Assembly: GCA_964244245.1 (NCBI GenBank)
Contig: CAXTHW010000010.1
Span: 52,764-116,763 of the forward strand
Length of the DNA: 64,000 nucleotides
Reading direction: 5' to 3'
From: an uncultured Rubrivivax sp.
Lineage (GTDB): Bacteria > Pseudomonadota > Gammaproteobacteria > Burkholderiales > Burkholderiaceae_C
In this document: positions 1 through 64,000 of the stretch, piece after piece
How positions within the stretch are numbered: the first letter of the stretch is position 1
Layout of the letters: each line of letters opens with the position of its first letter
Position numbers and translations under genes: made by a program
The notes under the pieces: model-generated
Databases searched by the model: none
Seen by the model: the letters and a program-made list of their open reading frames with translations, nothing else
What the model was told of the DNA's origin: nothing

Positions 1-1458
1 TGGGCCTGGCCCTTGCCGCTGGCCTGCACCGCGCTGCTGGCCTGGAGCGCGGCGCGCGTGGCGCCACGGCGGGCAGCGCTGTTCGGCTGGGCTTACGGCA
101 CCGGCTGGCTGGCAGCCGGCACCTGGTGGCTCTACATCAGCATGCACCGCTACGGCGGGCTGCCGGCGCCGCTGGCCGCTGCCGCGGTGGGCCTGCTGGC
201 GGCGGCGCTGTCGCTCTACATGGCGGGTGCGATGGCGCTGTTTGCACGCTGGCGGCAGGGCAGGCCGCTGGTGGACGCGCCGCTCTTTGCCGCGCTCTGG
301 CTGCTGGCCGAACTGGCCCGCGAGCTGATCTTCACCGGCTTCCCCTGGGTGGCCAGCGGCTATGCGCAGGTGGACGGCCCGCTGGCCGCGCTGGCGCCGT
401 GGGTGGGCGTGTACGGCATGGGCGCGGCGGGCGCGCTGGTGGCCGCGCTGCTGGCCGGTGCCGCCGCCGAGGCCGCTGCCACCACCGGGCGCGCCTGGCA
501 GCCGGCGCTGGCGGCCACGCTGCTGCTGGCGCTGCCGGCCGCAACCGGCGCGCCGTCGTTCAGCACGCCCACCGGCACGCTGGCCGTCACGCTGCTGCAG
601 ACCAACGTCGCGCAGGACGACAAGTTCGCCACCGAGCAGATGCCGCAGGCGCTGGCCTGGCTGGCCGCCGCGCTGCAAGAGGCCGGCGGCGACCTCGTCG
701 TCGCGCCGGAAACCGCCGTGCCTCTGCTGCCCGACCAACTGGCCGAGATGGCGCCCGGCTACTGGGCAGCGCTTCAGGCACGCTTCGCCAGCGGCCGCCC
801 GGCTGCGCTGGTGGGCGCGCCGCTGGGCAGCTTCGACGCGGGCTACACCAACTCGGTGGCCGGCATGCCGGGGCCGCAGCCCGGCGCCGACTACCGCTAC
901 GACAAGCTGCACCTGGTGCCCTTCGGCGAGTTCATCCCCACGGGCTTTCGCTGGTTCACGGAGCTGATGAACATTCCGCTCGGCGACTTCAACCGCGGCA
1001 TCGCCAACCCGCCGTCGTTCCCGGTCCGCGGCGAGCGCGTGGCGCCCAACATCTGCTACGAAGACCTGTTCGGCGAAGAGCTGGCCTGGCGCTTTGCCGA
1101 CCCGGCGACGGCGCCCACGGTGTTCGCCAATCTCAGCAACATGGGCTGGTTCGGTGAAGGCACCGCCATTGCACAGCACCTGAACATCTCGCGCATGCGC
1201 ACGCTGGAGCTGCAGCGGCCGATGATCCGCGCCACCAACACCGGCGCCACCGCCATCGTGAGCCACCGCGGCGTGGTCACCGCGGCGCTGGCGCCGGGCA
1301 CGCGCGGCGTGCTGCAAGGCAGCGTGCAGGGGCGCAGCGGCGTCACGCCGTACGCGGCCTGGGCGGCGCGCTTTTCGCTGTGGCCACTGGTGCTGCTGGC
1401 AGTGGCCGTGCTGGGGGCCGCCCGTACACTCGCGGCCAGGCAAGCCCGCACCGTCTGA
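1..1458 (+). CDS. lnt: Apolipoprotein N-acyltransferase (5' end probably outside the window)
   Basis: Hydrophobic N-terminus with GFPW; nitrilase-domain motifs [18 protein letters not shown] and RATNTG; frame is open to the window edge. Confidence 0.95.
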
Positions 1459-1483
1459 CCCCACCGTTTCCACCCACGCACCG

Positions 1484-2401
1484 ATGCTGACCTTCCAGCA
1501 GATCATCCTGCAACTCCAGTCCTATTGGGCCGACCGTGGCTGCGCGCTGCTGCAGCCCTACGACATGGAAGTGGGCGCCGGCACCAGCCACACCGCCACC
1601 TTTTTGCGCGCCATCGGCCCCGAGCCCTGGAAGGCGGCCTACGTGCAGCCCAGCCGCCGCCCGAAGGACGGCCGCTATGGCGAGAACCCCAACCGCCTCC
1701 AGCACTACTACCAATACCAGGTGGTGCTCAAGCCCGCGCCGGCCGACATCCTGGAGCTGTATCTCGGCTCGCTGGAGTCGCTGGGCTTCGACTTGAAGGC
1801 GAACGACGTGCGCTTCGTCGAAGACGATTGGGAGAACCCCACGCTGGGCTGCTGGGGCCTGGGCTGGGAGGTCTGGCTCAACGGCATGGAGGTGACGCAG
1901 TTCACCTACTTCCAGCAGGTCGGCGGCATCGACTGCAAGCCCATCACGGGCGAGATCACCTATGGCCTGGAACGGCTGGCGATGTACCTGCAAGGCGTGG
2001 ACAAGGTCTATGACCTGGTCTGGACCGAGGGCCTGAGCTATGGCGACGTCTATCACCAGAACGAGGTGGAGCAGAGCACCTACAACTTCGAGCACAGCGA
2101 CGTCGATTTCCTGTTGCAGGCCTTCGGCGCGCACGAGAAGCAGTCCAAGGCGCTGATGGAGCGGCAACTCGCGCTGCCTGCCTACGAGCAACTGCTGAAG
2201 GCCGGCCACAGCTTCAACCTGCTGGACGCCCGCGGCGCCATCAGCGTGACAGAGCGCGCCGCCTACATCGGCCGCATCCGCAACCTGGCGCGCACCGTGG
2301 CGCAAAGCTACCTCGACAGCCGCGCGCGGCTCGGCTTTCCGATGGCGCCCAGAGCCTGGGCCGACGAGGTGAGCGCGCAGATCGCCAGGAAGGCGCAATG
2401 A
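1484..2401 (+). CDS. glyQ: Glycine-tRNA ligase alpha subunit
   Basis: [45 protein letters not shown]. Confidence 0.99.
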
Positions 2402-4503
2402 GCGCTGCGGTGCACAACCTGCTGGTCGAGCTGTTCGTCGAAGAGCTGCCGCCGAAGGCCTTGAAGGCGCTGGGCGAGGCCTTCGCGTCGCTGCTGGCCG
2501 ACGGTTTGAAGGCGCAAGGCCTGGCAGATGCCGACGCGGCGGTGACGCCCTTCGCATCGCCACGGCGCCTGGGCGTGCATGTGGCCGGGGTGGCAGCCAA
2601 GGCGGCCGACAGCGCGGTGAAGCAGAAGCTGATGCCGGTCTCGGTCTTCTTCGACGGCGGCGGGCAGTTGACGCCGGCCGCGCACAAGAAGCTGGCTGCC
2701 GTGGGCGCCAGCGCGGCCGATGTGGTGCGCGCTTTCGACGGCAAGTCGGAATTTGCATATGTCGATGCGCTGCGGCCCGGCGTTGCGCTTGCCGATGGCT
2801 TGCAGCAGGCGCTGGCCGACGCCATCGCCCGGCTGCCGATTCCCAAGCTGATGCAATACCAGCTCGCCGACGGCTGGACCAGCGTCAACTTCGTGCGCCC
2901 TGCGCATGGCCTGGTGGCGTTGCACGGCGGCAGCGTGGTGCCGGTGTCGGCACTCGGCCTGCAGTCGGGCCGGGTGACGCAAGGCCACCGCTTCGAGGCC
3001 GCCAGCCCCGCCATCACGCTGCGCGACGCAGACAGCTACGCAGCGCAATTGCGCGACGAAGGCGCGGTGATCGCCAGCTTCGCAGAGCGGCGCGCCGAGC
3101 TGCTGCGCCAGCTCCACGCGGCGGCCGACCAGCAGGGCCTGAAGGCCATCGACGACGCGGCGCTGCTCGACGAAGTGACGGCCCTCGTCGAGCGGCCCAA
3201 CGTGCTGCTGTGCCAGTTCGAGCCCGAGTTCCTGGCGGTGCCGCCGGAGTGTTTGATCCTGACGATGAAGGCCAACCAGAAGTACTTTCCGCTGCTGGAC
3301 GGTGACGGCCGGCTGACGCACAAATTCCTGGTGGTCAGCAACATCCGCCCGGCCGACCCCAGCCGCGTGGTGCAGGGCAACGAGCGCGTGGTGCGCCCGC
3401 GGCTGGCCGACGCCAAGTTCTTCTTCGATCAGGACAGGCGCAGCACGCTGGCGTCCCGCGTGCCGGCGTTGGCGAAGGTGGTCTATCACGGCAAGCTGGG
3501 ATCGCAGGGCCAGCGCGTGGAGCGCGTGCGCAACATCGCCCGCCAGATCGGCAGCAGCCTGGGCAGCCAGGCGCTGGCCGAGCAGGCCGACCGCGCCGCG
3601 CTGCTCGCCAAGGCAGACCTGCTGACCGACATGGTGGGCGAATTCCCCGAGCTGCAAGGCACGATGGGCGGCTACTACGCGCGCCATGACGGCGAGCCCG
3701 AGGCGGTGGCGCTGGCGGTCGAAGACCACTACCGCCCGCGCTTTGCCGGCGACGCGCTGCCGCGCGGTGAAGCCGGCCTGGTGCTGGCGCTGGCCGACAA
3801 GCTGGAGACGCTGGCCGGCATGTTCGGCATCGGCCAGTTGCCCACCGGCGACAAGGACCCGTTCGCGCTGAGGCGCCACGCGCTGGGGCTGATCCGCATC
3901 CTGACCGAGCGCGATCTTCCGCTCGGTCTGACGCCGCTCATCACGCTGGCCACGGCGCAGTTTCCGCACGGCGCGGATGCCGACGCATTGATCGCCGACT
4001 TCGTCTTCGAGCGGCTGCGCACATCGTTGCGCGACGGCGGCTTCTCGGCCAACGAGGTGGATGCCGTGCTGGCGCTGCGGCCCGACGTGCTGGCCGACGT
4101 GCCGCGCCGGCTGGCGGCAGTGCGCGCCTTCACGGCGCTGCCCGAAGCACCGGCGCTGGCGGCGGCCAACAAGCGCGTCGGCAACATCCTGCGCAAGAGC
4201 CAGGCTGCGGGCGACGGCGCGGCGGCGGCCGTCAACCCGGCGCAGTTGCTGGAGCCTGCCGAGGCCGCGCTGTACGACGCGCTGGGCCGCGCCGCGCCGC
4301 TGGCCGACGCCGCCTTCGCGCGCGGCGACTATGCCGCGTCGCTGCAGGCGCTGGCCGTGCTGAAGGCGCCTGTCGATGCCTTCTTCGACACCGTGATGGT
4401 CAACGCCGACGACGCGGCCTTGCGCAACAACCGGCTGGCGCTGCTGGCCGCGCTGCATGCAGCGATGAACCGTGTCGCCGACCTGTCGCGCCTGGCCGCC
4501 TGA
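2398..4503 (+). CDS. glyS: Glycine-tRNA ligase beta subunit
   Basis: [36 protein letters not shown]-terminal NRLALL; ATGA overlap with glyQ. Confidence 0.98.
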
Positions 4504-4546
4504 GCGCGCCCGAGCACGCCCGAGAACGCTGAAAGCACCGCGCACC

Positions 4547-5143
4547 ATGCACGCCGTCAAGCTCGTCATCGTCGGCCGCGACGGCATCCTGAACAAGTAC
4601 CGCGAAGACCATGTCAAGGCGCCGGAGGAATGGGTGCCGATCAAGGGCGCGCTCGACGCGGTGGCGCGGCTCAACCACGCAGGCTGGCATGTGGTGGTGG
4701 CCACCAACCAGGCCGGCATCGGCCGCGGAATGATCGACATGGCGGCAGTCAACGCCGTGCACGCCCACATGAACCGGCTGCTGGTGGCGCATGGCGGCCG
4801 TGTCGATGCGGTGTTCTTCTGCCCGCACACGGCCGAAGACCACTGCCTTTGCCGCAAGCCGCTGCCCGGCATGCTGCTGGACATCGGCCGCCGCTACGGC
4901 GCCGACCTGAAGCAGGTGCCGATGGTGGGCGACACCTCGCGTGACCTGACCGCCGCGCAGGCCGCAGGCTGCGAGCCGCACCTGGTGCTGAGCGGCCGCG
5001 CCGCGCTGCTGGACGACGAGCAACTCGCGCAGACGCTTCAGCAGGTGCCCGGCACGCGCGTGCACACCGACCTGGCGGCCTTTGCCGAGTTCCTGCTCAA
5101 GCGCGACCACATCGTCGATTCGGCCAGCGGGGGCTTCTCCTGA
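4547..5143 (+). CDS. gmhB: GmhB-family HAD phosphatase (heptose-1,7-bisphosphate phosphatase-like) with atypical motif I
   Basis: VATNQAGIGRG, CPH..CLCRKP zinc motif, MVGD; motif I reads GRDG instead of DRDG; follows glyS. Confidence 0.85.
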   Translation: MHAVKLVIVGRDGILNKYREDHVKAPEEWVPIKGALDAVARLNHAGWHVVVATNQAGIGRGMIDMAAVNAVHAHMNRLLVAHGGRVDAVFFCPHTAEDHCLCRKPLPGMLLDIGRRYGADLKQVPMVGDTSRDLTAAQAAGCEPHLVLSGRAALLDDEQLAQTLQQVPGTRVHTDLAAFAEFLLKRDHIVDSASGGFS

Positions 5144-5937
5144 TGCGTCCCGTGCGCATCTTGTGGGGCCTGCGCTCGGCCATCTTCGTGCTGTGGCTTG
5201 CCGTCTCGGTGGTGCCTTGGGCGCTGGCGGTGCTGGTGCTGTCGATCTTCGTGCGCGGTGCGCCGGTGTACTGGGCCTGCGCCGGCTGGCTGCGGCTGGC
5301 GATCTGGAGCGCGCGCGTGATCTGCGGCGTGCGCTGGCGCGTGCACGGCATGGACAACCTGCCCACTGCTGCGGACGCAAAGTCGGCCGTGCTGCTGGCG
5401 CCCAAGCACCAGTCCACCTGGGAAACCTTCGCGTTCCCGATGCTGATGCCGCACCCGCTGGCCTATGTGTTCAAGCGGGAGCTGCTCTACATCCCCTTCT
5501 TCGGCTGGGCGATGGCGCGCATGGACATGATCCACATCGACCGCTCGCGGCGCACCGAGGCCTGGAACAAGGTGGCCGCGCAAGGCAAGACGCTGTTCGC
5601 CCAAGGCATCTGGGTGATCATGTTCCCGGAAGGCACGCGCGCGCCGCGCGGCGGCAAGGGCAGCTACAAGAGCGGCGCGTCGCGGCTGGCCATCACGGCG
5701 GGCGTGCCCATCGTGCCCATCGCCGCCACCTCCGCGCGCTGCTGGCCGCGCAAGAGCTTTCTGCTGCGGCCGGGGGTGGTGGACGTGTCCATCGGCAAGC
5801 CCATCCCGAGCACCGGCCGCGAAAGCGACGAGCTGATGGCCGAGGTGGAGCGCTGGATCGAGGCCGAGATGCGCCGGCTCGACCCCGAGGCCTACCCGGC
5901 CGGCACGCCGGCCGTGGCGGCGGCCGCGGCCCGCTAG
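5143..5937 (+). CDS. plsC: 1-acyl-sn-glycerol-3-phosphate acyltransferase
   Basis: KHQSTWET, FKRELL, IDR, FPEGTR motifs. Confidence 0.92.
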   Translation: MRPVRILWGLRSAIFVLWLAVSVVPWALAVLVLSIFVRGAPVYWACAGWLRLAIWSARVICGVRWRVHGMDNLPTAADAKSAVLLAPKHQSTWETFAFPMLMPHPLAYVFKRELLYIPFFGWAMARMDMIHIDRSRRTEAWNKVAAQGKTLFAQGIWVIMFPEGTRAPRGGKGSYKSGASRLAITAGVPIVPIAATSARCWPRKSFLLRPGVVDVSIGKPIPSTGRESDELMAEVERWIEAEMRRLDPEAYPAGTPAVAAAAAR

Positions 5938-5955
5938 CGCCCGATCGGGCTTGCC

Positions 5956-6744
5956 ATGGGCATGGGCCAGTTGTCGCTCTTCGACGATGCGCCAGGTGTG
6001 CCGGCGGCCGACGTCTTCCGCCACCCGCGCGCCCAGCGCGAGATCCGTTTCGGCCAGCACACCGTGGGCTACGAGCTGCGGCGTGCGCGCCGGCGCAGCA
6101 TCGGCTTCGTGGTGGGCATCGACGGCCTGACCGTCAGCGCGCCGCGCTGGGTCGGGCTGGCGGACGTGGAAGCAGCCTTGCGCGAGAAAGCGCCGTGGAT
6201 CCTGCGCAAGCTGCAGCAGCAGCGCGAGCGCGCACAGCGGCTGGACGCCGCGCGGGTGGACTGGCGTGACGGCGCCACCATCCCCTTCCTGGGCCGCAGC
6301 GTCACCGTGCGGCTTCAGCCGGGCGCACGCGGGGCGGTGCTGGACGCAGACACCGGCGCGCTGCGGCTGGGCCTGCCGCAGGGCGCCGCGGCGGGGCAGA
6401 TCCGCGACACGGTGCAGAGCTGGCTGCAGCGCCAGGCGCGCCGGGTCTTCGAAGAGCGCTGCCAGCTCTTCGCCCCGCGGCTGGGCGTGCGCATGAAGCG
6501 GCTCAGCCTGAGTTCGGCCGCCACGCGCTGGGGCAGCGCGAGTGCAGACGGCTCGGTGCGGCTGAACTGGCGCCTGGTGCACTTCGGCCTGCCAGTCATC
6601 GACTACGTGGTGACGCACGAGCTGGCGCACCTGCGCGAGATGAACCACAGCGCCGCGTTCTGGGACGTGGTGCGCTCGGTGCTGCCCGACTACGAACAGG
6701 CCCGCGGCGCGCTCGGCAGCGAGGTGCTGCCGGTCTTCGACTGA
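5956..6744 (+). CDS. M48/SprT-like zinc metallopeptidase-fold protein (YgjP/DUF45 family)
   Basis: RWGSAS, DYVVTHELAHLREMNHS..FW (HExxH). Confidence 0.9.
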   Translation: MGMGQLSLFDDAPGVPAADVFRHPRAQREIRFGQHTVGYELRRARRRSIGFVVGIDGLTVSAPRWVGLADVEAALREKAPWILRKLQQQRERAQRLDAARVDWRDGATIPFLGRSVTVRLQPGARGAVLDADTGALRLGLPQGAAAGQIRDTVQSWLQRQARRVFEERCQLFAPRLGVRMKRLSLSSAATRWGSASADGSVRLNWRLVHFGLPVIDYVVTHELAHLREMNHSAAFWDVVRSVLPDYEQARGALGSEVLPVFD

Positions 6745-6893
6745 GCGCCACCGTCCTTCTTTGGAAGGATGGCGCTGTGTGCCGAAATCGGCACACTCCG
6801 CGCTTCGCTGTCATTGCAAGTGCGCACGGCGAATCCTCGGGAAGGTCATGAAGAAGCGGGGGTGGCGGGGTGGTGCACGCCGGCCCGTCACCC
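6744..6893. other. Cluster of four adjacent stem-loops between convergent genes
   Basis: Stems read by eye at 6744-6776, 6777-6796 (GTGTGCCGA/TCGGCACAC), 6804-6833 and 6860-6893. Confidence 0.55.
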
Positions 6894-6956
6894 ACCAGCT
6901 CTCTGCGGCTTGCGCCAGTTCAGCCGCTCCCGCCTTTCAATCCGTCTCCCGTTCTC

Positions 6957-8048
6957 TCACGCCTTCAGCGCGAAGCGCAGCACCCCGTCTGCGCTGCGAG
7001 GCGCTGCCACCAGCCGGCCCTGCGAGACCAGCGCATGCAGGTGCGCCACCGCCTCGCCCATCGCAAACGTCGTCTGGTGCAGGTCCAGCGTGCGCTTGAA
7101 CAGCACCGGCAGCAGGTCGGATGCACTCTGCGGCCCTTGCGCGCAGGCCTCCAGCACGTCGGCAAAGCGGTCTGTATGGTGTTGCGTGAGCTGCCCGATG
7201 CGCTCGTGCAGGCCGGTGAAGGGCTTGCCGTGGCTGGGCAGCACCAGCGTGCCGGCCGGCAGCGCCAGCAGCCGCGCGATGGACGCCAGGTACAGCGGCA
7301 GCGGGTCGGCCTCGGGCTCCAGGTCGAAGACGCTGATGTTGGTGGAAATGCGCGGCAGCACCATGTCGCCCGAGATCAGCAGGTTCAGCGCCGGGCAGTG
7401 CAGCGCGATGTGCTCCGGCGCGTGGCCGTAGCCTGCGATGCAATGCCAGGCGTTGCCACCGACCATCACCGTCATCCCGTCCAGCAGCCGCCGGTAGCGG
7501 CGCGGCACCTCGGGCACCATGTTCGCGTAGTAGTTGCTGCGCCCGCGCACCTGGGCCAGCGCGTCGGGGTCGGCCAGGCCGTGGCGTGCAAAGAAGCGGG
7601 CCGACTCCTCGCCGCCGAAGCCGGTGCTGGCCATGCTGGCCACGCGCGCTGCGTTCCAGTCGGTCGCGCTGATCCACAGCCTGCATTCGTGCTCAGGCGT
7701 GCTCCAGCGCTCGGTGAGCCAGTGCGCCAGGCCGATGTGGTCGGGGTGCATGTGGGTGACGATCACGCGCAGCACCGGCAGGCCTTGCAGCGCGGTGGCG
7801 AAGACGTGCTCCCAGGCGTCGCGCGTGGCGGCGTTGGCAATGCCGCAATCGACGATGGTCCAGCCCTGTCTCGGCCCGTCCGGGCCGTCCAGAACGTCGC
7901 GCAGCAGCCAGAGGTTGATGTGGTCCAGCGCGAAGGGCAGCGCCATGCGCAGCCAGCGCACGCCGGGCGCCAGCTCCAGCGTGGTGCCCACGGGTGGCAA
8001 CGTGTCGCCCAGGGGGTAGTGCAGCGCGCTCTCTTGCGGGTTGGCCAT
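6957..8048 (-). CDS. Metallo-beta-lactamase-fold hydrolase
   Basis: THMHPDHIG (HxHxDH), GHAPEH, ISGD, LPSHG. Confidence 0.92.
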   Translation of the reverse strand: MANPQESALHYPLGDTLPPVGTTLELAPGVRWLRMALPFALDHINLWLLRDVLDGPDGPRQGWTIVDCGIANAATRDAWEHVFATALQGLPVLRVIVTHMHPDHIGLAHWLTERWSTPEHECRLWISATDWNAARVASMASTGFGGEESARFFARHGLADPDALAQVRGRSNYYANMVPEVPRRYRRLLDGMTVMVGGNAWHCIAGYGHAPEHIALHCPALNLLISGDMVLPRISTNISVFDLEPEADPLPLYLASIARLLALPAGTLVLPSHGKPFTGLHERIGQLTQHHTDRFADVLEACAQGPQSASDLLPVLFKRTLDLHQTTFAMGEAVAHLHALVSQGRLVAAPRSADGVLRFALKA

Positions 8049-8068
8049 GACTGTCCTGCGAAGCTGGA

Positions 8069-8098
8069 TTTACATTTACGTTTACGTCAACGTCAGTC
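8069..8098. promoter_or_regulatory. LiuR-type operator in the MBL-hydrolase/liuR divergent region
   Basis: TTTACGTTTACGTCAA (8075-8090) inside a 6-bp periodic tract; similar site at 21319. Confidence 0.75.
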
Positions 8099-8103
8099 TA
8101 ACC

Positions 8104-8568
8104 ATGGCACAAGCCTCCGCCGGCACGCCGCGCGCCGCGTTCACGATCACCGAGCTGGCGCTGGAGTTCGACATCACGCCGCGCGCCATCCGCTTCTATG
8201 AAGACGTGGGCCTGCTGACGCCCACCCGCGCCGGCCGCAACCGCGTCTATGGCCAGCGCGACCGCACGCGGCTCAAGCTCACCTTGCGCGGCAAGCGCCT
8301 GGGCCTGAGCCTGCAGGAGATCAAGCAGCTCGTGGACATGTACGACTCGCCGTCCGACACCGCGCAGCAGTTGCAGGCCTTCCAGGCGGTGCTGGCCGAG
8401 CACCGCCGGCTGCTGGAACAGCAGCGCGAAGACATCGAGATCACGCTGGCCGAGATCGCCCAGCACGAAGCGCGCTGCCGGCTGCTGCTGGCCGCCACGC
8501 CCTCCACGCCCCCCACGCACGCCGCACGCGGCGCACACGCCAAGCGGGCCGCCAAGGCCGCGGCCTGA
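8104..8568 (+). CDS. liuR: MerR-family regulator of leucine/isovalerate utilisation
   Basis: [37 protein letters not shown]; directly upstream of ivd. Confidence 0.9.
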
Positions 8569-8608
8569 CGGCGCACCGGCAAACCGACAAACGAAGGAGA
8601 CGAATCCC

Positions 8609-9787
8609 ATGGACCTGCCCGGCCTGAACTTCATGCTCGGTGAAGACATCGACGCGCTGCGCGACACGGTGCGCAGCTTCGCGCAGAGCGAGATCGCCCC
8701 GCGCGCCGCCGAGATCGACCGCAGCGACCAGTTTCCGATGGACCTGTGGCGCAAGATGGGCGACCTTGGCGTGCTGGGCATCACCGTGCCCGAGGCCCAC
8801 GGCGGCGCCGGGATGGGCTACCTGGCGCACATGATCGCGATGGAAGAGATCAGCCGCGCCAGCGCGTCGGTGGGCCTGAGCTACGGCGCGCACAGCAACC
8901 TCTGCGTGAACCAGCTCAAGCGCAACGGCAGCGAGGCGCAGAAGGCCAAGTACCTGCCGAAGCTGGTCACCGGCGAGCATGTCGGCGCGCTGGCGATGAG
9001 CGAGCCCGGCGCGGGCAGCGACGTCATCAGCATGAAGCTCAAGGCCGAGGACAAGGGCGGCCACTACCTGCTCAACGGCAGCAAGATGTGGATCACCAAC
9101 GGCCCCGACGCCGACGTGATGGTGGTCTATGCCAAGACCGAGCCCGAGCTGGGTGCGCGCGGCGTCACCGCCTTCATCGTCGAGAAGGGCATGCCGGGCT
9201 TCAGTACCGCGCAGAAGCTCGACAAGCTGGGCATGCGTGGCAGCCACACCGGCGAGATGGTGTTCGCCAACGTCGAGGTGCCGGCCGCCAACGTGCTGGG
9301 CGCGCTGAACGGCGGCGCCAAGGTGCTGATGAGCGGGCTGGACTACGAACGCGCGGTGCTCGCGGCCGGCCCCATCGGCCTGATGCAGGCGGTGATGGAC
9401 AACGTGGTGCCCTACATCCACGACCGCAAGCAGTTCGGCCAGAGCATCGGCGAGTTCCAGCTCATCCAGGGCAAGGTGGCCGACATGTACACCGTGCTCC
9501 AGGCGGCGCGCGCCTACTGCTACGTGGTGGGCAAGAACCTCGACGCGCTGGGCACCGAGCATGTGCGACAGGTGCGCAAAGACTGCGCCAGCGTCATCCT
9601 GTACTGCGCCGAGAAAGCCACCTGGATGGCCGGCGAAGGCATCCAGATCTTCGGTGGCAACGGCTACATCAACGACTACCCGCTGGGCCGGCTGTGGCGC
9701 GACGCCAAGCTGTACGAGATCGGCGCCGGCACGTCCGAGATCCGCCGCATGCTGATCGGCCGCGAGCTGTTCGCCGAAACGATGTGA
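8609..9787 (+). CDS. ivd: Isovaleryl-CoA dehydrogenase
   Basis: [38 protein letters not shown]; RBS GGAGA upstream. Confidence 0.97.
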
Positions 9788-9824
9788 CCCTCTACACTGC
9801 AAGCATGATGCAGTGCAGCAAGCA

Positions 9825-10517
9825 ATGACCACCGAACTGCAGGAGCTGTTCGCGAGCAACCGCGAGTGGGCGGCCAGCACGCTGGCGCGCGAGCCGGGCT
9901 TCTTTTCGCGCCTGCTCGAACAGCAGACACCGCAGTACCTGTGGATCGGCTGCGCCGACAGCCGCGTGCCGGCCAACGACCTGGTCGGCCTGCTGCCCGG
10001 CGAGCTGTTCGTGCACCGCAACGTCGCCAACGTGGTGGTGCCCACCGACCTCAACTGCCTGTCGGTGCTTCAGTTCGCGGTGGACATGCTGCGGGTGCGC
10101 CACATCATCGTCGTCGGCCATTCCGGCTGCGGCGGCGTGAAGGCGGCGCTGAACAACCTGCGCGTTGGCCTGGCCGACAACTGGCTGCGCCATGTGCAGG
10201 ACGTGCGTGACCGCCACCAGGCGCTGCTGGACGCGCTGCCGACGGAGCGCAGGATGGACGCGCTGTGCGAGCTGAACGTGCTGGAGCAGGCGCGCAACGT
10301 CTGCCGCACCACCATCGTCGAGGACGCCTGGCAGCGCGGGCAGGAGGTCGTCGTGCACGGCTGGGTCTATGGCCTGCACAACGGCCTGCTGGAAGACCTG
10401 ACCATCACCGTCGGCGGCCATGCCGACATCGAGCCGGCCTACCAGCGCGCCTTGGCCGCGCTGCACGCGCGCTTCGACATCGCTGCCGGCGGCCAGCCGT
10501 GTTCCCCCACAGCCTGA
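9825..10517 (+). CDS. can: Beta-class carbonic anhydrase
   Basis: [26 protein letters not shown]. Confidence 0.96.
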
Positions 10518-12289
10518 CCGACGGCCGGGCCTTCGAGATCGCCAGCGCGATGCTCGAAGGCTTCAACCGGCACTACCGGCTGTTCCGCGAGACCAGCGCC
10601 GCGGCCAAGCAGCGCTTCGAGCAGTCCGACTGGCACGGCCAACAGCGAGCGCAGCGCGAGCGCATCGAGTTCTACGACAAGCGCGTGCTCGAAGCGGTGG
10701 CCCGGCTGCGCGACGACTTTCACGTCGCGGAGCTGTCGATGGACACCTGGCAGCAGGCCAAGCTGCACTACATCGGCCTGCTGGTTGACCACCACCAGCC
10801 CGAGCTGGCCGAAACCTTCTTCAACTCGGTGACGGCCAAGCTGCTGCACCGCAGCTACTTCCGCAACGACTTCATCTTCGTGCGGCCCGCCGTCAGCACC
10901 GAGTACATCGAGAACGACGAGCCGGCCTCCGCGCCCACCTACCGCGCCTACTACCCCACGCATGCCACGCTGCACGAGACCTGGCGCCGTGTGGTCACCA
11001 ACTTCCAGTTGGAGCCCGACTTCGAAGACCTGGCGCGCGATGCGGAAAACGTGCTGCAAGCCATGCTGGCCGAGCTGGGCGGCTTCAGGCCGCGGGCGAA
11101 CTTCCAGATCCAGGTGCTGGCCAGCCTGTTCTACCGCAACAAGGGCGCCTATGTGGTGGGCAAGATCATCAACGGCTTCACCGAGACGCCGTTCGCGCTG
11201 CCCATCCTGCATGGCGAGCATGGCCTGCTCATCGACGCCGCCTTGTTCGGCGAGGACGACCTTGCCATCCTCTTCAGCTTTGCGCGCGCCTACTTCATGG
11301 TCGATATGGAGATCCCGTCGGCCTACGTGCAGTTTCTGCGCTCGATGATGCCGCGCAAGCCACGCTCGGAGCTGTACAGCGCCTTGGGGCTTCAGAAGCA
11401 GGGCAAGAACATGTTCTACCGCGACCTGCTGGCGCACCTGCGCCACAGCAGCGACAAGTTCCGCATCGCGCCCGGCATCAAGGGCATGGTGATGCTGGTC
11501 TTCGACCTGCCGTCGTTCCCCTATGTGTTCAAGGTGATCAAAGACTTCTATCCGCCGCAGAAGGACACCACGCGCGAGCAGATCAAGGGCAAGTACCTGC
11601 TCGTCAAGCAGCACGACCGGGTCGGCCGCATGGCCGACACGCTGGAGTACAGCAACGTGGCCTTTCCGCGCCACCGGCTGGACGACGAACTGGTGGCCGA
11701 GCTGAAGCACTTCTGCGGCAGCCTGCTCGAAGAAGACGCCGGCCCGGGCGGCGCCGGCGAGCAGGTGCTGGTGATCCGCCATGTCTATATCGAGCGGCGC
11801 ATGGTGCCGCTGAACATCTACTTGCAGGAAGGCGCGCCCGAGCAGGTGGCGCACGCCGTGGTGGAGTACGGCAACGCCATCAAGGACCTGGTGGCGGCCA
11901 ACATCTTTCCGGGCGACATGCTGTGGAAGAACTTCGGCGTCACGCGCCACGGCAAGGTGGTGTTCTACGACTACGACGAGATCGAATACGTCAGCGACTG
12001 CAACTTCCGCCGCGTGCCCACCCCGCGCAACGAGGAAGAAGAGATGTCGGGCGAGGTCTGGTACTCGGTCGGCCCGAAAGACGTCTTCCCCGAGACCTTC
12101 GGCCCCTTTCTGCTGGGCAACCCGGCCGTGCGCGAAGTCTTCATGGCGCACCACGCCGACCTGCTGGACGCCGCCTTCTGGCAGAGCCACAAAGAGCGCA
12201 TCCGCGCCGGCCATGTGCACGATGTGTTTCCATACGAGCCGGGCAAGCGCTTCACGCTGCGGCGGCACAATCTTCAAATGTCGATCTGA
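10499..12289 (+). CDS. aceK: Isocitrate dehydrogenase kinase/phosphatase (GTG start inferred)
   Basis: [47 protein letters not shown]. Confidence 0.96.
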
Positions 12290-12301
12290 ACGGAGAGAAC
12301 C

Positions 12302-13480
12302 ATGGCTGAATCCATCGTCATCGTGTCTGCCGCCCGCACGCCCATCGCCGGCCTGCTGGGCGACTTTGCCAGCCTTCAGGCCTGGGAGCTGGGCGCCGTG
12401 GCCATCAAGGCCGCGGTCGAGCGTGCCGGCGTGCCGGGCGACGCCATCGACGAGGTGTTGATGGGCAACTGCCTGATGGCAGGCCAGGGCCAGGCGCCCG
12501 CCCGCCAGGCGATGCGCAAGGCCGGCCTGCCCGACAGCACCGGCGCCGTCACGCTCAGCAAGATGTGCGGCTCGGGCATGCGCGCGATGATGTTCGCGCA
12601 CGACATGCTGGCCGCCGGCAGCGCCAATGTCATGCTGGCCGGCGGCATGGAAAGCATGACCAACGCGCCGCATCTGGTGAACGCCCGCAAGGGCATCAAG
12701 TACGGCGCCGCGCCCTTCCTCGACCACATGGCCGTCGATGGCCTGGAAGACGCCTACGAGCGCGGCAAGGCGATGGGCGTCTTCGCCGAGCAGTGCGTGG
12801 CCAAGTACGGCTTCAGCCGCGAGGCGCAGGACCAGTTCGCCATCGCATCCACCCAGCGCAGCAAGAAGGCCAACGAAGACGGCAGCTTCGCCTGGGAGAT
12901 GGCGCCCGTCAGCGTGGCCGGCAAGGCGGGCGACACGGTGTTCAAGTTCGACGAGCAGCCCTTCAAGGCCAAGCTCGACAAGATCGCCGGCTTGAAGCCC
13001 GCGTTCAAGAAGGACGGCAGCATCACCGCAGCCACCTCGTCCAGCATCTCCGACGGCGCTGCGGCACTGGTGCTGATGAAGGAAAGCACCGCCACGCAGA
13101 TGGGCGTCAAGCCGCTGGCGCGCATCGTCGGCCACGCGGTGCACGCGCAGGCGCCCGACTGGTTCACCACCGCGCCTGTGGGCGCCATCCAGAAGGTGCT
13201 GAAGAAGGCCGGCTGGACGCCGCAGCAGGTGGACCTGTGGGAGGTCAACGAGGCCTTCGCGACGGTGACGATGGCGGCGATGGCCGAATTCAAGCTGGCG
13301 CACGAGATCGTCAACGTGCATGGCGGCGCATGCGCTCTGGGCCACCCCATCGGCGCCAGCGGCGCGCGCATCGTCGTCACGCTGCTCGGCGCGCTGCGCA
13401 CCCAGGGCAAAAAGCGCGGCGTCGCGGCCTTGTGCATCGGCGGCGGCGAGGCCACCGCGATGGCCGTGGAGCTGCTCTGA
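12302..13480 (+). CDS. Acetyl-CoA C-acyltransferase (thiolase)
   Basis: KMCGSG, NVHGGACALGHPIGASG, LCIGGG. Confidence 0.96.
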   Translation: MAESIVIVSAARTPIAGLLGDFASLQAWELGAVAIKAAVERAGVPGDAIDEVLMGNCLMAGQGQAPARQAMRKAGLPDSTGAVTLSKMCGSGMRAMMFAHDMLAAGSANVMLAGGMESMTNAPHLVNARKGIKYGAAPFLDHMAVDGLEDAYERGKAMGVFAEQCVAKYGFSREAQDQFAIASTQRSKKANEDGSFAWEMAPVSVAGKAGDTVFKFDEQPFKAKLDKIAGLKPAFKKDGSITAATSSSISDGAAALVLMKESTATQMGVKPLARIVGHAVHAQAPDWFTTAPVGAIQKVLKKAGWTPQQVDLWEVNEAFATVTMAAMAEFKLAHEIVNVHGGACALGHPIGASGARIVVTLLGALRTQGKKRGVAALCIGGGEATAMAVELL

Positions 13481-14133
13481 ACCTGCCCCCGCCAGGCGAG
13501 CTGCTGCTCTTCGCTGCCGCGGTGTTCGTGCTCAACGCAACGCCGGGCGTCGATCTGCTGCTCACCGTCACGCGCACGCTCGCGCGCGGGCCGCGCGCCG
13601 GTCTGGCCGCGGCCTGCGGCGTCAGCAGCGGCTGCGTGCTGCATGCCTTGGCGGCGGCTTTCGGCCTGGCTGCGCTGCTGGCGGTGCACCCGCAGGCCTT
13701 CGCGGCCATCCAGTGGGCTGGCGCTGCCTACCTGGCCTGGATGGGTTTCGGCCTGCTGCGCCAGGCGCTGCGCGGCGCCGCCGCAACGCCGGCCACGGCC
13801 GCGGCGGCGGCTGCGCCGGTGTCGCTGGCCGCCGAGTACCGGCGCGGCCTGCTCACCAACGTGCTGAACCCCAAGGTCGCGCTGTTCTTCCTGGCCTTCC
13901 TGCCGCAGTTCGTGCCGGCCACGGCGCCCGACAAGACGGTGTCCTTCCTGCTGCTGGGCGCGTGGTTCGTGGTGCAGGGCACCGCGTTCCTGTTCTGCCT
14001 GGTCGCGCTGGCCGCGCGGCTGCGGCGCTGGCAGACGCCGGCCGCGGCGCGGCGCGCGCTGTCCGGTGCGGCTGGCGCGCTCTTCGTCGCGCTGGCCTTG
14101 CGGCTGCTGGGCGCCCGGCCGGCACTTGCCTGA
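13477..14133 (+). CDS. LysE/RhtB-family amino-acid exporter (start uncertain)
   Basis: LNATPGVD, RRGLLTNVLNPKVALFFLAFLPQF. Confidence 0.88.
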   Translation: MNLPPPGELLLFAAAVFVLNATPGVDLLLTVTRTLARGPRAGLAAACGVSSGCVLHALAAAFGLAALLAVHPQAFAAIQWAGAAYLAWMGFGLLRQALRGAAATPATAAAAAAPVSLAAEYRRGLLTNVLNPKVALFFLAFLPQFVPATAPDKTVSFLLLGAWFVVQGTAFLFCLVALAARLRRWQTPAAARRALSGAAGALFVALALRLLGARPALA

Positions 14134-14151
14134 CAACTCTTCATTCCAGCC

Positions 14152-14619
14152 ATGTCCACCACCACCATCGAAACGCCCTTGATCCGCGTCGGTGAGGAAT
14201 TCCGCGCGCAGGTGCGCTACACGCGCGAGCAGATCATCCAGTTCGCGCGCCTCACCGGCGACAGCAACCCGCTGCACCATGACCGCCAGGCGGCCGAGCG
14301 TGCCAGCTTCGGCGAGCTGATCGCCAGCGGCCAGCAGACCGCGTCGCAGATGATGGGCCTCGTCGCATCGCACTTCTCGCGCACCCACGACGGCGTGCAG
14401 CGCGAGATGCTGTGCCTGAACTTCAACTTCAACTTCAAGGCGCCGGTGTTCGCCGAGCAGGACATCCACATCCACTGGCGCGTCTCGGAGGTGGAGCCCA
14501 ACAACCGCCGCGGCGGCTTCATCGGCCATGTCGATGGCGCCGCGACGGTGGCCGGCCGCGCCTGCGTGGTGGCGCGCGGCACGCTGCTGGTGCGGCGCAC
14601 GGCGGTGCGGCTGGCATGA
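14152..14619 (+). CDS. MaoC-family hot-dog dehydratase
   Basis: FARLTGDSNPLH, FKAPVF. Confidence 0.85.
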   Translation: MSTTTIETPLIRVGEEFRAQVRYTREQIIQFARLTGDSNPLHHDRQAAERASFGELIASGQQTASQMMGLVASHFSRTHDGVQREMLCLNFNFNFKAPVFAEQDIHIHWRVSEVEPNNRRGGFIGHVDGAATVAGRACVVARGTLLVRRTAVRLA

Positions 14620-14632
14620 CCGGGGCCGGCCC

Positions 14633-15772
14633 ATGCTGCTGAGCGAAGACCACCGCGCGGTGCAGGACGCCGTGCGCAGCTATGTGCAGGACTGCATCGC
14701 ACCGCACGCTGCCGCCTGGGACAAGAGCCACGCCTTCCCTGCCGCCGCCTTGCGTGGCCTGGCCGCGCTGGGCTGCTACGGCGTGGCGGTGCCGCAGGAA
14801 TGGGGCGGCGCCGGGCTGGACTACCTGGCACTGGCCGTCATCCTCGAAGAAGTGGCCGCCGGCGACGGCGCCACCAGCACCGTGGTCAGCGTCAACAACT
14901 GCCCGGTCTGCTCCATCCTGATGGCCTATGGCAATGCCGACCAGAAAGAGCGCTTCCTGAAAGCCCTGGCGCGCGGCGCGATGCTGGGCGCCTTCTGCCT
15001 GACCGAGCCGCATGTGGGCTCGGAGGCCGGCGGGCTGAGGACGACGGCTGTCCGCGACGGTGACGACTACCTGCTGAACGGCGTCAAGCAGTTCATCACC
15101 AGCGGCAAGAACGGCGACGTCGCCATCGTGATGGCAGTGACGGACAAGGCCGCCGGCAAGAAAGGCATCAGCGCCTTCATCGTGCCCACCAGCACGCCCG
15201 GCTACGAGGTGGCCCGCATCGAGGACAAGCTGGGCCAGCATGCCAGCGACACGGCGCAGATCCGCTTCGAGCAATGCCGCGTGCCGGCCGCCAACCTGCT
15301 GGGCGAAGAAGGCATGGGGCTGAAGATCGCGCTGTCGGGCCTGGAAGGCGGGCGCATCGGCATCGCGTCGCAGGCCGTCGGCATGGCACGCGCGGCCTTC
15401 GACGCCGCGCTGGCCTACAGCCGTGACCGCACCAGCTTCGGCCAGCCCATCTTCAACCACCAGGCGGTGCAGTTCAAGCTGGCCGACATGGCCACGCAGA
15501 TCGAGGCCGCGCGGCAGCTCATCTGGCACGCCGCCAGCCTGAAGGACGCCGGCCTGCCCTGCCTGAAACAGGCCGCGATGGCCAAGCTCTTCGCCAGCGA
15601 AATGGCAGAGCGCGTCTGCTCCGACGCGATCCAGGTGCACGGCGGCTACGGCTACGTGAGCGACTTCCCGGTCGAGCGCATCTACCGCGACGTGCGGGTC
15701 TGCCAGATCTACGAAGGCACGTCGGAAGTGCAGAAGATCCTCATCGGCCGGGCGTTGGCACAGGGCGCCTAG
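14633..15772 (+). CDS. Short/branched-chain acyl-CoA dehydrogenase
   Basis: GAFCLTEPHVGSEA, KQFITSG, GGRIGIA, YRDVRVCQIYEGTSE. Confidence 0.95.
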   Translation: MLLSEDHRAVQDAVRSYVQDCIAPHAAAWDKSHAFPAAALRGLAALGCYGVAVPQEWGGAGLDYLALAVILEEVAAGDGATSTVVSVNNCPVCSILMAYGNADQKERFLKALARGAMLGAFCLTEPHVGSEAGGLRTTAVRDGDDYLLNGVKQFITSGKNGDVAIVMAVTDKAAGKKGISAFIVPTSTPGYEVARIEDKLGQHASDTAQIRFEQCRVPAANLLGEEGMGLKIALSGLEGGRIGIASQAVGMARAAFDAALAYSRDRTSFGQPIFNHQAVQFKLADMATQIEAARQLIWHAASLKDAGLPCLKQAAMAKLFASEMAERVCSDAIQVHGGYGYVSDFPVERIYRDVRVCQIYEGTSEVQKILIGRALAQGA

Positions 15773-15837
15773 ACGGCGTCTGGGCGGCGCTTCGACGGCG
15801 CTTCGACGGCGGTCAGACGGCGCTCAGACCGCGATCA
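15772..15837. repeat. Six degenerate 11-bp tandem units (GACGGCGCTTC/GACGGCGCTCA-like) between convergent genes
   Basis: Units start at 15772, 15783, 15794, 15805, 15816 and 15827; TCA at 15813, 15824 and 15835. Confidence 0.85.
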
Positions 15838-16782
15838 AGAGGCGGCCAGCGCGCCGGCGACGAAGGCCACCAGCGCGCGCGCCGCTTCCGGCGCCACCGG
15901 CATGGGCAGCGTCAGCGCGAACACCGTGTCGCCTTCGACGAGGTGCAGTTGCCAGCCCGGCAGCGCATCCACCAGCCGGCCCGCGGCCACGTCGTCGGCC
16001 ACGCTGAAGTCGGGGGCGAACACGGTGCCGTTGCCCGCGCGCGCCATGCCCAGCAGCGTGGCGAGGTCGTCGCTGCTGCAGGCCGGCACCAGCTCTATGG
16101 CGCTGCGCTCGTCGGCACCGCGCCGCCACAGCATTGCCAGCCGCTCCGTCGGCTGGCCCAGCACCAGGCAGCGCGCGTCGGGCAGCGCATCCGGCCCCGC
16201 CAGCGGCATGCCCTTGCGTGGCCGCGCCCAGGCGCAGACCTTGAAGCGCAGCACCGCGCGCGCCACCCAGTCTTGCGGCGGCTGGCGGGTGATGCGAAAG
16301 GCCACGTCAACGTCCTCGCGCAGCAGGTCCACCCGGCGGTGCGTGAAGCTCAGCTCCAGCCGCAGCGCCGGGTGCACCGCCAGAAAGCGCGCCAGCAGCG
16401 GCGCCAGCACCGCCATGCCGAAGGTGGGCACCGAGGTCACGCGAAGCGTGCCGCTCAGCCCCGGGCCGCGCGCCTGCGTGCGCAGGCTGAGCCGGGCTGC
16501 GTCGGTCGCGTCGGCCACCGCGCGGGCCTTGGTGGCCAGGCGGCGGCCGGCCTCGGTGAGGCCGAGTGCCCGCGTGGTGCGGGCAAACAGCGGCTGGCCC
16601 AGCGCAGCCTCGATGCCGGCAATGCGCCGGCTGACCGCCGCGCGCGTCAGCCCCAGCCCGCGCGCGGCCTGCGCAAAGCTGCCGGCCGCGACGATGCGCG
16701 CAAACAGCTCCAGCGCGTTGGCGTCCAGCGGCACGTCGCGGCGCGCCGCCACGGTGGGGCGCTGCCGGGTCTTGGTTGTCAA
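15835..16782 (-). CDS. LysR-family transcriptional regulator
   Basis: GSFAQAARGLGLTRAAVSRRIA.LE helix-turn-helix, LFARTTR, substrate-binding domain; divergent from the hydrolase. Confidence 0.93.
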   Translation of the reverse strand: MTTKTRQRPTVAARRDVPLDANALELFARIVAAGSFAQAARGLGLTRAAVSRRIAGIEAALGQPLFARTTRALGLTEAGRRLATKARAVADATDAARLSLRTQARGPGLSGTLRVTSVPTFGMAVLAPLLARFLAVHPALRLELSFTHRRVDLLREDVDVAFRITRQPPQDWVARAVLRFKVCAWARPRKGMPLAGPDALPDARCLVLGQPTERLAMLWRRGADERSAIELVPACSSDDLATLLGMARAGNGTVFAPDFSVADDVAAGRLVDALPGWQLHLVEGDTVFALTLPMPVAPEAARALVAFVAGALAAS

Positions 16783-16852
16783 TGCAAACTCACCAATGCG
16801 TCAATCCAAGGCAGTCTAGTCAACTTGCGGGGCGAATCCTAGAGTTGCCTGC

Positions 16853-17803
16853 ATGCACAGCCGAACCGCCAGTTCCTTCGAAGCCGGGCCGCTGGCCGGC
16901 CCCGCCAAGGCGTCAACCACGCAGACCACCGTGCTGGTCGCCGCCGATGGCCGCCACCTGGCCGCCTGCTGGACGGAGCCGCCCGACGGCCAGGCGCACG
17001 CCGTCACCGTGCTCAGTTCGGCGGCCGGCGTGCCGAGCGGCTACTACCGCGGCTTCGCGCAGTGGCTGGCCGGCCGCGGCCACGCGGTGCTGCGCTACGA
17101 CTACCGCGGCATCGGCGGCTCGCGCAGTGGTGCGCCGCTGCGCCAGGAGCCGGCGACGATGCGCGACTGGGCGGTGCTGGACATGAGCGCGGCACTCGCC
17201 GCCGCCGAAGCGCGGCGCGGCGGCCGTGGCCTGCCGCTGCTGCTGCTGGGGCATTCGTTCGGCGGCAATGCGATCGGCTTCGCCCATGGCGTGGAGCGGG
17301 CCGACGCCATCCTCACCGTGGCATCGCAGCAGGGCGAGCCGCGCCTGTTCGCTGGCCGCCACCGCGTGCTGGCCGAGCTGTTCTTCCGCGCCTGGGTGCC
17401 GGCAGTCACGGCGGCGTGTGGCCGCATGCCCGGCTGGGCGCTGGGCGGCGGCGCAGAGCCGATGCCGGCCGGCGTGGCGCGCCAGTGGGCGGCCTGGGGC
17501 CTGCGCCGCGGCTGGGCCTTCGCCGACCCGGCAATGCGCCCGCAGTCGTCGTACCGCGCCATCGTGGCGCCGGTGCATCTGTGGAACGTCAGCGACGATC
17601 TCACCTACGCGCCGCCCGCCGCGGTGGACGCGCTGGCAGCGCAGTTCGCCATCGCCGCGGTCCAGCGCCACACGCTCACGCCGGCGTCGGCCGGCGTCCG
17701 GCGGCTGGGCCACTTCGGCGTCTTCCGTCGCTCACCGGGCGCGCCGGTCTGGGAGCGCCTGCTCGCGCCCATCGAAGCCGCGGTGCCCGCCTTGCGGCGC
17801 TGA
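16853..17803 (+). CDS. Predicted alpha/beta hydrolase
   Basis: YDYRGIGGS, GHSFGG nucleophile elbow, C-terminal GHFG. Confidence 0.88.
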   Translation: MHSRTASSFEAGPLAGPAKASTTQTTVLVAADGRHLAACWTEPPDGQAHAVTVLSSAAGVPSGYYRGFAQWLAGRGHAVLRYDYRGIGGSRSGAPLRQEPATMRDWAVLDMSAALAAAEARRGGRGLPLLLLGHSFGGNAIGFAHGVERADAILTVASQQGEPRLFAGRHRVLAELFFRAWVPAVTAACGRMPGWALGGGAEPMPAGVARQWAAWGLRRGWAFADPAMRPQSSYRAIVAPVHLWNVSDDLTYAPPAAVDALAAQFAIAAVQRHTLTPASAGVRRLGHFGVFRRSPGAPVWERLLAPIEAAVPALRR

Positions 17804-17852
17804 GCGGCCGGGATCAAGCTGACGAAGCCGGCACCGGCGCTACAGTGCGCCG

Positions 17853-19202
17853 ATGACCGAGACCGAGGCCCGCCAGGTGCTGCTGTTGCAGGCCGTCGAG
17901 ACCGGCGCCCAGACGCCGCTGTGGACCGCCGATGACCGCGCCTGGGCCAGCCGCCTGGCGCAGCAGACGGCCGGCGGCGATGCGCCGCCCGAGCGCTTCG
18001 TCGCCCAGCGGGCCGGCCACGCCATGCAGCGTCTGCTGCCGCGCGATGCCGCTGCCCGCGACTGGCTGCAGCGCAGGCTGTGGCGCCCGGCGTGGCTGCC
18101 GGCCGCCGGCGCAGCGGCCTTCGGGCTCGGCGCGCTGGTGGACCACATCGGCAGCGCGCAGCGCGTCGATCTGCTGGCCTGGCCGGTGGGCGTGGTGATC
18201 GTCTGGAACGTCGCGGTCTATCTCGGTCTGCTGCTGCCGCGGCGCGGCGGCGGCTTGCGGCGCTGGCTGACCCGGCAACTGGCGGGCGGCGAACGCGGGC
18301 CGGCAGTGCTCTGGGCGCGCCACGCCGCGCCGCTGTCGCTGGCGCGCGCGGCCTGGCTGCTGCACGGCGCCGCCGCGATGCTGGCGCTGGGCCTCGTCGC
18401 AGGCCTCTACACGCGCGGCCTGGTGCTGGACTACCGCGCGGGCTGGCAGAGCACCTTTCTCGCCGCGCCGCTGGTGCAGGCGCTGCTGAACGCGCTGCTG
18501 GCGCCGGCCAGCGCCGTCACCGGCATCGCCGTGCCCGACGTGGCACCGCTGCGGCTGGCACCCGGGGTGGCGGCGGCCGGGCCGGCCGCGCCCTGGCTGC
18601 ACCTCTTCGCGGCGACGCTGGCGCTGGCCGTCGTGCTGCCGCGGCTGGCGCTGGCGGCCTGGGCCGGATGGCGGGCGCAGCGGCTGTCGGCGCACTTCCC
18701 GCTGGCGCTGGACGACCCCTACTTCCAGCGCCTGCGCCTTCAGCAGCAAGGCGGCCAGGCGCTCGTGCAGGTGCTGCCCTACGCGGCCGACTGCTCGGCG
18801 CAGGCGGCGCTGGGCCTGCGCGCCGTGCTGGCCGGCGTGCTGGGCGAAGGCCTTCAGTTGCAGCTTGCGCCCACCACGCCCTTCGGTGAGGCGGCCTCTG
18901 GCTCGGCAGGCACGGCAGTCACCGGCCTGCGCGTGCTGCTCTTCGACCTGGGCGCCACGCCCGAGGCCGAAGCGCAGGGCCGCTTCATTGCCGCGCTGCA
19001 AGGCCACGGGCCGCTGCTGCTGGTGGCCGACGAGGCGGCATTCCGGCGGCGCTTTGCCGGCCTGCCGGAGCGGCTGGCGCAGCGCCGCGCGGCCTGGCAG
19101 CAGTTCGCCGACGCGCAAGCCTTGCCGCTGCTGTGCTGCGACCTGGGCGGCGCAGACACCGCGGCGGCCACCGCCACGCTGCAACGGGTGCTGGCCCGAT
19201 GA
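17853..19202 (+). CDS. Membrane protein, DUF2868-like
   Basis: Several hydrophobic segments, RGLVLDYRAGWQSTFL and LPRLAL segments; ATGA overlap with the GTPase gene; family name from memory. Confidence 0.7.
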   Translation: MTETEARQVLLLQAVETGAQTPLWTADDRAWASRLAQQTAGGDAPPERFVAQRAGHAMQRLLPRDAAARDWLQRRLWRPAWLPAAGAAAFGLGALVDHIGSAQRVDLLAWPVGVVIVWNVAVYLGLLLPRRGGGLRRWLTRQLAGGERGPAVLWARHAAPLSLARAAWLLHGAAAMLALGLVAGLYTRGLVLDYRAGWQSTFLAAPLVQALLNALLAPASAVTGIAVPDVAPLRLAPGVAAAGPAAPWLHLFAATLALAVVLPRLALAAWAGWRAQRLSAHFPLALDDPYFQRLRLQQQGGQALVQVLPYAADCSAQAALGLRAVLAGVLGEGLQLQLAPTTPFGEAASGSAGTAVTGLRVLLFDLGATPEAEAQGRFIAALQGHGPLLLVADEAAFRRRFAGLPERLAQRRAAWQQFADAQALPLLCCDLGGADTAAATATLQRVLAR

Positions 19203-20683
19203 CGGCGCAGTGGAGCGGGACCAGCGCGACGACAGTGACGACAGTGACGACAGTGACGACATTGACGCTGAGCCTGGTCTCGCACACCAACGCCGGCAAG
19301 ACGACGCTGGCGCGCACGCTGCTGGGCCGCGACATCGGCGAGGTGCGCGACGCACCGCACGTCACCGAGTTCGCCGAGATGCACCCGCTGCTGCGCACGC
19401 CCGAGGGCGATGCGTTGCAGCTCTGGGACACGCCCGGCTTCGGCGACAGCCCGCGGCTGCTGCGGCTGACGCAGCGGCTGCAGTCGGCAGAGCAGCCGCT
19501 GGGTTGGCTGCTCGCCCAGGTGTGGGACCGCTGGCGTGACTGTGGGCTGTGGGCCAGCCAGCAGGCGCTGCGCCATGTGCGCGCGCACAGCGACGTGGTG
19601 CTCTACCTCGTCAATGCCAGCGAGTCGCCAGCCGCTGCCGGCTACGTGGCCGCAGAAATGGGCTTGCTGCGCTGGATGGACAAGCCGGTGGTGGTGCTGC
19701 TGAACCAGCTCGACCCGCCGCGCGCCGCGGCCGACGAAGCGGCCGACGTCGCCCAGTGGCGCACGCATCTGGCGGCTTTTGCGCAGGTGCGCGCGGTGCT
19801 GCCGCTGGACGCCTTCGCGCGCTGCTGGGTGCAGGAAGGCACGCTGCTGCGCGCCATCGACGCGGCGCTGGGCGGCAGCGCTGTCATGCAGCGGCTCGCG
19901 GCCGCGTGGGCAGCGCAACGGCTGGCCACCTTCGATGCCGCGGTGCGCGAACTGGCCGCCAGCCTCGGCCGCACGGCGGCAGCGCGCGCCGTGCTGCCCG
20001 ACGGCGGCTGGCTCGCACGCAAGCAGGATGCCGCCGACGGGCGGCAGGCGCTGGAGAAGATGCTCGATGCCGAGCTGCGCGCCAGCACCGGCCGGCTGCT
20101 GGCGCTGCACGGGCTGGCCGGCCAGGCGCAGAGCGAGATCCTCGACCGCGTGGCGGCCCAGGTGAGCTTGCGCCAGCGTGTCGGCGAAGGCCGCGCGGCG
20201 CTGGTGGGCGGGGCCATCAGCGGCGCGCTGGCGGGGCTGAAGGCCGACATCGCCACCGGCGGCCTCACGCTGGGCGGCGGCATGCTGGCCGGCGGGCTGC
20301 TGGGCGCCCTGGGCGCCGCCGGCCTGGCCCGCGGGCTGAACGTGGTGCGCGGCACCGACCGCAGCTTTGCCCACTGGAGCGCAGAGGCGCTGGCGCCGCT
20401 GGTGCAGGCCGCACTGCTGCGCTACCTGGCCGTGGCCCACTTCGGCCGTGGCCGCGGCGACTGGCAGCAAGGCGAAGCGCCCGCGCACTGGCGCGATGTC
20501 GTCAGCGCCGCACTCGCACCGCACCAGGCCGCGCTGACGGCGCTCTGGCAGGGCCGCAGCAGCAAGTTCGACAACCCAGGCGAGGCAGAGCAGCTCTCGG
20601 CGGCGCTGCTGCCGCTGCTGGCAAAGGCCACGCGCGATGCGCTGGAGCGCCTGTACCCCGGCGCCTGGCCCGCCAAGCCATGA
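19199..20683 (+). CDS. P-loop GTPase with C-terminal Gly-rich hydrophobic region, DUF3482-like
   Basis: G1 SHTNAGKT, G3 DTPG, G4-like NQLD; GGAISGALAG..GGLTLGGGMLAGGLLGALG. Confidence 0.8.
   Translation: MTAQWSGTSATTVTTVTTVTTLTLSLVSHTNAGKTTLARTLLGRDIGEVRDAPHVTEFAEMHPLLRTPEGDALQLWDTPGFGDSPRLLRLTQRLQSAEQPLGWLLAQVWDRWRDCGLWASQQALRHVRAHSDVVLYLVNASESPAAAGYVAAEMGLLRWMDKPVVVLLNQLDPPRAAADEAADVAQWRTHLAAFAQVRAVLPLDAFARCWVQEGTLLRAIDAALGGSAVMQRLAAAWAAQRLATFDAAVRELAASLGRTAAARAVLPDGGWLARKQDAADGRQALEKMLDAELRASTGRLLALHGLAGQAQSEILDRVAAQVSLRQRVGEGRAALVGGAISGALAGLKADIATGGLTLGGGMLAGGLLGALGAAGLARGLNVVRGTDRSFAHWSAEALAPLVQAALLRYLAVAHFGRGRGDWQQGEAPAHWRDVVSAALAPHQAALTALWQGRSSKFDNPGEAEQLSAALLPLLAKATRDALERLYPGAWPAKP
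19231..19266 (+). repeat. 9-bp microsatellite (GACAGTGAC)x3 plus one variant, encoding TTV repeats
   Basis: Exact copies at 19231, 19240 and 19249; GACATTGAC at 19258. Confidence 0.9.
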
Positions 20684-20731
20684 AGCCCCGGATGGACGGC
20701 CCGGCCGCCGCCGCTTAGCCTGTCGCCCACC

Positions 20732-21310
20732 ATGGACCTTGCCCACCACCTGCGCATCCAGGCGCGCGCCAACCGCCTGGCCAACCACCGGCTGCACGGC
20801 GCGATGGCAGCGCTGCCGCCGGCCGACTTCCACGCGCCGCGCACCGGCTTCTTCCCCAGCCTGGCAGCCACGCTCGACCATGTGTTGATGGTCGATCAGT
20901 ACTACATCGGCGCCCTGCTCGGCGAAGCCGGGCTCGACGGCCATTGGGCCCGCTACACCGGCAGCGCCACGCTCGCTGGTCTGGCAACGCGCCAGCAGGC
21001 CAGCGACGAGCGGCTGATCGCCTTCTGCGACGCGCTCGATGCCGCCGGCTGTGGGCGCGTGGTGGCAATGCCGCGCGGCGCCGGCCGCGTGCAGCACGAC
21101 CTGGCGGCCCATGTGCTGGCCCACCTGTTCATGCACCAGACGCACCACCGCGGCCAGGCCCACGCGATGCTGTCCGCCACCGCCGTGGCGCCGCCGCAGC
21201 TCGACGAGTTCCTGATGCCCAGCGAAGCGCATTTCCGCGTTGCCGAGATGGCGGCGCTGGGCTGGCAGGAGGCTGCGGTGTACGGCCTGCCGGGCGACAC
21301 CCGACCCTAG
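20732..21310 (+). CDS. DinB/YfiT-family protein
   Basis: FFPSLAATLDH, HLFMHQTHHRGQ. Confidence 0.9.
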   Translation: MDLAHHLRIQARANRLANHRLHGAMAALPPADFHAPRTGFFPSLAATLDHVLMVDQYYIGALLGEAGLDGHWARYTGSATLAGLATRQQASDERLIAFCDALDAAGCGRVVAMPRGAGRVQHDLAAHVLAHLFMHQTHHRGQAHAMLSATAVAPPQLDEFLMPSEAHFRVAEMAALGWQEAAVYGLPGDTRP

Positions 21311-21336
21311 AATTGACGTTGACGTAAACGTCAACC
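21308..21336 (+). promoter_or_regulatory. -10-like TAGAAT plus LiuR-type palindrome upstream of liuB
   Basis: TAGAAT at 21308-21313; TTGACGT-AA-ACGTCAA at 21319-21334. Confidence 0.8.
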
Positions 21337-21360
21337 AAACCCGCAGGCGCAGGAGCCCCG

Positions 21361-22971
21361 ATGCCCGTTCTCACGTCCAAGATCAACCCGCGCTCCGAGG
21401 ACTTCAAGGCCAATGCGCTGCTGATGCGGCAGCGGGTGGACGACCTCAACACCCGCCTGGCCGGCATCGCCGAAGGCGGCGGCGAGGCGGCGCGCGCCAA
21501 GCACACCGCGCGCGGCAAGCTGCTGCCGCGCGAGCGGGTGGAAATGCTGCTGGACCCGGACACGCCCTTCCTCGAAATCGGCGCGATCGCGGCGCTGGAC
21601 ATGTACGACAACGCCGCGCCCGGCGCGGGGCTGATCGCCGGCATCGGCCGTGTCAGCGGCGTCGAGTGTTTGATCGTCTGCAACGACGCCACCGTCAAGG
21701 GCGGCACCTACTACCCGATGACGGTGAAGAAGCATCTGCGGGCGCAAGAGATCGCGCAGCAGAACCGCCTGCCGTGCATCTACCTCGTGGACAGCGGCGG
21801 CGCCAACCTGCCCAACCAGGACGACGTCTTCCCCGACCGCGAGCACTTCGGCCGCATCTTCTACAACCAGGCCAACATGAGCGCGCTGGGCATCCCGCAG
21901 CTCGCGGTGGTGATGGGCTCGTGCACGGCAGGCGGCGCCTACATGCCGGCGATGAGCGACGAGACCATCATCGTGCGCAACCAGGGCACCATCTTCCTGG
22001 CCGGCCCGCCGCTGGTGAAGGCCGCCATCGGTGAAGTGGTCAGCGCCGAAGACCTGGGCGGCGGCGACGTGCACACCCGGCTGTCCGGCGTGGCCGACCA
22101 CCTGGCCGAGAACGACCTGCACGCACTGGCCATCGCGCGCGCCAGCGTCGCCAACTTCAACTGGCGCAAGCCAGAGCAACTGCAACTCCAGCCGCCGCGC
22201 GCGCCGCTGTTCGACGCTGCCGAACTGCACGGCGTGATCCCGTCGGACGCGCGCAAGCCCTTCGACGTGCGCGAGATCATCGCCCGCCTGGTGGATGGCT
22301 CGGAGTTCGACGAGTTCAAGGCGCGTTACGGCGCCACGCTCGTCACCGGCTTCGCGCATATCGAAGGCATGCCGGTGGGCATCATCGCGAACAACGGCGT
22401 GCTGTTCTCCGAAAGCTCGATGAAGGCCGCGCACTTCATCGAGTTGTGCTGCCAGCGGCGCATTCCGCTGGTCTTCTTGCAGAACATCACCGGCTTCATG
22501 GTCGGCCGCAAATACGAGGCAGAAGGCATCGCCAAGCATGGCGCGAAGATGGTCACCGCCGTGGCCACCGCCACGGTGCCCAAGTTCACGGTGATCATCG
22601 GCGGCAGCTTCGGTGCCGGCAACTACGGCATGTGCGGCCGGGCTTACAGCCCGCGCTTGCTGTGGATGTGGCCGAACGCGCGCATCAGCGTGATGGGCGG
22701 CGAGCAGGCCGCGGCGGTGCTGGCCACCGTCAAGCGCGATGGCATCGAGAAGAAGGGCGGCCAGTGGAGCGCCGAGCAGGAATCGGCGTTCAAGCAGCCG
22801 ATCCTGGAGCAGTTCGAGCACCAGGCGCACCCGTACTACAGCAGCGCGCGGCTGTGGGACGACGGCGTGATCGACCCGGCCGACACCCGCCGCGTGCTGG
22901 CGCTGGGCTTGAGCGCCAGTCTGAACGCGCCGATTCCGGACACCCCGCGCTTCGGCATTTTCCGGATGTAG
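21361..22971 (+). CDS. liuB: 3-methylcrotonyl-CoA carboxylase beta (carboxyltransferase) subunit
   Basis: [41 protein letters not shown]. Confidence 0.97.
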
Positions 22972-22972
22972 T

Positions 22973-23012
22973 GCATAATGTGTGCCGTGCTTTGACAGAA
23001 TACACATCATGC
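22973..23012. promoter_or_regulatory. Inverted repeat, likely vapBC autoregulatory operator
   Basis: GCATAATGTGT (22973-22983) / ACACATCATGC (23002-23012), 10 of 11 complementary; overlaps -10-like CATAAT. Confidence 0.55.
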
Positions 23013-23290
23013 GCACCAATATCGACATCGACGATGACTTGATGGCCAACGCCATGAAGGCCGGGCCGTACAAGACCAAGAAAGACGCGGTCGAGGCCGG
23101 CCTCAAGCTGCTGGCCCGGCAGGCCGCCTACCGCGAGATTCTCAAGTGGCGCGGCAAGCTGAACTGGGAAGGCGACGACAGCATCGACTGGACGGTGCCC
23201 GCGCCGCCGCCCACCACGGGCAGCGGCGTCAGCACCGCCGTGCTGGCGCAAGAGCGGTCGCCTGGCGGGAAGCGCCGTGCTGGTCGTTGA
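23009..23290 (+). CDS. vapB: VapB-family antitoxin
   Basis: MRTNIDIDDDLM..AM....KTKKDAVE.GL..L; overlaps the PIN gene. Confidence 0.9.
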   Translation: MRTNIDIDDDLMANAMKAGPYKTKKDAVEAGLKLLARQAAYREILKWRGKLNWEGDDSIDWTVPAPPPTTGSGVSTAVLAQERSPGGKRRAGR

Positions 23291-23678
23291 CTCCAGCGTC
23301 TGGATCGACTTCTTTGCGCGCAACGCCCACCCCGCCAGCGACCTGCTGGACAGCCTGCTCGACCATGGCGAGGTGCGCATCGTCGTGCCCGACCTGGTGC
23401 TGTTCGAGGTGCTGCGCGGCTTTCGCCATGAGCGTGACCACCGGCAGGCGCGGCTGCTGATGGAAAGCCTGAGCATCGAAGCCACGGGCGGCGCGGCGCT
23501 TGCGCTGACCGGCGCGCAGCACTACCGCAGCCTGCGCGCGGCCGGTGTCACGGTGCGCAGCGGCATCGACGTGCTGATCGCCAGCTTCTGCATCGAGAAC
23601 GACTACGCACTGCTGCACCGCGACCGCGACTTCGACGCCTTCGAAGCGCAGCGCGGCCTGCGCATCTGGCGCAACTGA
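23277..23678 (+). CDS. vapC: VapC PIN-domain toxin
   Basis: VDSSVWID, LFEVLRG, IDVLIA, LLHRDRDF acidic tetrad. Confidence 0.93.
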   Translation: MLVVDSSVWIDFFARNAHPASDLLDSLLDHGEVRIVVPDLVLFEVLRGFRHERDHRQARLLMESLSIEATGGAALALTGAQHYRSLRAAGVTVRSGIDVLIASFCIENDYALLHRDRDFDAFEAQRGLRIWRN

Positions 23679-23692
23679 AAGGCCGACGCGCC

Positions 23693-24826
23693 ATGGACAA
23701 CGTCTATCTGACCGCCGACCACGCCCTGCTGCAGGACCAGGTGGCGCGCTTCCTCGCGCGCGAGGTGGAGCCCCATGCAGCCACCTGGGAAGAGCAGGGC
23801 ATGGTGCCGCGCGCGGTGCTGCGCAAGATGGGCGCGGCCGGCTTGCTGGGCCTCGTCTATGCGCCCGAGTACGGCGGCGCCGGCGCCGATGCGCTGACCA
23901 ACCTGGCTTTCGCAGACGCTTTGAGCCAGAGCACCTTCGGCGGCTTCATCATCACGGTGCTGGTGCACACCGACATGGCGTCGCCGCACCTGCACCACGC
24001 CGGCACGCCGGCGCAACAGGCGCGCTGGATGCCCGGCATCACCAGCGGCGAAACCATCACCGCGGTGGCCATCACCGAGCCCGGCGCCGGCTCCGACGTC
24101 GCCGGCCTGCGCAGCAGCGCCGTGCTGGATGGCAGCACCTGGGTGCTCAACGGCAGCAAGCTCTTCATCACCAACGGCGTCCATGCCGATCTGTATTTCG
24201 TCGCCGCCCGCACCGGCAGCGCACGGCATGCGATTTCGATCTTCGCGGTCGAGAAAGGCACGCCGGGCTTCACGGTCGGCCGCTCGCTCGACAAGACCGG
24301 TTGGCGCTGCTCCGACACCGCCGAACTGCACTTCGACAACGTGCGCTTGCCGGCCGGCCACCTGCTGGGCGACGAAGGCAAGGGCTTCTACGCGGTGATG
24401 AAGAACTTCCAGACCGAGCGCATCGCACTCGGCGCCATGGCGGTGGGCCACTGCACGCAGGCGCTGCGGCTGGCGCTGGACCATGTGCGCACGCGCCAAG
24501 CCTTCGGCGGCACCTTGTGGGACAAGCAGGCCGTGCGCCAGAAACTCGCGATGCTGGACGCCAGGACCCGCGCCGCCCGCGCCTACCTCTACCACTGCGC
24601 CTGGCGCGTGACTCAGGGGCACGACGTGGTGCAGGACGTCTCGCTGCTGAAGGCGCTGACCGGCGAACTGGTCAACGAAGTCGTCCAGGGCTGCCAGCAG
24701 TTGCATGGCGGCATGGGCTTCATGCACGGCACGCCGGTCGAGCGGCTGTGGCGTGATGCGCGCGTGCTGGCCATCGGTGGCGGCGCCACCGAGGTGATGC
24801 TCGACGAAGCGGCCAAGCGGTACTGA
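23693..24826 (+). CDS. Acyl-CoA dehydrogenase (long-chain/AtuD-like subfamily)
   Basis: VHTDMASPHL, AITEPGAGSD, RDARVLAIGGGATE. Confidence 0.92.
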   Translation: MDNVYLTADHALLQDQVARFLAREVEPHAATWEEQGMVPRAVLRKMGAAGLLGLVYAPEYGGAGADALTNLAFADALSQSTFGGFIITVLVHTDMASPHLHHAGTPAQQARWMPGITSGETITAVAITEPGAGSDVAGLRSSAVLDGSTWVLNGSKLFITNGVHADLYFVAARTGSARHAISIFAVEKGTPGFTVGRSLDKTGWRCSDTAELHFDNVRLPAGHLLGDEGKGFYAVMKNFQTERIALGAMAVGHCTQALRLALDHVRTRQAFGGTLWDKQAVRQKLAMLDARTRAARAYLYHCAWRVTQGHDVVQDVSLLKALTGELVNEVVQGCQQLHGGMGFMHGTPVERLWRDARVLAIGGGATEVMLDEAAKRY

Positions 24827-24849
24827 GCCGCGACTGAACGGGCGGCTGA
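24823..24849 (+). repeat. CTGA triplet repeat with 11/12-bp spacing
   Basis: CTGA at 24823, 24834 and 24846 in GACTGAACG/GGCTGAACG-like units. Confidence 0.6.
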
Positions 24850-24860
24850 ACGGCTTCACC

Positions 24861-25919
24861 ATGGCGCAGCACATCGACATCCGGCCGCACGTCGGCCCCC
24901 AAATCCGCCCACTCGCAGCACGCGACTCCTTCGACGCCATCACGCGCCTGCTGCACGCGGCCTACGCGCCGCTGGCACAGGCCGGCATGAACTTCACCGC
25001 CGCGACGCAGACGGCCGAAGACACGGCCCGCCGCGCTGCGGAGGGGCAGTGCTTGGTTGCAGAAACCGAAGACGGCATCGTCGGCACCGTCACCGTCTGC
25101 GGCCCCTATGCCGACGGTGAAGCGCCCTGGGCCGAGTCCGTCCCCTGGTTCCGCGACCGCGACACCGCGCACTTCCACCAGTTCGCGGTGCACCCGGCCG
25201 CGCAGCGCCAGGGCCTGGGCCGGCGGTTGATCGCCGCCTGCGAGCACTGGGCGCTGCAACGCGGCTACCGCCGCATGGCGCTGGACACGGCCGAGCCGGC
25301 AACCGCACTGCGTGCGCTCTACAAGAGCGTGGGCTATGCCGAGGTGGGCCGCGTGCACTGGGCGGGCAAGACCTATGGCAGCGTGATCCTGCAAAAGGCG
25401 CTGGACAGGTCTCCGCTGCGCGAGCACCTGCGCACGCTGGCACGCTACAACGTCTGGGCCAGCACGGCGCTTTGCGCCCATCTCGATGCGCTGCCCGAGG
25501 CCGACTACAGGCGCGACGCCGGGCTCTTCTTCAACAGCGTGCATGGCACGCTGAACCACCTGCTGGTGGCCGAGCATGCGCTGTGGTTTCGCCGCTTCGC
25601 CGAGGGCGTTTCACCGTCGGTGGCGCTCGACGACGAGATCGAGCCCGACCGTGCGCGGCTGCGCCAGCGCCTGCTGAGCGGCGCGCTGGCCTGGCTGCCG
25701 CTGCTGGAGCTGTGGCCCGAGCAGCGGCTGGAAGGCACGCTGGAGTACCAGCGTCTGGCCGGCCAGCGCGTGCGGCTGCCTTTTGCAGCCACGTTGGCGC
25801 ATGTGTTCAACCACGGCACGCACCACCGCGGCCAGATCAGCGCCGCGATCACCGCGATGGGCCACGCGAGCCCCGCACTCGACATGGTGCTGATGCTGCA
25901 ACAAGACCATCCGTCATGA
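24861..25919 (+). CDS. GNAT acetyltransferase-DinB fusion protein
   Basis: N-half FAVHPAAQRQGLGRRL and LYKSVGY; C-half SVHGTLNHLLV and HVFNHGTHHRGQ. Confidence 0.88.
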   Translation: MAQHIDIRPHVGPQIRPLAARDSFDAITRLLHAAYAPLAQAGMNFTAATQTAEDTARRAAEGQCLVAETEDGIVGTVTVCGPYADGEAPWAESVPWFRDRDTAHFHQFAVHPAAQRQGLGRRLIAACEHWALQRGYRRMALDTAEPATALRALYKSVGYAEVGRVHWAGKTYGSVILQKALDRSPLREHLRTLARYNVWASTALCAHLDALPEADYRRDAGLFFNSVHGTLNHLLVAEHALWFRRFAEGVSPSVALDDEIEPDRARLRQRLLSGALAWLPLLELWPEQRLEGTLEYQRLAGQRVRLPFAATLAHVFNHGTHHRGQISAAITAMGHASPALDMVLMLQQDHPS

Positions 25920-26704
25920 CCCCGACCGCCACGCTCGACATCCGCCGTCCTTCGCCCCATGTGGCCGAGGTCTGGCTCAACCGGCCCGATGTCCGCAACG
26001 CCTTCAACGACGGCGTGATCGCCGAACTCACCAGCACCTTCCGCACGCTGGGCGCCGACCCCGAGCTGCGCGTGATCATGCTCGGCGGCCACGGCAAGGC
26101 CTTCTGCGCCGGGGCCGACCTGGGCTGGATGCGCAGCATGGCGGCCTACACCTGGGACGAGAACCAGGCCGACGCCGCGCGGCTGGCCGAGATGCTGTGG
26201 ACGCTCTACACCTGCCCGCTGCCGGTGATCGGCCGCATCCACGGCGACTGCTATGCAGGCGGCGTGGGCCTGGCCGCCGTCTGCGATGTGCTGGTGGCTG
26301 CCGAGGGCGTGCAGTTCTGCCTCAGCGAGGCGCGGCTGGGCCTGCTGCCGGCCACCATCGCGCCCTACGTCGTGCGGGCGCTCGGCGAGCAGGCGTCGCG
26401 CCGCTACTTCGTCACCGCAGAGCGCTTCTCGGCCGCCGACGCCAAGGCGCTCGGCCTGGTGCACGAGGTCACGCCGGCCGACGCGCTGGACGCCACGGTG
26501 GCCGAACTCGTGGCGCTGCTGGTGGCCAACGGCCCGGCGGCTGTGAAGGCCTGCAAGCGGCTGGTGCAAGACGTCGCAGGCCGCCCCATCGACGCGGCCT
26601 TGCGTGCCGACACCGCAGGCCGCATTGCCGACATCCGCGTCAGCGCAGAAGGGCGTGAAGGGCTGGCTGCGTTCCTGGGCAAACGCGATCCGGGATGGCG
26701 GTGA
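25916..26704 (+). CDS. liuC: Enoyl-CoA hydratase/methylglutaconyl-CoA hydratase
   Basis: LNRPDVRNAF, FCAGADL, AGGVGL, SEARLGLLPA; liu context. Confidence 0.9.
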   Translation: MTPTATLDIRRPSPHVAEVWLNRPDVRNAFNDGVIAELTSTFRTLGADPELRVIMLGGHGKAFCAGADLGWMRSMAAYTWDENQADAARLAEMLWTLYTCPLPVIGRIHGDCYAGGVGLAAVCDVLVAAEGVQFCLSEARLGLLPATIAPYVVRALGEQASRRYFVTAERFSAADAKALGLVHEVTPADALDATVAELVALLVANGPAAVKACKRLVQDVAGRPIDAALRADTAGRIADIRVSAEGREGLAAFLGKRDPGWR

Positions 26705-27894
26705 CGCGCCCGTTGCCATTGCCGTCATTGCAGCAGCACGGGCGCTGGCTTGCCGGCCTGGCGCTGGCCGCAGCGGTGGCCCTGGGCGCCACCGCCCAGA
26801 CGGTGCCGGCCGCCGAGCCGCTGGCCGCCGACCTGCGCGAAGACGTGCAGCGGCTCGCAGTCACCGTGAAGGACCTGTACGGCCGCGAAGAAACACGCCT
26901 GATCCCGCTGACGACCTTCCGCCCGCCCGGCGACGGCCCCTTCCCGCTGGTGGTGGTGAGCCACGGCCGTGCGCCGACGGACCGCCGCGCCCAGCAGGGC
27001 CGCCAGCGCTACGAGACGCTGGCGCGCTATCTCGTCGGCAAGGGCTTCGCGGTCTTCGTGCCCACGCGCGTGGGCTATGGTGACACCTTCGGCGCCTTCG
27101 ACCCCGAGTCCAGCGGCAACTGCGATTCCATGCGCCCGGCCGCGGCGGCGCAGGCCGCGTCCGACCAGGTGCTTGCCACGCTGGCCCACGCCAAGACGCT
27201 GCCCTGGGTGGACACGGCGCGCTGGGTCGCGGTGGGCACGTCGGTCGGCGGCTTGACGACGCTGGCCGTCGCCTCGCGCCACCCGCCGGGCCTGGTGGCA
27301 GCGATCAACTTTTCCGGCGGTGCCGGCGGCGACCCGGAGCGCCACCCCGGCAGCCCGTGCAGCCCCACCGCGCTGTCACGCTTGTGGCAGGCGCAGGCCG
27401 CAAGCGCGACGCTGCCGGTGCTCTGGCTCTACTGGCAGAACGACCTCTACTGGGGCGCCGAGTGGCCGCGCCGCTGGGCGCAGGCCTGGCGCGACGGCGG
27501 CGGGCAGCTCGACTTTCAGCAGTTGCCGGCCGCCGGCCGGGACGGCCACGCCGGCCTGGCGACCGACATGGACCACTGGGTGCCGCTGGTCGAGGCGCAT
27601 CTGGCGCAGGCCGGCTTCACCCGTAGCGGCCTGGTGCCCCGGCCACCGCCGAGCGGCTTTGCGCTGCTCGACCAGATCGACAAGCTGCCCGTCCCGGCCG
27701 GCCGCGGCGAGGCCTTCTACAAGAAGTTTCTGGCGGCGCAAAGCCCGCGGGCCTTCGCCATCGGCCCGGGCGGCGCGGTGGGCGTGGCCAGCGGTGACTG
27801 GGCAGCAGGCCGGGCGCTGGGCTATTGCCAGGCCGCGCGCGGCGCCGCCTGCAAACTCTATGCGCTGGACGACGACGTGGTCTGGCAGCCGTGA
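26695..27894 (+). CDS. Exported dienelactone-hydrolase-like alpha/beta hydrolase with an extra Cys-containing C-terminal domain
   Basis: Signal-peptide-like N-terminus, SHGR, GTSVGG, DGH; C-terminal ALGYCQ..ACKLYA. Confidence 0.8.
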   Translation: MAVTRPLPLPSLQQHGRWLAGLALAAAVALGATAQTVPAAEPLAADLREDVQRLAVTVKDLYGREETRLIPLTTFRPPGDGPFPLVVVSHGRAPTDRRAQQGRQRYETLARYLVGKGFAVFVPTRVGYGDTFGAFDPESSGNCDSMRPAAAAQAASDQVLATLAHAKTLPWVDTARWVAVGTSVGGLTTLAVASRHPPGLVAAINFSGGAGGDPERHPGSPCSPTALSRLWQAQAASATLPVLWLYWQNDLYWGAEWPRRWAQAWRDGGGQLDFQQLPAAGRDGHAGLATDMDHWVPLVEAHLAQAGFTRSGLVPRPPPSGFALLDQIDKLPVPAGRGEAFYKKFLAAQSPRAFAIGPGGAVGVASGDWAAGRALGYCQAARGAACKLYALDDDVVWQP

Positions 27895-27911
27895 ACCCGA
27901 GGAAGACGACG

Positions 27912-29915
27912 ATGTTCAAGAAGATATTGATTGCCAACCGGGGTGAGATCGCCTGCCGCGTGGCCACCACCGCGCGCCGGCTGGGCGTGCAGACGGTGGC
28001 GGTGTATTCCGACGCCGATGCAGGCGCGCGCCATGTGCAGCTCTGCGACGAGGCGGTGCACGTCGGCGGCGCGGCGCCGCGCGACAGCTACCTTCAGTGG
28101 CAGCGCATCATCGACGCGGCGCTTGCCAGTGGCGCCCAGGCCATCCACCCCGGCTATGGCTTCCTGAGCGAGAACGAAGCCTTTGCGCGCGCCTGCGCCA
28201 GTGCGGGGCTGGCCTTCATCGGGCCGCCGGCATCGGCCATCGCCGCGATGGGCAGCAAGTCGGCCGCCAAGACGCTGATGGCCGAGGCCGGCGTGCCGCT
28301 GGTGCCCGGCTACCACGGGCGCGACAACAGCCCGGCGCTGCTGGCCGCCGAAGCCGCGCGCATCGGCTACCCGGTGCTCATCAAGGCCAGCGCAGGCGGC
28401 GGCGGCAAGGGCATGCGGCGGGTGGACCAGGCCGACGACTTTGCCGCCGCGCTGGCCTCCTGCCAGCGCGAGGCCAAGGCCAGCTTCGGCGACGACCATG
28501 TGCTGGTCGAGCGCTACGTCACGCGGCCGCGGCACATCGAGATCCAGGTCTTCGGCGACAGCCACGGCGGCTGCATCCACCTCTTCGAGCGCGACTGCTC
28601 GGTGCAGCGCCGGCACCAGAAGGTGCTGGAAGAAGCGCCCGCGCCGGGCATGACGGCCGGGCGCCGCGCGGAGATGGGCGCCGCCGCGGTGGCCGCCGCC
28701 AAGGCAGTGGGCTATGTCGGCGCCGGCACGGTGGAGTTCATCGCCGAACAGCTCGACGACGGCGACCTGCGCTTCTACTTCATGGAGATGAACACCCGGC
28801 TGCAGGTGGAGCACCCCGTCACCGAGGCCATCACCGGGCTGGACCTGGTGGAGTGGCAGCTCCGCGTGGCCGGTGGCGAGGTGCTGCCGCTGCGCCAGCA
28901 CGAGCTGGCCATCCACGGCCACGCCATCGAAGCGCGCATCTGCGCCGAGAACCCGGATGCCAACTTCCTGCCTGCCACCGGCACGCTGCAGGTGGCGCGC
29001 TGGCCCGCGCACGTGGCCTTCCAGCGCGGCGGCGGCGTGTTGCCGCGGGTGGACAGCGGCTTCGAGGAAGGCGATGCGGTCAGCCCCTTTTACGACTCGA
29101 TGATCGCCAAGCTCATCGTCTGGGGCGCAGACCGCGCGCAGGCGCTGGCCCGGCTGGACGCGGCGCTGCGCGACACCCACCTGATGGGGCTGTCCACCAA
29201 CGTCGCCTTTCTTCGCCGCGTGGTCAACAGCCGCGCCTTCTCGACGGCCGACCTGGACACGGCGCTGATCGAGCGCGAGCGCGCGGCGCTCTTCGAGGCG
29301 CCGCCGCTGCCAGGCGCACTGGCGGCGGCCGGCGTGGCCGCCCATGCGCTGGCCGCCGAAGCCGCGCTGGAAGATGCCGACCCCTGGTCGCGGCGCGACG
29401 GCTGGCGGCTGCACGGCGGCGCGCAGCGGCGTTTTCAGCTTGAGGTGCAGGGCCAGCGGCTGGCGGTGCGCCTGGAGCGCCTGCACGACGGCGCCACCGT
29501 GCTGCAGGTGGACGGCGCGCGGCTGCCGTTCAGTGCCCATGCGCTGGGCGACGGCCGCCACACGCTGCTGCTGGACGGCCAGCGCCACACGTTGAGCGTC
29601 TATCGCCAGGGCGAGCGCTACGCGGTGTTCGCCACGCAGGGCAGCGCGCTGGTCAACGAGTACGACCCGGTGGCCCACGCCGGCGACCACGCGGCAGAAG
29701 GCGGCCGGCTGACGGCCCCGATGCCCGGCAAGGTGATCGCCTTCCTGGCCCGCCAGGGCGACGCCGTCAAGCAGGGCCAGGCGCTGGCGGTGATGGAGGC
29801 GATGAAGATGGAGCACACGATCAACGCGCCGCGCGACGGCGTGGTGGGCGAGCTGCTCTATGCGGTGGGCGACCAGGTCGCCGAGGGCGGCGAGCTGCTG
29901 CGGCTGGCCGAATGA
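27912..29915 (+). CDS. liuD: 3-methylcrotonyl-CoA carboxylase alpha (biotin carboxylase + biotin carrier) subunit
   Basis: ILIANRGEIA, HPGYGFLSEN, EMNTRLQVEH, EAMKM biotinylation site. Confidence 0.96.
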   Translation: MFKKILIANRGEIACRVATTARRLGVQTVAVYSDADAGARHVQLCDEAVHVGGAAPRDSYLQWQRIIDAALASGAQAIHPGYGFLSENEAFARACASAGLAFIGPPASAIAAMGSKSAAKTLMAEAGVPLVPGYHGRDNSPALLAAEAARIGYPVLIKASAGGGGKGMRRVDQADDFAAALASCQREAKASFGDDHVLVERYVTRPRHIEIQVFGDSHGGCIHLFERDCSVQRRHQKVLEEAPAPGMTAGRRAEMGAAAVAAAKAVGYVGAGTVEFIAEQLDDGDLRFYFMEMNTRLQVEHPVTEAITGLDLVEWQLRVAGGEVLPLRQHELAIHGHAIEARICAENPDANFLPATGTLQVARWPAHVAFQRGGGVLPRVDSGFEEGDAVSPFYDSMIAKLIVWGADRAQALARLDAALRDTHLMGLSTNVAFLRRVVNSRAFSTADLDTALIERERAALFEAPPLPGALAAAGVAAHALAAEAALEDADPWSRRDGWRLHGGAQRRFQLEVQGQRLAVRLERLHDGATVLQVDGARLPFSAHALGDGRHTLLLDGQRHTLSVYRQGERYAVFATQGSALVNEYDPVAHAGDHAAEGGRLTAPMPGKVIAFLARQGDAVKQGQALAVMEAMKMEHTINAPRDGVVGELLYAVGDQVAEGGELLRLAE

Positions 29916-29934
29916 CGCCCGAGCCTGCGGCCGG

Positions 29935-30333
29935 CTACCGGCCCAGCCAGCGCCCTGGCGAAAACCACGGCCGTGGCGCGGCCGGCGACGGGCCGGCGTT
30001 CATCTCGATCTGCGAGTCGCCTGCCTGGAGTGATGGGAGCGACGGGTGTGATGGGCGAGACGGGTGTGATGGGCGCGACAACGAGAAGCCGCTGCTCTCG
30101 GCGCCGAAAGACGACGGGTGGCCGTGCTCGTCGATGGGCTCCACCAGCGCCACGCGGAAGTGCTGCGCCAGCGACGCCAGGTCCGAGCCCGGCAGTGCGT
30201 CGCAGACCAGCAGCACGTCGCGCGCGTACACGGGCTGGGCGATCAGGCGCTGCACGTCGATGCCCTCGCCCAGCTCCCGCATCAGCAGCAGGTTGATGCG
30301 GTTGGCGATGCGGAGCAGGCGGGCGGCGTTCAT
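29935..30333 (-). CDS. Hypothetical protein (about 132 aa)
   Basis: Protein-like N-half MNAARLLRIANRINLLLMRELGEGIDV; fills the gap between liuD and liuE; low-complexity C-terminus. Confidence 0.65.
   Translation of the reverse strand: MNAARLLRIANRINLLLMRELGEGIDVQRLIAQPVYARDVLLVCDALPGSDLASLAQHFRVALVEPIDEHGHPSSFGAESSGFSLSRPSHPSRPSHPSLPSLQAGDSQIEMNAGPSPAAPRPWFSPGRWLGR
30030..30083. repeat. 18-bp tandem repeat x3
   Basis: GTGATGGGAGCGACGGGT / GTGATGGGCGAGACGGGT / GTGATGGGCGCGACAACG. Confidence 0.85.
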
Positions 30334-30414
30334 CTCGGTTTGCAGTCTGAACGCTGGCCGGCAAAAGCACCATCCCCCAGAGTGCCGATCCGCGTGGCTA
30401 TAGTCTGCGGCACG

Positions 30415-31347
30415 ATGCAACCCACACATGTCACCCTGGTGGAGGTCGGCCCGCGCGACGGCCTGCAGAACGAGGCCACACCCGTCTCCACGGCCACCAA
30501 GATCGAGCTGGTGCAGCGGCTGCAAGCCGCCGGCTGCCGCGAGATCGAGGTCACCAGCTACGTCAGCCCCAAATGGGTGCCGCAGATGGCCGACAACAGC
30601 GCGGTGATGGCCGGCGTGCGGCGCGTGCCCGGCGTTCGCTATTCGGTGCTGACCCCCAACATGAAGGGGCTGGAGGCTGCGCTGGCCCACCCCGCCGCCC
30701 GGCCCGACGAGATCGTCGTCTTCGCCGCCGCCACCGAGGCCTTCAGCCAGCGCAACATCAACTGCTCCATCGAAGACAGCATCGAGCGCTTCCGCCCGGT
30801 GGTGGCCGCCGCGCAGGCGGCCGGCGTCAAGGTGCGGGCCGCCATCTCCTGCGCCGTGGGCTGCCCCTACCAGGGCGACGTCAGCGCCGACGAAGTAGAG
30901 CGCGTGGTGCTGCTGCTCAAAGGCATCGGGGTGGACCATTGCGGCGTGGCCGACACCATCGGCGTCGGCACGCCGGGCAAGGTGCAGGCGGTGATGGAGC
31001 GCGCGCTCAAGCACTACCCGCTGGCGCAAGTGAGCGGCCATTTCCACGACACCTACGGCCAGGCGCTGGCCAACATCCACGGCTGCCTTCAGATGGGCAT
31101 CCACACCTTCGACACCAGCATCGCCGGCCTCGGCGGCTGCCCCTACGCCAAGGGTGCCACCGGCAACGTGGCCAGCGAAGACGTGGTTTTCATGCTGCAC
31201 GGGCTGGGCATTCACACCGGCATCGACCTCGACGCGCTGGTCGATGCCGGCGCCTTCATCTCCGGCGTGCTGGGCCGGCCGCCGGTGTCGAGTGCCGGCA
31301 AGGCGCTGCTCGCCAAGCGTGCCAGCCGCGCGGGACAGGCGGCGTGA
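30415..31347 (+). CDS. liuE: Hydroxymethylglutaryl-CoA lyase
   Basis: VGPRDGLQNE, HFHDTYGQ, GGCPYAKGATGNV. Confidence 0.97.
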   Translation: MQPTHVTLVEVGPRDGLQNEATPVSTATKIELVQRLQAAGCREIEVTSYVSPKWVPQMADNSAVMAGVRRVPGVRYSVLTPNMKGLEAALAHPAARPDEIVVFAAATEAFSQRNINCSIEDSIERFRPVVAAAQAAGVKVRAAISCAVGCPYQGDVSADEVERVVLLLKGIGVDHCGVADTIGVGTPGKVQAVMERALKHYPLAQVSGHFHDTYGQALANIHGCLQMGIHTFDTSIAGLGGCPYAKGATGNVASEDVVFMLHGLGIHTGIDLDALVDAGAFISGVLGRPPVSSAGKALLAKRASRAGQAA

Positions 31348-31844
31348 CGGCGCTGGCAGAGCCGCAAGGCCACCCCGACGGCTTTCGGCGCGTCACGCAG
31401 GCACTGGCCGAGCGCGGCCATCCGCACGCACCGCGCTGGCTGGACGTGGCCGCGCGCACCGCACAGGAGGCAGCCGATGCGCTGGGCGTGGCGGTCGGCC
31501 AGATCGCCAAGAGCGTGGTCTTCCGCCGCCAGGCCGACGACACCGCGGTGCTGGTGGTGACGTCGGGCGACAGGCGGGTCGACGAGCGCCGCGTGGCCGC
31601 CGTCACCGGGGCGCTGCGCCGCGCCGACGCCGAATTCGTCAAGGCAAGCACCGGCTTTTCGATCGGCGGCGTGGCACCGCTGGCGCATGCCACGCCGCCG
31701 CTGACGCTCATCGACCGCGAGCTGTTCCGCTTCGCCGAAATCTGGGCCGCGGCGGGGCACCCGAACGGCGTCTTCAAGCTGTCGCCGGCCGACCTGGAGC
31801 GGCTCACCGGCGCCCCGGTGGCCGACGTGGTGCAGCAGCCGTGA
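31344..31844 (+). CDS. YbaK/EbsC-family aminoacyl-tRNA deacylase-like protein
   Basis: QIAKSVVF, TGFSIGGVAP, WAAAGHP. Confidence 0.9.
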   Translation: MTALAEPQGHPDGFRRVTQALAERGHPHAPRWLDVAARTAQEAADALGVAVGQIAKSVVFRRQADDTAVLVVTSGDRRVDERRVAAVTGALRRADAEFVKASTGFSIGGVAPLAHATPPLTLIDRELFRFAEIWAAAGHPNGVFKLSPADLERLTGAPVADVVQQP

Positions 31845-32065
31845 AGCCAGACGCCGCGGTCGCCAGCCCCTGCGTCAACATCTGCCGGATGGACGACGCC
31901 AGCGGCTGGTGCGAGGGCTGTCTGCGCACCATCGACGAGATCGCCGCATGGTCGGTGCTGAGCGACAGCGACAAGCGCGCCGTCAGCATCGAACTCAGCC
32001 GGCGGCGCCTCGCGTGGCGGCAGTTGCACCCGCCCAAGCCGGCGCCCGACTGGCGGCCGACATGA
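31841..32065 (+). CDS. DUF1289-family small Cys-rich protein
   Basis: SPCVNIC....WCEGCLRTIDEI..W. Confidence 0.88.
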   Translation: MKPDAAVASPCVNICRMDDASGWCEGCLRTIDEIAAWSVLSDSDKRAVSIELSRRRLAWRQLHPPKPAPDWRPT

Positions 32066-32625
32066 AGCCACTGACGTTCTGGTTCGACCCCATCTCACCC
32101 TTCGCCTACCTGGCTTTCGAGCAGTTGCCGCAAGCGCTGGCCGGGTGCAGCTACGCGGTGGAGTACCGGCCGGTGCTGTTCGCCGGGCTGCTGAAGCACT
32201 GGGGCCAGAAAGGGCCGGCCGAGATGGAGCCCAAGCGCGAGTGGACTTTCCGCCATGTCCAGTGGCTGGCGCGGCAGCATGGCATTGCGCTGCAAGGCCC
32301 GGCCAGCCACCCGTTCAACCCGCTGCCGCTGCTGCGCCTGGCGATTGCCGCCGGGCCCAACCGGCGCGTGGTGGAGGCCGTGTTCCGCCATGTCTGGTGC
32401 AGCGGCGGCGCCGATGCGGCCGACCCGGCACGCCTGGCGGCGCTGACGGCCAGCCTGGCGCCGGCGCGCGACCCGCACGGCGAGGACATCAAGCTCGCGC
32501 TGCGCCAGGCCACCGACGAAGCCATCGCCAGCGGCATCTTCGGCGTGCCGACGCTGGTGCTGGACGGGGTGAACCACTGGGGGCTGGACGCATTGCCGAT
32601 GCTGGCCGAGGCGCTGCGCGGCTGA
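32062..32625 (+). CDS. 2-hydroxychromene-2-carboxylate isomerase/DsbA-like (kappa GST) protein
   Basis: FWFDPISPFAY, GIFGVPT. Confidence 0.88.
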   Translation: MKPLTFWFDPISPFAYLAFEQLPQALAGCSYAVEYRPVLFAGLLKHWGQKGPAEMEPKREWTFRHVQWLARQHGIALQGPASHPFNPLPLLRLAIAAGPNRRVVEAVFRHVWCSGGADAADPARLAALTASLAPARDPHGEDIKLALRQATDEAIASGIFGVPTLVLDGVNHWGLDALPMLAEALRG

Positions 32626-32716
32626 GCGCTAGCCCCAGGACTTTCCCGGACTGCTGCCCATATCCCGCATCGCGCAACGAAGCCCGCGGGTTAGCACTCA
32701 ACTCGTAAGTTCCGTA

Positions 32717-32742
32717 TCAGCCTGGCGTCAGACCACGGTCAG
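32717..32742 (+). promoter_or_regulatory. TCAG-N7-TCAG-N7-TCAG direct repeat upstream of the MFS gene
   Basis: TCAG at 32717, 32728 and 32739; 66-91 bp upstream of the ATG. Confidence 0.5.
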
Positions 32743-32807
32743 AGCGCAGCGCCACAGTCCGCCTCCACATGCTGCCCGTCGGCGGCGCCCTCCTTGGAGA
32801 CAATCCC

Positions 32808-34499
32808 ATGGCAAGCACGGTTGCGGTCCACACCGCACCGATGACGAAAGAGGAAAAGAAGGTCATCTTCGCTTCCTCGCTCGGCACGGTGTTCGAGTGG
32901 TACGACTTCTATCTCTACGGCTCGCTGGCGCCTGTGATCGCCAAGCAGTTCTTCTCGGGCCTGGACCCGCAGGCCGCGTTCATCGCGTCGCTGCTGGCCT
33001 TTGCCGCCGGCTTCATCGTGCGGCCTTTCGGCGCGCTGGTGTTCGGCCGCGTGGGCGACATGATCGGCCGCAAGTACACCTTCCTGGTGACGATCCTGAT
33101 CATGGGTCTGTCCACCTTCATCGTCGGCGTGCTGCCGACGTATGCGTCCATCGGCATCGCGGCGCCCATCATCCTGGTGGGCCTGCGCATGCTGCAGGGC
33201 CTGGCGCTGGGCGGCGAGTACGGCGGTGCTGCCACCTATGTGGCCGAGCATGCGCCGCACGGCAAGCGCGGCGCCTACACCTCGTGGATCCAGACCACCG
33301 CCACGCTGGGCCTGTTCCTCAGCCTGGTCGTCATCCTGGGCACGCGCACCGCGCTCGGTGAGGCCACCTTCGGTGACTGGGGCTGGCGCATTCCGTTCAT
33401 CGTCTCGATCCTGCTGCTGGCCGTCAGCGTGTGGATCCGGCTGTCGATGAACGAGTCGCCTGCCTTCAAGAAGATGAAGGACGAGGGCCGCACCTCCAAG
33501 GCGCCGCTGACCGAGTCTTTCGGCCAGTGGAAGAACGCCAAGATCGTGGCGCTGGCGCTGTTCGGCCTGGTGATGGGCCAGGGCGTGGTGTGGTACTCGG
33601 GCCAGTTCTACGCGCTGTTCTTCATGACCAGCGTGCTGAAGGTCGATAGCGCCACGGCCAACATCCTGATCGCCGCGTCGCTGTTGATCGGCACGCCGTT
33701 CTTCGTGGTGTTCGGCACGCTGTCCGACAAGATCGGCCGCAAGCCCATCATCATGGCCGGCCTGCTGCTGGCGGTGCTGACCTACTTCCCGCTGTTCAAG
33801 GCGCTCACCGAGACGGCCAACCCCGACCTCGCCAAGGCGCAGGCCACCGCCAGCATCACGGTGCGGGCCGACCCCGCCACCTGCTCGTTCCAGGGCAGCC
33901 CGATCGCACGCGAGATCGACTTCACCTCGGGTTGCGACATCGCCAAGCGCTCGCTGACGCAGAACTCGGCCAGCTACGCCAACGAGCCGCTGCCCCCCGG
34001 CAGCCCGGCCACGGTGAAGATCGGCGAGAAAGAGCTGACGCCGCCCATCGGCGTGGTGGCTGCCGCCGGCCACAAGTTCGACGAAGCGTCGGGCAAGGCC
34101 ATTGCCGGCTTCAAGAAGGAAGTGACCGAGGCGCTGAAGGCCGCAGGCTACCCCGCCAAGGCCAAGCCGATCGAGTTCATGAGCGGCCAATGGTGGCAGT
34201 GCGTGGCCATTCTGCTGGTGCTGGTGATCTACGTGACCATGGTCTATGGCCCGATCGCGGCGATGCTGGTGGAGCTGTTCCCCACGCGCATCCGCTACAC
34301 GTCGATGAGCCTCCCCTACCACGTGGGCAACGGCTGGTTCGGCGGGTTGCTGCCGTCGGTCACCTTTGCGATGGTGGCGCAGAACGGCAACATGTACTAC
34401 GGCCTGTGGTACCCCATCGTGATCGCCTCGGTGTGCTTCGTGATCGGCATGATCTTCGTGCGCGAGACCAAGGACCGCGACATCTACGCCAACGACTGA
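32808..34499 (+). CDS. MFS metabolite:H+ symporter (MHS family) with a large periplasmic insertion
   Basis: EWYDF, GDMIGRK, GGEYGGA, ELFPTRIRY; RBS GGAGA. Confidence 0.93.
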   Translation: MASTVAVHTAPMTKEEKKVIFASSLGTVFEWYDFYLYGSLAPVIAKQFFSGLDPQAAFIASLLAFAAGFIVRPFGALVFGRVGDMIGRKYTFLVTILIMGLSTFIVGVLPTYASIGIAAPIILVGLRMLQGLALGGEYGGAATYVAEHAPHGKRGAYTSWIQTTATLGLFLSLVVILGTRTALGEATFGDWGWRIPFIVSILLLAVSVWIRLSMNESPAFKKMKDEGRTSKAPLTESFGQWKNAKIVALALFGLVMGQGVVWYSGQFYALFFMTSVLKVDSATANILIAASLLIGTPFFVVFGTLSDKIGRKPIIMAGLLLAVLTYFPLFKALTETANPDLAKAQATASITVRADPATCSFQGSPIAREIDFTSGCDIAKRSLTQNSASYANEPLPPGSPATVKIGEKELTPPIGVVAAAGHKFDEASGKAIAGFKKEVTEALKAAGYPAKAKPIEFMSGQWWQCVAILLVLVIYVTMVYGPIAAMLVELFPTRIRYTSMSLPYHVGNGWFGGLLPSVTFAMVAQNGNMYYGLWYPIVIASVCFVIGMIFVRETKDRDIYAND

Positions 34500-34537
34500 A
34501 CCGCTGCGGCCTGAGGGCCGCTGCCTCTCGATGGTTT

Positions 34538-34573
34538 CGATGGGCCGGGCCGCGCGAGCGGCCCGGCCCATCG
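34538..34573 (+). terminator. 16-bp perfect hairpin with GCGA (GNRA) loop, terminator-like
   Basis: CGATGGGCCGGGCCGC-GCGA-GCGGCCCGGCCCATCG; only a weak U-tract follows. Confidence 0.55.
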
Positions 34574-34574
34574 C

Positions 34575-34600
34575 CGTTTGCGGCGTTTGCGGCGTTTGCG
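34575..34600 (+). repeat. 9-bp tandem (CGTTTGCGG) about x3 directly before a start codon
   Basis: Copies at 34575 and 34584, partial copy at 34593; ATG at 34603. Confidence 0.8.
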
Positions 34601-34602
34601 CC

Positions 34603-35235
34603 ATGGCCCACACCTCTTCGCTCTTTGCACAGTCGCTGCTGATCGGCCTGTCGATCGCGGCGCCGGTCGGGCCCATCGGGCTGCTGGTGATCCAGCGCAC
34701 GCTGCAACGCGGCACTGCCGTCGGGCTGGCCACCGGCCTGGGCGCGGCGGTGGCCGACGCGGCCTACGGCGCGCTGGGGGCCTTCGGCGTCACCGGCCTC
34801 GTCGGCGCACTGGCGGCGGCGCGCCTGCCGCTGGCACTCGGTGGCGGCGCGTTTCTGCTGTGGCTGGCCTGGACGACATGGCACGCCCCAGCGGCCGACG
34901 GGCCGGCGCCGGCAGACGCCCGCCAGCCGGCGCGGCTCGGCCTGCCGCAGGCCTTTGCCGGAAGCTGCCTGCTGACCTTGTCGAACCCGGCGACGGTCTT
35001 TTCGTTCATCGCGGTGTTCGGCACGCTGGCGGGCCAAGGCGCGCCGCCGCAGCCCTGGACCATGGTGCTGGGCGTGCTGTCCGGCTCGGCGCTCTGGTGG
35101 CTGCTTCTCAGCGCGGCGGTGGGCCGGCTGCGCACGCGCTTCGATGCCCGTGCGCGCCGCCTCGTCGGCCGCGCTTCGGCCCTGGTGCTGGCCGCGTTCG
35201 CGCTGTGGCAATGGGCGTCCCTGCTGGCGGCTTGA
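34603..35235 (+). CDS. LysE-family transporter
   Basis: GLSIAAPVGPIG, LTLSNPAT, GSALWW. Confidence 0.9.
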   Translation: MAHTSSLFAQSLLIGLSIAAPVGPIGLLVIQRTLQRGTAVGLATGLGAAVADAAYGALGAFGVTGLVGALAAARLPLALGGGAFLLWLAWTTWHAPAADGPAPADARQPARLGLPQAFAGSCLLTLSNPATVFSFIAVFGTLAGQGAPPQPWTMVLGVLSGSALWWLLLSAAVGRLRTRFDARARRLVGRASALVLAAFALWQWASLLAA

Positions 35236-35272
35236 CGCGTCCGCGGCAGGGCGCCTGGCAGCCGGCAGCCGG

Positions 35273-36814
35273 TCAGGCCATGAACAGCGCCTTGTGCTGC
35301 TCGCGCAGCAGGTTCTTCTGCACCTTGCCCATCGCGTTGCGGGGCAGCTCGGCCACCACGTCCACCCGCTTGGGCACCTTGAAGTTGGCGATCTTCGCCT
35401 TCAGCGCCGCGCCGATGGCAGGGCCGCTGAGCGCCGCGCCGGGGCGCGCCACCACCACGGCCACCACCGCCTCGCCGAAGTCGGGGTGCGGCACGCCGAT
35501 CACGGCCGACTCGGCCACACCGTCCATCTCGTTGATGTGGCTTTCGATCTCTGCCGGATAGACGTTGTAGCCGCCGCTGATGATGAGGTCCTTGCTGCGG
35601 CCGACGATCCTGACGTAGCCGGCAGCGTCGATGAGCCCCACGTCGCCGGTCTTGAACCAGCCGTCGGCGCTGAACTCCTCGGCCGTCTTCTCCGGCATGC
35701 GCCAGTAGCCCTTGAAGACATTCGGCCCCTGCACCTCGATGCCGCCGATCTCGCCTGCCGCAAGCGTGTGGCCGCCGTCGCCCTGCACGCGCAGGCCCAC
35801 GCCGGGCAACGGCATGCCCACCGTGCCGCCCCTGCGTGCGCTTTCGGGCCGGTAGGGGTTGGACGTCAGCATCACCGTCTCGCTCATGCCGTAGCGCTCG
35901 AGGATGGTGTGGCCGCTGCGCTGCTGCCAGTCGGTGAAGGTCTCGATCAGCAGCGGCGCCGAGCCGCTGATGAAAAGGCGCATGCCGCCGCACACCTGGG
36001 GCGTCAGGCCCGGCTCGGCCAGCAGCCGGACGTAGAGCGTGGGCACGCCCATGAACACCGTGGCCTCTGGCAGGCGGGCCAGCACCGCGCGCGGGTCGAA
36101 CTTCGAAAACCACAACATGCGCGCGCCGCTGAGCAAGGCGCCGTGCGAGGCCACGAAGAGGCCGTGCACATGGAAGATCGGCAGCGCATGGAGCAGCACG
36201 TCCTGCGGCTGCCAGGCCCAGTGCTCCTTGAGCACCAGCGCGTTGGACAGCAGGTTGCCGTGGCTCAGCATCGCGCCCTTGCTGCGCCCGGTGGTGCCGC
36301 TGGTGTAGAGGATGGCGGCCAGATCGTCGCTGCCGCGGGCCGCCGGCGCGTGCGCCGTGCCGTGGAAGGCGGCGCGGTCCAGCAGGCTGCCGCTGCGGTC
36401 GTCGTTCAGCGTGAAGACATTGCGCACGCCGGCCGCGAAAGCCGCCTTGCTCACCCAGCTGAAGTGCCTGCCGCTGCACACCACCACGGCCGGCTCGGCA
36501 TTGGCGAGAAAGTAGCCGATTTCTGCCGCCTGGTAGGCCGGGTTCAGCGGCAGATAGACATGGCCGGCGCGCAGCACGGCCAGGTACAGCGCCAGCGCCT
36601 CCACGCTCTTGTCAGTCTGCACCGCAATGCGCGACGAGGGCGGCAGGTCCAGCGAGTCCAGCAGGTTGGCCAGCATCGCCGACGCAGCGTCCAGGTCGCG
36701 CCAGGTGTAGCGCAGCGGCGCGGGGGTGTCGGCGGTCTCGATGGCCACCTGGTCCAGGTCGGCCGGGAAGGCGGCGCGCAGCGCGCAGAACAGGTTCTGG
36801 TTGGTGCCGGCCAT
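35273..36814 (-). CDS. matB: Malonyl-CoA synthetase
   Basis: YTSGTTGRSKGAMLSHGNL, ERYGMSET, FKTGD, PRNAMGKVQK; matA nearby. Confidence 0.92.
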   Translation of the reverse strand: MAGTNQNLFCALRAAFPADLDQVAIETADTPAPLRYTWRDLDAASAMLANLLDSLDLPPSSRIAVQTDKSVEALALYLAVLRAGHVYLPLNPAYQAAEIGYFLANAEPAVVVCSGRHFSWVSKAAFAAGVRNVFTLNDDRSGSLLDRAAFHGTAHAPAARGSDDLAAILYTSGTTGRSKGAMLSHGNLLSNALVLKEHWAWQPQDVLLHALPIFHVHGLFVASHGALLSGARMLWFSKFDPRAVLARLPEATVFMGVPTLYVRLLAEPGLTPQVCGGMRLFISGSAPLLIETFTDWQQRSGHTILERYGMSETVMLTSNPYRPESARRGGTVGMPLPGVGLRVQGDGGHTLAAGEIGGIEVQGPNVFKGYWRMPEKTAEEFSADGWFKTGDVGLIDAAGYVRIVGRSKDLIISGGYNVYPAEIESHINEMDGVAESAVIGVPHPDFGEAVVAVVVARPGAALSGPAIGAALKAKIANFKVPKRVDVVAELPRNAMGKVQKNLLREQHKALFMA

Positions 36815-36818
36815 GGCG

Positions 36819-37808
36819 TCAGTCGAGCTTGGCGCCGGAGTTCTTCACCACCTCGGCCCAGCGCTTGACCTCGGCGCCGACGAAGCGGCCGAAGGCGTCG
36901 CCCCACAGGTTGGGCGTCTCGGCGCCCAGGCCGTTCCAGGCGCTGTGCAACTCGTCGGCGTTCAGCGCCTTGCGCATCTCGGCGGTCATCTTGTCCACGA
37001 TGTCCTTCGGCGTGCCCTTGGGCGCGAAGATGCCGTACCAGGTGGCGACGTCGTAGCCGGGCAGCCCCGCTTCGCGCGCGGTGGGCACGTCGCCGAAGCC
37101 GGGCGCGCGCTTGTCGCTGGCCACCGCCAGCGCGCGCAGCCGCCCGCCCTTGATGTGGTTGGCAGACGAGCCCAACCCGTCGAACATCAGGTCCACCTGG
37201 CCGGCGATCAAGTCCTGCAATGCCGGCCCGGCGCCGCGGTAGGGAATGTGGGTGATGAAGGTCTTGGTCTGGAGCTTGAACAGCTCGCCCGCCAGGTGGT
37301 GCGACGTGCCGTTGCCGGCCGAGCCGTAGTTCAGCTTGCCCGGGCTCTTGCGCAGCAGGGCCAGCAGCTCGGCCAGCGTGGCGGCGGGCACGCGCTGCGG
37401 GTTGACCACCACCACCTGCGGCACGCTGGACACCAGGCCCACGGGCACGAAGTCGGTCTCGATGTTGTAGTCGAGCTTGGGGTACATGCTGGGCGCGATG
37501 GAGTGGTGCACCGCGCCCATGAACATGGTGTAGCCGTCGGGCGCCGCCTTGGCCGCGATGCCGGCGCCCAGCGTGCCACCGGCGCCGCCCTTGTTGTCGA
37601 TGACGAACTGGCGGCCCAGGTTTCTGGTCATCATCGCGAACAGCGGCCGCGCAAAAGCGTCGGTGCCGCCGCCTGGCGGGAAGGGCACCACCACGGTCAC
37701 CGGCTTGGCGGGCCAGCCGGCGGCCTGCGCACGCACCCAGGGGCTGGTCAGCGTGGCGGCAGCGGCGGTGCCGGCCATCAGCAGCCGGCGGCGTCGAATC
37801 TGTTGCAT
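36819..37808 (-). CDS. Tripartite tricarboxylate transporter receptor (Bug/TctC family) with Tat-like signal
   Basis: VPFPPGGGTD, GAGGTLG, HIPYRG, RRRRLL leader. Confidence 0.93.
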   Translation of the reverse strand: MQQIRRRRLLMAGTAAAATLTSPWVRAQAAGWPAKPVTVVVPFPPGGGTDAFARPLFAMMTRNLGRQFVIDNKGGAGGTLGAGIAAKAAPDGYTMFMGAVHHSIAPSMYPKLDYNIETDFVPVGLVSSVPQVVVVNPQRVPAATLAELLALLRKSPGKLNYGSAGNGTSHHLAGELFKLQTKTFITHIPYRGAGPALQDLIAGQVDLMFDGLGSSANHIKGGRLRALAVASDKRAPGFGDVPTAREAGLPGYDVATWYGIFAPKGTPKDIVDKMTAEMRKALNADELHSAWNGLGAETPNLWGDAFGRFVGAEVKRWAEVVKNSGAKLD

Positions 37809-37827
37809 AGCGTTGTCTCCATCGTTG

Positions 37828-39135
37828 TCAGAGCAGTGCGGCCACGGCGCGTGACCGCGCCACGCCGCCTTCGCGGAACTGGGTGTGGCTGGCCTCGATG
37901 CGGTCGAGGTCGTAGAGGTAGTTCACCATCATGCCGAAGGATTGGCGCAAGCCCGCGGCCGACAGGTTGCCGCTCGGGTTGAGGCGCTCCAGCCGCGCGC
38001 CGTTGTCGAGGTGGAAGCGCGCCACCGGGTCGCCGTCGGCGCTGGGCGACACCAGGCCCAGGTAGGCCGCGGCCAGCGTCAGCAGGGCGCCGCGCGCCGC
38101 GTCGTCCAGCCTGTCGTGCAGCGCAGCGCCTTGCAGCGCACCGATGTCGCCGCCGCTGGCGCGCTGCAGTGTGGCCAGCGCGGCTTGCAGCTTGGCGGCG
38201 CCCCGCTTGCCGGCGCCGGGCAGCGCCGCCACGTCGGGCGCGCTGCACAGCCAGGCGGCAAAGCGCGGCATCGGCGACAGCGTGCAAAAGGTCTTCAGCC
38301 GCGGCAGCTCGCGCTGCAACTGCTCGGCCACCTGCTTGATCAGGAAGTTGCCCAGCGACACGCCGCGCAGCCCCGGCTCGCAATTGCTGATGCTGTAGAA
38401 GGCCGCCACCCGAAAGCGCTCGGGTGGCAGCGGCGTGGCGGCCTTGTCGATGAGCGGTGCAATGGCCGCCGGCATCTCGGGCAGCAAAGCCACCTCGACG
38501 AAGATCAGCGGCTCGTCGGGCAGTTGCGGGTGGAAGAAGGCGAAGCAGCGGCGGTCGGGCTGCAGGCGGCGGCGCAGGTCGTCCCAGCCGTCGATCTGGT
38601 GCACCGCTTCGTGCTGGATGATCTTTTCCAGCAGTTGCGCTGGCGAGTTCCAGTCCACCCGCTTCATCTGAAGAAAGCCCGGGTTGAACCAGGACGACAG
38701 CAGGTGCAGCAAGTCGGATTCCAGCGCCGCCAGGTCGGGCCGCGCGGGCAGCCGGTGCAGCAGCGCGCGGCGCAGGCGCAGCACCGCCGCAGTGCCGCCG
38801 GGCGTGCGGTTCAGCCGGCGCAGCAGCTCCTGGCGCGGCGGCTCGGCGGCCTGCGTCAGCGCAATCAGCGCAGCCGCGCCGGGCTGCTGCGCATAGGCCT
38901 GGGCGCAGCGCAGCACGCCCTGGGGGTCGGGGCTGAGGTCGCGCGCCAGGTAGTCGAAGAAGCCGTCGAGCTGCGCGTCGGCCAGCGTGTCCAGGCGCTC
39001 GATCAGCGCGCGCGCGACAGGGGTGCCGTTCATCTCGCCGCGGCCGGAAAGCAGCCGCTTGCTGCCCAGCACCATGGCCGCCAGCGCCCGCTGGCCGCGC
39101 TGGCGCGCAGCGGCTTCGCGCAGTTCATCCAGCAT
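37828..39135 (-). CDS. matA: Malonyl-CoA decarboxylase
   Basis: LSSWFN, YEAVH-like HEAVH, FYSISNC..GL.GVSLGNFLIKQV, DPVARFHLDNGA, MVNYLY. Confidence 0.93.
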   Translation of the reverse strand: MLDELREAAARQRGQRALAAMVLGSKRLLSGRGEMNGTPVARALIERLDTLADAQLDGFFDYLARDLSPDPQGVLRCAQAYAQQPGAAALIALTQAAEPPRQELLRRLNRTPGGTAAVLRLRRALLHRLPARPDLAALESDLLHLLSSWFNPGFLQMKRVDWNSPAQLLEKIIQHEAVHQIDGWDDLRRRLQPDRRCFAFFHPQLPDEPLIFVEVALLPEMPAAIAPLIDKAATPLPPERFRVAAFYSISNCEPGLRGVSLGNFLIKQVAEQLQRELPRLKTFCTLSPMPRFAAWLCSAPDVAALPGAGKRGAAKLQAALATLQRASGGDIGALQGAALHDRLDDAARGALLTLAAAYLGLVSPSADGDPVARFHLDNGARLERLNPSGNLSAAGLRQSFGMMVNYLYDLDRIEASHTQFREGGVARSRAVAALL

Positions 39136-39826
39136 GGACTGCCTTTGCCTTGGACGCCACCCGCGATTCGGCCTTGCGCAGCTTCTTCAGCGCCACCAGT
39201 TGCGCCAGCAGATGGTCATGCATCGTGCGCTCGGCGCGCTCTGCGTCGCGCTGCTCGAAGGCGTCGATGAGCACCCGGTGCTCGTTCAGCGATGCGGCCA
39301 TGCGCCCGGGCAATGCAAGCTGGCGCCCGCGCATCAGCCGCATGAAGCGGCGCAGGTCGCCGGTGGCGCGGTCCAGCCAGCGGTTGCCGGCCAGCGCCTG
39401 CACCTGCGTGTGGAAGGCGTGGTTGACGCGGTAGTAGCCGTCGATGTCCTGCGCCGCGGCGTGGCGCTCCAGGTCGTCGTGCAGGCGGCGCAGTTGGCGC
39501 AGGTCGTCGTCACCGGCCTTGTTGACGGCCTCCAGCGCACAGCGGCCTTCGAGAAGCGCCATCACGGGGAACAGCGCGTCGGCGTCTTCGGTGCTGAGTT
39601 CGATGACGCGGCAGCCGCGGTGCGGCACCAGCTCCACCAGGCCTTCGGCCACCAGCACCTTCAGCGCCTCACGCAGCGGCGTGCGGCTGACCTGCCATTG
39701 CGCGGCAAGCGCCTTCTCGTCGATCCACTGGCCGGGCACGAGCTGGTTGTCGAACAGCATCGTGCGCAGCCGGGTGGCAACGCCGTCGTGCAGCGAGGTG
39801 CCGCGCAGGGGGATGGGGTCTGGCAT
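39125..39826 (-). CDS. GntR (FCD) family regulator, MatR-like
   Basis: VSRTPLREAL..L..EGLV helix-turn-helix; FCD NHAFH and EHRVL; heads the mat operon. Confidence 0.92.
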   Translation of the reverse strand: MPDPIPLRGTSLHDGVATRLRTMLFDNQLVPGQWIDEKALAAQWQVSRTPLREALKVLVAEGLVELVPHRGCRVIELSTEDADALFPVMALLEGRCALEAVNKAGDDDLRQLRRLHDDLERHAAAQDIDGYYRVNHAFHTQVQALAGNRWLDRATGDLRRFMRLMRGRQLALPGRMAASLNEHRVLIDAFEQRDAERAERTMHDHLLAQLVALKKLRKAESRVASKAKAVHAG

Positions 39827-39846
39827 GGTGGGTTGCTTCTGCGCCG

Positions 39847-39861
39847 CATAATTCCATAATT
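39847..39861. promoter_or_regulatory. CATAATT direct repeat, candidate GntR operator/-10 region in the divergent promoter
   Basis: CATAATT-C-CATAATT, AT-rich island in 70% GC context. Confidence 0.5.
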
Positions 39862-39928
39862 ACGGCGGCATTGCAAGCGGGTTGGCACCGGCCTGGTCCG
39901 GCGGGCCGCGGCGCTACATTGCAGCGTC

Positions 39929-41482
<1,554 letters not shown>

Positions 41483-41490
41483 GCACCGTC

Positions 41491-41533
41491 TGCTTTTCAG
41501 GCAGACCGCGGACACCGACGTGCCTGAAAAACA
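41491..41533. promoter_or_regulatory. Inverted repeat, candidate upstream activator sequence
   Basis: TTTTCAGGCA (41494-41503) / TGCCTGAAAA (41521-41530), perfect 10 bp, about 95-130 bp upstream of the -24 box. Confidence 0.55.
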
Positions 41534-41622
41534 TGCAATGCGTGCGCCGACCTGCCGGAACATCAGACGAACACAGGTCCTGATCAGGCGAAATTCGAGG
41601 GTTTGCACTGATTCGGTGCACA

Positions 41623-41638
41623 CGGCACGGCCCTTGCA
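41623..41638 (+). promoter_or_regulatory. Sigma54 -24/-12 promoter
   Basis: CGGCACGGCCCTTGCA; GG at 41624-25 and GC at 41636-37 with canonical spacing. Confidence 0.85.
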
Positions 41639-41675
41639 CTCCGTCTCCCCACATTCCATCGTCGGAGACCGCCCC

Positions 41676-42863
41676 ATGCAGCGTCGTTTGTTGCCCCTCG
41701 CCCTGGCCCTTGCCGCGCTCGCACCGGCGGCCTTCGCCCAGGCCGCCAAGGAAGTGAAGATCGCCCTCATCACCGGCAAGACCGGCCCGCTGGAGGCTTA
41801 TGCCAAGCAGACCATCACCGGCTTCATGATGGGCCTGGACTACGCCACGCAGGGGACGATGACGGTGGCCGGCAAGAAGCTGGTGGTGATCGAGAAAGAC
41901 GACCAGGGCAAGCCCGACCTGGGCAAGAACCTGCTCGCCGCTGCCTATGGCGACGACAAGGTCGATATCGCCGTCGGCACCACTGGCTCGGGTGTGGCGC
42001 TGGCGATGCTGCCGGTGGCCGAGGAGTACAAGAAGATTCTGCTCGTGGAGCCCGCGGTGGCAGACGCCATCACCGGCGACAAGTGGAACAAGTACATCTT
42101 CCGCACCGGCCGCAACAGCAGCCAGGACGCCATCTCCAACGCCGTCGCCTTCGACCAGGAGGGCCTGAACATCGCCATGCTGGCGCAGGACTACGCCTTC
42201 GGCCGTGACGGCGTCAAGGCCTTCAAGGACGCCATCAAGAAGGCGAAGATCGTGCATGAGGAGTACGTGCCGCAGAACTCCACCGACATCACCGCCGCAG
42301 CGCAGCGCATCTTCGACAAGCTCAAGGGCCTGCCCGGCACGAAGGTGGTGGGCATCGTCTGGGCCGGCAACATCGCCGTGCCGTTCAAGATGCTCGACCT
42401 GGAGCCGCAGCGCTACGGCATCACGCTGGCCACCGGCGGCAACATCCTGCCGGCGATGGTGCAGTACAAGCGCGTGCCAGGGATGGAAGGCGCCACCTAC
42501 TACTACTTCGGCATCCCGAAGAACGCGGTCAACGAATGGCTGGTGGCCAACCACTACAGCCGGTTCAAGACGCCGCCCGACTTCTTCACCGCAGGCGGCA
42601 TGAGCGCGGCCATCGCGGTGGTCGAGGCGCTGAAGAAGACCAAGGGCGACACCAACACCGACAAGCTCATCGCCACGATGGAAGGCATGAGCTTCGAGAC
42701 GCCCAAGGGCAAGATGACCTTCCGCAAGGAAGACCACCAGGCCATGCAGTCGATGTACCACTTCCGGATCAAGAACGACCCGGCCTTCGACTGGGGCGTG
42801 CCGGAGCTGGTGCGCGAGATCAAGCCCGAAGAGATGGCGATTCCGATCAAGAACAAGCGCTGA
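41676..42863 (+). CDS. ABC transporter substrate-binding protein (Liv/HAAT family)
   Basis: Signal peptide, KDDQGKPD, QDYAFGRDG; RBS GGAGA. Confidence 0.93.
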   Translation: MQRRLLPLALALAALAPAAFAQAAKEVKIALITGKTGPLEAYAKQTITGFMMGLDYATQGTMTVAGKKLVVIEKDDQGKPDLGKNLLAAAYGDDKVDIAVGTTGSGVALAMLPVAEEYKKILLVEPAVADAITGDKWNKYIFRTGRNSSQDAISNAVAFDQEGLNIAMLAQDYAFGRDGVKAFKDAIKKAKIVHEEYVPQNSTDITAAAQRIFDKLKGLPGTKVVGIVWAGNIAVPFKMLDLEPQRYGITLATGGNILPAMVQYKRVPGMEGATYYYFGIPKNAVNEWLVANHYSRFKTPPDFFTAGGMSAAIAVVEALKKTKGDTNTDKLIATMEGMSFETPKGKMTFRKEDHQAMQSMYHFRIKNDPAFDWGVPELVREIKPEEMAIPIKNKR

Positions 42864-42877
42864 CCTGCGGCGCTGCC

Positions 42878-43645
42878 ATGCTCGAAACCCGTGGCCTCAC
42901 GGTCCGCTTCGGCGGGCACGTGGCGGTGGACCATGTCTCGTGCCGCTTCGATGCCGGCACGCTGACGGCCATCGTCGGCCCCAACGGTGCCGGCAAGACG
43001 ACCTACTTCAACCTGATCTCGGGCCAGTTGGCCGCCAGCGAAGGCAGCGTGCTGCTGGACGGTGACGACATCTCCGCGCTGCCCGCGCCGCTGCGCACCC
43101 GGCGCGGCCTGGGCCGGGCCTTCCAGCTCACGCAGCTCTTTCCCAACCTCAGCGTGCTTGAGAACGTGCGGCTGGCGGTGCAGGCGCGCGAGCAGGGCCG
43201 CGGCAACGCGGGGCTGGACCTGTTGCGCGTCTGGCTGGACCGCAAGGCCTGGATCGACGAGGCTGCCGGGCTGCTGGCCACCGTGCGGCTGGCCGACAGG
43301 CAGGCGGCCACGGCGGCCAGCCTGCCGCATGGCGACCAGCGCAAGCTGGAAGTGGCGCTGCTGATGGCGCTGGACCCCAAGGTCTATCTGTTCGACGAGC
43401 CCACCGCCGGCATGAGCGTCGATGAGGTGCCGGTGGTGCTGGACCTGATCCGTGCCCTGAAGGCCCGCAAAGACCGCACCATCCTGCTGGTCGAGCACAA
43501 GATGGACGTGGTGCGCGAGCTGTCCGACCGCATCGTGGTGCTGCACAACGGGCAGTTGGTCGCCGACGGCGCGCCCGCGGCGGTGATTGCGATGCCGGTG
43601 GTGCAGCAGGCGTATCTGGGGATGGCCGCGGAGCCCGCGGCATGA
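42878..43645 (+). CDS. ABC ATP-binding protein (LivG-like)
   Basis: GPNGAGKTT, LPHGDQRKLE, DEPTAG. Confidence 0.95.
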   Translation: MLETRGLTVRFGGHVAVDHVSCRFDAGTLTAIVGPNGAGKTTYFNLISGQLAASEGSVLLDGDDISALPAPLRTRRGLGRAFQLTQLFPNLSVLENVRLAVQAREQGRGNAGLDLLRVWLDRKAWIDEAAGLLATVRLADRQAATAASLPHGDQRKLEVALLMALDPKVYLFDEPTAGMSVDEVPVVLDLIRALKARKDRTILLVEHKMDVVRELSDRIVVLHNGQLVADGAPAAVIAMPVVQQAYLGMAAEPAA

Positions 43646-44373
43646 ACCTGCTCGAACTCAAAGCCGTGCAGACGCACATCGGCGCCTACCACATCCTGCA
43701 TGGCGTCGATCTGGCGGTGCCTGAAGGCCAGGTCACCATGCTGCTGGGCCGCAACGGCGCCGGCAAGACCACCACGCTGCGCACGGTGATGGGGCTGTGG
43801 GCAGCGTCGGCCGGCAGCATCAGCTTCCAGGGCCGGCCCATCGCCGGCAGGCCGACGCCGGACATCGCGGCGGCCGGCATCGCCTACGTGCCCGAGAGCA
43901 TGGGCATCTTCGGCGACCTCACGGTGCAGGAGAACATGCTGCTCGCGGCGCGCAGTGCGGCGCGGGCCGGTGCGCTCGACACGGCCCGGCTGGAGTGGAT
44001 CTTCGGCTTCTTCCCGGCGCTCAAGACCTTCTGGCTGCACCCGGCCGGCAAGCTCAGCGGCGGCCAGAAGCAGATGCTGGCGGTGGCCCGCGCCATCGTC
44101 GAGCCGCGTGCGCTGATCCTGATCGACGAGCCCAGCAAGGGCCTGGCGCCGGCCATCGTGAACAACCTCATCGCCTGCCTGCGCGAGCTGAAGGCGGAGC
44201 GCACCACGCTGCTGCTGGTGGAGCAGAACTTCGCGATGGCGCGGGCGCTGGGCGACACGGTGGCGGTGATGGACAGCGGCCGCGTGGTGCACAGTGGCAC
44301 GATGGCCGCGCTGGCCGCCGATGAAGGGTTGCAGCAGCGGCTGCTGGGCCTGTCGCTGGGGGCGCACCAGTGA
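43642..44373 (+). CDS. ABC ATP-binding protein (LivF-like)
   Basis: GRNGAGKTT, LSGGQKQML, DEPSKGL. Confidence 0.95.
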   Translation: MNLLELKAVQTHIGAYHILHGVDLAVPEGQVTMLLGRNGAGKTTTLRTVMGLWAASAGSISFQGRPIAGRPTPDIAAAGIAYVPESMGIFGDLTVQENMLLAARSAARAGALDTARLEWIFGFFPALKTFWLHPAGKLSGGQKQMLAVARAIVEPRALILIDEPSKGLAPAIVNNLIACLRELKAERTTLLLVEQNFAMARALGDTVAVMDSGRVVHSGTMAALAADEGLQQRLLGLSLGAHQ

Positions 44374-45353
44374 GGCCGCGCTGGCCCGCGTTGCAACCGC
44401 TGGCGCTGCTGCTGGCCCTGGTGCTGCTGGCGTTGCCGCTGGTGGGCACGCCGTCCACCTGGCTCACGCTCACGGTGGCGGGCCTGGCGATGGGGCTGAT
44501 CGTCTTCGTCATCACGTCGGGGCTGACGCTGATCTTCGGGCTGATGGACGTGTTGAACTTCGGCCACGGCGTGTTCATCGCGATGGGCGCTTTCGTCGCC
44601 ACCAGCGTGATGGGCGGCATGTCGGTGTGGAGCAATGCGCCGTCGCTGCTGCTCAACCTCGGGGCCATCTTCGCCGCGATGCTGGCCGCGATGGCGGTGG
44701 CAGGCGCCTTGGGCTTCGCATTCGAGCGCGTGATCGTGCGGCCCGTCTATGGCCAGCACCTGAAGCAGATCCTCATCACGATGGGCGGCATGATCGTCGG
44801 CGAAGAGGTGATCAAGGTCATCTGGGGGCCGCTCCAGATTCCGCTGCCGCTGCCGCAGACGCTGCGCGGCTCCTTCGTGATCGGCGATGCGGTGGTCGAG
44901 AAGTACCGCGTGCTGGCAGTGCTGATCGGGCTGCTGGTCTTGGCGGCGCTGCTCTTCACGCTCAACCGCACCAAGCTTGGCCTGTTGATCCGTGCCGGCG
45001 TGCAGGACCGCGAGATGGTCGAAAGCCTGGGCTACCGCATCCGGCGGCTCTTCGTCGGCGTCTTCGTTGCCGGCTCGGCGCTGGCCGGGCTGGGCGGCGT
45101 GCTGTGGGGCCTGTACCAGCAGAGCGTGACGCCGCAGATCGGCGCGCAGGTCAACGTGCTGATCTTCATCGTCATCATCATCGGCGGGCTGGGCAGCACA
45201 CTGGGCTGCTTCGTCGGCGCGCTGCTCGTGGGGCTGATGGCCAACTACACCGGCTTCCTGGCGCCCAAGGTGGCGCTGTTCTCGAACATCGGGCTGATGG
45301 TGGCCATCCTGCTGTGGCGCCCGCAGGGCCTGTACCCCGTCACCAACCGATGA
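44370..45353 (+). CDS. ABC permease (LivH-like)
   Basis: SGLTLIFGLMDVLNFGHG, IIIGGLGS, RPQGL. Confidence 0.93.
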   Translation: MRPRWPALQPLALLLALVLLALPLVGTPSTWLTLTVAGLAMGLIVFVITSGLTLIFGLMDVLNFGHGVFIAMGAFVATSVMGGMSVWSNAPSLLLNLGAIFAAMLAAMAVAGALGFAFERVIVRPVYGQHLKQILITMGGMIVGEEVIKVIWGPLQIPLPLPQTLRGSFVIGDAVVEKYRVLAVLIGLLVLAALLFTLNRTKLGLLIRAGVQDREMVESLGYRIRRLFVGVFVAGSALAGLGGVLWGLYQQSVTPQIGAQVNVLIFIVIIIGGLGSTLGCFVGALLVGLMANYTGFLAPKVALFSNIGLMVAILLWRPQGLYPVTNR

Positions 45354-45357
45354 CGCG

Positions 45358-46413
45358 ATGCTGAACCGCATTCTTTCGCACGACCTGCCGCGCAGCCGCT
45401 GGCTGGCGGCTGCGCTGCTCGTCGTCGTCGTCTGCCTGGCCGCTGCGCCCTGGCTGTTCCCCGGCAGCAAGGCGCTGGGCGTGGCGGCCAAGATGCTGGT
45501 CTTCATCCTGCTCGTCGCCAGCTACGACCTGCTGCTGGGCTACACCGGCATCGTCAGCTTCGCGCACACGATGTTCTTCGGCATCGGCGCCTATGGCGTG
45601 GCCATCGCCAGCACGCAGATGGGCGAGGGTTGGATGGCGGTGGCCGCGGGGCTGCTGGCGGCGCTGGCCGTCTCGCTGGTCCTCGCGCTGCTGATCGGCC
45701 TGTTCAGCCTGCGCGTGAAGGCGATCTTCTTCGCGATGATCACGCTGGCCGTGGCGGCGGCATTCCAGACGCTGGCTTCGCAGTTGTCCGACGTCACCGG
45801 CGGCGAAGACGGGCTCACCTTCCGCAACCCCGCGTGGCTGTCGCCCGCCTTCGAGCATGGCCGGCTGCTCAGCTATGGCCTGCTGTTCGTGACGGTGGCG
45901 CTGCTCTTCCTGGTGCTGCTGCGCATCGTCAACTCGCCTTTCGGCCGCGTGCTGCAGGCCATCCGCGAGAACGACTTCCGCGCCGAGGCCATCGGCTTTC
46001 GCACGGTGGTCTATCGCACGTTGAGCAACGTGCTGTCGGCCGGCTTTGCCACCGTTGCAGGCGCGCTTCTCGCGCTGTGGCTGCGCTACACCGGGCCCGA
46101 CACCACGCTGAGCTTCGAGGTGATGCTGGACATTCTGCTCATCGTCGTGATCGGCGGCATGGGCACGATGTACGGCGCGGTGGTGGGCGCGGCGCTCTTC
46201 GTCATCGCGCAGAACTATCTGCAAGACGCGCTCAAGGCGGCCAGCGGCGCGCTCGACGGCGTGCCCATGCTCGGTGCGCTGGCCGCCGTCTTCACGCCCG
46301 ACCGCTGGCTGCTCTGGCTGGGCGTGCTCTTCGTTCTTTCGGTCTATCACTTCCCCACGGGCGTGGTGGGCAAGCTGCGTTCGATCCAACACGACAGGAG
46401 ACAGAGATGCTGA
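45358..46413 (+). CDS. ABC permease (LivM-like)
   Basis: LLLGYTGIVSFAH, TGGEDG, AIREN, FPTGVVG. Confidence 0.93.
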   Translation: MLNRILSHDLPRSRWLAAALLVVVVCLAAAPWLFPGSKALGVAAKMLVFILLVASYDLLLGYTGIVSFAHTMFFGIGAYGVAIASTQMGEGWMAVAAGLLAALAVSLVLALLIGLFSLRVKAIFFAMITLAVAAAFQTLASQLSDVTGGEDGLTFRNPAWLSPAFEHGRLLSYGLLFVTVALLFLVLLRIVNSPFGRVLQAIRENDFRAEAIGFRTVVYRTLSNVLSAGFATVAGALLALWLRYTGPDTTLSFEVMLDILLIVVIGGMGTMYGAVVGAALFVIAQNYLQDALKAASGALDGVPMLGALAAVFTPDRWLLWLGVLFVLSVYHFPTGVVGKLRSIQHDRRQRC

Positions 46414-48506
46414 AGACACTGCATGCAAGCCTGGCCGCGGCATTGGCGCTGCTGGGTGCCGGCTGCAACAGCGACGGCGAGCCCTTCGACCTGAGCGAGA
46501 AGCCCGCCTATGTGGGCGACGTCAAGACCACCAGCTACGACGGCGTCAGCGACGACCTGCTCACCGCCGGCCTGGGCAAGAGCGGCCTGGCTTCCGCCGT
46601 GCCGCCCACCACGTCGGCCACGCCCACGGCGGCGGAGCTGCGCCGGCTCGCCATCTACAACAACTACCGCGCCCTGCTGGACATGACGGCGGCAGGCGGG
46701 TACGGCGTCTTCTACGGTCCCAATGTCGATGCAGCAGGCGTGGCCGGCAGCGGCGAAGGCAAGGTCGCCGGCACCGAGGTCATCGCCTACAGCGACGACG
46801 GCAGCGGCCAGCGCAACGTCACGCTGATGGTGCAGATCCCGGCCAGTTTCAACCCGCAGGCCGCCTGCATCATCACCGCCACCGCGTCGGGATCGCGCGG
46901 CGTCTATGGCGCCATCTCCACCGGCGAATGGGGACTCAAGCGCGGCTGCGCGGTGGCCTACACCGACAAGGGCACCGGCAGCGCGCCGCACGACCTGGCG
47001 GCCGACACGGTGCCGCTCATCGACGGCACCCGCGGCAGCGCGGCCGCGGCCGGCAAGGCAGCGCAGTTCCGCGCGCCGCTGACGGCCGCCGAGCTGGCTG
47101 CCTTCAACGCCGCCACGCCCTACCGCTTCGCCTTCAAGCACGCCCACTCGCAACGCAACCCCGAGAAAGACTGGGGCCGCTTCACGCTGCAGGCGGTGGA
47201 GTTTGCGTTCTGGGCACTGAACGAGCGCTATTCGCCCACCATCAACAGCGGTGCGCGCGAGGGCTTGATCAACCCTGGGAACACCATCGTCATCGCGTCC
47301 AGCGTCTCCAACGGCGGCGGCGCTGCCATCGCAGCGGCAGAACTCGACAGCACCGGCCTCATCGACGGCGTGGCCGTCGGCGAGCCCGCCATCGAGATGC
47401 CGGCCACGCCAGCCGTCCATGTGCAGCGCGGCGGCGTGGAGCAGACGACGGTGGCCAAGACGCTGTTCGACTACACGAGCTACGCCGACCTGTTCCAGAG
47501 CTGCGCGGCACTCTCGCCGCAGGTGACCACATCGCCAGGCGTGGCCTTCGTCGTGCCCAGCTTCCCGGCCAACCGCTGCGCATCACTGAAGGCCAAGGGC
47601 CTGTTGACGGCCAGCGGCACGGCGGCGCTGGCCGACGAGGCGCTTGCCAAGCTGGCGGCCTACGGCTGGGAGCCCGAGTCGGCCGTGCTGCACGCATCAC
47701 TTGCCGCCTTCGAGGTGGCGCCCGCGGTGGCGGTGACCTTCGCCAACGCGCTGGCCCGCGCCAGCGTGAAAGACAACCTCTGCGGCTACAGCTTCGCCTC
47801 CACCACCAGCGCCGGCCTGCCCAATGCACTGGCCGCACCGCTGCTGGCCACGATGTTTGCCACCGGCAACGGCGTGCCGCCGTCGGTCGGCGTGCAGCTC
47901 ATCAACAACCTGAGCGTCGGCGCGCCCTACCGTGACTTGCTGTCGCTGTCGCCATCGACGCTGCTTCAGGACTTCAACATCGACGGCGCGCTGTGCCTGC
48001 GCAACCTTCTCAGCGGCAGCGACGCCGCGGCGAAAGCCTTGCAGACCGGCATCGACGAGACCCGTCGCAGCGGGCGGCTGAACGGCAAGCCGGCACTCAT
48101 CGTGCACGGCCGCAGCGATGCGCTGCTGCCCGTCAACCACACGTCGCGCCCCTACACGGCGCTGAGCCGCTCGGTCGATGGCTCGGCCAGCAAGCTGTCG
48201 TACATCGAGGTGGCGAACGCCCAGCACTTCGACGGCTTCATCGGGCTGCCGGCCGTGCTGCCCGGCTACGACAGCCGCTACGTGCCGCTGCACGTCTATC
48301 TCAACCGGGCGCTCGATGCGATGTATGCGCACCTGAAGAACGGCACCCCGCTGCCGCCCAGCCAGGTGGTGCGCACCGTGCCGCGTGGCGGCACGCCCGG
48401 GCTGGCGCCCGCGCTGACGGCCGCCAACATCCCGGCCATCGCAGCAACGCCGGCCGCAGGCGATGCGATCACCGTCGAAGGCAGCACCGTCAAAGTCCCC
48501 GACTGA
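46407..48506 (+). CDS. D-(-)-3-hydroxybutyrate oligomer hydrolase, probable lipoprotein
   Basis: Leader ending LGAGC; YDGVSDDLLTAGLG, SGSRGVYG, HAHSQRNPEKDWG, SVSNG nucleophile, HGRSDALLP, NAQHFD. Confidence 0.92.
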   Translation: MLKTLHASLAAALALLGAGCNSDGEPFDLSEKPAYVGDVKTTSYDGVSDDLLTAGLGKSGLASAVPPTTSATPTAAELRRLAIYNNYRALLDMTAAGGYGVFYGPNVDAAGVAGSGEGKVAGTEVIAYSDDGSGQRNVTLMVQIPASFNPQAACIITATASGSRGVYGAISTGEWGLKRGCAVAYTDKGTGSAPHDLAADTVPLIDGTRGSAAAAGKAAQFRAPLTAAELAAFNAATPYRFAFKHAHSQRNPEKDWGRFTLQAVEFAFWALNERYSPTINSGAREGLINPGNTIVIASSVSNGGGAAIAAAELDSTGLIDGVAVGEPAIEMPATPAVHVQRGGVEQTTVAKTLFDYTSYADLFQSCAALSPQVTTSPGVAFVVPSFPANRCASLKAKGLLTASGTAALADEALAKLAAYGWEPESAVLHASLAAFEVAPAVAVTFANALARASVKDNLCGYSFASTTSAGLPNALAAPLLATMFATGNGVPPSVGVQLINNLSVGAPYRDLLSLSPSTLLQDFNIDGALCLRNLLSGSDAAAKALQTGIDETRRSGRLNGKPALIVHGRSDALLPVNHTSRPYTALSRSVDGSASKLSYIEVANAQHFDGFIGLPAVLPGYDSRYVPLHVYLNRALDAMYAHLKNGTPLPPSQVVRTVPRGGTPGLAPALTAANIPAIAATPAAGDAITVEGSTVKVPD

Positions 48507-48507
48507 G

Positions 48508-49347
48508 ATGCAGCCGCTGTCCCGCTACACCGTCTGCGAAGGGCGTGAGCTGCACTTCATGGAGTGGGGCGCGCAGAACGACGAGGTGGTGGTGGCCTGG
48601 CACGGGCTGGCGCGCACGGGGCGCGACATGGACCACATTGCGGCCCACCTGGCCGGCCGCTACCGCGTGCTGTGCCCCGACGCACTGGGCCGCGGCTTGA
48701 GCCAGTGGAGCCCGCAGCCGGCGCTCGAATACTGCCTGGCCTTCTACACGCGCCAGGCGGTGGCGCTGCTCGACCAACTGGGCGTCGGCGCCTGCCACTG
48801 GCTGGGCACGTCGATGGGTGGCGCCATCGGCCTGCAAGCCGCGGCGGGGCCTTTGCGGGGCCGCATCCAGCGGCTGGTGTTGAACGACATCGGCCCCCAG
48901 ATCGCCGACGCGGCTGTCGCACGCATCCGCAGTTATGCCGGCAGCCCGCCTGCATTCGACAGCATGGCGGAACTGGAGCAGTACTTTCGCGCCATCTATG
49001 CGCCCTATGGCTGGCTGAGTGACGCGCACTGGCGGCTGCTCACCGAAACGTCGATGCGCCGGCTGCCAGACGGCCGCGTGACGCCGCACTACGACCCGGC
49101 GATGGTGCAGCAGTTCATCCACCACCCGGACGACTATCTTCAATGGGCGGCGTGGGATTCGTTGACGCTGCCGGTGCTGTGCCTGCGCGGCGAAGACTCC
49201 GATCTGCTGCTGCCCGAAACGGCGGACGCGATGCGCCAGCGCGGGCCGCGCGCGGTGGTGGCCACCATTGCAGGCTGCGGCCACGCGCCGGCTTTGAACA
49301 CGCCGGCACAATGCGCCTTGGTCGAGCGCTTCCTCGTCGGCGGCTGA
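48508..49347 (+). CDS. Alpha/beta hydrolase (cytoplasmic)
   Basis: HGLART, GTSMGG, GHAP. Confidence 0.9.
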   Translation: MQPLSRYTVCEGRELHFMEWGAQNDEVVVAWHGLARTGRDMDHIAAHLAGRYRVLCPDALGRGLSQWSPQPALEYCLAFYTRQAVALLDQLGVGACHWLGTSMGGAIGLQAAAGPLRGRIQRLVLNDIGPQIADAAVARIRSYAGSPPAFDSMAELEQYFRAIYAPYGWLSDAHWRLLTETSMRRLPDGRVTPHYDPAMVQQFIHHPDDYLQWAAWDSLTLPVLCLRGEDSDLLLPETADAMRQRGPRAVVATIAGCGHAPALNTPAQCALVERFLVGG

Positions 49348-49358
49348 GCCGCCAGCCT

Positions 49359-49922
49359 TCACAGCGGCGGCACGCCCGTGAGTTGCAGCTTGAAGCGCAC
49401 CTGCACGTCGTTGGCAACCAGCGAGGTGTCTTTCCAGTCGCCATCGCCGATGCGGTAGTCCAGCCGCTTGACCGTGAAGCTGCCGCTGGCGGTGGTGACG
49501 GCGCCTGCCTGCGTCACGCTCACCGGCACCGTCACGTCCTGGCTCTGGCCCTTGATGACGAGCTTGCCCGCCACGTCGAAGCGGCCCGGGCCGGCCGCCT
49601 TCACGCTGCCGGACTGGAAGCTGGCCTGCGGGAATGCCTTGGTGTCGAACCAGTCCGGCTTGACGATCTCGGCCTCGGTCTCTGCGGTGCCGATGGCGGC
49701 GCTGGCGAGGTCGATGGTGAAGGCGATGCGCGCGGCTTCGGGCTTCTTCGGGTCGAAGGCGACCTGCGCGTCGAAGCGCTTGAAGCGGCCTTCCACCGGC
49801 ACGCCCATCTGCCGGCTGGTGAAGACGATCTCGCTTTGCGCCGGCAGCAGCTTCTGCTGGGCGATGGCGCCAGAGACGGCAAGCGCCAGCAGCAGCGCCA
49901 GCGCGGGACGGTGGAATGGCAT
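49359..49922 (-). CDS. yceI: YceI-family lipid/polyisoprenoid-binding protein
   Basis: Signal peptide, VEGRF, WFDTKAFP. Confidence 0.9.
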   Translation of the reverse strand: MPFHRPALALLLALAVSGAIAQQKLLPAQSEIVFTSRQMGVPVEGRFKRFDAQVAFDPKKPEAARIAFTIDLASAAIGTAETEAEIVKPDWFDTKAFPQASFQSGSVKAAGPGRFDVAGKLVIKGQSQDVTVPVSVTQAGAVTTASGSFTVKRLDYRIGDGDWKDTSLVANDVQVRFKLQLTGVPPL

Positions 49923-49932
49923 GGACTGTCCT

Positions 49933-50475
49933 TCAGCCGCGCTGCGGCCACATCCGGTTCAGCAGCCCGTCATGATCGACGAACTGGTGCTTGAGCGCCG
50001 CGGCCACGTGCAGCAGCACCAGCGCCGCCAAGGCCCAGGCCAGCGCGCCGTGCCAGGGCTTGATGGCGGCGGCCAGCACCTTGTCCGCAGCCACCAGGTC
50101 CGGCAGCGGCAGCAGGCCGAACAGCACCACCGGAAAGCCCGCGGCCGAGCTGTAGGCCCAGCCGACCAGCGGCACCGCCAGGAACAGCAGGTAGAAGATG
50201 CCGTGCGTCAGATGCGCGGCGCGCGCCTGCCAGGCAGCCATCGGCAAGTCGGCCGGTGGCCGGTGGCCGATGCGCCACAGCAGGCGCAGCACCGACAGCG
50301 CCAGGATGCAGACGCCGGCCCATTTGTGCCAGTTGAAGAGCTGAAGCCGGCGCGGCGAGAACGGCATGCCGGCCATCGTGAGCCCCACGGTGAAGGACAC
50401 GGCCAGCGCCGCCGCCAGCAGCCAGTGCAGCGTGATCGCGGGCAGCGTGTAGCGGGTGGGGGCGGGGCGGGGCAT
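49933..50475 (-). CDS. yceJ: Cytochrome b561
   Basis: LHWL, HKWAG, HGIFY, WHG..LHVAAALKHQF heme His pattern. Confidence 0.9.
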   Translation of the reverse strand: MPRPAPTRYTLPAITLHWLLAAALAVSFTVGLTMAGMPFSPRRLQLFNWHKWAGVCILALSVLRLLWRIGHRPPADLPMAAWQARAAHLTHGIFYLLFLAVPLVGWAYSSAAGFPVVLFGLLPLPDLVAADKVLAAAIKPWHGALAWALAALVLLHVAAALKHQFVDHDGLLNRMWPQRG

Positions 50476-50581
50476 GGTCGCGGGCTGGCATCGGCGAGGC
50501 CCGAGTATCCGCCGTCGCAAAGGGGCGGGCGCTCTGCCTAGAATGGCCGGTTCCGCCCACGCCACACCCCCTCCCGAGCCC

Positions 50582-53500
50582 ATGTCGTCCGGCCTCATTC
50601 GCATCCGTGGTGCGCGCCAGCACAACCTGAAGAACCTCGACCTGGACATCCACACCGGCGAGATGACGGTGGTTACCGGGCCCAGCGGCTCGGGCAAGTC
50701 GAGCCTGGTGTTCGACACGCTGTATGCCGAAGGCCAGCGCCGCTACGTCGAAACCTTCAGCGCCTACGCCCGCCAGTTCCTCGACCGGATGGACCGGCCG
50801 GCGGTGGACCGGGTGGACGGCGTGCCGCCGGCCATCGCCATCGACCAGACCAACCCGGTGCGCACCAGCCGCAGCACGGTCGGCACGATGACCGAGCTGA
50901 ACGACCACCTGAAGCTGCTCTTCGCCCGCGCCGCGCAGCTCTTCGACCAGCAGACCGCGCTGCCGGTGCGGCACGACACGCCCGAGACGATCTATGCCGA
51001 TCTGCAGGCGCGTGCAGAAGCTGCAGGAGACCCGCGCCTGGTGCTGACCTTTCCGGTGGAGCTGCCCGGCGACACCACGCCAGAGCAGCAGGCGCAGTGG
51101 CTGTCGGCCAGCGGCTTTACACGCGTGCAGGGCGAGCGCACGGTCGGCACGCGCAAGCTGCTGGACGTGGTGGCCGACCGCCTGCGCCTGGGCAGTGCAG
51201 AGAAGGTGCGCGTGATGGAGGCCATCGAGCTGTCGCTCAAGCGCGGCAGCGGGCGGCTCAGCGTCTTCGCCGGGGACGATGGTGCCACGCTGTGGCGCTA
51301 CAGCACCGGCCTGCACTGCCCCGAAAGCGACCAGCGCTATGCCGACCCGCAGCCGGCGATGTTCAGCTTCAACAGTGCCTATGGCGCCTGCGACACCTGC
51401 CGCGGCTTCGGCCGCGTGATCGGCGTCGATTTCGGCCTGGTGATCCCCGACGAGCGCAAGACGCTGCGCAACGGCGCCATCAAGCCGATGCAGACACCGG
51501 CTTGGAAGGACTGCCAGGACGACCTCATCAAGTACGCCGGCGAGGCCGGCATCCCGCGCGACACCGCCTGGAGCATGCTCACGCAGGCCCAGCGCGACTG
51601 GGTGGTGGAAGGCTCGCCGCACTGGACGGGCAACTGGAACAAGCAGTGGTACGGCGTGCGCCGCTTCTTCGGCTACCTGGAGAGCAAGGCCTACAAGATG
51701 CACATCCGCGTGCTCTTGTCGAAGTACCGCAGCTACACGCCCTGCGGCGTCTGCGGCGGCGCGCGGCTGAAGCTGGAGGCGCTGCTCTGGCGCATCGGCA
51801 GCCGGGCCGATGCCGACGGCGTGCTGCCGCCGGCCACGCGCCAGCAGGCTTCTTCACGCTTCATGCCGGTGGGCGTGCCGTGGAGCCGGGAGCAGCTCGA
51901 AGCCTTGCCGGGGCTGCACCTGCACGACCTGATGCAGCTCAGCATCGAACGCCTGCGCCGTTTCTTCGACGGCCTGACGCTGCCCAGCACCATGCTCGAC
52001 GAAGCGCTGAAGCTGCTGCTCGACGAAGTGCGCACGCGGCTCAAGTACCTGTGCGACGTGGGCCTGCACTACCTCAGCCTGGACCGCCAGAGCCGCACGC
52101 TCAGCGGCGGCGAGGTGCAGCGCATCAACCTCACCACCGCGCTCGGCACCAGCCTCGTCAACACCATGTTCGTGCTCGACGAGCCCAGCATCGGCCTGCA
52201 CCCGCGCGACATGAACCGCATCGTGCAGGCCATGCACCGGCTGCGCGACGCGGGCAACACGCTGGTGGTGGTGGAGCATGACCCGGCGGTGATGCTGGCC
52301 GCCGACCGGCTCATCGACATGGGCCCGGGCCCGGGCGAGCGCGGCGGGCAGATCGTCTTCGACGGCACGCCCGACGCGGCACGCCATGCCGACACGCTGA
52401 CCGGCGCCTACCTGGGTGGCCGCAAGCAGGTCAGCAGCGGCTTTCGCCGGCTGGTGGACGGCGCCACGCCCAAGCTGGTGCTGGAAGGTGCGCGCGACCA
52501 TAACCTGCAAAGCGTGACGGTGGAACTGCCGCTGCAACGGCTGGTGGTGGTCACCGGCGTCAGCGGCTCGGGCAAGAGCACCTTGATCCAGGACGTGCTG
52601 TACCCGGCGCTGGCCCGCCACTTCGGCAAGGCGACCGAAACGCCAGGCGCGCACGACCGGCTGCTGGGCGCCGACTGGCTGAGCGACGCGGTGTTCGTCG
52701 ATCAAAGCCCCATCGGCAAGACGGCGCGCAGCAACCCGGCCAGCTACGTGGGCGCCTTCGACGAGTTGCGCAAGATTTTTGCCGATGCGCCGCTGGCGCG
52801 CGAGCGCAGCTACAGCGCCACCACGTTCAGCTTCAACGCAGGTGACGGCCGTTGCCCCACCTGCGGCGGCTCGGGCTTCGAGCATGTGGAGATGCAGTTC
52901 CTCAGCGACGTCTATCTGCGCTGCCCCGACTGCGACGGCCGTCGCTACCGCGCCGAAATCCTCGACGTCAAGGTGGTGCGCGGGCCGATGCAGTTGAGCA
53001 TTGCCGACACGCTGGACCTGACGGTGGCCGAGGCGGCGCACTGGTTCCAGAACGACCGCGAGGTGGTGGCGCGGCTGCAGCCCATCATCGACGTCGGCCT
53101 CGACTACGTGCGCCTGGGCCAGCCGGTGCCCACCTTGTCCGGTGGCGAGGCGCAGCGGCTCAAGCTGGCCGGCTTCCTGGCGGATGCAGCGACGGGTCCA
53201 CGCCAGCCCGCCGCCAAACGCGGCACGCTTTTCCTGTTCGACGAGCCCACCACGGGCCTGCACTTCGACGACATCGCCAAGCTGATGCGCGCATTGCGCA
53301 AGCTGATGGACGCAGGGCATTCGCTGCTGGTGATCGAGCACAACCTGGACGTGATCCGTGCGGCCGACTGGATCGTCGATCTCGGCCCCGAAGGCGGCGA
53401 AGGCGGCGGCCATGTCGTCTGCGTCGGCACGCCGGACGACGTGAAGGCGCATGCCACGTCGCACACCGGGCTGGCGCTGCGCGAGTACGAGACGACGCTG

Positions 53501-56290
53501 GGCGTGGGTGTGCCGCAAGCGCAGGAAGGCCGGCCGCTGCAGTCCGTCGTGCGCGCGCAGCGGCAGGCGCGGCGGCTGCTGGACGACAGCATCCGCATCG
53601 TCAACGCGAAAGAGCACAACCTCAAGAGCCTGAGCGTCGATATCCCGCGCGGCAAGTTCAACGTGGTCACCGGCGTCAGCGGCTCGGGCAAGAGCACGCT
53701 GGCCTTCGACATCCTGTTCAACGAAGGCCAGCGCCGCTATCTGGAAAGCCTGAATGCCTATGCGCGCAGCATCGTGCAGCCGGCGGGGCGGCCCGAGGTC
53801 GATGCCGTCTATGGCATTCCGCCCACGGTTGCCATCGAGCAGCGCCTGTCCCGCGGCGGGCGCAAGAGCACGGTTGCCACCACCACCGAGGTCTGGCATT
53901 TCCTGCGCCTCTTGTGGGTGAAGCTGGGCCTGCAGCACTGCGTGAACGACGGCGCGCCGGTGCGGGCGCAGAGTGCCGAGAGCATCGCCGCGCAACTGCT
54001 GCGCGACCCGTCCTTGGGTGGACACATGGGCCAGCATGTCGGCCTGCTGGCGCCGCTGGTCATCAACCGCAAGGGCGTCTATACCGACCTTGCCAAGTGG
54101 GCCAAGGCGCGCGGCCACACGCATCTGCGGGTGGATGGCGAGTTCCTGCCGCTGACGCCGTTCCCCAGGCTCGACCGCTTCAAGGAGCACACGCTGGAGC
54201 TGCCTGTCGGCGACATCGTCGTCACGCCGGAGAACGAGGCAGAACTGCGCGCGCTGCTGAGCAAGACGCTGGAGCTGGGCAAGGGCGTGCTGCATCTGCT
54301 GCACCCGCTGGACGGGCTGGTGGAGTCGCTCAACCTGTTCGGCGCCGGCATGGGCGTCGGCGAGCTGAAGGTGTTCTCCACCAAGCGCGCCTGCCCCGTC
54401 TGCGGCACCAGCTACCCCGAGCTGGACCCGCGGATGTTCAGCTACAACAGCAAGCATGGCTGGTGCAGCACCTGCGTCGGCACCGGGCTGGCGCTGACGC
54501 GCGAGCAGCGCAAGGCCTACGACGACTCGGTGCGTGACGACGAGAGCAAAGGCCGCGAGCAGAGCTTCCCCGCCGAGGAGGCCGAGGTCGAAGGCGTCGA
54601 GGACGTGCAGTGCCCCGACTGCCACGGCGCGCGGCTGAACCCGGCGGCACGCGGCGTCACCTTCGACAGCCAGGCCATCAGCGACATCGCCGCGCTGTCG
54701 GTGCGCGACAGCCAGCGCTGGATCGACGCGCTGGCGCTCACCGGGCGCGACGCCGACATCGCGCGCGACGTGGTGGTGGAGATCAAGAGCCGGCTCGAAT
54801 TCCTCGGCGAAGTGGGCCTGGGCTACCTGACGCTGGACCGCGCCGCGCCCACGCTCAGCGGCGGCGAGGCGCAGCGCATCCGGCTGGCGGCGCAGCTCGG
54901 CAGCAACCTGCAAGGCGTCTGCTACGTGCTGGACGAGCCGACGATCGGCCTGCACCCGCGCGACAACGGCATCTTGCTGAACGCACTGGCCAAGCTGGGC
55001 GACAAGGGCAACACGCTGGTGGTGGTGGAGCACGACGAAGACACCATCCGCCGTGCCGACCACATCATCGACATCGGCCCCGGTGCCGGCAAGCGCGGCG
55101 GCACGCTGGTGGCGCAGGGCACCGCGGCTGATCTGGCGGGCGTTGCCGCGTCGGTGACGGGCCGCTTCCTGGCGCAGCCGCTGTTGCACCCGCTGCATGC
55201 GCGGCGCGTGGTGGAGCCCGGCGCACCGGCGCTGCGGCTGCTGGGTGCGTCGCTGCACAACCTGCAAAGCGTGGGTGTCGATGTGCCGCTGCAACGGCTG
55301 GTGGCCGTCAGCGGCGTCAGCGGCTCGGGCAAGAGCACGCTGGCGCGCGACGTGCTGCTGGCCAACGTGCAGGCGGTGGTGGCGATGAAGGCCACCAAGG
55401 CCGGCCGCGACAGCCTGGCCGCGGGCCGGCTGCCGGCCTTGGTCGGCTGCACCGGGCTGGTCGGCTTCGGCCCGATCGACCGCGTGCTGGAGGTCGATCA
55501 AACACCCATCGGCAAGACGCCGCGCTCCTGCCCGGCCACCTACATCGGCTTCTGGGACACCATCCGCAAGCTGTTCACCGAAACGCTGGAGGCCAAGGCG
55601 CGCGGCTATGCCGCGGCCCGCTTCAGCTTCAACACGGGAGACGGCCGCTGCCCTGCTTGCGAAGGCCAGGGCCTGCGCACCATCGCGATGAGCTTTCTGC
55701 CCGACGTCAAGGTGCCCTGCGACGCCTGCCACGGCGCCCGCTTCAACCCCGAGACGCTGGCAGTGAGCTGGCGCGGAAAAAGCATCGGCGACGTGCTCCA
55801 GATGGAGGTGGACGAAGCGGTCGATTTCTTTGCCAGCATGCCGAACATCAGCCACCCGCTGCAGTTGCTGAAAGACGTGGGCCTGGGCTACTTGACGCTG
55901 GGCCAGCCCAGCCCCACGCTGAGCGGCGGCGAGGCGCAGCGCATCAAGCTGGTGACCGAACTCAGCAAGGTGCGCGACGACGTCACGCGCCGCGGCAACA
56001 AGCCGCCGCACACGCTGTACGTGCTGGACGAGCCGACCGTCGGCCTGCACATGGCCGACGTGGAGCGGCTGATCCGCGTGCTGCACCGGCTGGTGGACGG
56101 CGGCCACAGCGTGGTGGTGATCGAGCACGACCTGGACGTGATCGCAGAAGCCGACTGGGTCATCGACCTGGGGCCCGAAGGCGGCGGTGAAGGCGGCCGC
56201 GTGGTGGTGGCCGGGCCGCCGGAGGCGGTGGTGGCGGCCGGGTCGCACACGGGAGTGGCGCTGGCGCCGGTGTTGTCACGCGGGGGGTGA
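50582..56290 (+). CDS. uvrA: Double-length (tandem) UvrA-family ABC ATPase, about 1902 aa
   Basis: Four G(P/V)SGSGKS Walker A, four LSGGE signatures, four DEP(S/T)xGLH motifs, several CxxC; -10-like TAGAAT at 50539. Confidence 0.95.
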
Positions 56291-56809
56291 CGGAGAGAGG
56301 CGACGAATCCACAACGCCGCGCGCTGCGCTTCCGCGGGGTCTTCCAATTCGGCTGCCCGGCTCAGGGCGTCGGCTAGTCGCACAACCCCGTGCTTGAGCA
56401 AGGCACGGTTGAATAGTGCGTCTTTCTCACGGGCGGCACATGCCTTTGAAACGAACAAGTCCACCGGGTCCAGGCAGTAGGCAACACGGCCATTGGTTTC
56501 GTCGTTCTGCAAACGGACCAGCCGTTCTTGCCACCCGTTCGGAAGATGCGCGGTTTCCGGCGAGACGCCCTGCGCGTAGTAGCCAAAGCGATCATGAAAC
56601 ATCGACAGTTCGCCGATGCTGCCATCGATCAAATCGGCCAACTCGGGCGCCTGCATCGGATAGATGTCAGCCTCCATGGAGAGGACGCATTCCGGCGGCG
56701 GCCTGTCGATGGCCCCGACGATGGATTGGCTGCCGACCACCACGAACTCGTACTGGTTCGTGATCTCGGCTGCTGCGCGAATCAGGTGGGCGAGTTGCGA
56801 CCTTTGCAT
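56276..56809 (-). CDS. Predicted nucleotidyltransferase-fold protein (DUF6036-like)
   Basis: MQRSQLAHLIRAA, VVVGSQS..SMEAD (hG[GS]..[DE]xD pattern), DLFVSK..A.REKD. Confidence 0.75.
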   Translation of the reverse strand: MQRSQLAHLIRAAAEITNQYEFVVVGSQSIVGAIDRPPPECVLSMEADIYPMQAPELADLIDGSIGELSMFHDRFGYYAQGVSPETAHLPNGWQERLVRLQNDETNGRVAYCLDPVDLFVSKACAAREKDALFNRALLKHGVVRLADALSRAAELEDPAEAQRAALWIRRLSPSPPA

Positions 56810-57102
56810 GCGCGGATGATCTCCAGTCGCCGCGCAGCAGGCAACGCCCGCCCCAACGGTGACGCCTGGCGCAACTGCTGGCCTCGATCCGTCCGTGCCA
56901 GGGCACGGCCCCATTCGCCGCTGGTCAAGATACTGCGCCATTCGTCGCGTAGCGGCTTGGAAGAGGCAGCAGCCACGGTTTCCCAGTGGTCCAGCGTCGC
57001 AAGCACGGCCTCCAGCCGAGACGGCTCGCGGCGCAGTGCTTCCAGTGCCGCTTCCGTCAACAGAAGGCTCTGCAAATCGCTGGTGCTGTGATCCGGGTCC
57101 AT
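56782..57102 (-). CDS. Small helical hypothetical protein, putative antitoxin/partner
   Basis: 106 aa with W..W..LRQASPL motif; overlaps the NTase start by 28 bp. Confidence 0.7.
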   Translation of the reverse strand: MDPDHSTSDLQSLLLTEAALEALRREPSRLEAVLATLDHWETVAAASSKPLRDEWRSILTSGEWGRALARTDRGQQLRQASPLGRALPAARRLEIIRACKGRNSPT

Positions 57103-57165
57103 GGCCGAAGCCTACCGCGCGCATGCGACTTCGAGCAAGATATCCAGGCCCGCTTGATCTGCCCA

Positions 57166-57625
57166 ATGCTGCAACCCGACCTCGTCTTCCGCCTCGCCAA
57201 CAGCGCCGCGCTGCTGGCCTGGATCGCCTTGCTGTGCTCCCCACCCGAGGCGCGCTGGAGCGCTGCGGTGCGGCGCGTCACCGGCCGCGTGCTGCCACTG
57301 CTCCTTTTGCCTGCTCTACGTCGTGATGCTGCTGGCCTACTGGCCCGGGCAAGGCGGCTTCGGCACGCTTGCCGAGGTGCGCATCTTGTTCGACATACCG
57401 GGCATGCTGGCGGCAGGCTGGATCCACTACCTGGCCTTCGACCTGTTCGTCGGCAGTTGGATCGCCGCGCGCGGTGCGGCCTTGCGCCTGCCGCACTGGC
57501 AACTGTTGCCCGTGCTGCTGCTGACGTTTCTCTTCGGCCCGGCCGGCCTGCTGGCCTTCATGCTGCTGCGCGCCGTGCGGCGCCCGGCCTCGTTGCTTGG
57601 CGCAGCGCAGGACGGCGAGGCGTGA
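57166..57625 (+). pseudogene. ABA4-like (DUF4281) membrane protein gene split by a +1 frameshift
   Basis: N-part MLQPDLVFRLANSAALLAW continues as LLC-LLYVVM..GGFGTL..WIHYLAFDLFVG..GPAG only if one T of TTTT at 57305-57308 is removed. Confidence 0.8.
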
Positions 57626-58437
57626 TGATGATGGCCTTGCGATCCCTGCGCGGCCTGCTGCGCGAGGCGCTGCGCCGCGAGCGCCGCCTCACGCTGCTGG
57701 CGCTGGCGATGTGGCTGGCGATGCTGCCCACGCTGGCGGCCTGGGCGCTGGACGGCCACCTGCTGCGCGGCGCCAGCGTCTGGCTCAAGCCGCTGAAGTT
57801 CATGGCCTCGGTGGGGCAGTTCGCGTTCACCACCGCGTGGTTCGTCGGCCTGCTGCCGGCCGAGCGCCGCCGCTCGCTCGCGGTGCATCTGATCACGTGG
57901 ACCATCACCGTCGGCGGCACGGCCGAGGTGGCCTACATCACGCTGCAGGCGGCGCTGGGGCAGCCCTCGCACTACAACCGCAGCGACGCGCTGCACATCG
58001 CGCTCTATGCGGCGATGGGCGCCACGGCGCTGGCGATGACGGCGACGCAGGCGGTGCTGGCCTGGCAGATCGTGCGCCACGGCCGCGCTGACGTGCAGCC
58101 GCTGTGGCGCGCTGCCGTCGTCACCGGGCTGCTGATGACCTTCTTGCTCGGTGCTGGCGCAGGCGCGCCGCTGAGCGCGCTGCAGCCGCCCGATGGCGGC
58201 CTGCCCGTGCTCGGCTGGCACCTCGGCGGCGACCTGCGGCCGGCGCACTTCATCGGCATGCATGCCGCACAGTGCATCCCGCTGCTCGGCTGGGCGCTGC
58301 TGCCGTTGCCGCCCGCACAAGGCCGCCGTGCGCTGTTGCTCTGCGTGCTGGCTTATGCCGCGCTGTGGGCGGCTCTGCTCGCGCTGGGCCTGCACGGCGC
58401 GCGGCTGCCCGTGCCGGTGCCTGGGCTGCCGCTCTGA
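57622..58437 (+). CDS. Hypothetical integral membrane protein coupled to the ABA4-like gene
   Basis: WLKPLKF, Q..LGQPSHYN, GDLRPAHFIGMHAAQ; GTGA overlap. Confidence 0.75.
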   Translation: MMMMALRSLRGLLREALRRERRLTLLALAMWLAMLPTLAAWALDGHLLRGASVWLKPLKFMASVGQFAFTTAWFVGLLPAERRRSLAVHLITWTITVGGTAEVAYITLQAALGQPSHYNRSDALHIALYAAMGATALAMTATQAVLAWQIVRHGRADVQPLWRAAVVTGLLMTFLLGAGAGAPLSALQPPDGGLPVLGWHLGGDLRPAHFIGMHAAQCIPLLGWALLPLPPAQGRRALLLCVLAYAALWAALLALGLHGARLPVPVPGLPL

Positions 58438-58499
58438 CAAGGCTTCAGGCACGGATGTTGCGGCAGAATGCCCGCCACCCTGCCAGCGAAAGCCCCACG

Positions 58500-59525
58500 A
58501 TGCGCCTGCCCTTGCCTTCAACTCTCGCCTGCGCCGCAGCGGCCGGCCTGCTGCTGCTGGCCGGCCCGGCCGCGGCGCAGGTGGTGCTCACCGCGTCGTC
58601 CTGGGTGCCGCCGTCGCACATGCTGACCGAGACGATGAAAGACTGGTGCGGCCAGCTCGAGCAAAAGACGCAGGGCAAGGCCAAGTGCAACATCCTGCCG
58701 CGCGCGGTGGCCGCGCCGCCAGCCAGCTTCGACGCGGTGCGCAACGGTCTGGCCGACCTGTCGTTCACGGTGCACGGCTACACGCCGGGCCGCTTCATCA
58801 CCACGCAGATGGCAGAAATGCCCTTCCTCGGTGACTCGGCGGAGGCCGCGTCGGTGGCCTACCAGCGCATGTTCGCCAAGACGCCGGCCATCGGCGACGA
58901 GCACAAGGGCGTCAAGGTCATCACCGTCTTCACCCACGGCCCCGGCATGGTGTTCAACACCAAGCGGCCCGTCACCAAGATCGACGACCTGGCGGGTTTG
59001 AAGTTCCGCATCGGCGGCGGCCTGGTGGGCGACATCAGCAAGGCGCTGGGGATGAACGTGACGCTCAAGCCGTCCACTGAAAACTACGAGTTGTTGTCCA
59101 CCGGCGTGATGGACGGCACCTTGTTCCCGGCCGAGTCGGTGGAGGCTTTCAAGATCGACAAGATCGTCAAGTACGGCACCAGTTTCCCGGGCGGCCTGTA
59201 CAACACCAGCTTCGTGTTCATGATGAACCAGGCCAAGTACGACGCGCTGCCGCCCGACGTGAAGAAGGCCGTCGATGAACTGTCGGGCGAGCCCGCAGCG
59301 CGCATGTTCGGCCGCGGCTGGGACAAGGTGGACAGGCGCGGCATGGCCTTCATGCAGGCCGGCGGTGTGCAGTTCACCAAGGCCGACGCGGCCTTCGTCA
59401 AGGCCGTGGCTGCGAAGACCGCGCCGCTGGAAGACAACTGGGCGCAGGCCGCCGAGGCCAAGGGTCTGAAAGGCGCGAAGAAGGCGCTGGCCGACTACCG
59501 CGCCGAAATCAAGAAGCTCCAGTAA
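58500..59525 (+). CDS. dctP: TRAP transporter substrate-binding protein
   Basis: Signal peptide, TPGRF, GLKFR, GVMDG. Confidence 0.92.
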   Translation: MRLPLPSTLACAAAAGLLLLAGPAAAQVVLTASSWVPPSHMLTETMKDWCGQLEQKTQGKAKCNILPRAVAAPPASFDAVRNGLADLSFTVHGYTPGRFITTQMAEMPFLGDSAEAASVAYQRMFAKTPAIGDEHKGVKVITVFTHGPGMVFNTKRPVTKIDDLAGLKFRIGGGLVGDISKALGMNVTLKPSTENYELLSTGVMDGTLFPAESVEAFKIDKIVKYGTSFPGGLYNTSFVFMMNQAKYDALPPDVKKAVDELSGEPAARMFGRGWDKVDRRGMAFMQAGGVQFTKADAAFVKAVAAKTAPLEDNWAQAAEAKGLKGAKKALADYRAEIKKLQ

Positions 59526-59531
59526 GCGCGC

Positions 59532-60017
59532 TTGAAGACGCTGCTGTCCAGGCTGTGCGGCCTGCTGGCTGCCAGCGCGCTGTTCGCCATCATGGCGCTG
59601 ACGCTGGCCGACGTGGCGGGCCGCAAGCTGATGGCCGCCTCGGTGCCGGGCTCGCTGGAACTGACCGAGCTGCTGATGGTGGTGGTGATCTTCGCCGGGC
59701 TGCCGCTGGTGTCGCTGCAAGGCGAGCATGTGGTGTTCGACTCGCTCGACCCCTGGCTGCCGCCAGCGCTGCGCCGCGTGCAGCAGATCGTCGTCGATGG
59801 CCTGTGCGTCGCGGCGCTGGGCGGCATCGCCTGGCTGATGTGGGCCAAGGCCGGGCAGATGGCCGGCTATGGCGACATCACCGCGCAGCTCAAGCTGCCG
59901 CTGGCGCCCTTCGTGCGCACGATGAGCCTGCTGTGCGCCGCCACCGCGCTGGTGCACGCGATGCTGGTGCTGCGGCCTGCCGCGGCGGGCGACGGCGGCG
60001 CCGGAGGCACCGCTTGA
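59532..60017 (+). CDS. dctQ: TRAP transporter small permease
   Basis: DVAGRK, GSLELTE, HVVFD; four transmembrane segments. Confidence 0.9.
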   Translation: MKTLLSRLCGLLAASALFAIMALTLADVAGRKLMAASVPGSLELTELLMVVVIFAGLPLVSLQGEHVVFDSLDPWLPPALRRVQQIVVDGLCVAALGGIAWLMWAKAGQMAGYGDITAQLKLPLAPFVRTMSLLCAATALVHAMLVLRPAAAGDGGAGGTA

Positions 60018-61306
60018 CCGAAGCGCTGCTCGGCTTCGCGGCGGTCTTCGTGCTGGCGCTGCTGCGCATCCCGCTGGCCTTTGCGATGGGCGCGGTGGGC
60101 GTCGTCGGCCTGGGCCTGTTGCGCGGCTGGCAGCCGGCGCTGGCCAACGCAGCGCAGGTGGTCTATGACACCGGCTTCGCCTACACGCTGAGCGTGGTGC
60201 CGCTGTTCATCCTGATGGGCAACTTCGTCGCGCGGGCCGGGCTGGCGCACGAGCTGTTCCGCGCCGCCCATGCCTTCATCGGGCACCGGCGCGGCGGCCT
60301 GGCGCATGCGACGGTGATCGCCTGCGCCGGCTTCGGCGCGATCTGCGGCTCGTCCATCGCCACCGCGGCCACGATGGCCAAGGTGGCCTACCCGCCGATG
60401 AAGGCGCTGGGATACTCCAACGCGCTGGCCACCGGCGTCATCGCGGCCGGCGGCACGCTGGGCATCATGATCCCGCCGTCCACCATCATGGTGATCTACG
60501 GCATCGTCACCGAGACCAACATCGGCAAGCTGTTCGCCGCCGGCGTGATCCCCGGGCTGATGAGCGCGCTGATGCTGATGGGCGGCGTGGCCTGGATCGC
60601 CTGGCGCGACCCGGCCGCCGCACCGGCCGGTGAGCGCTCCACCTGGCCGGCCCGGCGGCGTGCGTTGCGCGACATCTGGGGCGTGGTGCTGCTGGTCGTG
60701 GTGGTGCTGGGCGGCATCTACGGCGGCGTGTTCACCGCCACCGAAGGCGCGGGCATCGGTGCTTCGGGCGCCTTCTTCTTCGCGCTGCTGCGGCGCGCGC
60801 TGACATGGGCCGCGTTCTTCGAGGTGCTGGTGGAAAGCGCGCGCACCACGGCGATGCTGTTCACCATCCTGATCGCGGCGATGCTGTTCTCCAGCTTCGT
60901 CAACTTCACCACGATGCCGGCCGACCTGAAGGCGTGGATCCTGCACCAGGGTTTCAGCCCGCTGATGGTGGTGGGCGCGATGATGGTCATCTACGTGCTG
61001 CTGGGCACCATCATGGAAGAGCTGTCGATGGTGCTGCTCACCATCCCGGTGTTCTTCCCCATCGTCACCAGCCTGGGCTTCGACCCCGTCTGGTTCGGCG
61101 TGCTGATCGTGCTGGTGGTGCAGATCGGCCTGATCTCGCCGCCGGTGGGCATGAACCTGTTCGTGCTGAACGCGCTGCTGAAAGACGTCACGCTGCGGCA
61201 GGTCTTCCAGGGCGTCTGGCTCTTCGTGCTGATCCTCAGCGTGGCGCTGTTTCTGGTGCTGGAATTTCCGGCGCTGTCGCTCTGGCTGCCCGGCTTCATG
61301 CGCTGA
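60014..61306 (+). CDS. dctM: TRAP transporter large permease
   Basis: PLFILMG, GSSIAT, IPPS, SPPVG. Confidence 0.94.
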   Translation: MTEALLGFAAVFVLALLRIPLAFAMGAVGVVGLGLLRGWQPALANAAQVVYDTGFAYTLSVVPLFILMGNFVARAGLAHELFRAAHAFIGHRRGGLAHATVIACAGFGAICGSSIATAATMAKVAYPPMKALGYSNALATGVIAAGGTLGIMIPPSTIMVIYGIVTETNIGKLFAAGVIPGLMSALMLMGGVAWIAWRDPAAAPAGERSTWPARRRALRDIWGVVLLVVVVLGGIYGGVFTATEGAGIGASGAFFFALLRRALTWAAFFEVLVESARTTAMLFTILIAAMLFSSFVNFTTMPADLKAWILHQGFSPLMVVGAMMVIYVLLGTIMEELSMVLLTIPVFFPIVTSLGFDPVWFGVLIVLVVQIGLISPPVGMNLFVLNALLKDVTLRQVFQGVWLFVLILSVALFLVLEFPALSLWLPGFMR

Positions 61307-61322
61307 GTGGCTGCGCCGGGCT

Positions 61323-63524
61323 TCAGCGTGGCGGCGCGGTGGCGGCGCGCAGCCGCTGCGACAAATGGCGCGCCAGGTTGCGGTACAGCAGCGCCGCCAG
61401 CGCCGGGTGCGCCGCCTGCAGCGCGGCAACGTCGTCGGCGCCGAGGGCATGCACCACGGCATCGCTGTCGGCCACCGCATCGGCCGTGCGGCCGCCGCCG
61501 TCGAGCAGCGCCACTTCGCCGAAGGTCATGCCGGGGGAGAAGCTCACGAAACGCGTGCCCGGGCCGTCTGCTGGCGCGCGGCCGATGACGCTGATGGAGC
61601 CTTCGGTCAGCACGTAGAGGGTGCTGGCGGCGTCGCCGGCACGGAAGAGGTGCTCGCCCGCCTGCAGGCGCGTTGCCTTCAGGCGCTGGCACACCAGGGC
61701 CTGCTGGGCTGCGTCCAGCCCCAGCAGCAGCTCGCAGGCGGCCAGCGGCATGGCCTGCGCCACCGGGGCGGCCTGTGCGGCGGCCAGCAGGCGCTGTTCG
61801 GCCGCTTCGGTGGCACGGTCGGCGTCGGCGAACCAGTCGTCACGCGGGTCGCCGCGAAAGGTGCCGCAGGCGCGCAGGCTGCGGCCGTGGCGGTTGCCCG
61901 GCTGCACGCCGGCCAGCAGCAAGGCGGTGCCGCGCTGCGCCAAGCGGCCGGACAGGCTTTGCAGCGCCACCGCGCCGGTCGCGTCCAGCGTGCTGACGGC
62001 GCTGAAGTCGAGCACCACGCTGGCGGCAGCCCGCGCCGCCTGTTCCACTTCGGCCACCATGCGCTCTGCGCTGCCGAAGAAGAGCGCGCCTTCCAGCTCG
62101 ACGAGCGCGATGCGCGCCCGGGCCGAAGCCAGCACGCTCTCTTGCTGCGGCGGGTAGATGCGCCGCGATGGCCGCTGCGCCGCGGTGCCGCGCGAGCGCA
62201 GCAGCGAGCGGTTGACGTTGCGCATGAACACCAGCATGGCCAGCAGCGTGCCGACCGCGACGCCAGCCGCAAAGCCCAGCCACAAGGTGAAGGCGCAGAC
62301 GGTGGCCACCAGCAGCAGGCTCTGGCGTTGCAGGCCGCCGCGTTCACCGGCCCACCATTGCGCGACGAGCTGGTGTGTCCAGCCGTCCATCAACGCCAGC
62401 GCCACGGTGAGCATCAAGCCAGCCATCACCGCCAGCGGCACCTGGCCCAGCAGCGGCAGCGCCAGCCACTGCACGGCGCCCAGCACCACGCAGCCCGCCA
62501 GCGCCGCCCACCGCGAGCTGCCGCCGGCATGCAGCGTGGCCACGGACCGGGTGCGCGAATTCACCACCGGCAGCCCGCCGCACAGGCCGCTGGCGACATT
62601 GGCCGAGCCCATCGCGATGAGTTCGCGGTTGGCGTCGTGGCGCCGGTTCATCGACTGGTCCACCGCCAGCGCGCTGAGGATGGACTCCAGCGAGCCGATC
62701 AACGCGAGCAGCAGCGCGGTCGTCAGCAGGCCCTGCGCATGGCGCTGCCACAGCGCGGCCAGCGCAGTGGCGGGCAGGCGGGCCAGCGCGTCGGGCAGCC
62801 GCACGCCGGCCTGCAACGGCCCCACCTGCGGCGCCAGGCTGGCGTCCGGCCACTGCGCCACCAGCAGCGCATGCAGCAGCGTGCCGCCCGCCAGGCCCAG
62901 CAAGGTGGCCGGGCTGCCCGGCAGCCAGCGCCGCAAGCCCCACACCAGCGCGGCGGTGGCCAGGCCTGTGGCCAGCGTCAGCGGATGCACCGAGGCCAGC
63001 ACCGCCACGCCCTGTTGCGCCCAGGCGCCGGGCTGCAGCCCGAGCAGCAGCGGCAACTGGCCGAGCAGGATGAGGATGGCGATGCCGTTCATGAAGCCGC
63101 TCAGCACCGGCTGCGGCACGAACTTCGCCAGCGAGCCCAGCCGCAGCAACCCGAACACCATCTGCAGCAGTCCGGACCCCGCGACGCAGGCGCCGCAGAC
63201 TGCGGCCAGCAGTTGAAGGCCGGCCGGGTGCGCGGGGTCGAAAGCCGGGTCGCGCACCAGTTGCGCCACCAGCGCGGCAAAGATCAGCGCCGTCGCCGAG
63301 CTGGGGCCGGCGGCCGGCATCTTGGAGCGGCTGATGCAGGCCGCCACCGCGCCGCCGATCACCACGCTGGCAAAGGCCGCCGCAATGCCCATCTGCGCCG
63401 CGGCGCCGCCGACCGGCGCATAGGCCAGCAGCCCGAGCGTCAGCACGATGGCCAGCGAAGCCGCCGCGCCGGCACTGCCGGCCATGATCTCGGTGGGCCA
63501 GCGCAGCGGGGCGGGCGTCGTCAT
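61323..63524 (-). CDS. SulP/SLC26 anion transporter with STAS and cNMP-binding domains
   Basis: GPSSAT, PVLSGF, ANRELIAMG, LFFGSA and LDFSAVSTLD (STAS), FGEVALL..RTA (CAP_ED). Confidence 0.92.
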   Translation of the reverse strand: MTTPAPLRWPTEIMAGSAGAAASLAIVLTLGLLAYAPVGGAAAQMGIAAAFASVVIGGAVAACISRSKMPAAGPSSATALIFAALVAQLVRDPAFDPAHPAGLQLLAAVCGACVAGSGLLQMVFGLLRLGSLAKFVPQPVLSGFMNGIAILILLGQLPLLLGLQPGAWAQQGVAVLASVHPLTLATGLATAALVWGLRRWLPGSPATLLGLAGGTLLHALLVAQWPDASLAPQVGPLQAGVRLPDALARLPATALAALWQRHAQGLLTTALLLALIGSLESILSALAVDQSMNRRHDANRELIAMGSANVASGLCGGLPVVNSRTRSVATLHAGGSSRWAALAGCVVLGAVQWLALPLLGQVPLAVMAGLMLTVALALMDGWTHQLVAQWWAGERGGLQRQSLLLVATVCAFTLWLGFAAGVAVGTLLAMLVFMRNVNRSLLRSRGTAAQRPSRRIYPPQQESVLASARARIALVELEGALFFGSAERMVAEVEQAARAAASVVLDFSAVSTLDATGAVALQSLSGRLAQRGTALLLAGVQPGNRHGRSLRACGTFRGDPRDDWFADADRATEAAEQRLLAAAQAAPVAQAMPLAACELLLGLDAAQQALVCQRLKATRLQAGEHLFRAGDAASTLYVLTEGSISVIGRAPADGPGTRFVSFSPGMTFGEVALLDGGGRTADAVADSDAVVHALGADDVAALQAAHPALAALLYRNLARHLSQRLRAATAPPR

Positions 63525-63670
63525 CGCGCAGTCATGGCGCGCGTGCAGGGCATGCGGGGTTGGGCATCGTGGTCGGGTGGGGCGCCGGCTGCGGGTGCTG
63601 GCGCTGCTGGCGCGGGCATTGCGGCCGGGCAGGCGTCGATCTTAGCCGCGCTGCGCCGCGCGGCCCGGGC

Positions 63671-63703
63671 GCATCAGGCGCGGATCAGGCGCGCATCAGC
63701 CCG
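63671..63703. repeat. Three 11-bp units with TCAG core at the msrQ 3' end
   Basis: GCATCAGGCGC / GGATCAGGCGC / GCATCAGCCCG; TCAG at 63674, 63685 and 63696. Confidence 0.85.
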
Positions 63704-64000
63704 GCAGGCCGCAGCCGGCGCAGCAGGCGCCAGCCCAGCAGCAGCGCGACGATGGCAGCGTACACGGCCACCTCGGCATAGTTGTGCTTGCCGGAACGCA
63801 GCCACAGGAAGTGCACGATGGCCAGCACCGCGGTGGCATAGACCATCCGGTGCAAGGCCTGCCAGCGCCGCGCACCGAGCGTCTTGATGGCGCGGTTGAA
63901 CGACGTGGCCGCCAGCGGCAGCATGCTCAGCAAGGCCGCCGTGCCCACCAGGATGAAGGGCCGCTTGGCAATGTCACGCAGGATGGCGTCGATGTCGAAG
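63685..64000 (-). CDS. msrQ: MsrQ (YedZ) heme-binding membrane subunit, 3' part
   Basis: DIAKRPFI.VG, LAATS, RWQALHRMVY, VHFLW. Confidence 0.92.
   Translation of the reverse strand, partial: FDIDAILRDIAKRPFILVGTAALLSMLPLAATSFNRAIKTLGARRWQALHRMVYATAVLAIVHFLWLRSGKHNYAEVAVYAAIVALLLGWRLLRRLRPAGLMRA

Follow-up and report, generated by a model that had tools for sequence, protein, structure and literature searches.

A 64,000-nucleotide stretch of DNA from an uncultured Rubrivivax sp. (the window) carries two overlapping genes, one for a membrane protein and one for a P-loop protein, which a sequence-only reading had likened to bacterial dynamin pairs acting in membrane remodelling or phage defence. 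The question raised by this locus is what kind of system the two genes represent. Its basic elements are as follows:

17853–19202, forward strand: ORF1, 449 aa, a DUF2868-family inner-membrane protein (PF11067, 848 homologues, AF2 model)
19199–20683, forward strand: ORF2, 494 aa, a P-loop NTPase with MMR_HSR1 and DUF3482 (PF01926 and PF11981, AF2 model)
19199–19202, forward strand: ATGA start/stop overlap, translational coupling (seen in the sequence; shared, as a 4-nt overlap, by 53 of 76 related loci)

The coordinates and the overlap given by the earlier reading were both confirmed in the sequence (...cccgATGAcgg...), in which the ORF2 ATG spans 19199–19201, its stop codon 20681–20683 and the ORF1 TGA 19200–19202. 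Across the 76 related loci, the 4-nt overlap takes the form ATGA in 45, GTGA in 6 and TTGA in 2. ORF1 matches PF11067 (DUF2868) with 38.8 bits (cut-off 26.8), although only over profile positions 19–160 of 315. ORF2 matches PF01926 (MMR_HSR1) with 35.2 bits and PF11981 (DUF3482) with 39.5 bits (gathering cut-offs 21.9 and 29.2, respectively). Owing to these scores above the gathering thresholds and to the many homologues (>7000 for ORF2, with E values down to 1e-218, and 848 for ORF1), we conclude that ORF1 and ORF2 are real genes. A promoter and terminator scan around the pair told us little at the local GC content of 75%.

The pair is already known to databases. It belongs, as an unremarkable member, to a family that is widespread and catalogued yet unstudied, DUF2868 plus DUF3482 in Pfam, with which it shares gene order, strand, coupling and domain layout. 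NCBI names the products 'DUF2868 domain-containing protein' and 'GTPase/DUF3482 domain-containing protein'. In Pseudomonas aeruginosa, the adjoining HP15/HP14 genes are an example of the pair (PMC12864544). No paper found in the literature searched addresses the function of DUF2868 or DUF3482. The window proteins reach only ~39 bits against the Pfam models, and they belong to a large betaproteobacterial subfamily with the G1 motif SHTNxGKT, whereas gamma-type members carry GHTNVGKTS or GHPNKGKSS. This subfamily further differs from gamma-type DUF3482 in a G4-like NQxG (NQLD in the window) and in an AHFGRGRG motif. When the stalk, the Gly-rich segment, the ORF1 C-terminal domain and the ORF1 N-terminal domain were scanned singly against Pfam (E ≤ 5), DUF3482 alone was found. 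The window adds no new kind of system, and this instance contributes little to the family.

The two genes are kept together with great regularity. DUF2868 lies directly upstream of DUF3482 in 76 of 80 loci, and three of the remaining four end at a contig edge. Among 300 class-wide genomes, 18 encode both genes, one (a fragmented assembly) DUF2868 only and none DUF3482 only. Of 17 diverse genomes, 16 have the two genes as direct neighbours with the same orientation. Gamma-type DUF2868 partners were recovered with Pfam PF11067, having been missed by an HMM built from a narrow ORF1 alignment and by simple motif regular expressions. Natural single-chain DUF2868–DUF3482 fusions also exist (P0130, P0131, P0136, P0151, P0209, P0216, P0149, L018 and L062), and no third gene is conserved next to the pair among 15 diverse loci. 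Co-occurrence, adjacency, the conserved 4-nt overlap, the fusions and the lack of a conserved third gene together argue for an obligate partnership, in line with the earlier view that the genes form a functional unit; judged from these genomic patterns, it is all but certain that ORF1 and ORF2 function as a single membrane complex. A 1109-aa ORF between the two genes in one locus (L008) was considered as a third component and rejected; it is without a Pfam match and has the composition of an antisense artefact.

ORF1 had been described as a multi-pass membrane protein with a soluble C-terminal domain, and four hydrophobic helices and an alpha/beta C-terminal domain were indeed found. Its AF2 model (mean pLDDT 87.7), with hydropathy, delimits three regions:

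17853–18077, forward strand: ORF1 N-terminal cytoplasmic helical domain, aa 1–75 (AF2 helices 3–17, 26–40, 46–64 and 66–73)
18093–18668, forward strand: ORF1 membrane region with four TM helices, at approximately aa 81–96, 108–127, 159–192 and 246–272 (hydropathy and AF2 helices)
18750–19199, forward strand: ORF1 C-terminal cytoplasmic alpha/beta domain, aa 300–449, with a G-domain-like fold without a P-loop (AF2 strand/helix order)

The loop spanning residues 128–160 contains 7 K/R against 1 D/E, and residues 189–245 contain 2 K/R. This bias fits the positive-inside rule, so ORF1 is a predicted four-TM protein with both its N and C termini in the cytoplasm. The best-conserved residues of the TM bundle are at the predicted outward-facing loop (aa 193–245), which carries a GWQSTF motif. 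Twelve alignment columns are conserved in at least 19 of 21 sequences, and W198, T201, P228, W248, P263 and R264 belong to them. In the N-terminal domain, 20 of 21 sequences from the different subfamilies share D28; the intramembrane polar residues N119 and H171 are clade-specific only. An Arg in a 'PDRG' loop of DUF2868, considered as a candidate invariant residue, is not conserved in this clade, which reads TPE[AD]E at the aligned position and has R377 four residues beyond it.

The AF2 model of ORF2 (pLDDT 80.2, pTM 0.80) and the alignments place a G domain near the N terminus, preceded by a short repeat:

19228–19267, forward strand: 9-bp tandem repeat GACGACAGT, 4.4 copies (TRF score 73)
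19259–19867, forward strand: ORF2 G domain, aa 21–223, ~200 aa (alignments, Foldseek)
19280–19303, forward strand: G1, SHTNAGKT (alignment)
From 19427, forward strand: G3, DTPGF, with DTPG at aa 77–80; G2 is T56 (alignment)
19703–19714, forward strand: G4-like NQLD, aa 169–172 (alignment)

The repeat encodes TTVTTVTTVTT in an N-terminal extension ahead of strand beta1; it is missing from most homologues, and a related TTVTTVGTV occurs in P0117. The claim of a TRAFAC-like P-loop protein with atypical G1 and G4 holds, both motifs being present. SHTNxGKT typifies the betaproteobacterial clade, in which the first G1 glycine is serine in 105 of 111 scored representatives. Across the three DUF3482 subfamilies sampled, G1 reads H[TP]NxGK[ST] (HTN31xGKT in the window clade), and the G4 region is NQxG, NFxA or INxxx, with the asparagine alone conserved. 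N31, T56, D77xxG80 and F81 are conserved in the alignments. The unusual G1 and G4 are traits of the family rather than signs of decay. The guanine-specificity motif NKxD is absent from all three subfamilies sampled, so the nucleotide used by the module may be other than GTP.

Foldseek places Era (7c1o, E 6.8e-6), Der and EngB as the top matches to the G domain. Searched against PDB sequences, the family profile matched Der, NUG1, GIMAP7 and septin, all weakly (best E 1.8e-3). By its motifs and model, ORF2 is a predicted Era-type P-loop NTPase of the cation-dependent 'hydrophobic-substituted' TRAFAC class, both features of which, the P-loop Asn (N31) and a hydrophobic residue after DxxG (DTPGF81), are present. 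Era, Der (EngA), EngB (YsxC), MnmE and FeoB provide the best Foldseek and HMM matches, and they have in common with ORF2 an Asn in the P-loop (N31), a Thr in G2 (T56) and a Phe directly after DTPG. Unlike these proteins, ORF2 has Ser for the first P-loop Gly, lacks NKxD, contains a ~45-aa helical insert (aa 84–130) between G3 and strand beta4, is devoid of KH, RNA-binding and permease domains, and has an obligate membrane partner.

The G domain is followed by helices, a Gly-rich segment and further helices:

19880–20161, forward strand: ORF2 helical stalk, aa 228–321 (AF2 helices 228–261, 273–303 and 311–321)
20195–20332, forward strand: ORF2 Gly-zipper hydrophobic segment, aa 333–378 (GxxxG-type motifs)
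20381–20653, forward strand: ORF2 C-terminal helices, aa 395–485 (AF2, alignments)
20438–20458, forward strand: clade motif AHFGRGRG within the C-terminal helices (alignments)

The sequence-only reading had proposed a stalk with a Gly-rich membrane hairpin. The layout stands; the insertion of the hairpin in the membrane is an inference from the sequence. The segment is present in all three subfamilies with a conserved Asp350 at its turn, its 19-residue Kyte–Doolittle mean is always <1.6 (weakly hydrophobic), and it is the low-confidence part of the AF2 model (pLDDT 31–43).

The C-terminal domain of ORF1 offers a clue to how the two proteins may fit together. Its best compact Foldseek match is Rheb (1xtr; probability 1.00 and TMt 0.54, but E 0.09), followed by other compact matches to Rab, YsxC, EF-Tu and RagA/C, every one with E > 0.06. 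A GK[ST] motif after strand beta1 is absent. Aligned by hhalign against the ORF2 G domain with diverse alignments, the domain scores 28.3 (P 8e-4, probability only 24%), a value reached in none of 120 block shuffles (mean 15.3, sd 2.5, maximum 24.4); narrow-clade alignments gave no signal. The diverse profiles pair conserved Pro and Trp residues, P370/W415 of ORF1 with P144/W187 of ORF2. In L018-type fusions, the C-terminal domain is missing and strand beta1 of the G domain occupies the exact position of its strand beta1, after the LD.PYF motif; the domain is thus dispensable. From these profile and model comparisons, the C-terminal domain of ORF1 has the appearance of a paralogue of the ORF2 G domain that is dead and devoid of a P-loop.

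The reading we favour, at roughly even probability, is that the pair forms a single inner-membrane complex acting as a nucleotide-driven membrane switch, built from a live Era-type NTPase and a dead G-like partner, and not as a scission or fusion polymer. In this mechanism, translational coupling would supply ORF1 and ORF2 in equal amounts, and the live G domain of ORF2 would pair with the dead C-terminal domain of ORF1 at the cytoplasmic face. Nucleotide binding and hydrolysis would then shift the stalk and Gly-zipper segment against the four-TM bundle, and the switch would alter the membrane-embedded or outward-facing part of the module. The low hhalign probability and Foldseek significance of the ORF1 C-terminal domain, its absence from L018-type fusions, and the weak hydrophobicity and low pLDDT of the Gly-rich segment count against this reading. 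Toc34/Toc159 and GIMAP/AIG1 (the septin-like group) work by pairing one G domain with a related G domain. They resemble ORF2 in that a small G domain is joined by helices to a membrane anchor, and Foldseek matches ORF2 to GIMAP7 (3zjc) and Toc34 (1h65/3bb1) with E ~1e-3. ORF2 has no sequence-level membership of this group, however; the window anchor is a Gly-zipper segment instead of a single C-terminal TM helix, and the partner domain is without a P-loop.

A convergent dynamin-, mitofusin- or atlastin-like machine is an unlikely alternative. ORF2 molecules would dimerise by their G domains, either from one membrane to another or along a single membrane; anchored by the hairpin and ORF1, they would respond to stress by tethering, fusing or repairing the inner membrane. 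Mitofusin, BDLP and atlastin consist of a G domain, a helical bundle, a hydrophobic hairpin and helices, a layout similar to that of ORF2. The Campylobacter Cj-DLP1/2 (5oxf), LeoABC, IniA/IniC and DynA systems likewise resemble the window pair as two-gene units in which a G domain leads into helices and a paddle-like hydrophobic segment; the window G domain is small and Era-like, however, and where those systems have a second dynamin, ORF2 is paired with a polytopic membrane protein. The fused homologue P0149 shows sub-threshold Dynamin_N and Septin matches, and PADLOC-DB 2.0 gives weak matches of ORF2 to LeoA (E 2.9e-4) and LeoBC (E 3.6e-4), of 18 bits and over the P-loop region (G1–G3) only. 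We keep a remodelling role in consideration because the sole full-length Foldseek alignments of ORF2 are to dynamin-family proteins, including Campylobacter DLP 5oxf_C (E 4.6e-4, probability 0.98, but TM 0.24/0.20 and rmsd 38 Å) and a giant-virus dynamin-family GTPase (E 1e-4, TM 0.28/0.21). Over all of these alignments, the TM scores of 0.20–0.28 and rmsd of 28–38 Å speak against this alternative, as does the pTM of the ORF2 model, which indicates a compact and not an extended structure. Dynamin_N (PF00350) gives no match in ORF2 at E ≤ 0.01, the [TN]KxD G4 motif of dynamins is absent (NQLD), and the ~200-aa G domain is closest to Era, Der and EngB. The most conserved part of ORF1, moreover, faces outward and not towards the cytoplasmic leaflet. 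By its G domain and G4 motif the pair does not qualify as a dynamin, and the dynamin analogy of the earlier reading is not supported.

We consider it rather improbable that the pair is a FeoB-like nucleotide-gated channel or transporter, in which the four-TM bundle and Gly-zipper helices would form a pore or carrier gated by the Era-type domain. FeoB joins a G domain of the same class, with a P-loop Asn and a hydrophobic residue after DxxG, to a helical domain and a membrane permease, and glycine zippers line several channels; Asp350 at the Gly-rich turn, conserved in all subfamilies, and conserved polar residues at the outer ends of TM3 and TM4 would suit such a role. Four TM helices and a weakly hydrophobic hairpin are a small pore unit, however, and neither a transporter-family match nor conserved substrate-linked neighbours were found. 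The polar intramembrane residues N119 and H171, as noted above, are confined to one clade.

The genomic setting bears on the remaining alternatives. The window pair sits inside leucine-catabolism genes, and in its clade it is syntenic between the isovaleryl-CoA dehydrogenase and methylcrotonyl-CoA carboxylase genes. The LysR gene and hydrolase of the window are a local insertion that none of 80 related loci shares. Downstream, at a distance of 2.3 kb from the window pair, is a VapBC pair. Phyletic spread is patchy (~6% of class genomes, ~11% of order genomes), and the gene occurs once per genome, on the chromosome. It is highly improbable that ORF2 serves in ribosome assembly or translation, tethered to the membrane with ORF1 as anchor only. 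In structure and in sequence the G domain is indeed matched best by Era, Der, EngB and RbgA-bound particles, but outside it ORF2 consists of DUF3482 helices and the Gly-rich segment, and neither a KH nor any other RNA-binding domain is present. The pair is absent from ~90% of related genomes and so is not a core factor, and the obligate membrane partner would be left unexplained. An anti-phage or abortive-infection system, comparable to LeoABC-type dynamin defence candidates, is very unlikely as well; the LeoA and LeoBC matches, the patchy distribution and the VapBC pair speak for it, but those matches reach only 18 bits and cover only G1–G3, ORF1 has no match in PADLOC-DB 2.0, tblastn against 72,556 plasmids and 50,697 phages gave no match, and the pair has metabolic genes as neighbours, with no defence gene conserved beside it in 15 diverse loci. 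We therefore see no sign of a phage-defence system, nor of a mobile or defence-island context.

With the membrane switch as the preferred reading, a broader interpretation is possible, and we offer it tentatively. DUF2868/DUF3482 may be an unrecognised class of membrane machine in which a live Era-derived NTPase and its dead paralogue, both held in the membrane as a heterodimer or a fused chain, transmit the nucleotide state on the cytoplasmic side to a conserved outward loop; such a machine could run on ATP or any NTP, since NKxD is lost in every subfamily. For the whole DUF3482 family, the missing NKxD raises nucleotide specificity as a question, and only experiments would justify calling its members dynamins or defence proteins. 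From the natural fusions, the topology of the DUF2868 and DUF3482 proteins and their 1:1 ratio are fixed. The family is a 'known unknown', with thousands of homologues, kept as a unit, sometimes fused and present in at least one major pathogen.

From the ORF list and the sequence, the two genes and their landmarks lie as follows.

17853-19202, co-directional with ORF2: ORF1, upstream gene of the pair, 449 aa
19199 (first ATG) to 20683, co-directional with ORF1: ORF2, downstream gene, 494 aa
19228-19267: 9-bp tandem repeat GACGACAGT, 4.4 copies, TRF score 73
19280-19303: SHTNAGKT of ORF2
ORF2 from aa 77: DTPGF
ORF2 aa 169-172: NQLD

The ATG of ORF2 overlaps the TGA of ORF1 as ATGA, and the pair is single-copy in its own genome. 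Both ORFs, the overlap, SHTNAGKT and NQLD are thus all in place as the sequence-only reading had described them. The tandem repeat encodes TTVTTVTTVTT, a short N-terminal extension of ORF2 ahead of the first strand of the nucleotide-binding (G) domain; it is missing from most aligned homologues and its region is probably unstructured. The tract is in-frame and prone to slippage, and a protein of one Rubrivivax MAG (P0117) carries TTVTTVGTV there.

The pair is a typical representative of the DUF2868/DUF3482 module. ORF1 matches Pfam DUF2868 (38.8 bits, cut-off 26.8), and ORF2 matches MMR_HSR1 (35.2 bits) and DUF3482 (39.5 bits), each over the Pfam cut-off; NCBIfam matches of ORF2 to Era, Der and HflX are all sub-threshold. 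ORF2 has >7000 homologues, the closest named ones being Rubrivivax gelatinosus proteins (~72% identity), and ORF1 has 848. Given these assignments and homologues, the pair is catalogued rather than unknown, although the literature searched reports no function for DUF2868 or DUF3482. An adjacent P. aeruginosa pair is given as hypothetical proteins HP14 and HP15 (PMC12864544), and a DUF2868 protein was detected in Thiodictyon by proteomics (PMC6413534).

Alignment shows the odd G1 and G4 motifs of ORF2 to be characteristic of its family. H29, T30, N31, G33, K34, T35, T56, D77, T78, P79, G80, N169 and Q170 are invariant, and S28 nearly so, whether 16 or 54 close homologues are aligned. Among the best 150 representative clusters, G1 reads SHTNxGKT in 105, AHTN in 4 and GHTN in 2, and the G4 position is mostly NQxG, which makes Asp172 of the window's ORF2 the exception. 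Gamma-type members retain the canonical first P-loop Gly (GHTNVGKTS or GHPNKGKSS) and have LNF[IVT]A or INxxx at G4. NKxD occurs in none of the DUF3482 subfamilies compared, with Asn alone common to all at G4. As the specificity Asp is missing, the 'GTPase' label of the family should be read as an annotation rather than a result.

The two genes form a single unit. DUF2868 lies directly upstream of the ORF2 homologue in 76 of 80 loci from different species, and a contig end cuts three of the remaining four; the 4-nt start/stop overlap in these 76 is ATGA in 45, GTGA in 6 and TTGA in 2. Among 300 genomes sampled across the class, 18 had DUF3482 above threshold and 19 had DUF2868, including all 18 with DUF3482; the lone DUF2868-only genome is a fragmented assembly whose match ends at a contig end. 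Of 17 genomes compared, 16 have the genes side by side on the same strand, and in the 17th they are split between contigs. The pairing made in the sequence-only reading is therefore clearly borne out. Fifteen diverse 17-kb loci have the pair alone in common, no other real gene recurring in more than 3 of them. Single-chain fusions of DUF2868, MMR_HSR1 and DUF3482 make up clusters P0130, P0131, P0136, P0151, P0209, P0216 and P0149. Two further natural fusions lie on MAG contigs: one (L062, 4513-7518) joins a whole DUF2868 through a Gly/Ser/Val-rich linker to the NTPase, and the other (L018, 4990-7479) has the N-domain and four TM helices, with TM4 directly joined to the G domain and no DUF2868 C-terminal domain (C-domain). 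Inserted DNA parts the genes in 2 of the 76 loci, ~3.4 kb with ORFs on the opposite strand in L008 (2600-6000) and ~1.8 kb including a HigA-like antitoxin (PF21716) in L041 (4240-6000), so the pair can be split without loss.

A leucine/isovalerate-catabolism neighbourhood, including acyl-CoA dehydrogenases, surrounds the pair in the window (14528-15772 and 20732-25919).

15835-17803: LysR regulator (minus strand) and alpha/beta hydrolase (Hydrolase_4), between acyl-CoA dehydrogenase and pair
20732-21310: DinB-family gene
21361-22971: methylcrotonyl-CoA carboxylase beta subunit
22982-23678: VapBC-like pair, inside the catabolism neighbourhood
24861-25919: GNAT-DinB fusion

Among relatives, an isovaleryl-CoA-dehydrogenase-like gene lies upstream in 26 of 80 loci, often abutting DUF2868, and the carboxylase subunit downstream in 19. 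This synteny, common to 19-26 of 80 loci, is probably inherited rather than functional. The LysR gene and hydrolase occur in 0 of the 80, so the 'LysR-linked hydrolase' of the sequence-only reading looks like a local, lineage-specific insertion.

The predicted ORF2 model (pLDDT 80.2, pTM 0.80) is laid out as follows.

aa 21-223: G domain, Ras-like strand order, helical insert at aa 84-130
aa 228-261, 273-303 and 311-321: long helices
aa 324-376: Gly-rich stretch, low confidence
aa 380-393: beta hairpin
C terminus: three helices

GxxxG-type repeats run through the Gly-rich segment, whose turn carries an Asp conserved in all subfamilies; the segment is weakly hydrophobic and may enter the bilayer. 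The best PDB matches (Foldseek) are Era (E 6.8e-6), Der and EngB over ~200 aligned columns, followed by GIMAP7 and Toc34 near E 1e-3. The sole near-full-length PDB alignment is to a Campylobacter dynamin pair (5oxf_C; E 4.6e-4, probability 0.98), with TM-scores of only 0.24/0.20 and an rmsd of 38 Å. In a viral structure library, the top match is a giant-virus dynamin-family GTPase (E 1e-4, TM 0.28/0.21), and no bacteriophage protein is among the matches. Because its near-full-length alignments go to the dynamin family, the layout of ORF2 does recall dynamin-like proteins, as had been proposed. Unlike dynamins, however, ORF2 has a small, Era-like G domain, no Dynamin_N match and no [TN]KxD, and on these points it fails as a member. 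A tethering machine convergent on dynamins or mitofusins is accordingly an unlikely alternative.

In its predicted model (pLDDT 87.7), ORF1 begins with a helical domain, continues through four long hydrophobic helices and ends in an α/β domain (the C-domain, aa 300-449). The loop charge bias (7 K/R at aa 128-160, 2 at aa 189-245) puts the N and C termini on the cytoplasmic side and the aa 193-245 loop outside, and the fusion proteins are consistent with this topology. The C-domain has no Foldseek match at E ≤ 1e-3; its compact high-probability matches are small GTPases, namely Rheb (probability 1.00, TMt 0.54), RhebL1, Rab, YsxC, EF-Tu, eIF5B and RagA/C. Its modelled order, β1-α1-β2-β3-α2-β4-α3-β5-α4 with a β2-β3 hairpin, would fit a G domain minus the last β-α unit. 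Profile comparison with the ORF2 G domain gave nothing from narrow alignments; alignments over three subfamilies scored 28.3 (P 8.4e-4, probability 24%), pairing VLLFDLGATPE with VVLYLVNASESP, PLLLVADE with PVVVLLNQLD, and conserved W415 with W187. The 60 block-shuffled controls (mean 15.3, sd 2.5, maximum 24.4) and the 60 column-shuffled ones (mean 10.4) all fell short of this score. In L018-type fusions, strand β1 of the G domain takes the exact place of C-domain β1, after an LD.PYF motif. No GK[ST] follows β1 of the C-domain, which is likely, but unproven, to be a dead G domain. The Arg of a proposed 'PDRG' loop lacks conservation in the window's clade.

We favour, at about even confidence, a heterodimeric membrane nucleotide switch, in which an Era-type NTPase would pair with a dead G-like domain on its 4-TM partner and would act on the membrane-embedded or outward-facing part. 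Twelve ORF1 columns are shared by 19 or more of 21 sequences drawn from all subfamilies (D28, L107, W198, T201, P228, W248, P263, R264, L294, G345, P370, W415), and six of them (W198, T201, P228, W248, P263, R264) map to the outer ends of TM3/TM4, the intervening loop and the inner end of TM4. The cation-dependent, hydrophobic-substituted Era/Der/MnmE/FeoB group is marked by a P-loop Asn and by a hydrophobic residue following DxxG; a FeoB-like gated pore is nonetheless improbable, and a ribosome factor, for all the Era and Der matches, scarcely credible.

The proposed defence role is just as hard to credit: PADLOC returned only 18-bit LeoA and LeoBC matches over the P-loop region of ORF2 and none for ORF1, the pair is absent from the 72,556 plasmids and 50,697 phages searched, and there is no sign of a defence island. 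Distribution is patchy: a full-length copy is present in ~23 of 201 genomes of the order, and 18 of the 300 class genomes have the pair. Some ten genomes of the order (G099, G179, G049, G016, G157 and others) have 460-520-aa ORFs that match the profile in its G-domain part alone (E 1e-12 to 1e-17); these could belong to a remoter DUF3482-like subfamily, or may instead be Der, yet they are found in some genomes only. The pair, again overlapping as ATGA, also occurs in two Actinomycetota assemblies, Agromyces albus DSM 15934 (L078) and Agromyces sp. NPDC058484 (L080), on contigs 45 kb and 158 kb long with a GC content of ~70%. The two loci share 86% DNA identity and their proteins only ~60-63% identity with the nearest betaproteobacterial copies, and they probably reflect horizontal transfer into this monoderm genus. 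The module would thus need no outer membrane.

What the window's pair adds is detail on motifs, fusions and homology, not a new system, and the DUF2868/DUF3482 family is a worthwhile open problem.

What the first reader, a model, noticed from the sequence alone, without database searches (positions are those of the whole stretch)
56276..57120. Lower-GC two-gene module: small helical protein + nucleotidyltransferase, a candidate new toxin-antitoxin/defence system
Two overlapping minus-strand genes (106 aa then 177 aa) are visibly more AT-rich than the flanks, with rare codons, and wedge between uvrA (15-bp tail overlap) and the ABA4-like gene. The second has a Pol-beta-type NTase motif (GSQS..EAD). 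Small-partner-then-NTase order recalls AbiE/MenAT modules, whose toxins nucleotidylate tRNA, but the partner (W..W..RQASPL) has no HTH or family I can assign. No mobility genes flank it.
Basis: partly seen in the sequence, partly recalled or inferred. Interest (0 to 1): 0.72.

Follow-up and report, generated by a model that had tools for sequence, protein, structure and literature searches.

The report
Headless DUF6036 nucleotidyltransferase toxin-antitoxin-like cassette
Two overlapping, foreign-looking genes next to uvrA form a compact cassette: a small MenT1-like nucleotidyltransferase of the unstudied DUF6036 family and its obligatory helical partner, here in a lineage that has lost the usual DNA-binding head. 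It is most likely an untested toxin-antitoxin pair.

Summary
Two minus-strand genes, of 106 aa (56782-57102) and 177 aa (56276-56809), overlap by 28 bp. The pair has 63.6% GC against 70.2% for the window, and GC3 of 73% against 91% in uvrA. It lies between a tandem-duplicated uvrA (15-bp tail overlap) and a frameshifted ABA4-like gene.

The 177-aa protein belongs to Pfam DUF6036. A broad family profile finds only the M. tuberculosis toxin MenT1 among solved structures, at marginal significance, and the model's top fold matches are nucleotidyltransferases including MenT1, none significant.

The 106-aa protein has no Pfam family and no fold match, but it defines a large family (about 1,050 clusters at 50% identity). 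It sits directly upstream of the enzyme in all 78 complete relatives. In about 80% of them it carries an N-terminal Xre-type HTH. The window belongs to a conserved headless lineage.

The pair is patchy (3 of 37 congeners), occurs on 60 plasmids and in unrelated chromosomal contexts, and carries its own promoter boxes that suggest a leaderless transcript. A second DUF6036 branch pairs with a CopG antitoxin instead.

All comparative hallmarks fit a toxin-antitoxin module of the MenAT/AbiE kind, but nothing is tested. Caveats: the enzyme is acidic, the partner is basic, and two relatives have a broken partner beside an intact enzyme.

The parts
57133..57138 (-). -35-like box TTGCTC of the cassette's own promoter (inferred)
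   Evidence: A TTGCnn box lies 17-18 nt upstream of the -10-like box and is aligned in 6 of 8 headless relatives that sit in otherwise unrelated flanks. The strict sigma-70 consensus scan found nothing here.
57109..57114 (-). -10-like box TAGGCT, 6 nt before the start codon, with no Shine-Dalgarno sequence; suggests a leaderless mRNA (inferred)
   Evidence: GGTAnnCT is the only conserved non-coding sequence upstream of the partner gene in all 8 headless loci compared. It lies 6 nt before ATG, or 8 nt before GTG (sequence).
56782..57102 (-). Partner gene, 106 aa, all-helical and basic (pI 9.3); headless form of the DUF6036-partner domain with the invariant L-R-Q-A-S-P motif (residues 77-82). 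Predicted antitoxin.
   Evidence: ORF. 126 word-index homologues, most of exactly 106 aa. 1,048 representatives at 50% identity. Invariant residues. AF2 pLDDT 86, seven helices. No Pfam, NCBIfam, PADLOC, PDB-sequence or fold match. omega about 0.22.
56782..56809 (-). 28-bp overlap of the partner's 3' end and the NTase's 5' end (translational coupling, inferred)
   Evidence: Coordinates. The same 28-bp overlap is called in metagenomic relatives (6708-7028 and 7001-7519 in L135 to L139).
56276..56809 (-). DUF6036 nucleotidyltransferase gene, 177 aa, acidic (pI 5.1). Motifs: G26-S27 (hG[GS]), S44-x-E46-x-D48, D117/K122/R127/D130. Predicted toxin.
   Evidence: PF19502, 39.3 bits against a cut-off of 23.6. 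More than 2,430 homologues. AF2 pLDDT 94.8. Family-wide invariant residues G26, D48, D117, K122, D130. Sole PDB sequence hit is MenT1 8an4, E 0.008. Top Foldseek hits are ANT(2'')-Ia, MenT1 and TglT/MenT3, none significant. omega about 0.12-0.15.
56276..56290 (.). 15-bp convergent overlap of the NTase stop region with the uvrA stop region (cassette boundary)
   Evidence: uvrA ORF ends at 56290 and the NTase ORF ends at 56276. Sequence downstream of the NTase stop is not conserved among relatives apart from uvrA itself in L002, L003 and L005.

Best explanation
The 863-bp stretch 56276-57138 (minus strand) is a self-contained, horizontally acquired two-gene cassette of an uncharacterised toxin-antitoxin-like family.

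The downstream gene encodes a compact DUF6036 nucleotidyltransferase. It is distantly related to the MenT1/AbiEii class of tRNA-modifying NTase toxins and is the predicted toxin. By analogy it would add nucleotides to an RNA 3' end, most likely a tRNA acceptor end, and block translation.

The upstream gene encodes a basic helical domain that binds and neutralises the acidic enzyme and is the predicted antitoxin. Its invariant L-R-Q-[AS]-S-P loop probably reaches the active site. In most relatives this domain is fused to an interchangeable DNA-binding head that would repress the operon. The window's lineage has lost the head and keeps only the neutralising domain. It is transcribed from a conserved promoter, apparently as a leaderless mRNA, and is translationally coupled to the enzyme.

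Shown here: gene structure, family membership, strict pairing, modular partner architecture, patchy and plasmid-borne distribution, foreign composition, purifying selection.

Inferred: physical interaction, toxicity, the substrate, which protein is the toxin, and the biological role (addiction/stabilisation or abortive-infection defence).
For: 1. The NTase matches PF19502 above its cut-off.
2. Motif I (G26-S27), motif II (E46-x-D48) and a C-terminal D117..K122..R127..D130 motif are invariant in the subfamily. G26, D48, D117, K122 and D130 are invariant across divergent DUF6036 branches.
3. A broad DUF6036 profile searched against 177,635 PDB sequences returns one hit only, the toxin MenT1 (8an4), at E 0.008. 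It aligns the VGG, R-F-T-R-D-V-D and L-I-x-x-K...D stretches in register.
4. Foldseek independently ranks MenT1 and TglT/MenT3 second to fifth, behind ANT(2'')-Ia.
5. S44-x-E46 has the spacing of the phospho-acceptor and first carboxylate in MenT3 (S78, D80) and MenT4 (S67, D69) (PMC7450476; PMC11375011).
6. Pairing is strict. 78 of 80 genome loci have the partner domain immediately upstream on the same strand; the other 2 are cut by a contig end. The same holds on plasmids and in more distant relatives.
7. The partner is modular. Heads found are Xre HTH_31/HTH_3, HTH_37, a DUF6088-like head just below the cut-off, or none.
8. Partners are swapped between branches. Another DUF6036 branch is followed by a CopG_antitoxin (PF12441) gene.
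9. Mobility. The module is in 3 of 37 congeners and DUF6036 in 13 of 401 genomes of the phylum. It is on 60 plasmids, 29 of them conjugative. On pALIDE01 it sits next to an AbiEii pair and an integrase. Chromosomal contexts are unrelated. The NTase tree cuts across taxonomy. GC and GC3 are low.
10. Charge is complementary family-wide: NTase median pI 5.2, partner domain median pI 10.6.
11. One natural partner-NTase fusion exists, P0305.
12. Both genes are under purifying selection, and the headless lineage is coherent (18 rows).
Against: - No experiment exists for any DUF6036 protein; no paper in the library mentions the family.
- The links to MenT/AbiEii are marginal. There is no PF08843 hit for the window protein. 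hhalign against an AbiEii alignment gives 1% probability. Foldseek E-values are 0.07-0.7 with TM about 0.4.
- The enzyme is acidic in all 81 relatives and the partner is basic. This is the reverse of the usual basic RNA-binding toxin with an acidic antitoxin.
- Two relatives have a lesion in the partner's key region beside an apparently intact NTase: L049 has a 1-nt deletion and L040 has TAG at the Ser of RQASP. This is unexpected if the free enzyme is lethal, unless these are sequencing errors or the genes are silent.
- No third carboxylate is obvious on the predicted third strand.
- PADLOC lists no such defence system, and no phage carries the gene.
Confidence: 0.55

Rival explanations
1. 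Reversed or enzymatic roles, as in the type VII HepT/MntA systems. The acidic NTase would be the neutraliser and would nucleotidylate the basic partner, for example at the invariant Ser of L-R-Q-A-S-P. The partner, a basic nucleic-acid-binding protein, would be the growth inhibitor or a regulator whose activity is switched by the modification.
For: - The NTase is acidic and the partner domain strongly basic across the family.
- The partner has an unusually invariant R-Q-[AS]-S-P loop for a mere binding domain.
- MNT-type NTases do act as AMPylating antitoxins (PMC7641770, listed).
- Loci with a broken partner and an intact NTase exist.
Against: - In about 80% of relatives the partner carries an Xre-type HTH head and is the first gene, the standard layout of an autoregulating antitoxin.
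- A sister DUF6036 branch pairs with a bona fide antitoxin family, CopG.
- Loci with a broken NTase and an intact partner also exist (L007, L064, G025).
- The partner has no HEPN match or Rx4-6H motif and no fold match.
- The closest solved relative of the enzyme is a toxin.
Confidence: 0.12
2. The pair is not a toxin-antitoxin module. It would be a regulator or adaptor plus an enzyme that modifies a small molecule or another cellular target without harming the host, for example an ANT-like antibiotic or metabolite nucleotidyltransferase under control of its partner.
For: - The best Foldseek hit is the 177-aa aminoglycoside nucleotidyltransferase ANT(2'')-Ia, at E 0.068 and probability 0.66.
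- The enzyme is acidic.
- Relatives with a broken partner and an intact enzyme exist.
- In the Streptococcus suis Xre-MNT pair the NTase was toxic only when sent to the periplasm (PMC8406773). Its relation to DUF6036 is unknown.
Against: - Strict gene-pair conservation with overlapping reading frames, partner swapping with a CopG antitoxin, a neighbouring AbiEii pair on pALIDE01, patchy distribution and plasmid carriage are typical of selfish or defence cassettes, not of resistance genes.
- In the headless lineage the partner cannot be a transcription factor, yet it is kept under purifying selection.
- The only PDB sequence hit is MenT1, not ANT.
Confidence: 0.15
3. In this window the cassette is a decaying remnant. 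Loss of the HTH head would mark an inactive, drifting module with no present function.
For: - The head is missing.
- The neighbouring ABA4-like gene is frameshifted.
- Some relatives carry stops in one gene or the other.
Against: - The 106-aa headless form is conserved in length in about a hundred clusters.
- It forms a coherent lineage with two well-supported subclades spread over several families.
- It keeps every invariant residue.
- It keeps the 28-bp overlap and its own promoter boxes.
- omega is about 0.1-0.3.
Confidence: 0.05

Closest known systems
MenA1/MenT1 (Rv0078B/Rv0078A) and the wider MenAT family of Mycobacterium tuberculosis (DUF1814 NTase toxins; PMC10435456, PMC7450476, PMC11375011)
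   Same: - It is a two-gene module with a compact NTase of about 180-200 aa preceded by a small helical partner.
- MenT1 is the only solved structure found by the DUF6036 profile and is a top fold match.
- It shares the hG[GS] motif, an [ST]-x-[DE]-x-D motif with the Ser/Thr at the position of the MenT phospho-acceptor, and a C-terminal K...D motif.
- MenT toxins are likewise neutralised by unrelated antitoxin families.
   Different: - It is a different Pfam family (PF19502, not PF08843), and the profile-profile comparison is not significant.
- The first carboxylate is Glu, not Asp.
- The enzyme is acidic.
- The partner domain has no relation to MenA1, MenA3 or AbiEi and no known fold.
- No activity has been shown.
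AbiEi/AbiEii (Streptococcus agalactiae, Lactococcus), an abortive-infection toxin-antitoxin system
   Same: - A DNA-binding partner comes first and an NTase second.
- It is mobile and patchy.
- A bona fide AbiEii pair lies directly upstream of a DUF6036 pair on plasmid pALIDE01.
- One DUF6036 branch gives a sub-threshold AbiEii hit.
   Different: - AbiEii is about 240-300 aa and matches PF08843; the window protein does not.
- AbiEi has a winged-HTH and a COG5340 C-terminal domain, whereas the partner here is a different domain and headless.
- PADLOC models do not detect it.
HepT/MntA (HEPN/MNT) type VII toxin-antitoxin systems
   Same: A minimal NTase is paired with a small helical protein, and covalent modification between the partners is a possible mechanism.
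   Different: - In HepT/MntA the NTase is the antitoxin and the HEPN RNase is the toxin.
- The partner here has no HEPN match or Rx4-6H motif.
- In most relatives the partner carries an HTH head typical of antitoxins.
Xre-type modular antitoxins with a C-terminal toxin-binding domain (Xre/MbcA/ParS with RES toxins)
   Same: Relatives' partners have the same logic: an N-terminal Xre HTH plus a C-terminal domain specific for the cognate enzyme. One homologue (P0324) even carries both this domain and an Xre_MbcA_ParS_C domain.
   Different: The C-terminal domain is a different, unannotated family. The toxin is an NTase, not a RES NAD+ phosphorylase. The window's version lacks the HTH.

Membership tests
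Pfam DUF6036 (PF19502) nucleotidyltransferases | Match to the family HMM above the curated gathering score | tested here: met
   39.3 bits against a cut-off of 23.6, E 7.3e-10, residues 9-131. All 25 aligned homologues match.
Pol-beta-type nucleotidyltransferase fold | An hG[GS] motif after strand 1 and [DE]h[DE]h on strand 2, in an alpha-beta-alpha-beta core | tested here: met
   V-G26-S27 follows predicted strand 21-24. E46-A-D48 lies on predicted strand 46-51 of a model with pLDDT 94.8. G26 and D48 are invariant across DUF6036 branches.
Pol-beta-type nucleotidyltransferase fold | Significant structural similarity to solved NTases | tested here: inconclusive
   The top five Foldseek hits are all NTases (ANT(2'')-Ia, MenT1, TglT/MenT3), but with E 0.07-0.7 and TM about 0.4.
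AbiEii/MenT (DUF1814, PF08843) NTase toxins | Match to PF08843 or a significant profile-profile similarity | tested here: not met
   There is no PF08843 hit for the window protein or its 25 homologues, even at E 10. hhalign against an AbiEii alignment gives probability 1.1%, although motifs I, II and IV fall in register. Another DUF6036 branch gives only a sub-threshold hit at E 0.009.
AbiEii/MenT (DUF1814, PF08843) NTase toxins | Sequence relation to a solved MenT toxin | tested here: inconclusive
   The broad DUF6036 profile finds MenT1 (8an4) as the only PDB sequence with E up to 10. The full-sequence E is 0.0079 and the domain E is 0.07.
AbiEii/MenT (DUF1814, PF08843) NTase toxins | Growth arrest relieved by the cognate partner; nucleotide addition to tRNA 3' ends | not testable with these tools
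   This needs expression and biochemical assays. No literature exists on DUF6036.
AbiEi / MenA3-type antitoxins | Winged-HTH N-terminal domain plus COG5340-type C-terminal domain | tested here: not met
   The partner has no Pfam, NCBIfam or PADLOC hit and no fold match. One distant plasmid relative has a DUF6088-like head just below the cut-off.
HEPN/MNT (HepT/MntA) | A partner with a HEPN domain and an Rx4-6H motif | tested here: not met
   No HEPN family hit, no HEPN structure among the fold matches, and no conserved His after the conserved Arg residues.
Toxin-antitoxin modules in general (comparative hallmarks) | Two small adjacent or overlapping genes that always co-occur | tested here: met
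   78 of 78 complete loci. Overlaps of 28 bp or 4-8 bp.
Toxin-antitoxin modules in general (comparative hallmarks) | One partner carries a DNA-binding domain for autoregulation | tested here: not met
   This is not met in the window, where the partner is headless. It is met in about 80% of relatives, which have an Xre HTH.
Toxin-antitoxin modules in general (comparative hallmarks) | Patchy distribution, plasmid carriage, partner swapping | tested here: met
   The module is in 3 of 37 congeners and DUF6036 in 13 of 401 genomes of the phylum. It is on 60 plasmids. A sister branch has a CopG antitoxin partner. The NTase tree is incongruent with taxonomy.
Known anti-phage defence systems (PADLOC-DB 2.0) | Match to any model of a known or candidate defence protein | tested here: not met
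   No hit for either protein at E up to 1.

The most novel reading that the evidence does not exclude
DUF6036 enzymes and the L-R-Q-[AS]-S-P partner domain would form a large, unrecognised second family of compact NTase toxin-antitoxin systems, controlled by covalent switching rather than simple plugging. Either the partner's invariant loop drives auto-phosphorylation of the enzyme's invariant Ser44, the position of the MenT phospho-acceptor, or the enzyme nucleotidylates the partner's invariant Ser81. The headless lineage in this window would then be a natural separation-of-function variant. It would show that neutralisation needs only the ~100-aa domain and that the operon can run without autorepression, from a leaderless transcript.
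Probability: 0.2. Interest if true: 0.75.

Novelty: new variant of a known kind. Interest (0 to 1): 0.5.

Why it matters
NTase toxins (MenT, AbiEii) are a recently understood class that blocks translation by extending tRNA acceptor ends. They are switched off by antitoxin-induced auto-phosphorylation. All work so far concerns DUF1814 proteins.

DUF6036 is a compact family with thousands of members. Its obligatory partner domain, with about a thousand clusters at 50% identity, is in no domain database. If the family works in the same way, this mechanism would extend to a second family and would add a new antitoxin fold.

The headless form found here is the simplest version to test. It consists of two small proteins with no DNA-binding activity to confound the result. 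If the pair proves non-toxic, that would be equally informative, because it would show that a textbook toxin-antitoxin-like genomic signature can belong to something else.

Tried and rejected
- **Family scans.** NCBIfam and PADLOC scans of both proteins gave no hit.
- **Partner against solved structures.** The PDB sequence search and the fold search gave nothing meaningful.
- **NTase against PDB.** The narrow NTase profile gave only a chance tailspike hit. The broader profile was needed to reach MenT1.
- **hhalign of DUF6036 against AbiEii.** Alignments were built from genomes of relatives. The first attempt was too shallow (Neff 1.9). The second gave 1% probability. Membership in DUF1814 is therefore rejected.
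- **Phage and viral searches.** The phage genome search and the BFVD fold search gave no relatives.
- **Site features.** The search for flanking direct or inverted repeats and att-like sites found only chance-level matches. The strict sigma-70 and terminator scan found no promoter and one chance-level terminator.
- **Empty-site test.** Five congeners with the ABA4-like gene do not have uvrA next to it, so no clean empty site was found. The uvrA-module linkage recurs in L002, L003 and L005, but the other flank differs.
- **HEPN reading of the partner.** Rejected: no motif, no fold match.
- **Literature.** No paper mentions DUF6036.
Full report
**1. The observation**

The minus strand of 56276-57102 holds two overlapping ORFs.
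- P0001 is 106 aa (56782-57102).
- P0002 is 177 aa (56276-56809).
- They overlap by 28 bp.

The longer 322-aa reading of the second ORF is not the gene. All 25 aligned homologues start at the MQR... methionine.

The NTase's 3' end overlaps by 15 bp the 3' end of a plus-strand gene (ORF 50456-56290, 1944 aa as listed). NCBIfam identifies that gene as excinuclease ABC subunit UvrA, in two tandem copies.

Upstream and divergent, only 63 bp away, starts an ABA4-like gene (PF14108).

Composition is foreign:

| Measure | Module | Comparison |
|---|---|---|
| GC | 63.6% | 70.2% for the window |
| Rank among 827-bp windows | lowest 1.1% | |
| GC3 | 73% | 91% in uvrA |

**2. The enzyme**

P0002 matches Pfam DUF6036, "nucleotidyltransferase of unknown function", at 39.3 bits against a cut-off of 23.6. 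It matches nothing in NCBIfam or PADLOC. It has more than 2,430 homologues in the 90% clusters.

The AlphaFold model is confident (pLDDT 94.8, pTM 0.89). It shows an N-terminal alpha/beta core followed by a helical C-terminal half.

The Pol-beta NTase signatures sit where expected:
- V-G26-S27-Q-S29 follows strand 1.
- S44-M-E46-A-D48 lies on strand 2.
- A C-terminal motif reads D114..D117-L-F-x-S-K122-x-x-x-x-R127-x-K-D130.

All of these are invariant in the subfamily. Across very divergent DUF6036 branches the invariant residues are G26, D48, D117, K122 and D130.

**3. Relation to known NTases**

The window protein is not a DUF1814/AbiEii member by sequence:
- There is no PF08843 hit, even at E 10.
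- hhalign against an AbiEii alignment built from related genomes gives 1% probability, although motifs I, II and IV line up in register.

Two independent weak signals nevertheless point the same way:
- A broad DUF6036 profile searched against all PDB sequences returns a single hit with E up to 10. It is the M. tuberculosis toxin MenT1 (8an4), with E 0.008 for the whole sequence and 0.07 for the domain. VGS aligns to VGG, the S/T-x-D/E-x-D stretch aligns to R-F-T-R-D-V-D, and the L-x-x-x-K...D stretch also aligns.
- Foldseek with the model ranks ANT(2'')-Ia first (E 0.068), then MenT1 (E 0.25) and TglT/MenT3 (E 0.5-0.7). No non-NTase ranks above them.

The Ser two residues before the first carboxylate (S44-x-E46) matches the spacing of the phospho-acceptor in MenT3 (S78, D80) and MenT4 (S67, D69) (PMC7450476). 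Antitoxin-induced auto-phosphorylation of that residue is the unifying control mechanism of MenT toxins (PMC11375011).

I therefore treat DUF6036 as a separate, compact family that is a distant relative of MenT1-type toxins. This is a lead, not a proven membership.

**4. The partner**

P0001 has no match by any route tried:
- no Pfam, NCBIfam or PADLOC family;
- no PDB sequence match;
- no fold match, despite a good model (pLDDT 86, seven helices).

It is nonetheless a real, conserved protein.
- There are 126 word-index homologues, most of exactly 106 aa.
- An exhaustive profile search finds 1,048 representatives at 50% identity.
- Invariant positions include L51-R52..W55 and L77-R78-Q79-x-S81-P82.

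The key finding is its architecture in relatives. In 62 of 78 genome loci the same domain is the C-terminal half of a protein of about 230 aa. The N-terminal half of that protein is an Xre-type HTH (HTH_31/HTH_3).

Other heads occur as well:
- HTH_37 in a Mycolicibacterium plasmid;
- a DUF6088-like head, just under the cut-off, in a Methylovorus plasmid.

Odd fusions also exist: with a HAD_SAK_2 domain, with an Xre_MbcA_ParS_C antitoxin module, with HVO_A0114, and once with the NTase itself.

The window's protein is thus the bare enzyme-specific domain of a modular partner.

**5. Pairing, mobility and selection**

*Pairing.* Of 80 genome loci found with the NTase, 78 have the partner domain directly upstream on the same strand. 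The other two are cut by the contig end. The same holds on plasmids and in more distant relatives.

*Distribution.* The pair is rare and patchy.
- The module is in 3 of 37 genomes of the genus, and DUF6036 is in 13 of 401 genomes of the phylum.
- It is on 60 plasmids, 29 of them conjugative, and on no phage.
- On pALIDE01 it lies directly after an AbiEii pair and before an integrase.
- On two plasmids it follows the relaxase gene.
- In metagenomic chromosomes it sits in unrelated contexts, next to TerB or next to VWA/TelA genes.

*Phylogeny.* The NTase tree cuts across taxonomy. Near-identical copies occur in alpha-, beta- and gammaproteobacterial bins, and there is one copy in Akkermansiaceae.

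*Selection.* Both genes are under purifying selection: omega is about 0.22 for the partner and about 0.12-0.15 for the NTase. dS is saturated, so these values are rough.

*Partner swapping.* A second DUF6036 branch has the motif GG...T-x-D-x-D. It is followed, rather than preceded, by a CopG_antitoxin (PF12441) gene. Such partner swapping is characteristic of toxin-antitoxin evolution.

**6. What is particular to this window**

The headless partners are not scattered accidents. On the NTase tree 18 of them fall together. They form two strongly supported subclades of 7 and 11 rows, nested in a clade whose other members are headed. The only outlier is a contig-edge artefact. The head was therefore probably lost once or twice, and the bare pair then spread through Sphaerotilaceae, Comamonadaceae, Rhodocyclaceae and beyond.

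The cassette carries its own signals. In eight headless loci with otherwise unrelated flanks, the only conserved non-coding sequence is a GGTAnnCT box 6-8 nt before the start codon. In six of the eight there is also a TTGCnn box 17-18 nt further upstream.

In the window these boxes are TAGGCT (57109-57114) and TTGCTC (57133-57138). With no Shine-Dalgarno sequence and 6 nt between the -10-like box and the ATG, a leaderless transcript starting at about 57102 is the simplest reading. This is an inference.

Nothing is conserved after the NTase stop. The cassette is therefore about 863 bp, 56276-57138.

The tail-to-tail junction with uvrA recurs in three relatives (L002, L003, L005), while their other flank differs. 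Five congeners with the ABA4-like gene do not have uvrA beside it. I could not find a clean empty site.

**7. Mechanism and caveats**

The best-supported reading is a toxin-antitoxin-like pair of the MenAT/AbiE kind. The NTase would be the toxin, probably acting on RNA 3' ends. The helical domain would be its neutraliser.

Family-wide charge complementarity fits a tight complex: median pI is 5.2 for the NTase and 10.6 for the partner domain.

Several facts temper this reading.
- An acidic enzyme with a basic partner is the reverse of the usual pattern. This keeps alive a HepT/MntA-like alternative in which the NTase modifies the partner.
- Decay goes both ways. The NTase is broken and the partner intact in L007, L064 and G025. 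The partner is hit in its key motif while the NTase looks intact in L049 (1-nt deletion) and L040 (TAG at the Ser of RQASP).
- The links to MenT are marginal.
- No experiment exists for any member. No paper mentions DUF6036.

**8. Earlier notes of this scan**

Many earlier notes describe DUF6036 pairs with interchangeable heads and reach the same reading. They are AI notes, not independent evidence. The claims I relied on were re-tested here: pairing, modular heads, MenT1 as the closest structure, and the leaderless layout.

**9. Verdict**

The pair is a headless member of a widespread, uncharacterised NTase toxin-antitoxin-like family. I class it as a new variant of a known kind and of moderate interest. 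It is the simplest version of the family on which to test toxicity and the neutralisation mechanism.

Noticed in passing
window 57166-57625 (+): The ABA4-like gene (PF14108) is split between two frames near 57295-57305, at a CTCCTTTTGCC run. The N-terminal 45 codons and the C-terminal 100 codons are 157 nt apart in phase here but in the same frame in five congeners. This is either a real frameshift pseudogene or an assembly error.
   Followed up: partly
window 50456-56290 (+): uvrA is a 1944-aa ORF made of two tandem UvrA units. TIGR00630 matches residues 5-953 of the 1901-aa query (window 50585-56290), and the models match again up to residue 1898.
   Followed up: partly
P0102, P0107, P0109; L134:3001-3771 (Methylovorus plasmid pMsip01): Some DUF6036 NTases carry a C-terminal KfrB domain (PF18790). 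On conjugative plasmids the pair lies just after the relaxase gene. By eye, the C-terminus of the neighbouring TraI looks similar to that KfrB stretch. This may link the family to plasmid transfer or maintenance.
   Followed up: partly
L082:4636-7252 (Alicycliphilus plasmid pALIDE01): Two NTase-type pairs lie in tandem: a small gene plus an AbiEii gene, then a headless partner plus DUF6036. A site-specific integrase gene follows.
   Followed up: partly
L121, L123, L126, L127, L130 (genomes of one family, 1.8-2.5 Mb): A different DUF6036 branch (VGG...T-x-D-x-D, about 150-170 aa) is followed by an 83-aa CopG_antitoxin/BrnA-like gene. The gene order is reversed relative to the window's family.
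   Followed up: partly
P0277, P0324, P0267, P0305: The partner domain occurs fused to a HAD_SAK_2 domain (RNA-repair context), to a complete Xre_MbcA_ParS antitoxin module, to an HVO_A0114 wHTH, and once to the NTase itself.
   Followed up: no
L049:5830-5875 (Diaphorobacter aerolatus KACC 16536); L040:5885-5915: The partner gene carries a 1-nt deletion just before the LRQTSP motif (L049), or a TAG at the Ser codon of RQASP (L040), while the NTase next to it looks intact.
   Followed up: partly
G000:C4:27104-27559 (own genome, another contig; L115): The same genome also holds an AbiEii-family (PF08843) match at E 2.7e-20, so it carries at least two NTase-type modules.
   Followed up: no
window about 10700-11800, 41750-42750, 58750-59300, 60750-61250: These are other patches with GC of 62-64% in a 70% GC window, comparable to the module. 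They were not examined.
   Followed up: no
L135:5780-6241 and L139:5024-9428: In two unrelated metagenomic contexts the headless cassette lies next to tellurite-type stress genes: TerB in one, and VWA plus TelA in the other. This may be coincidence.
   Followed up: no
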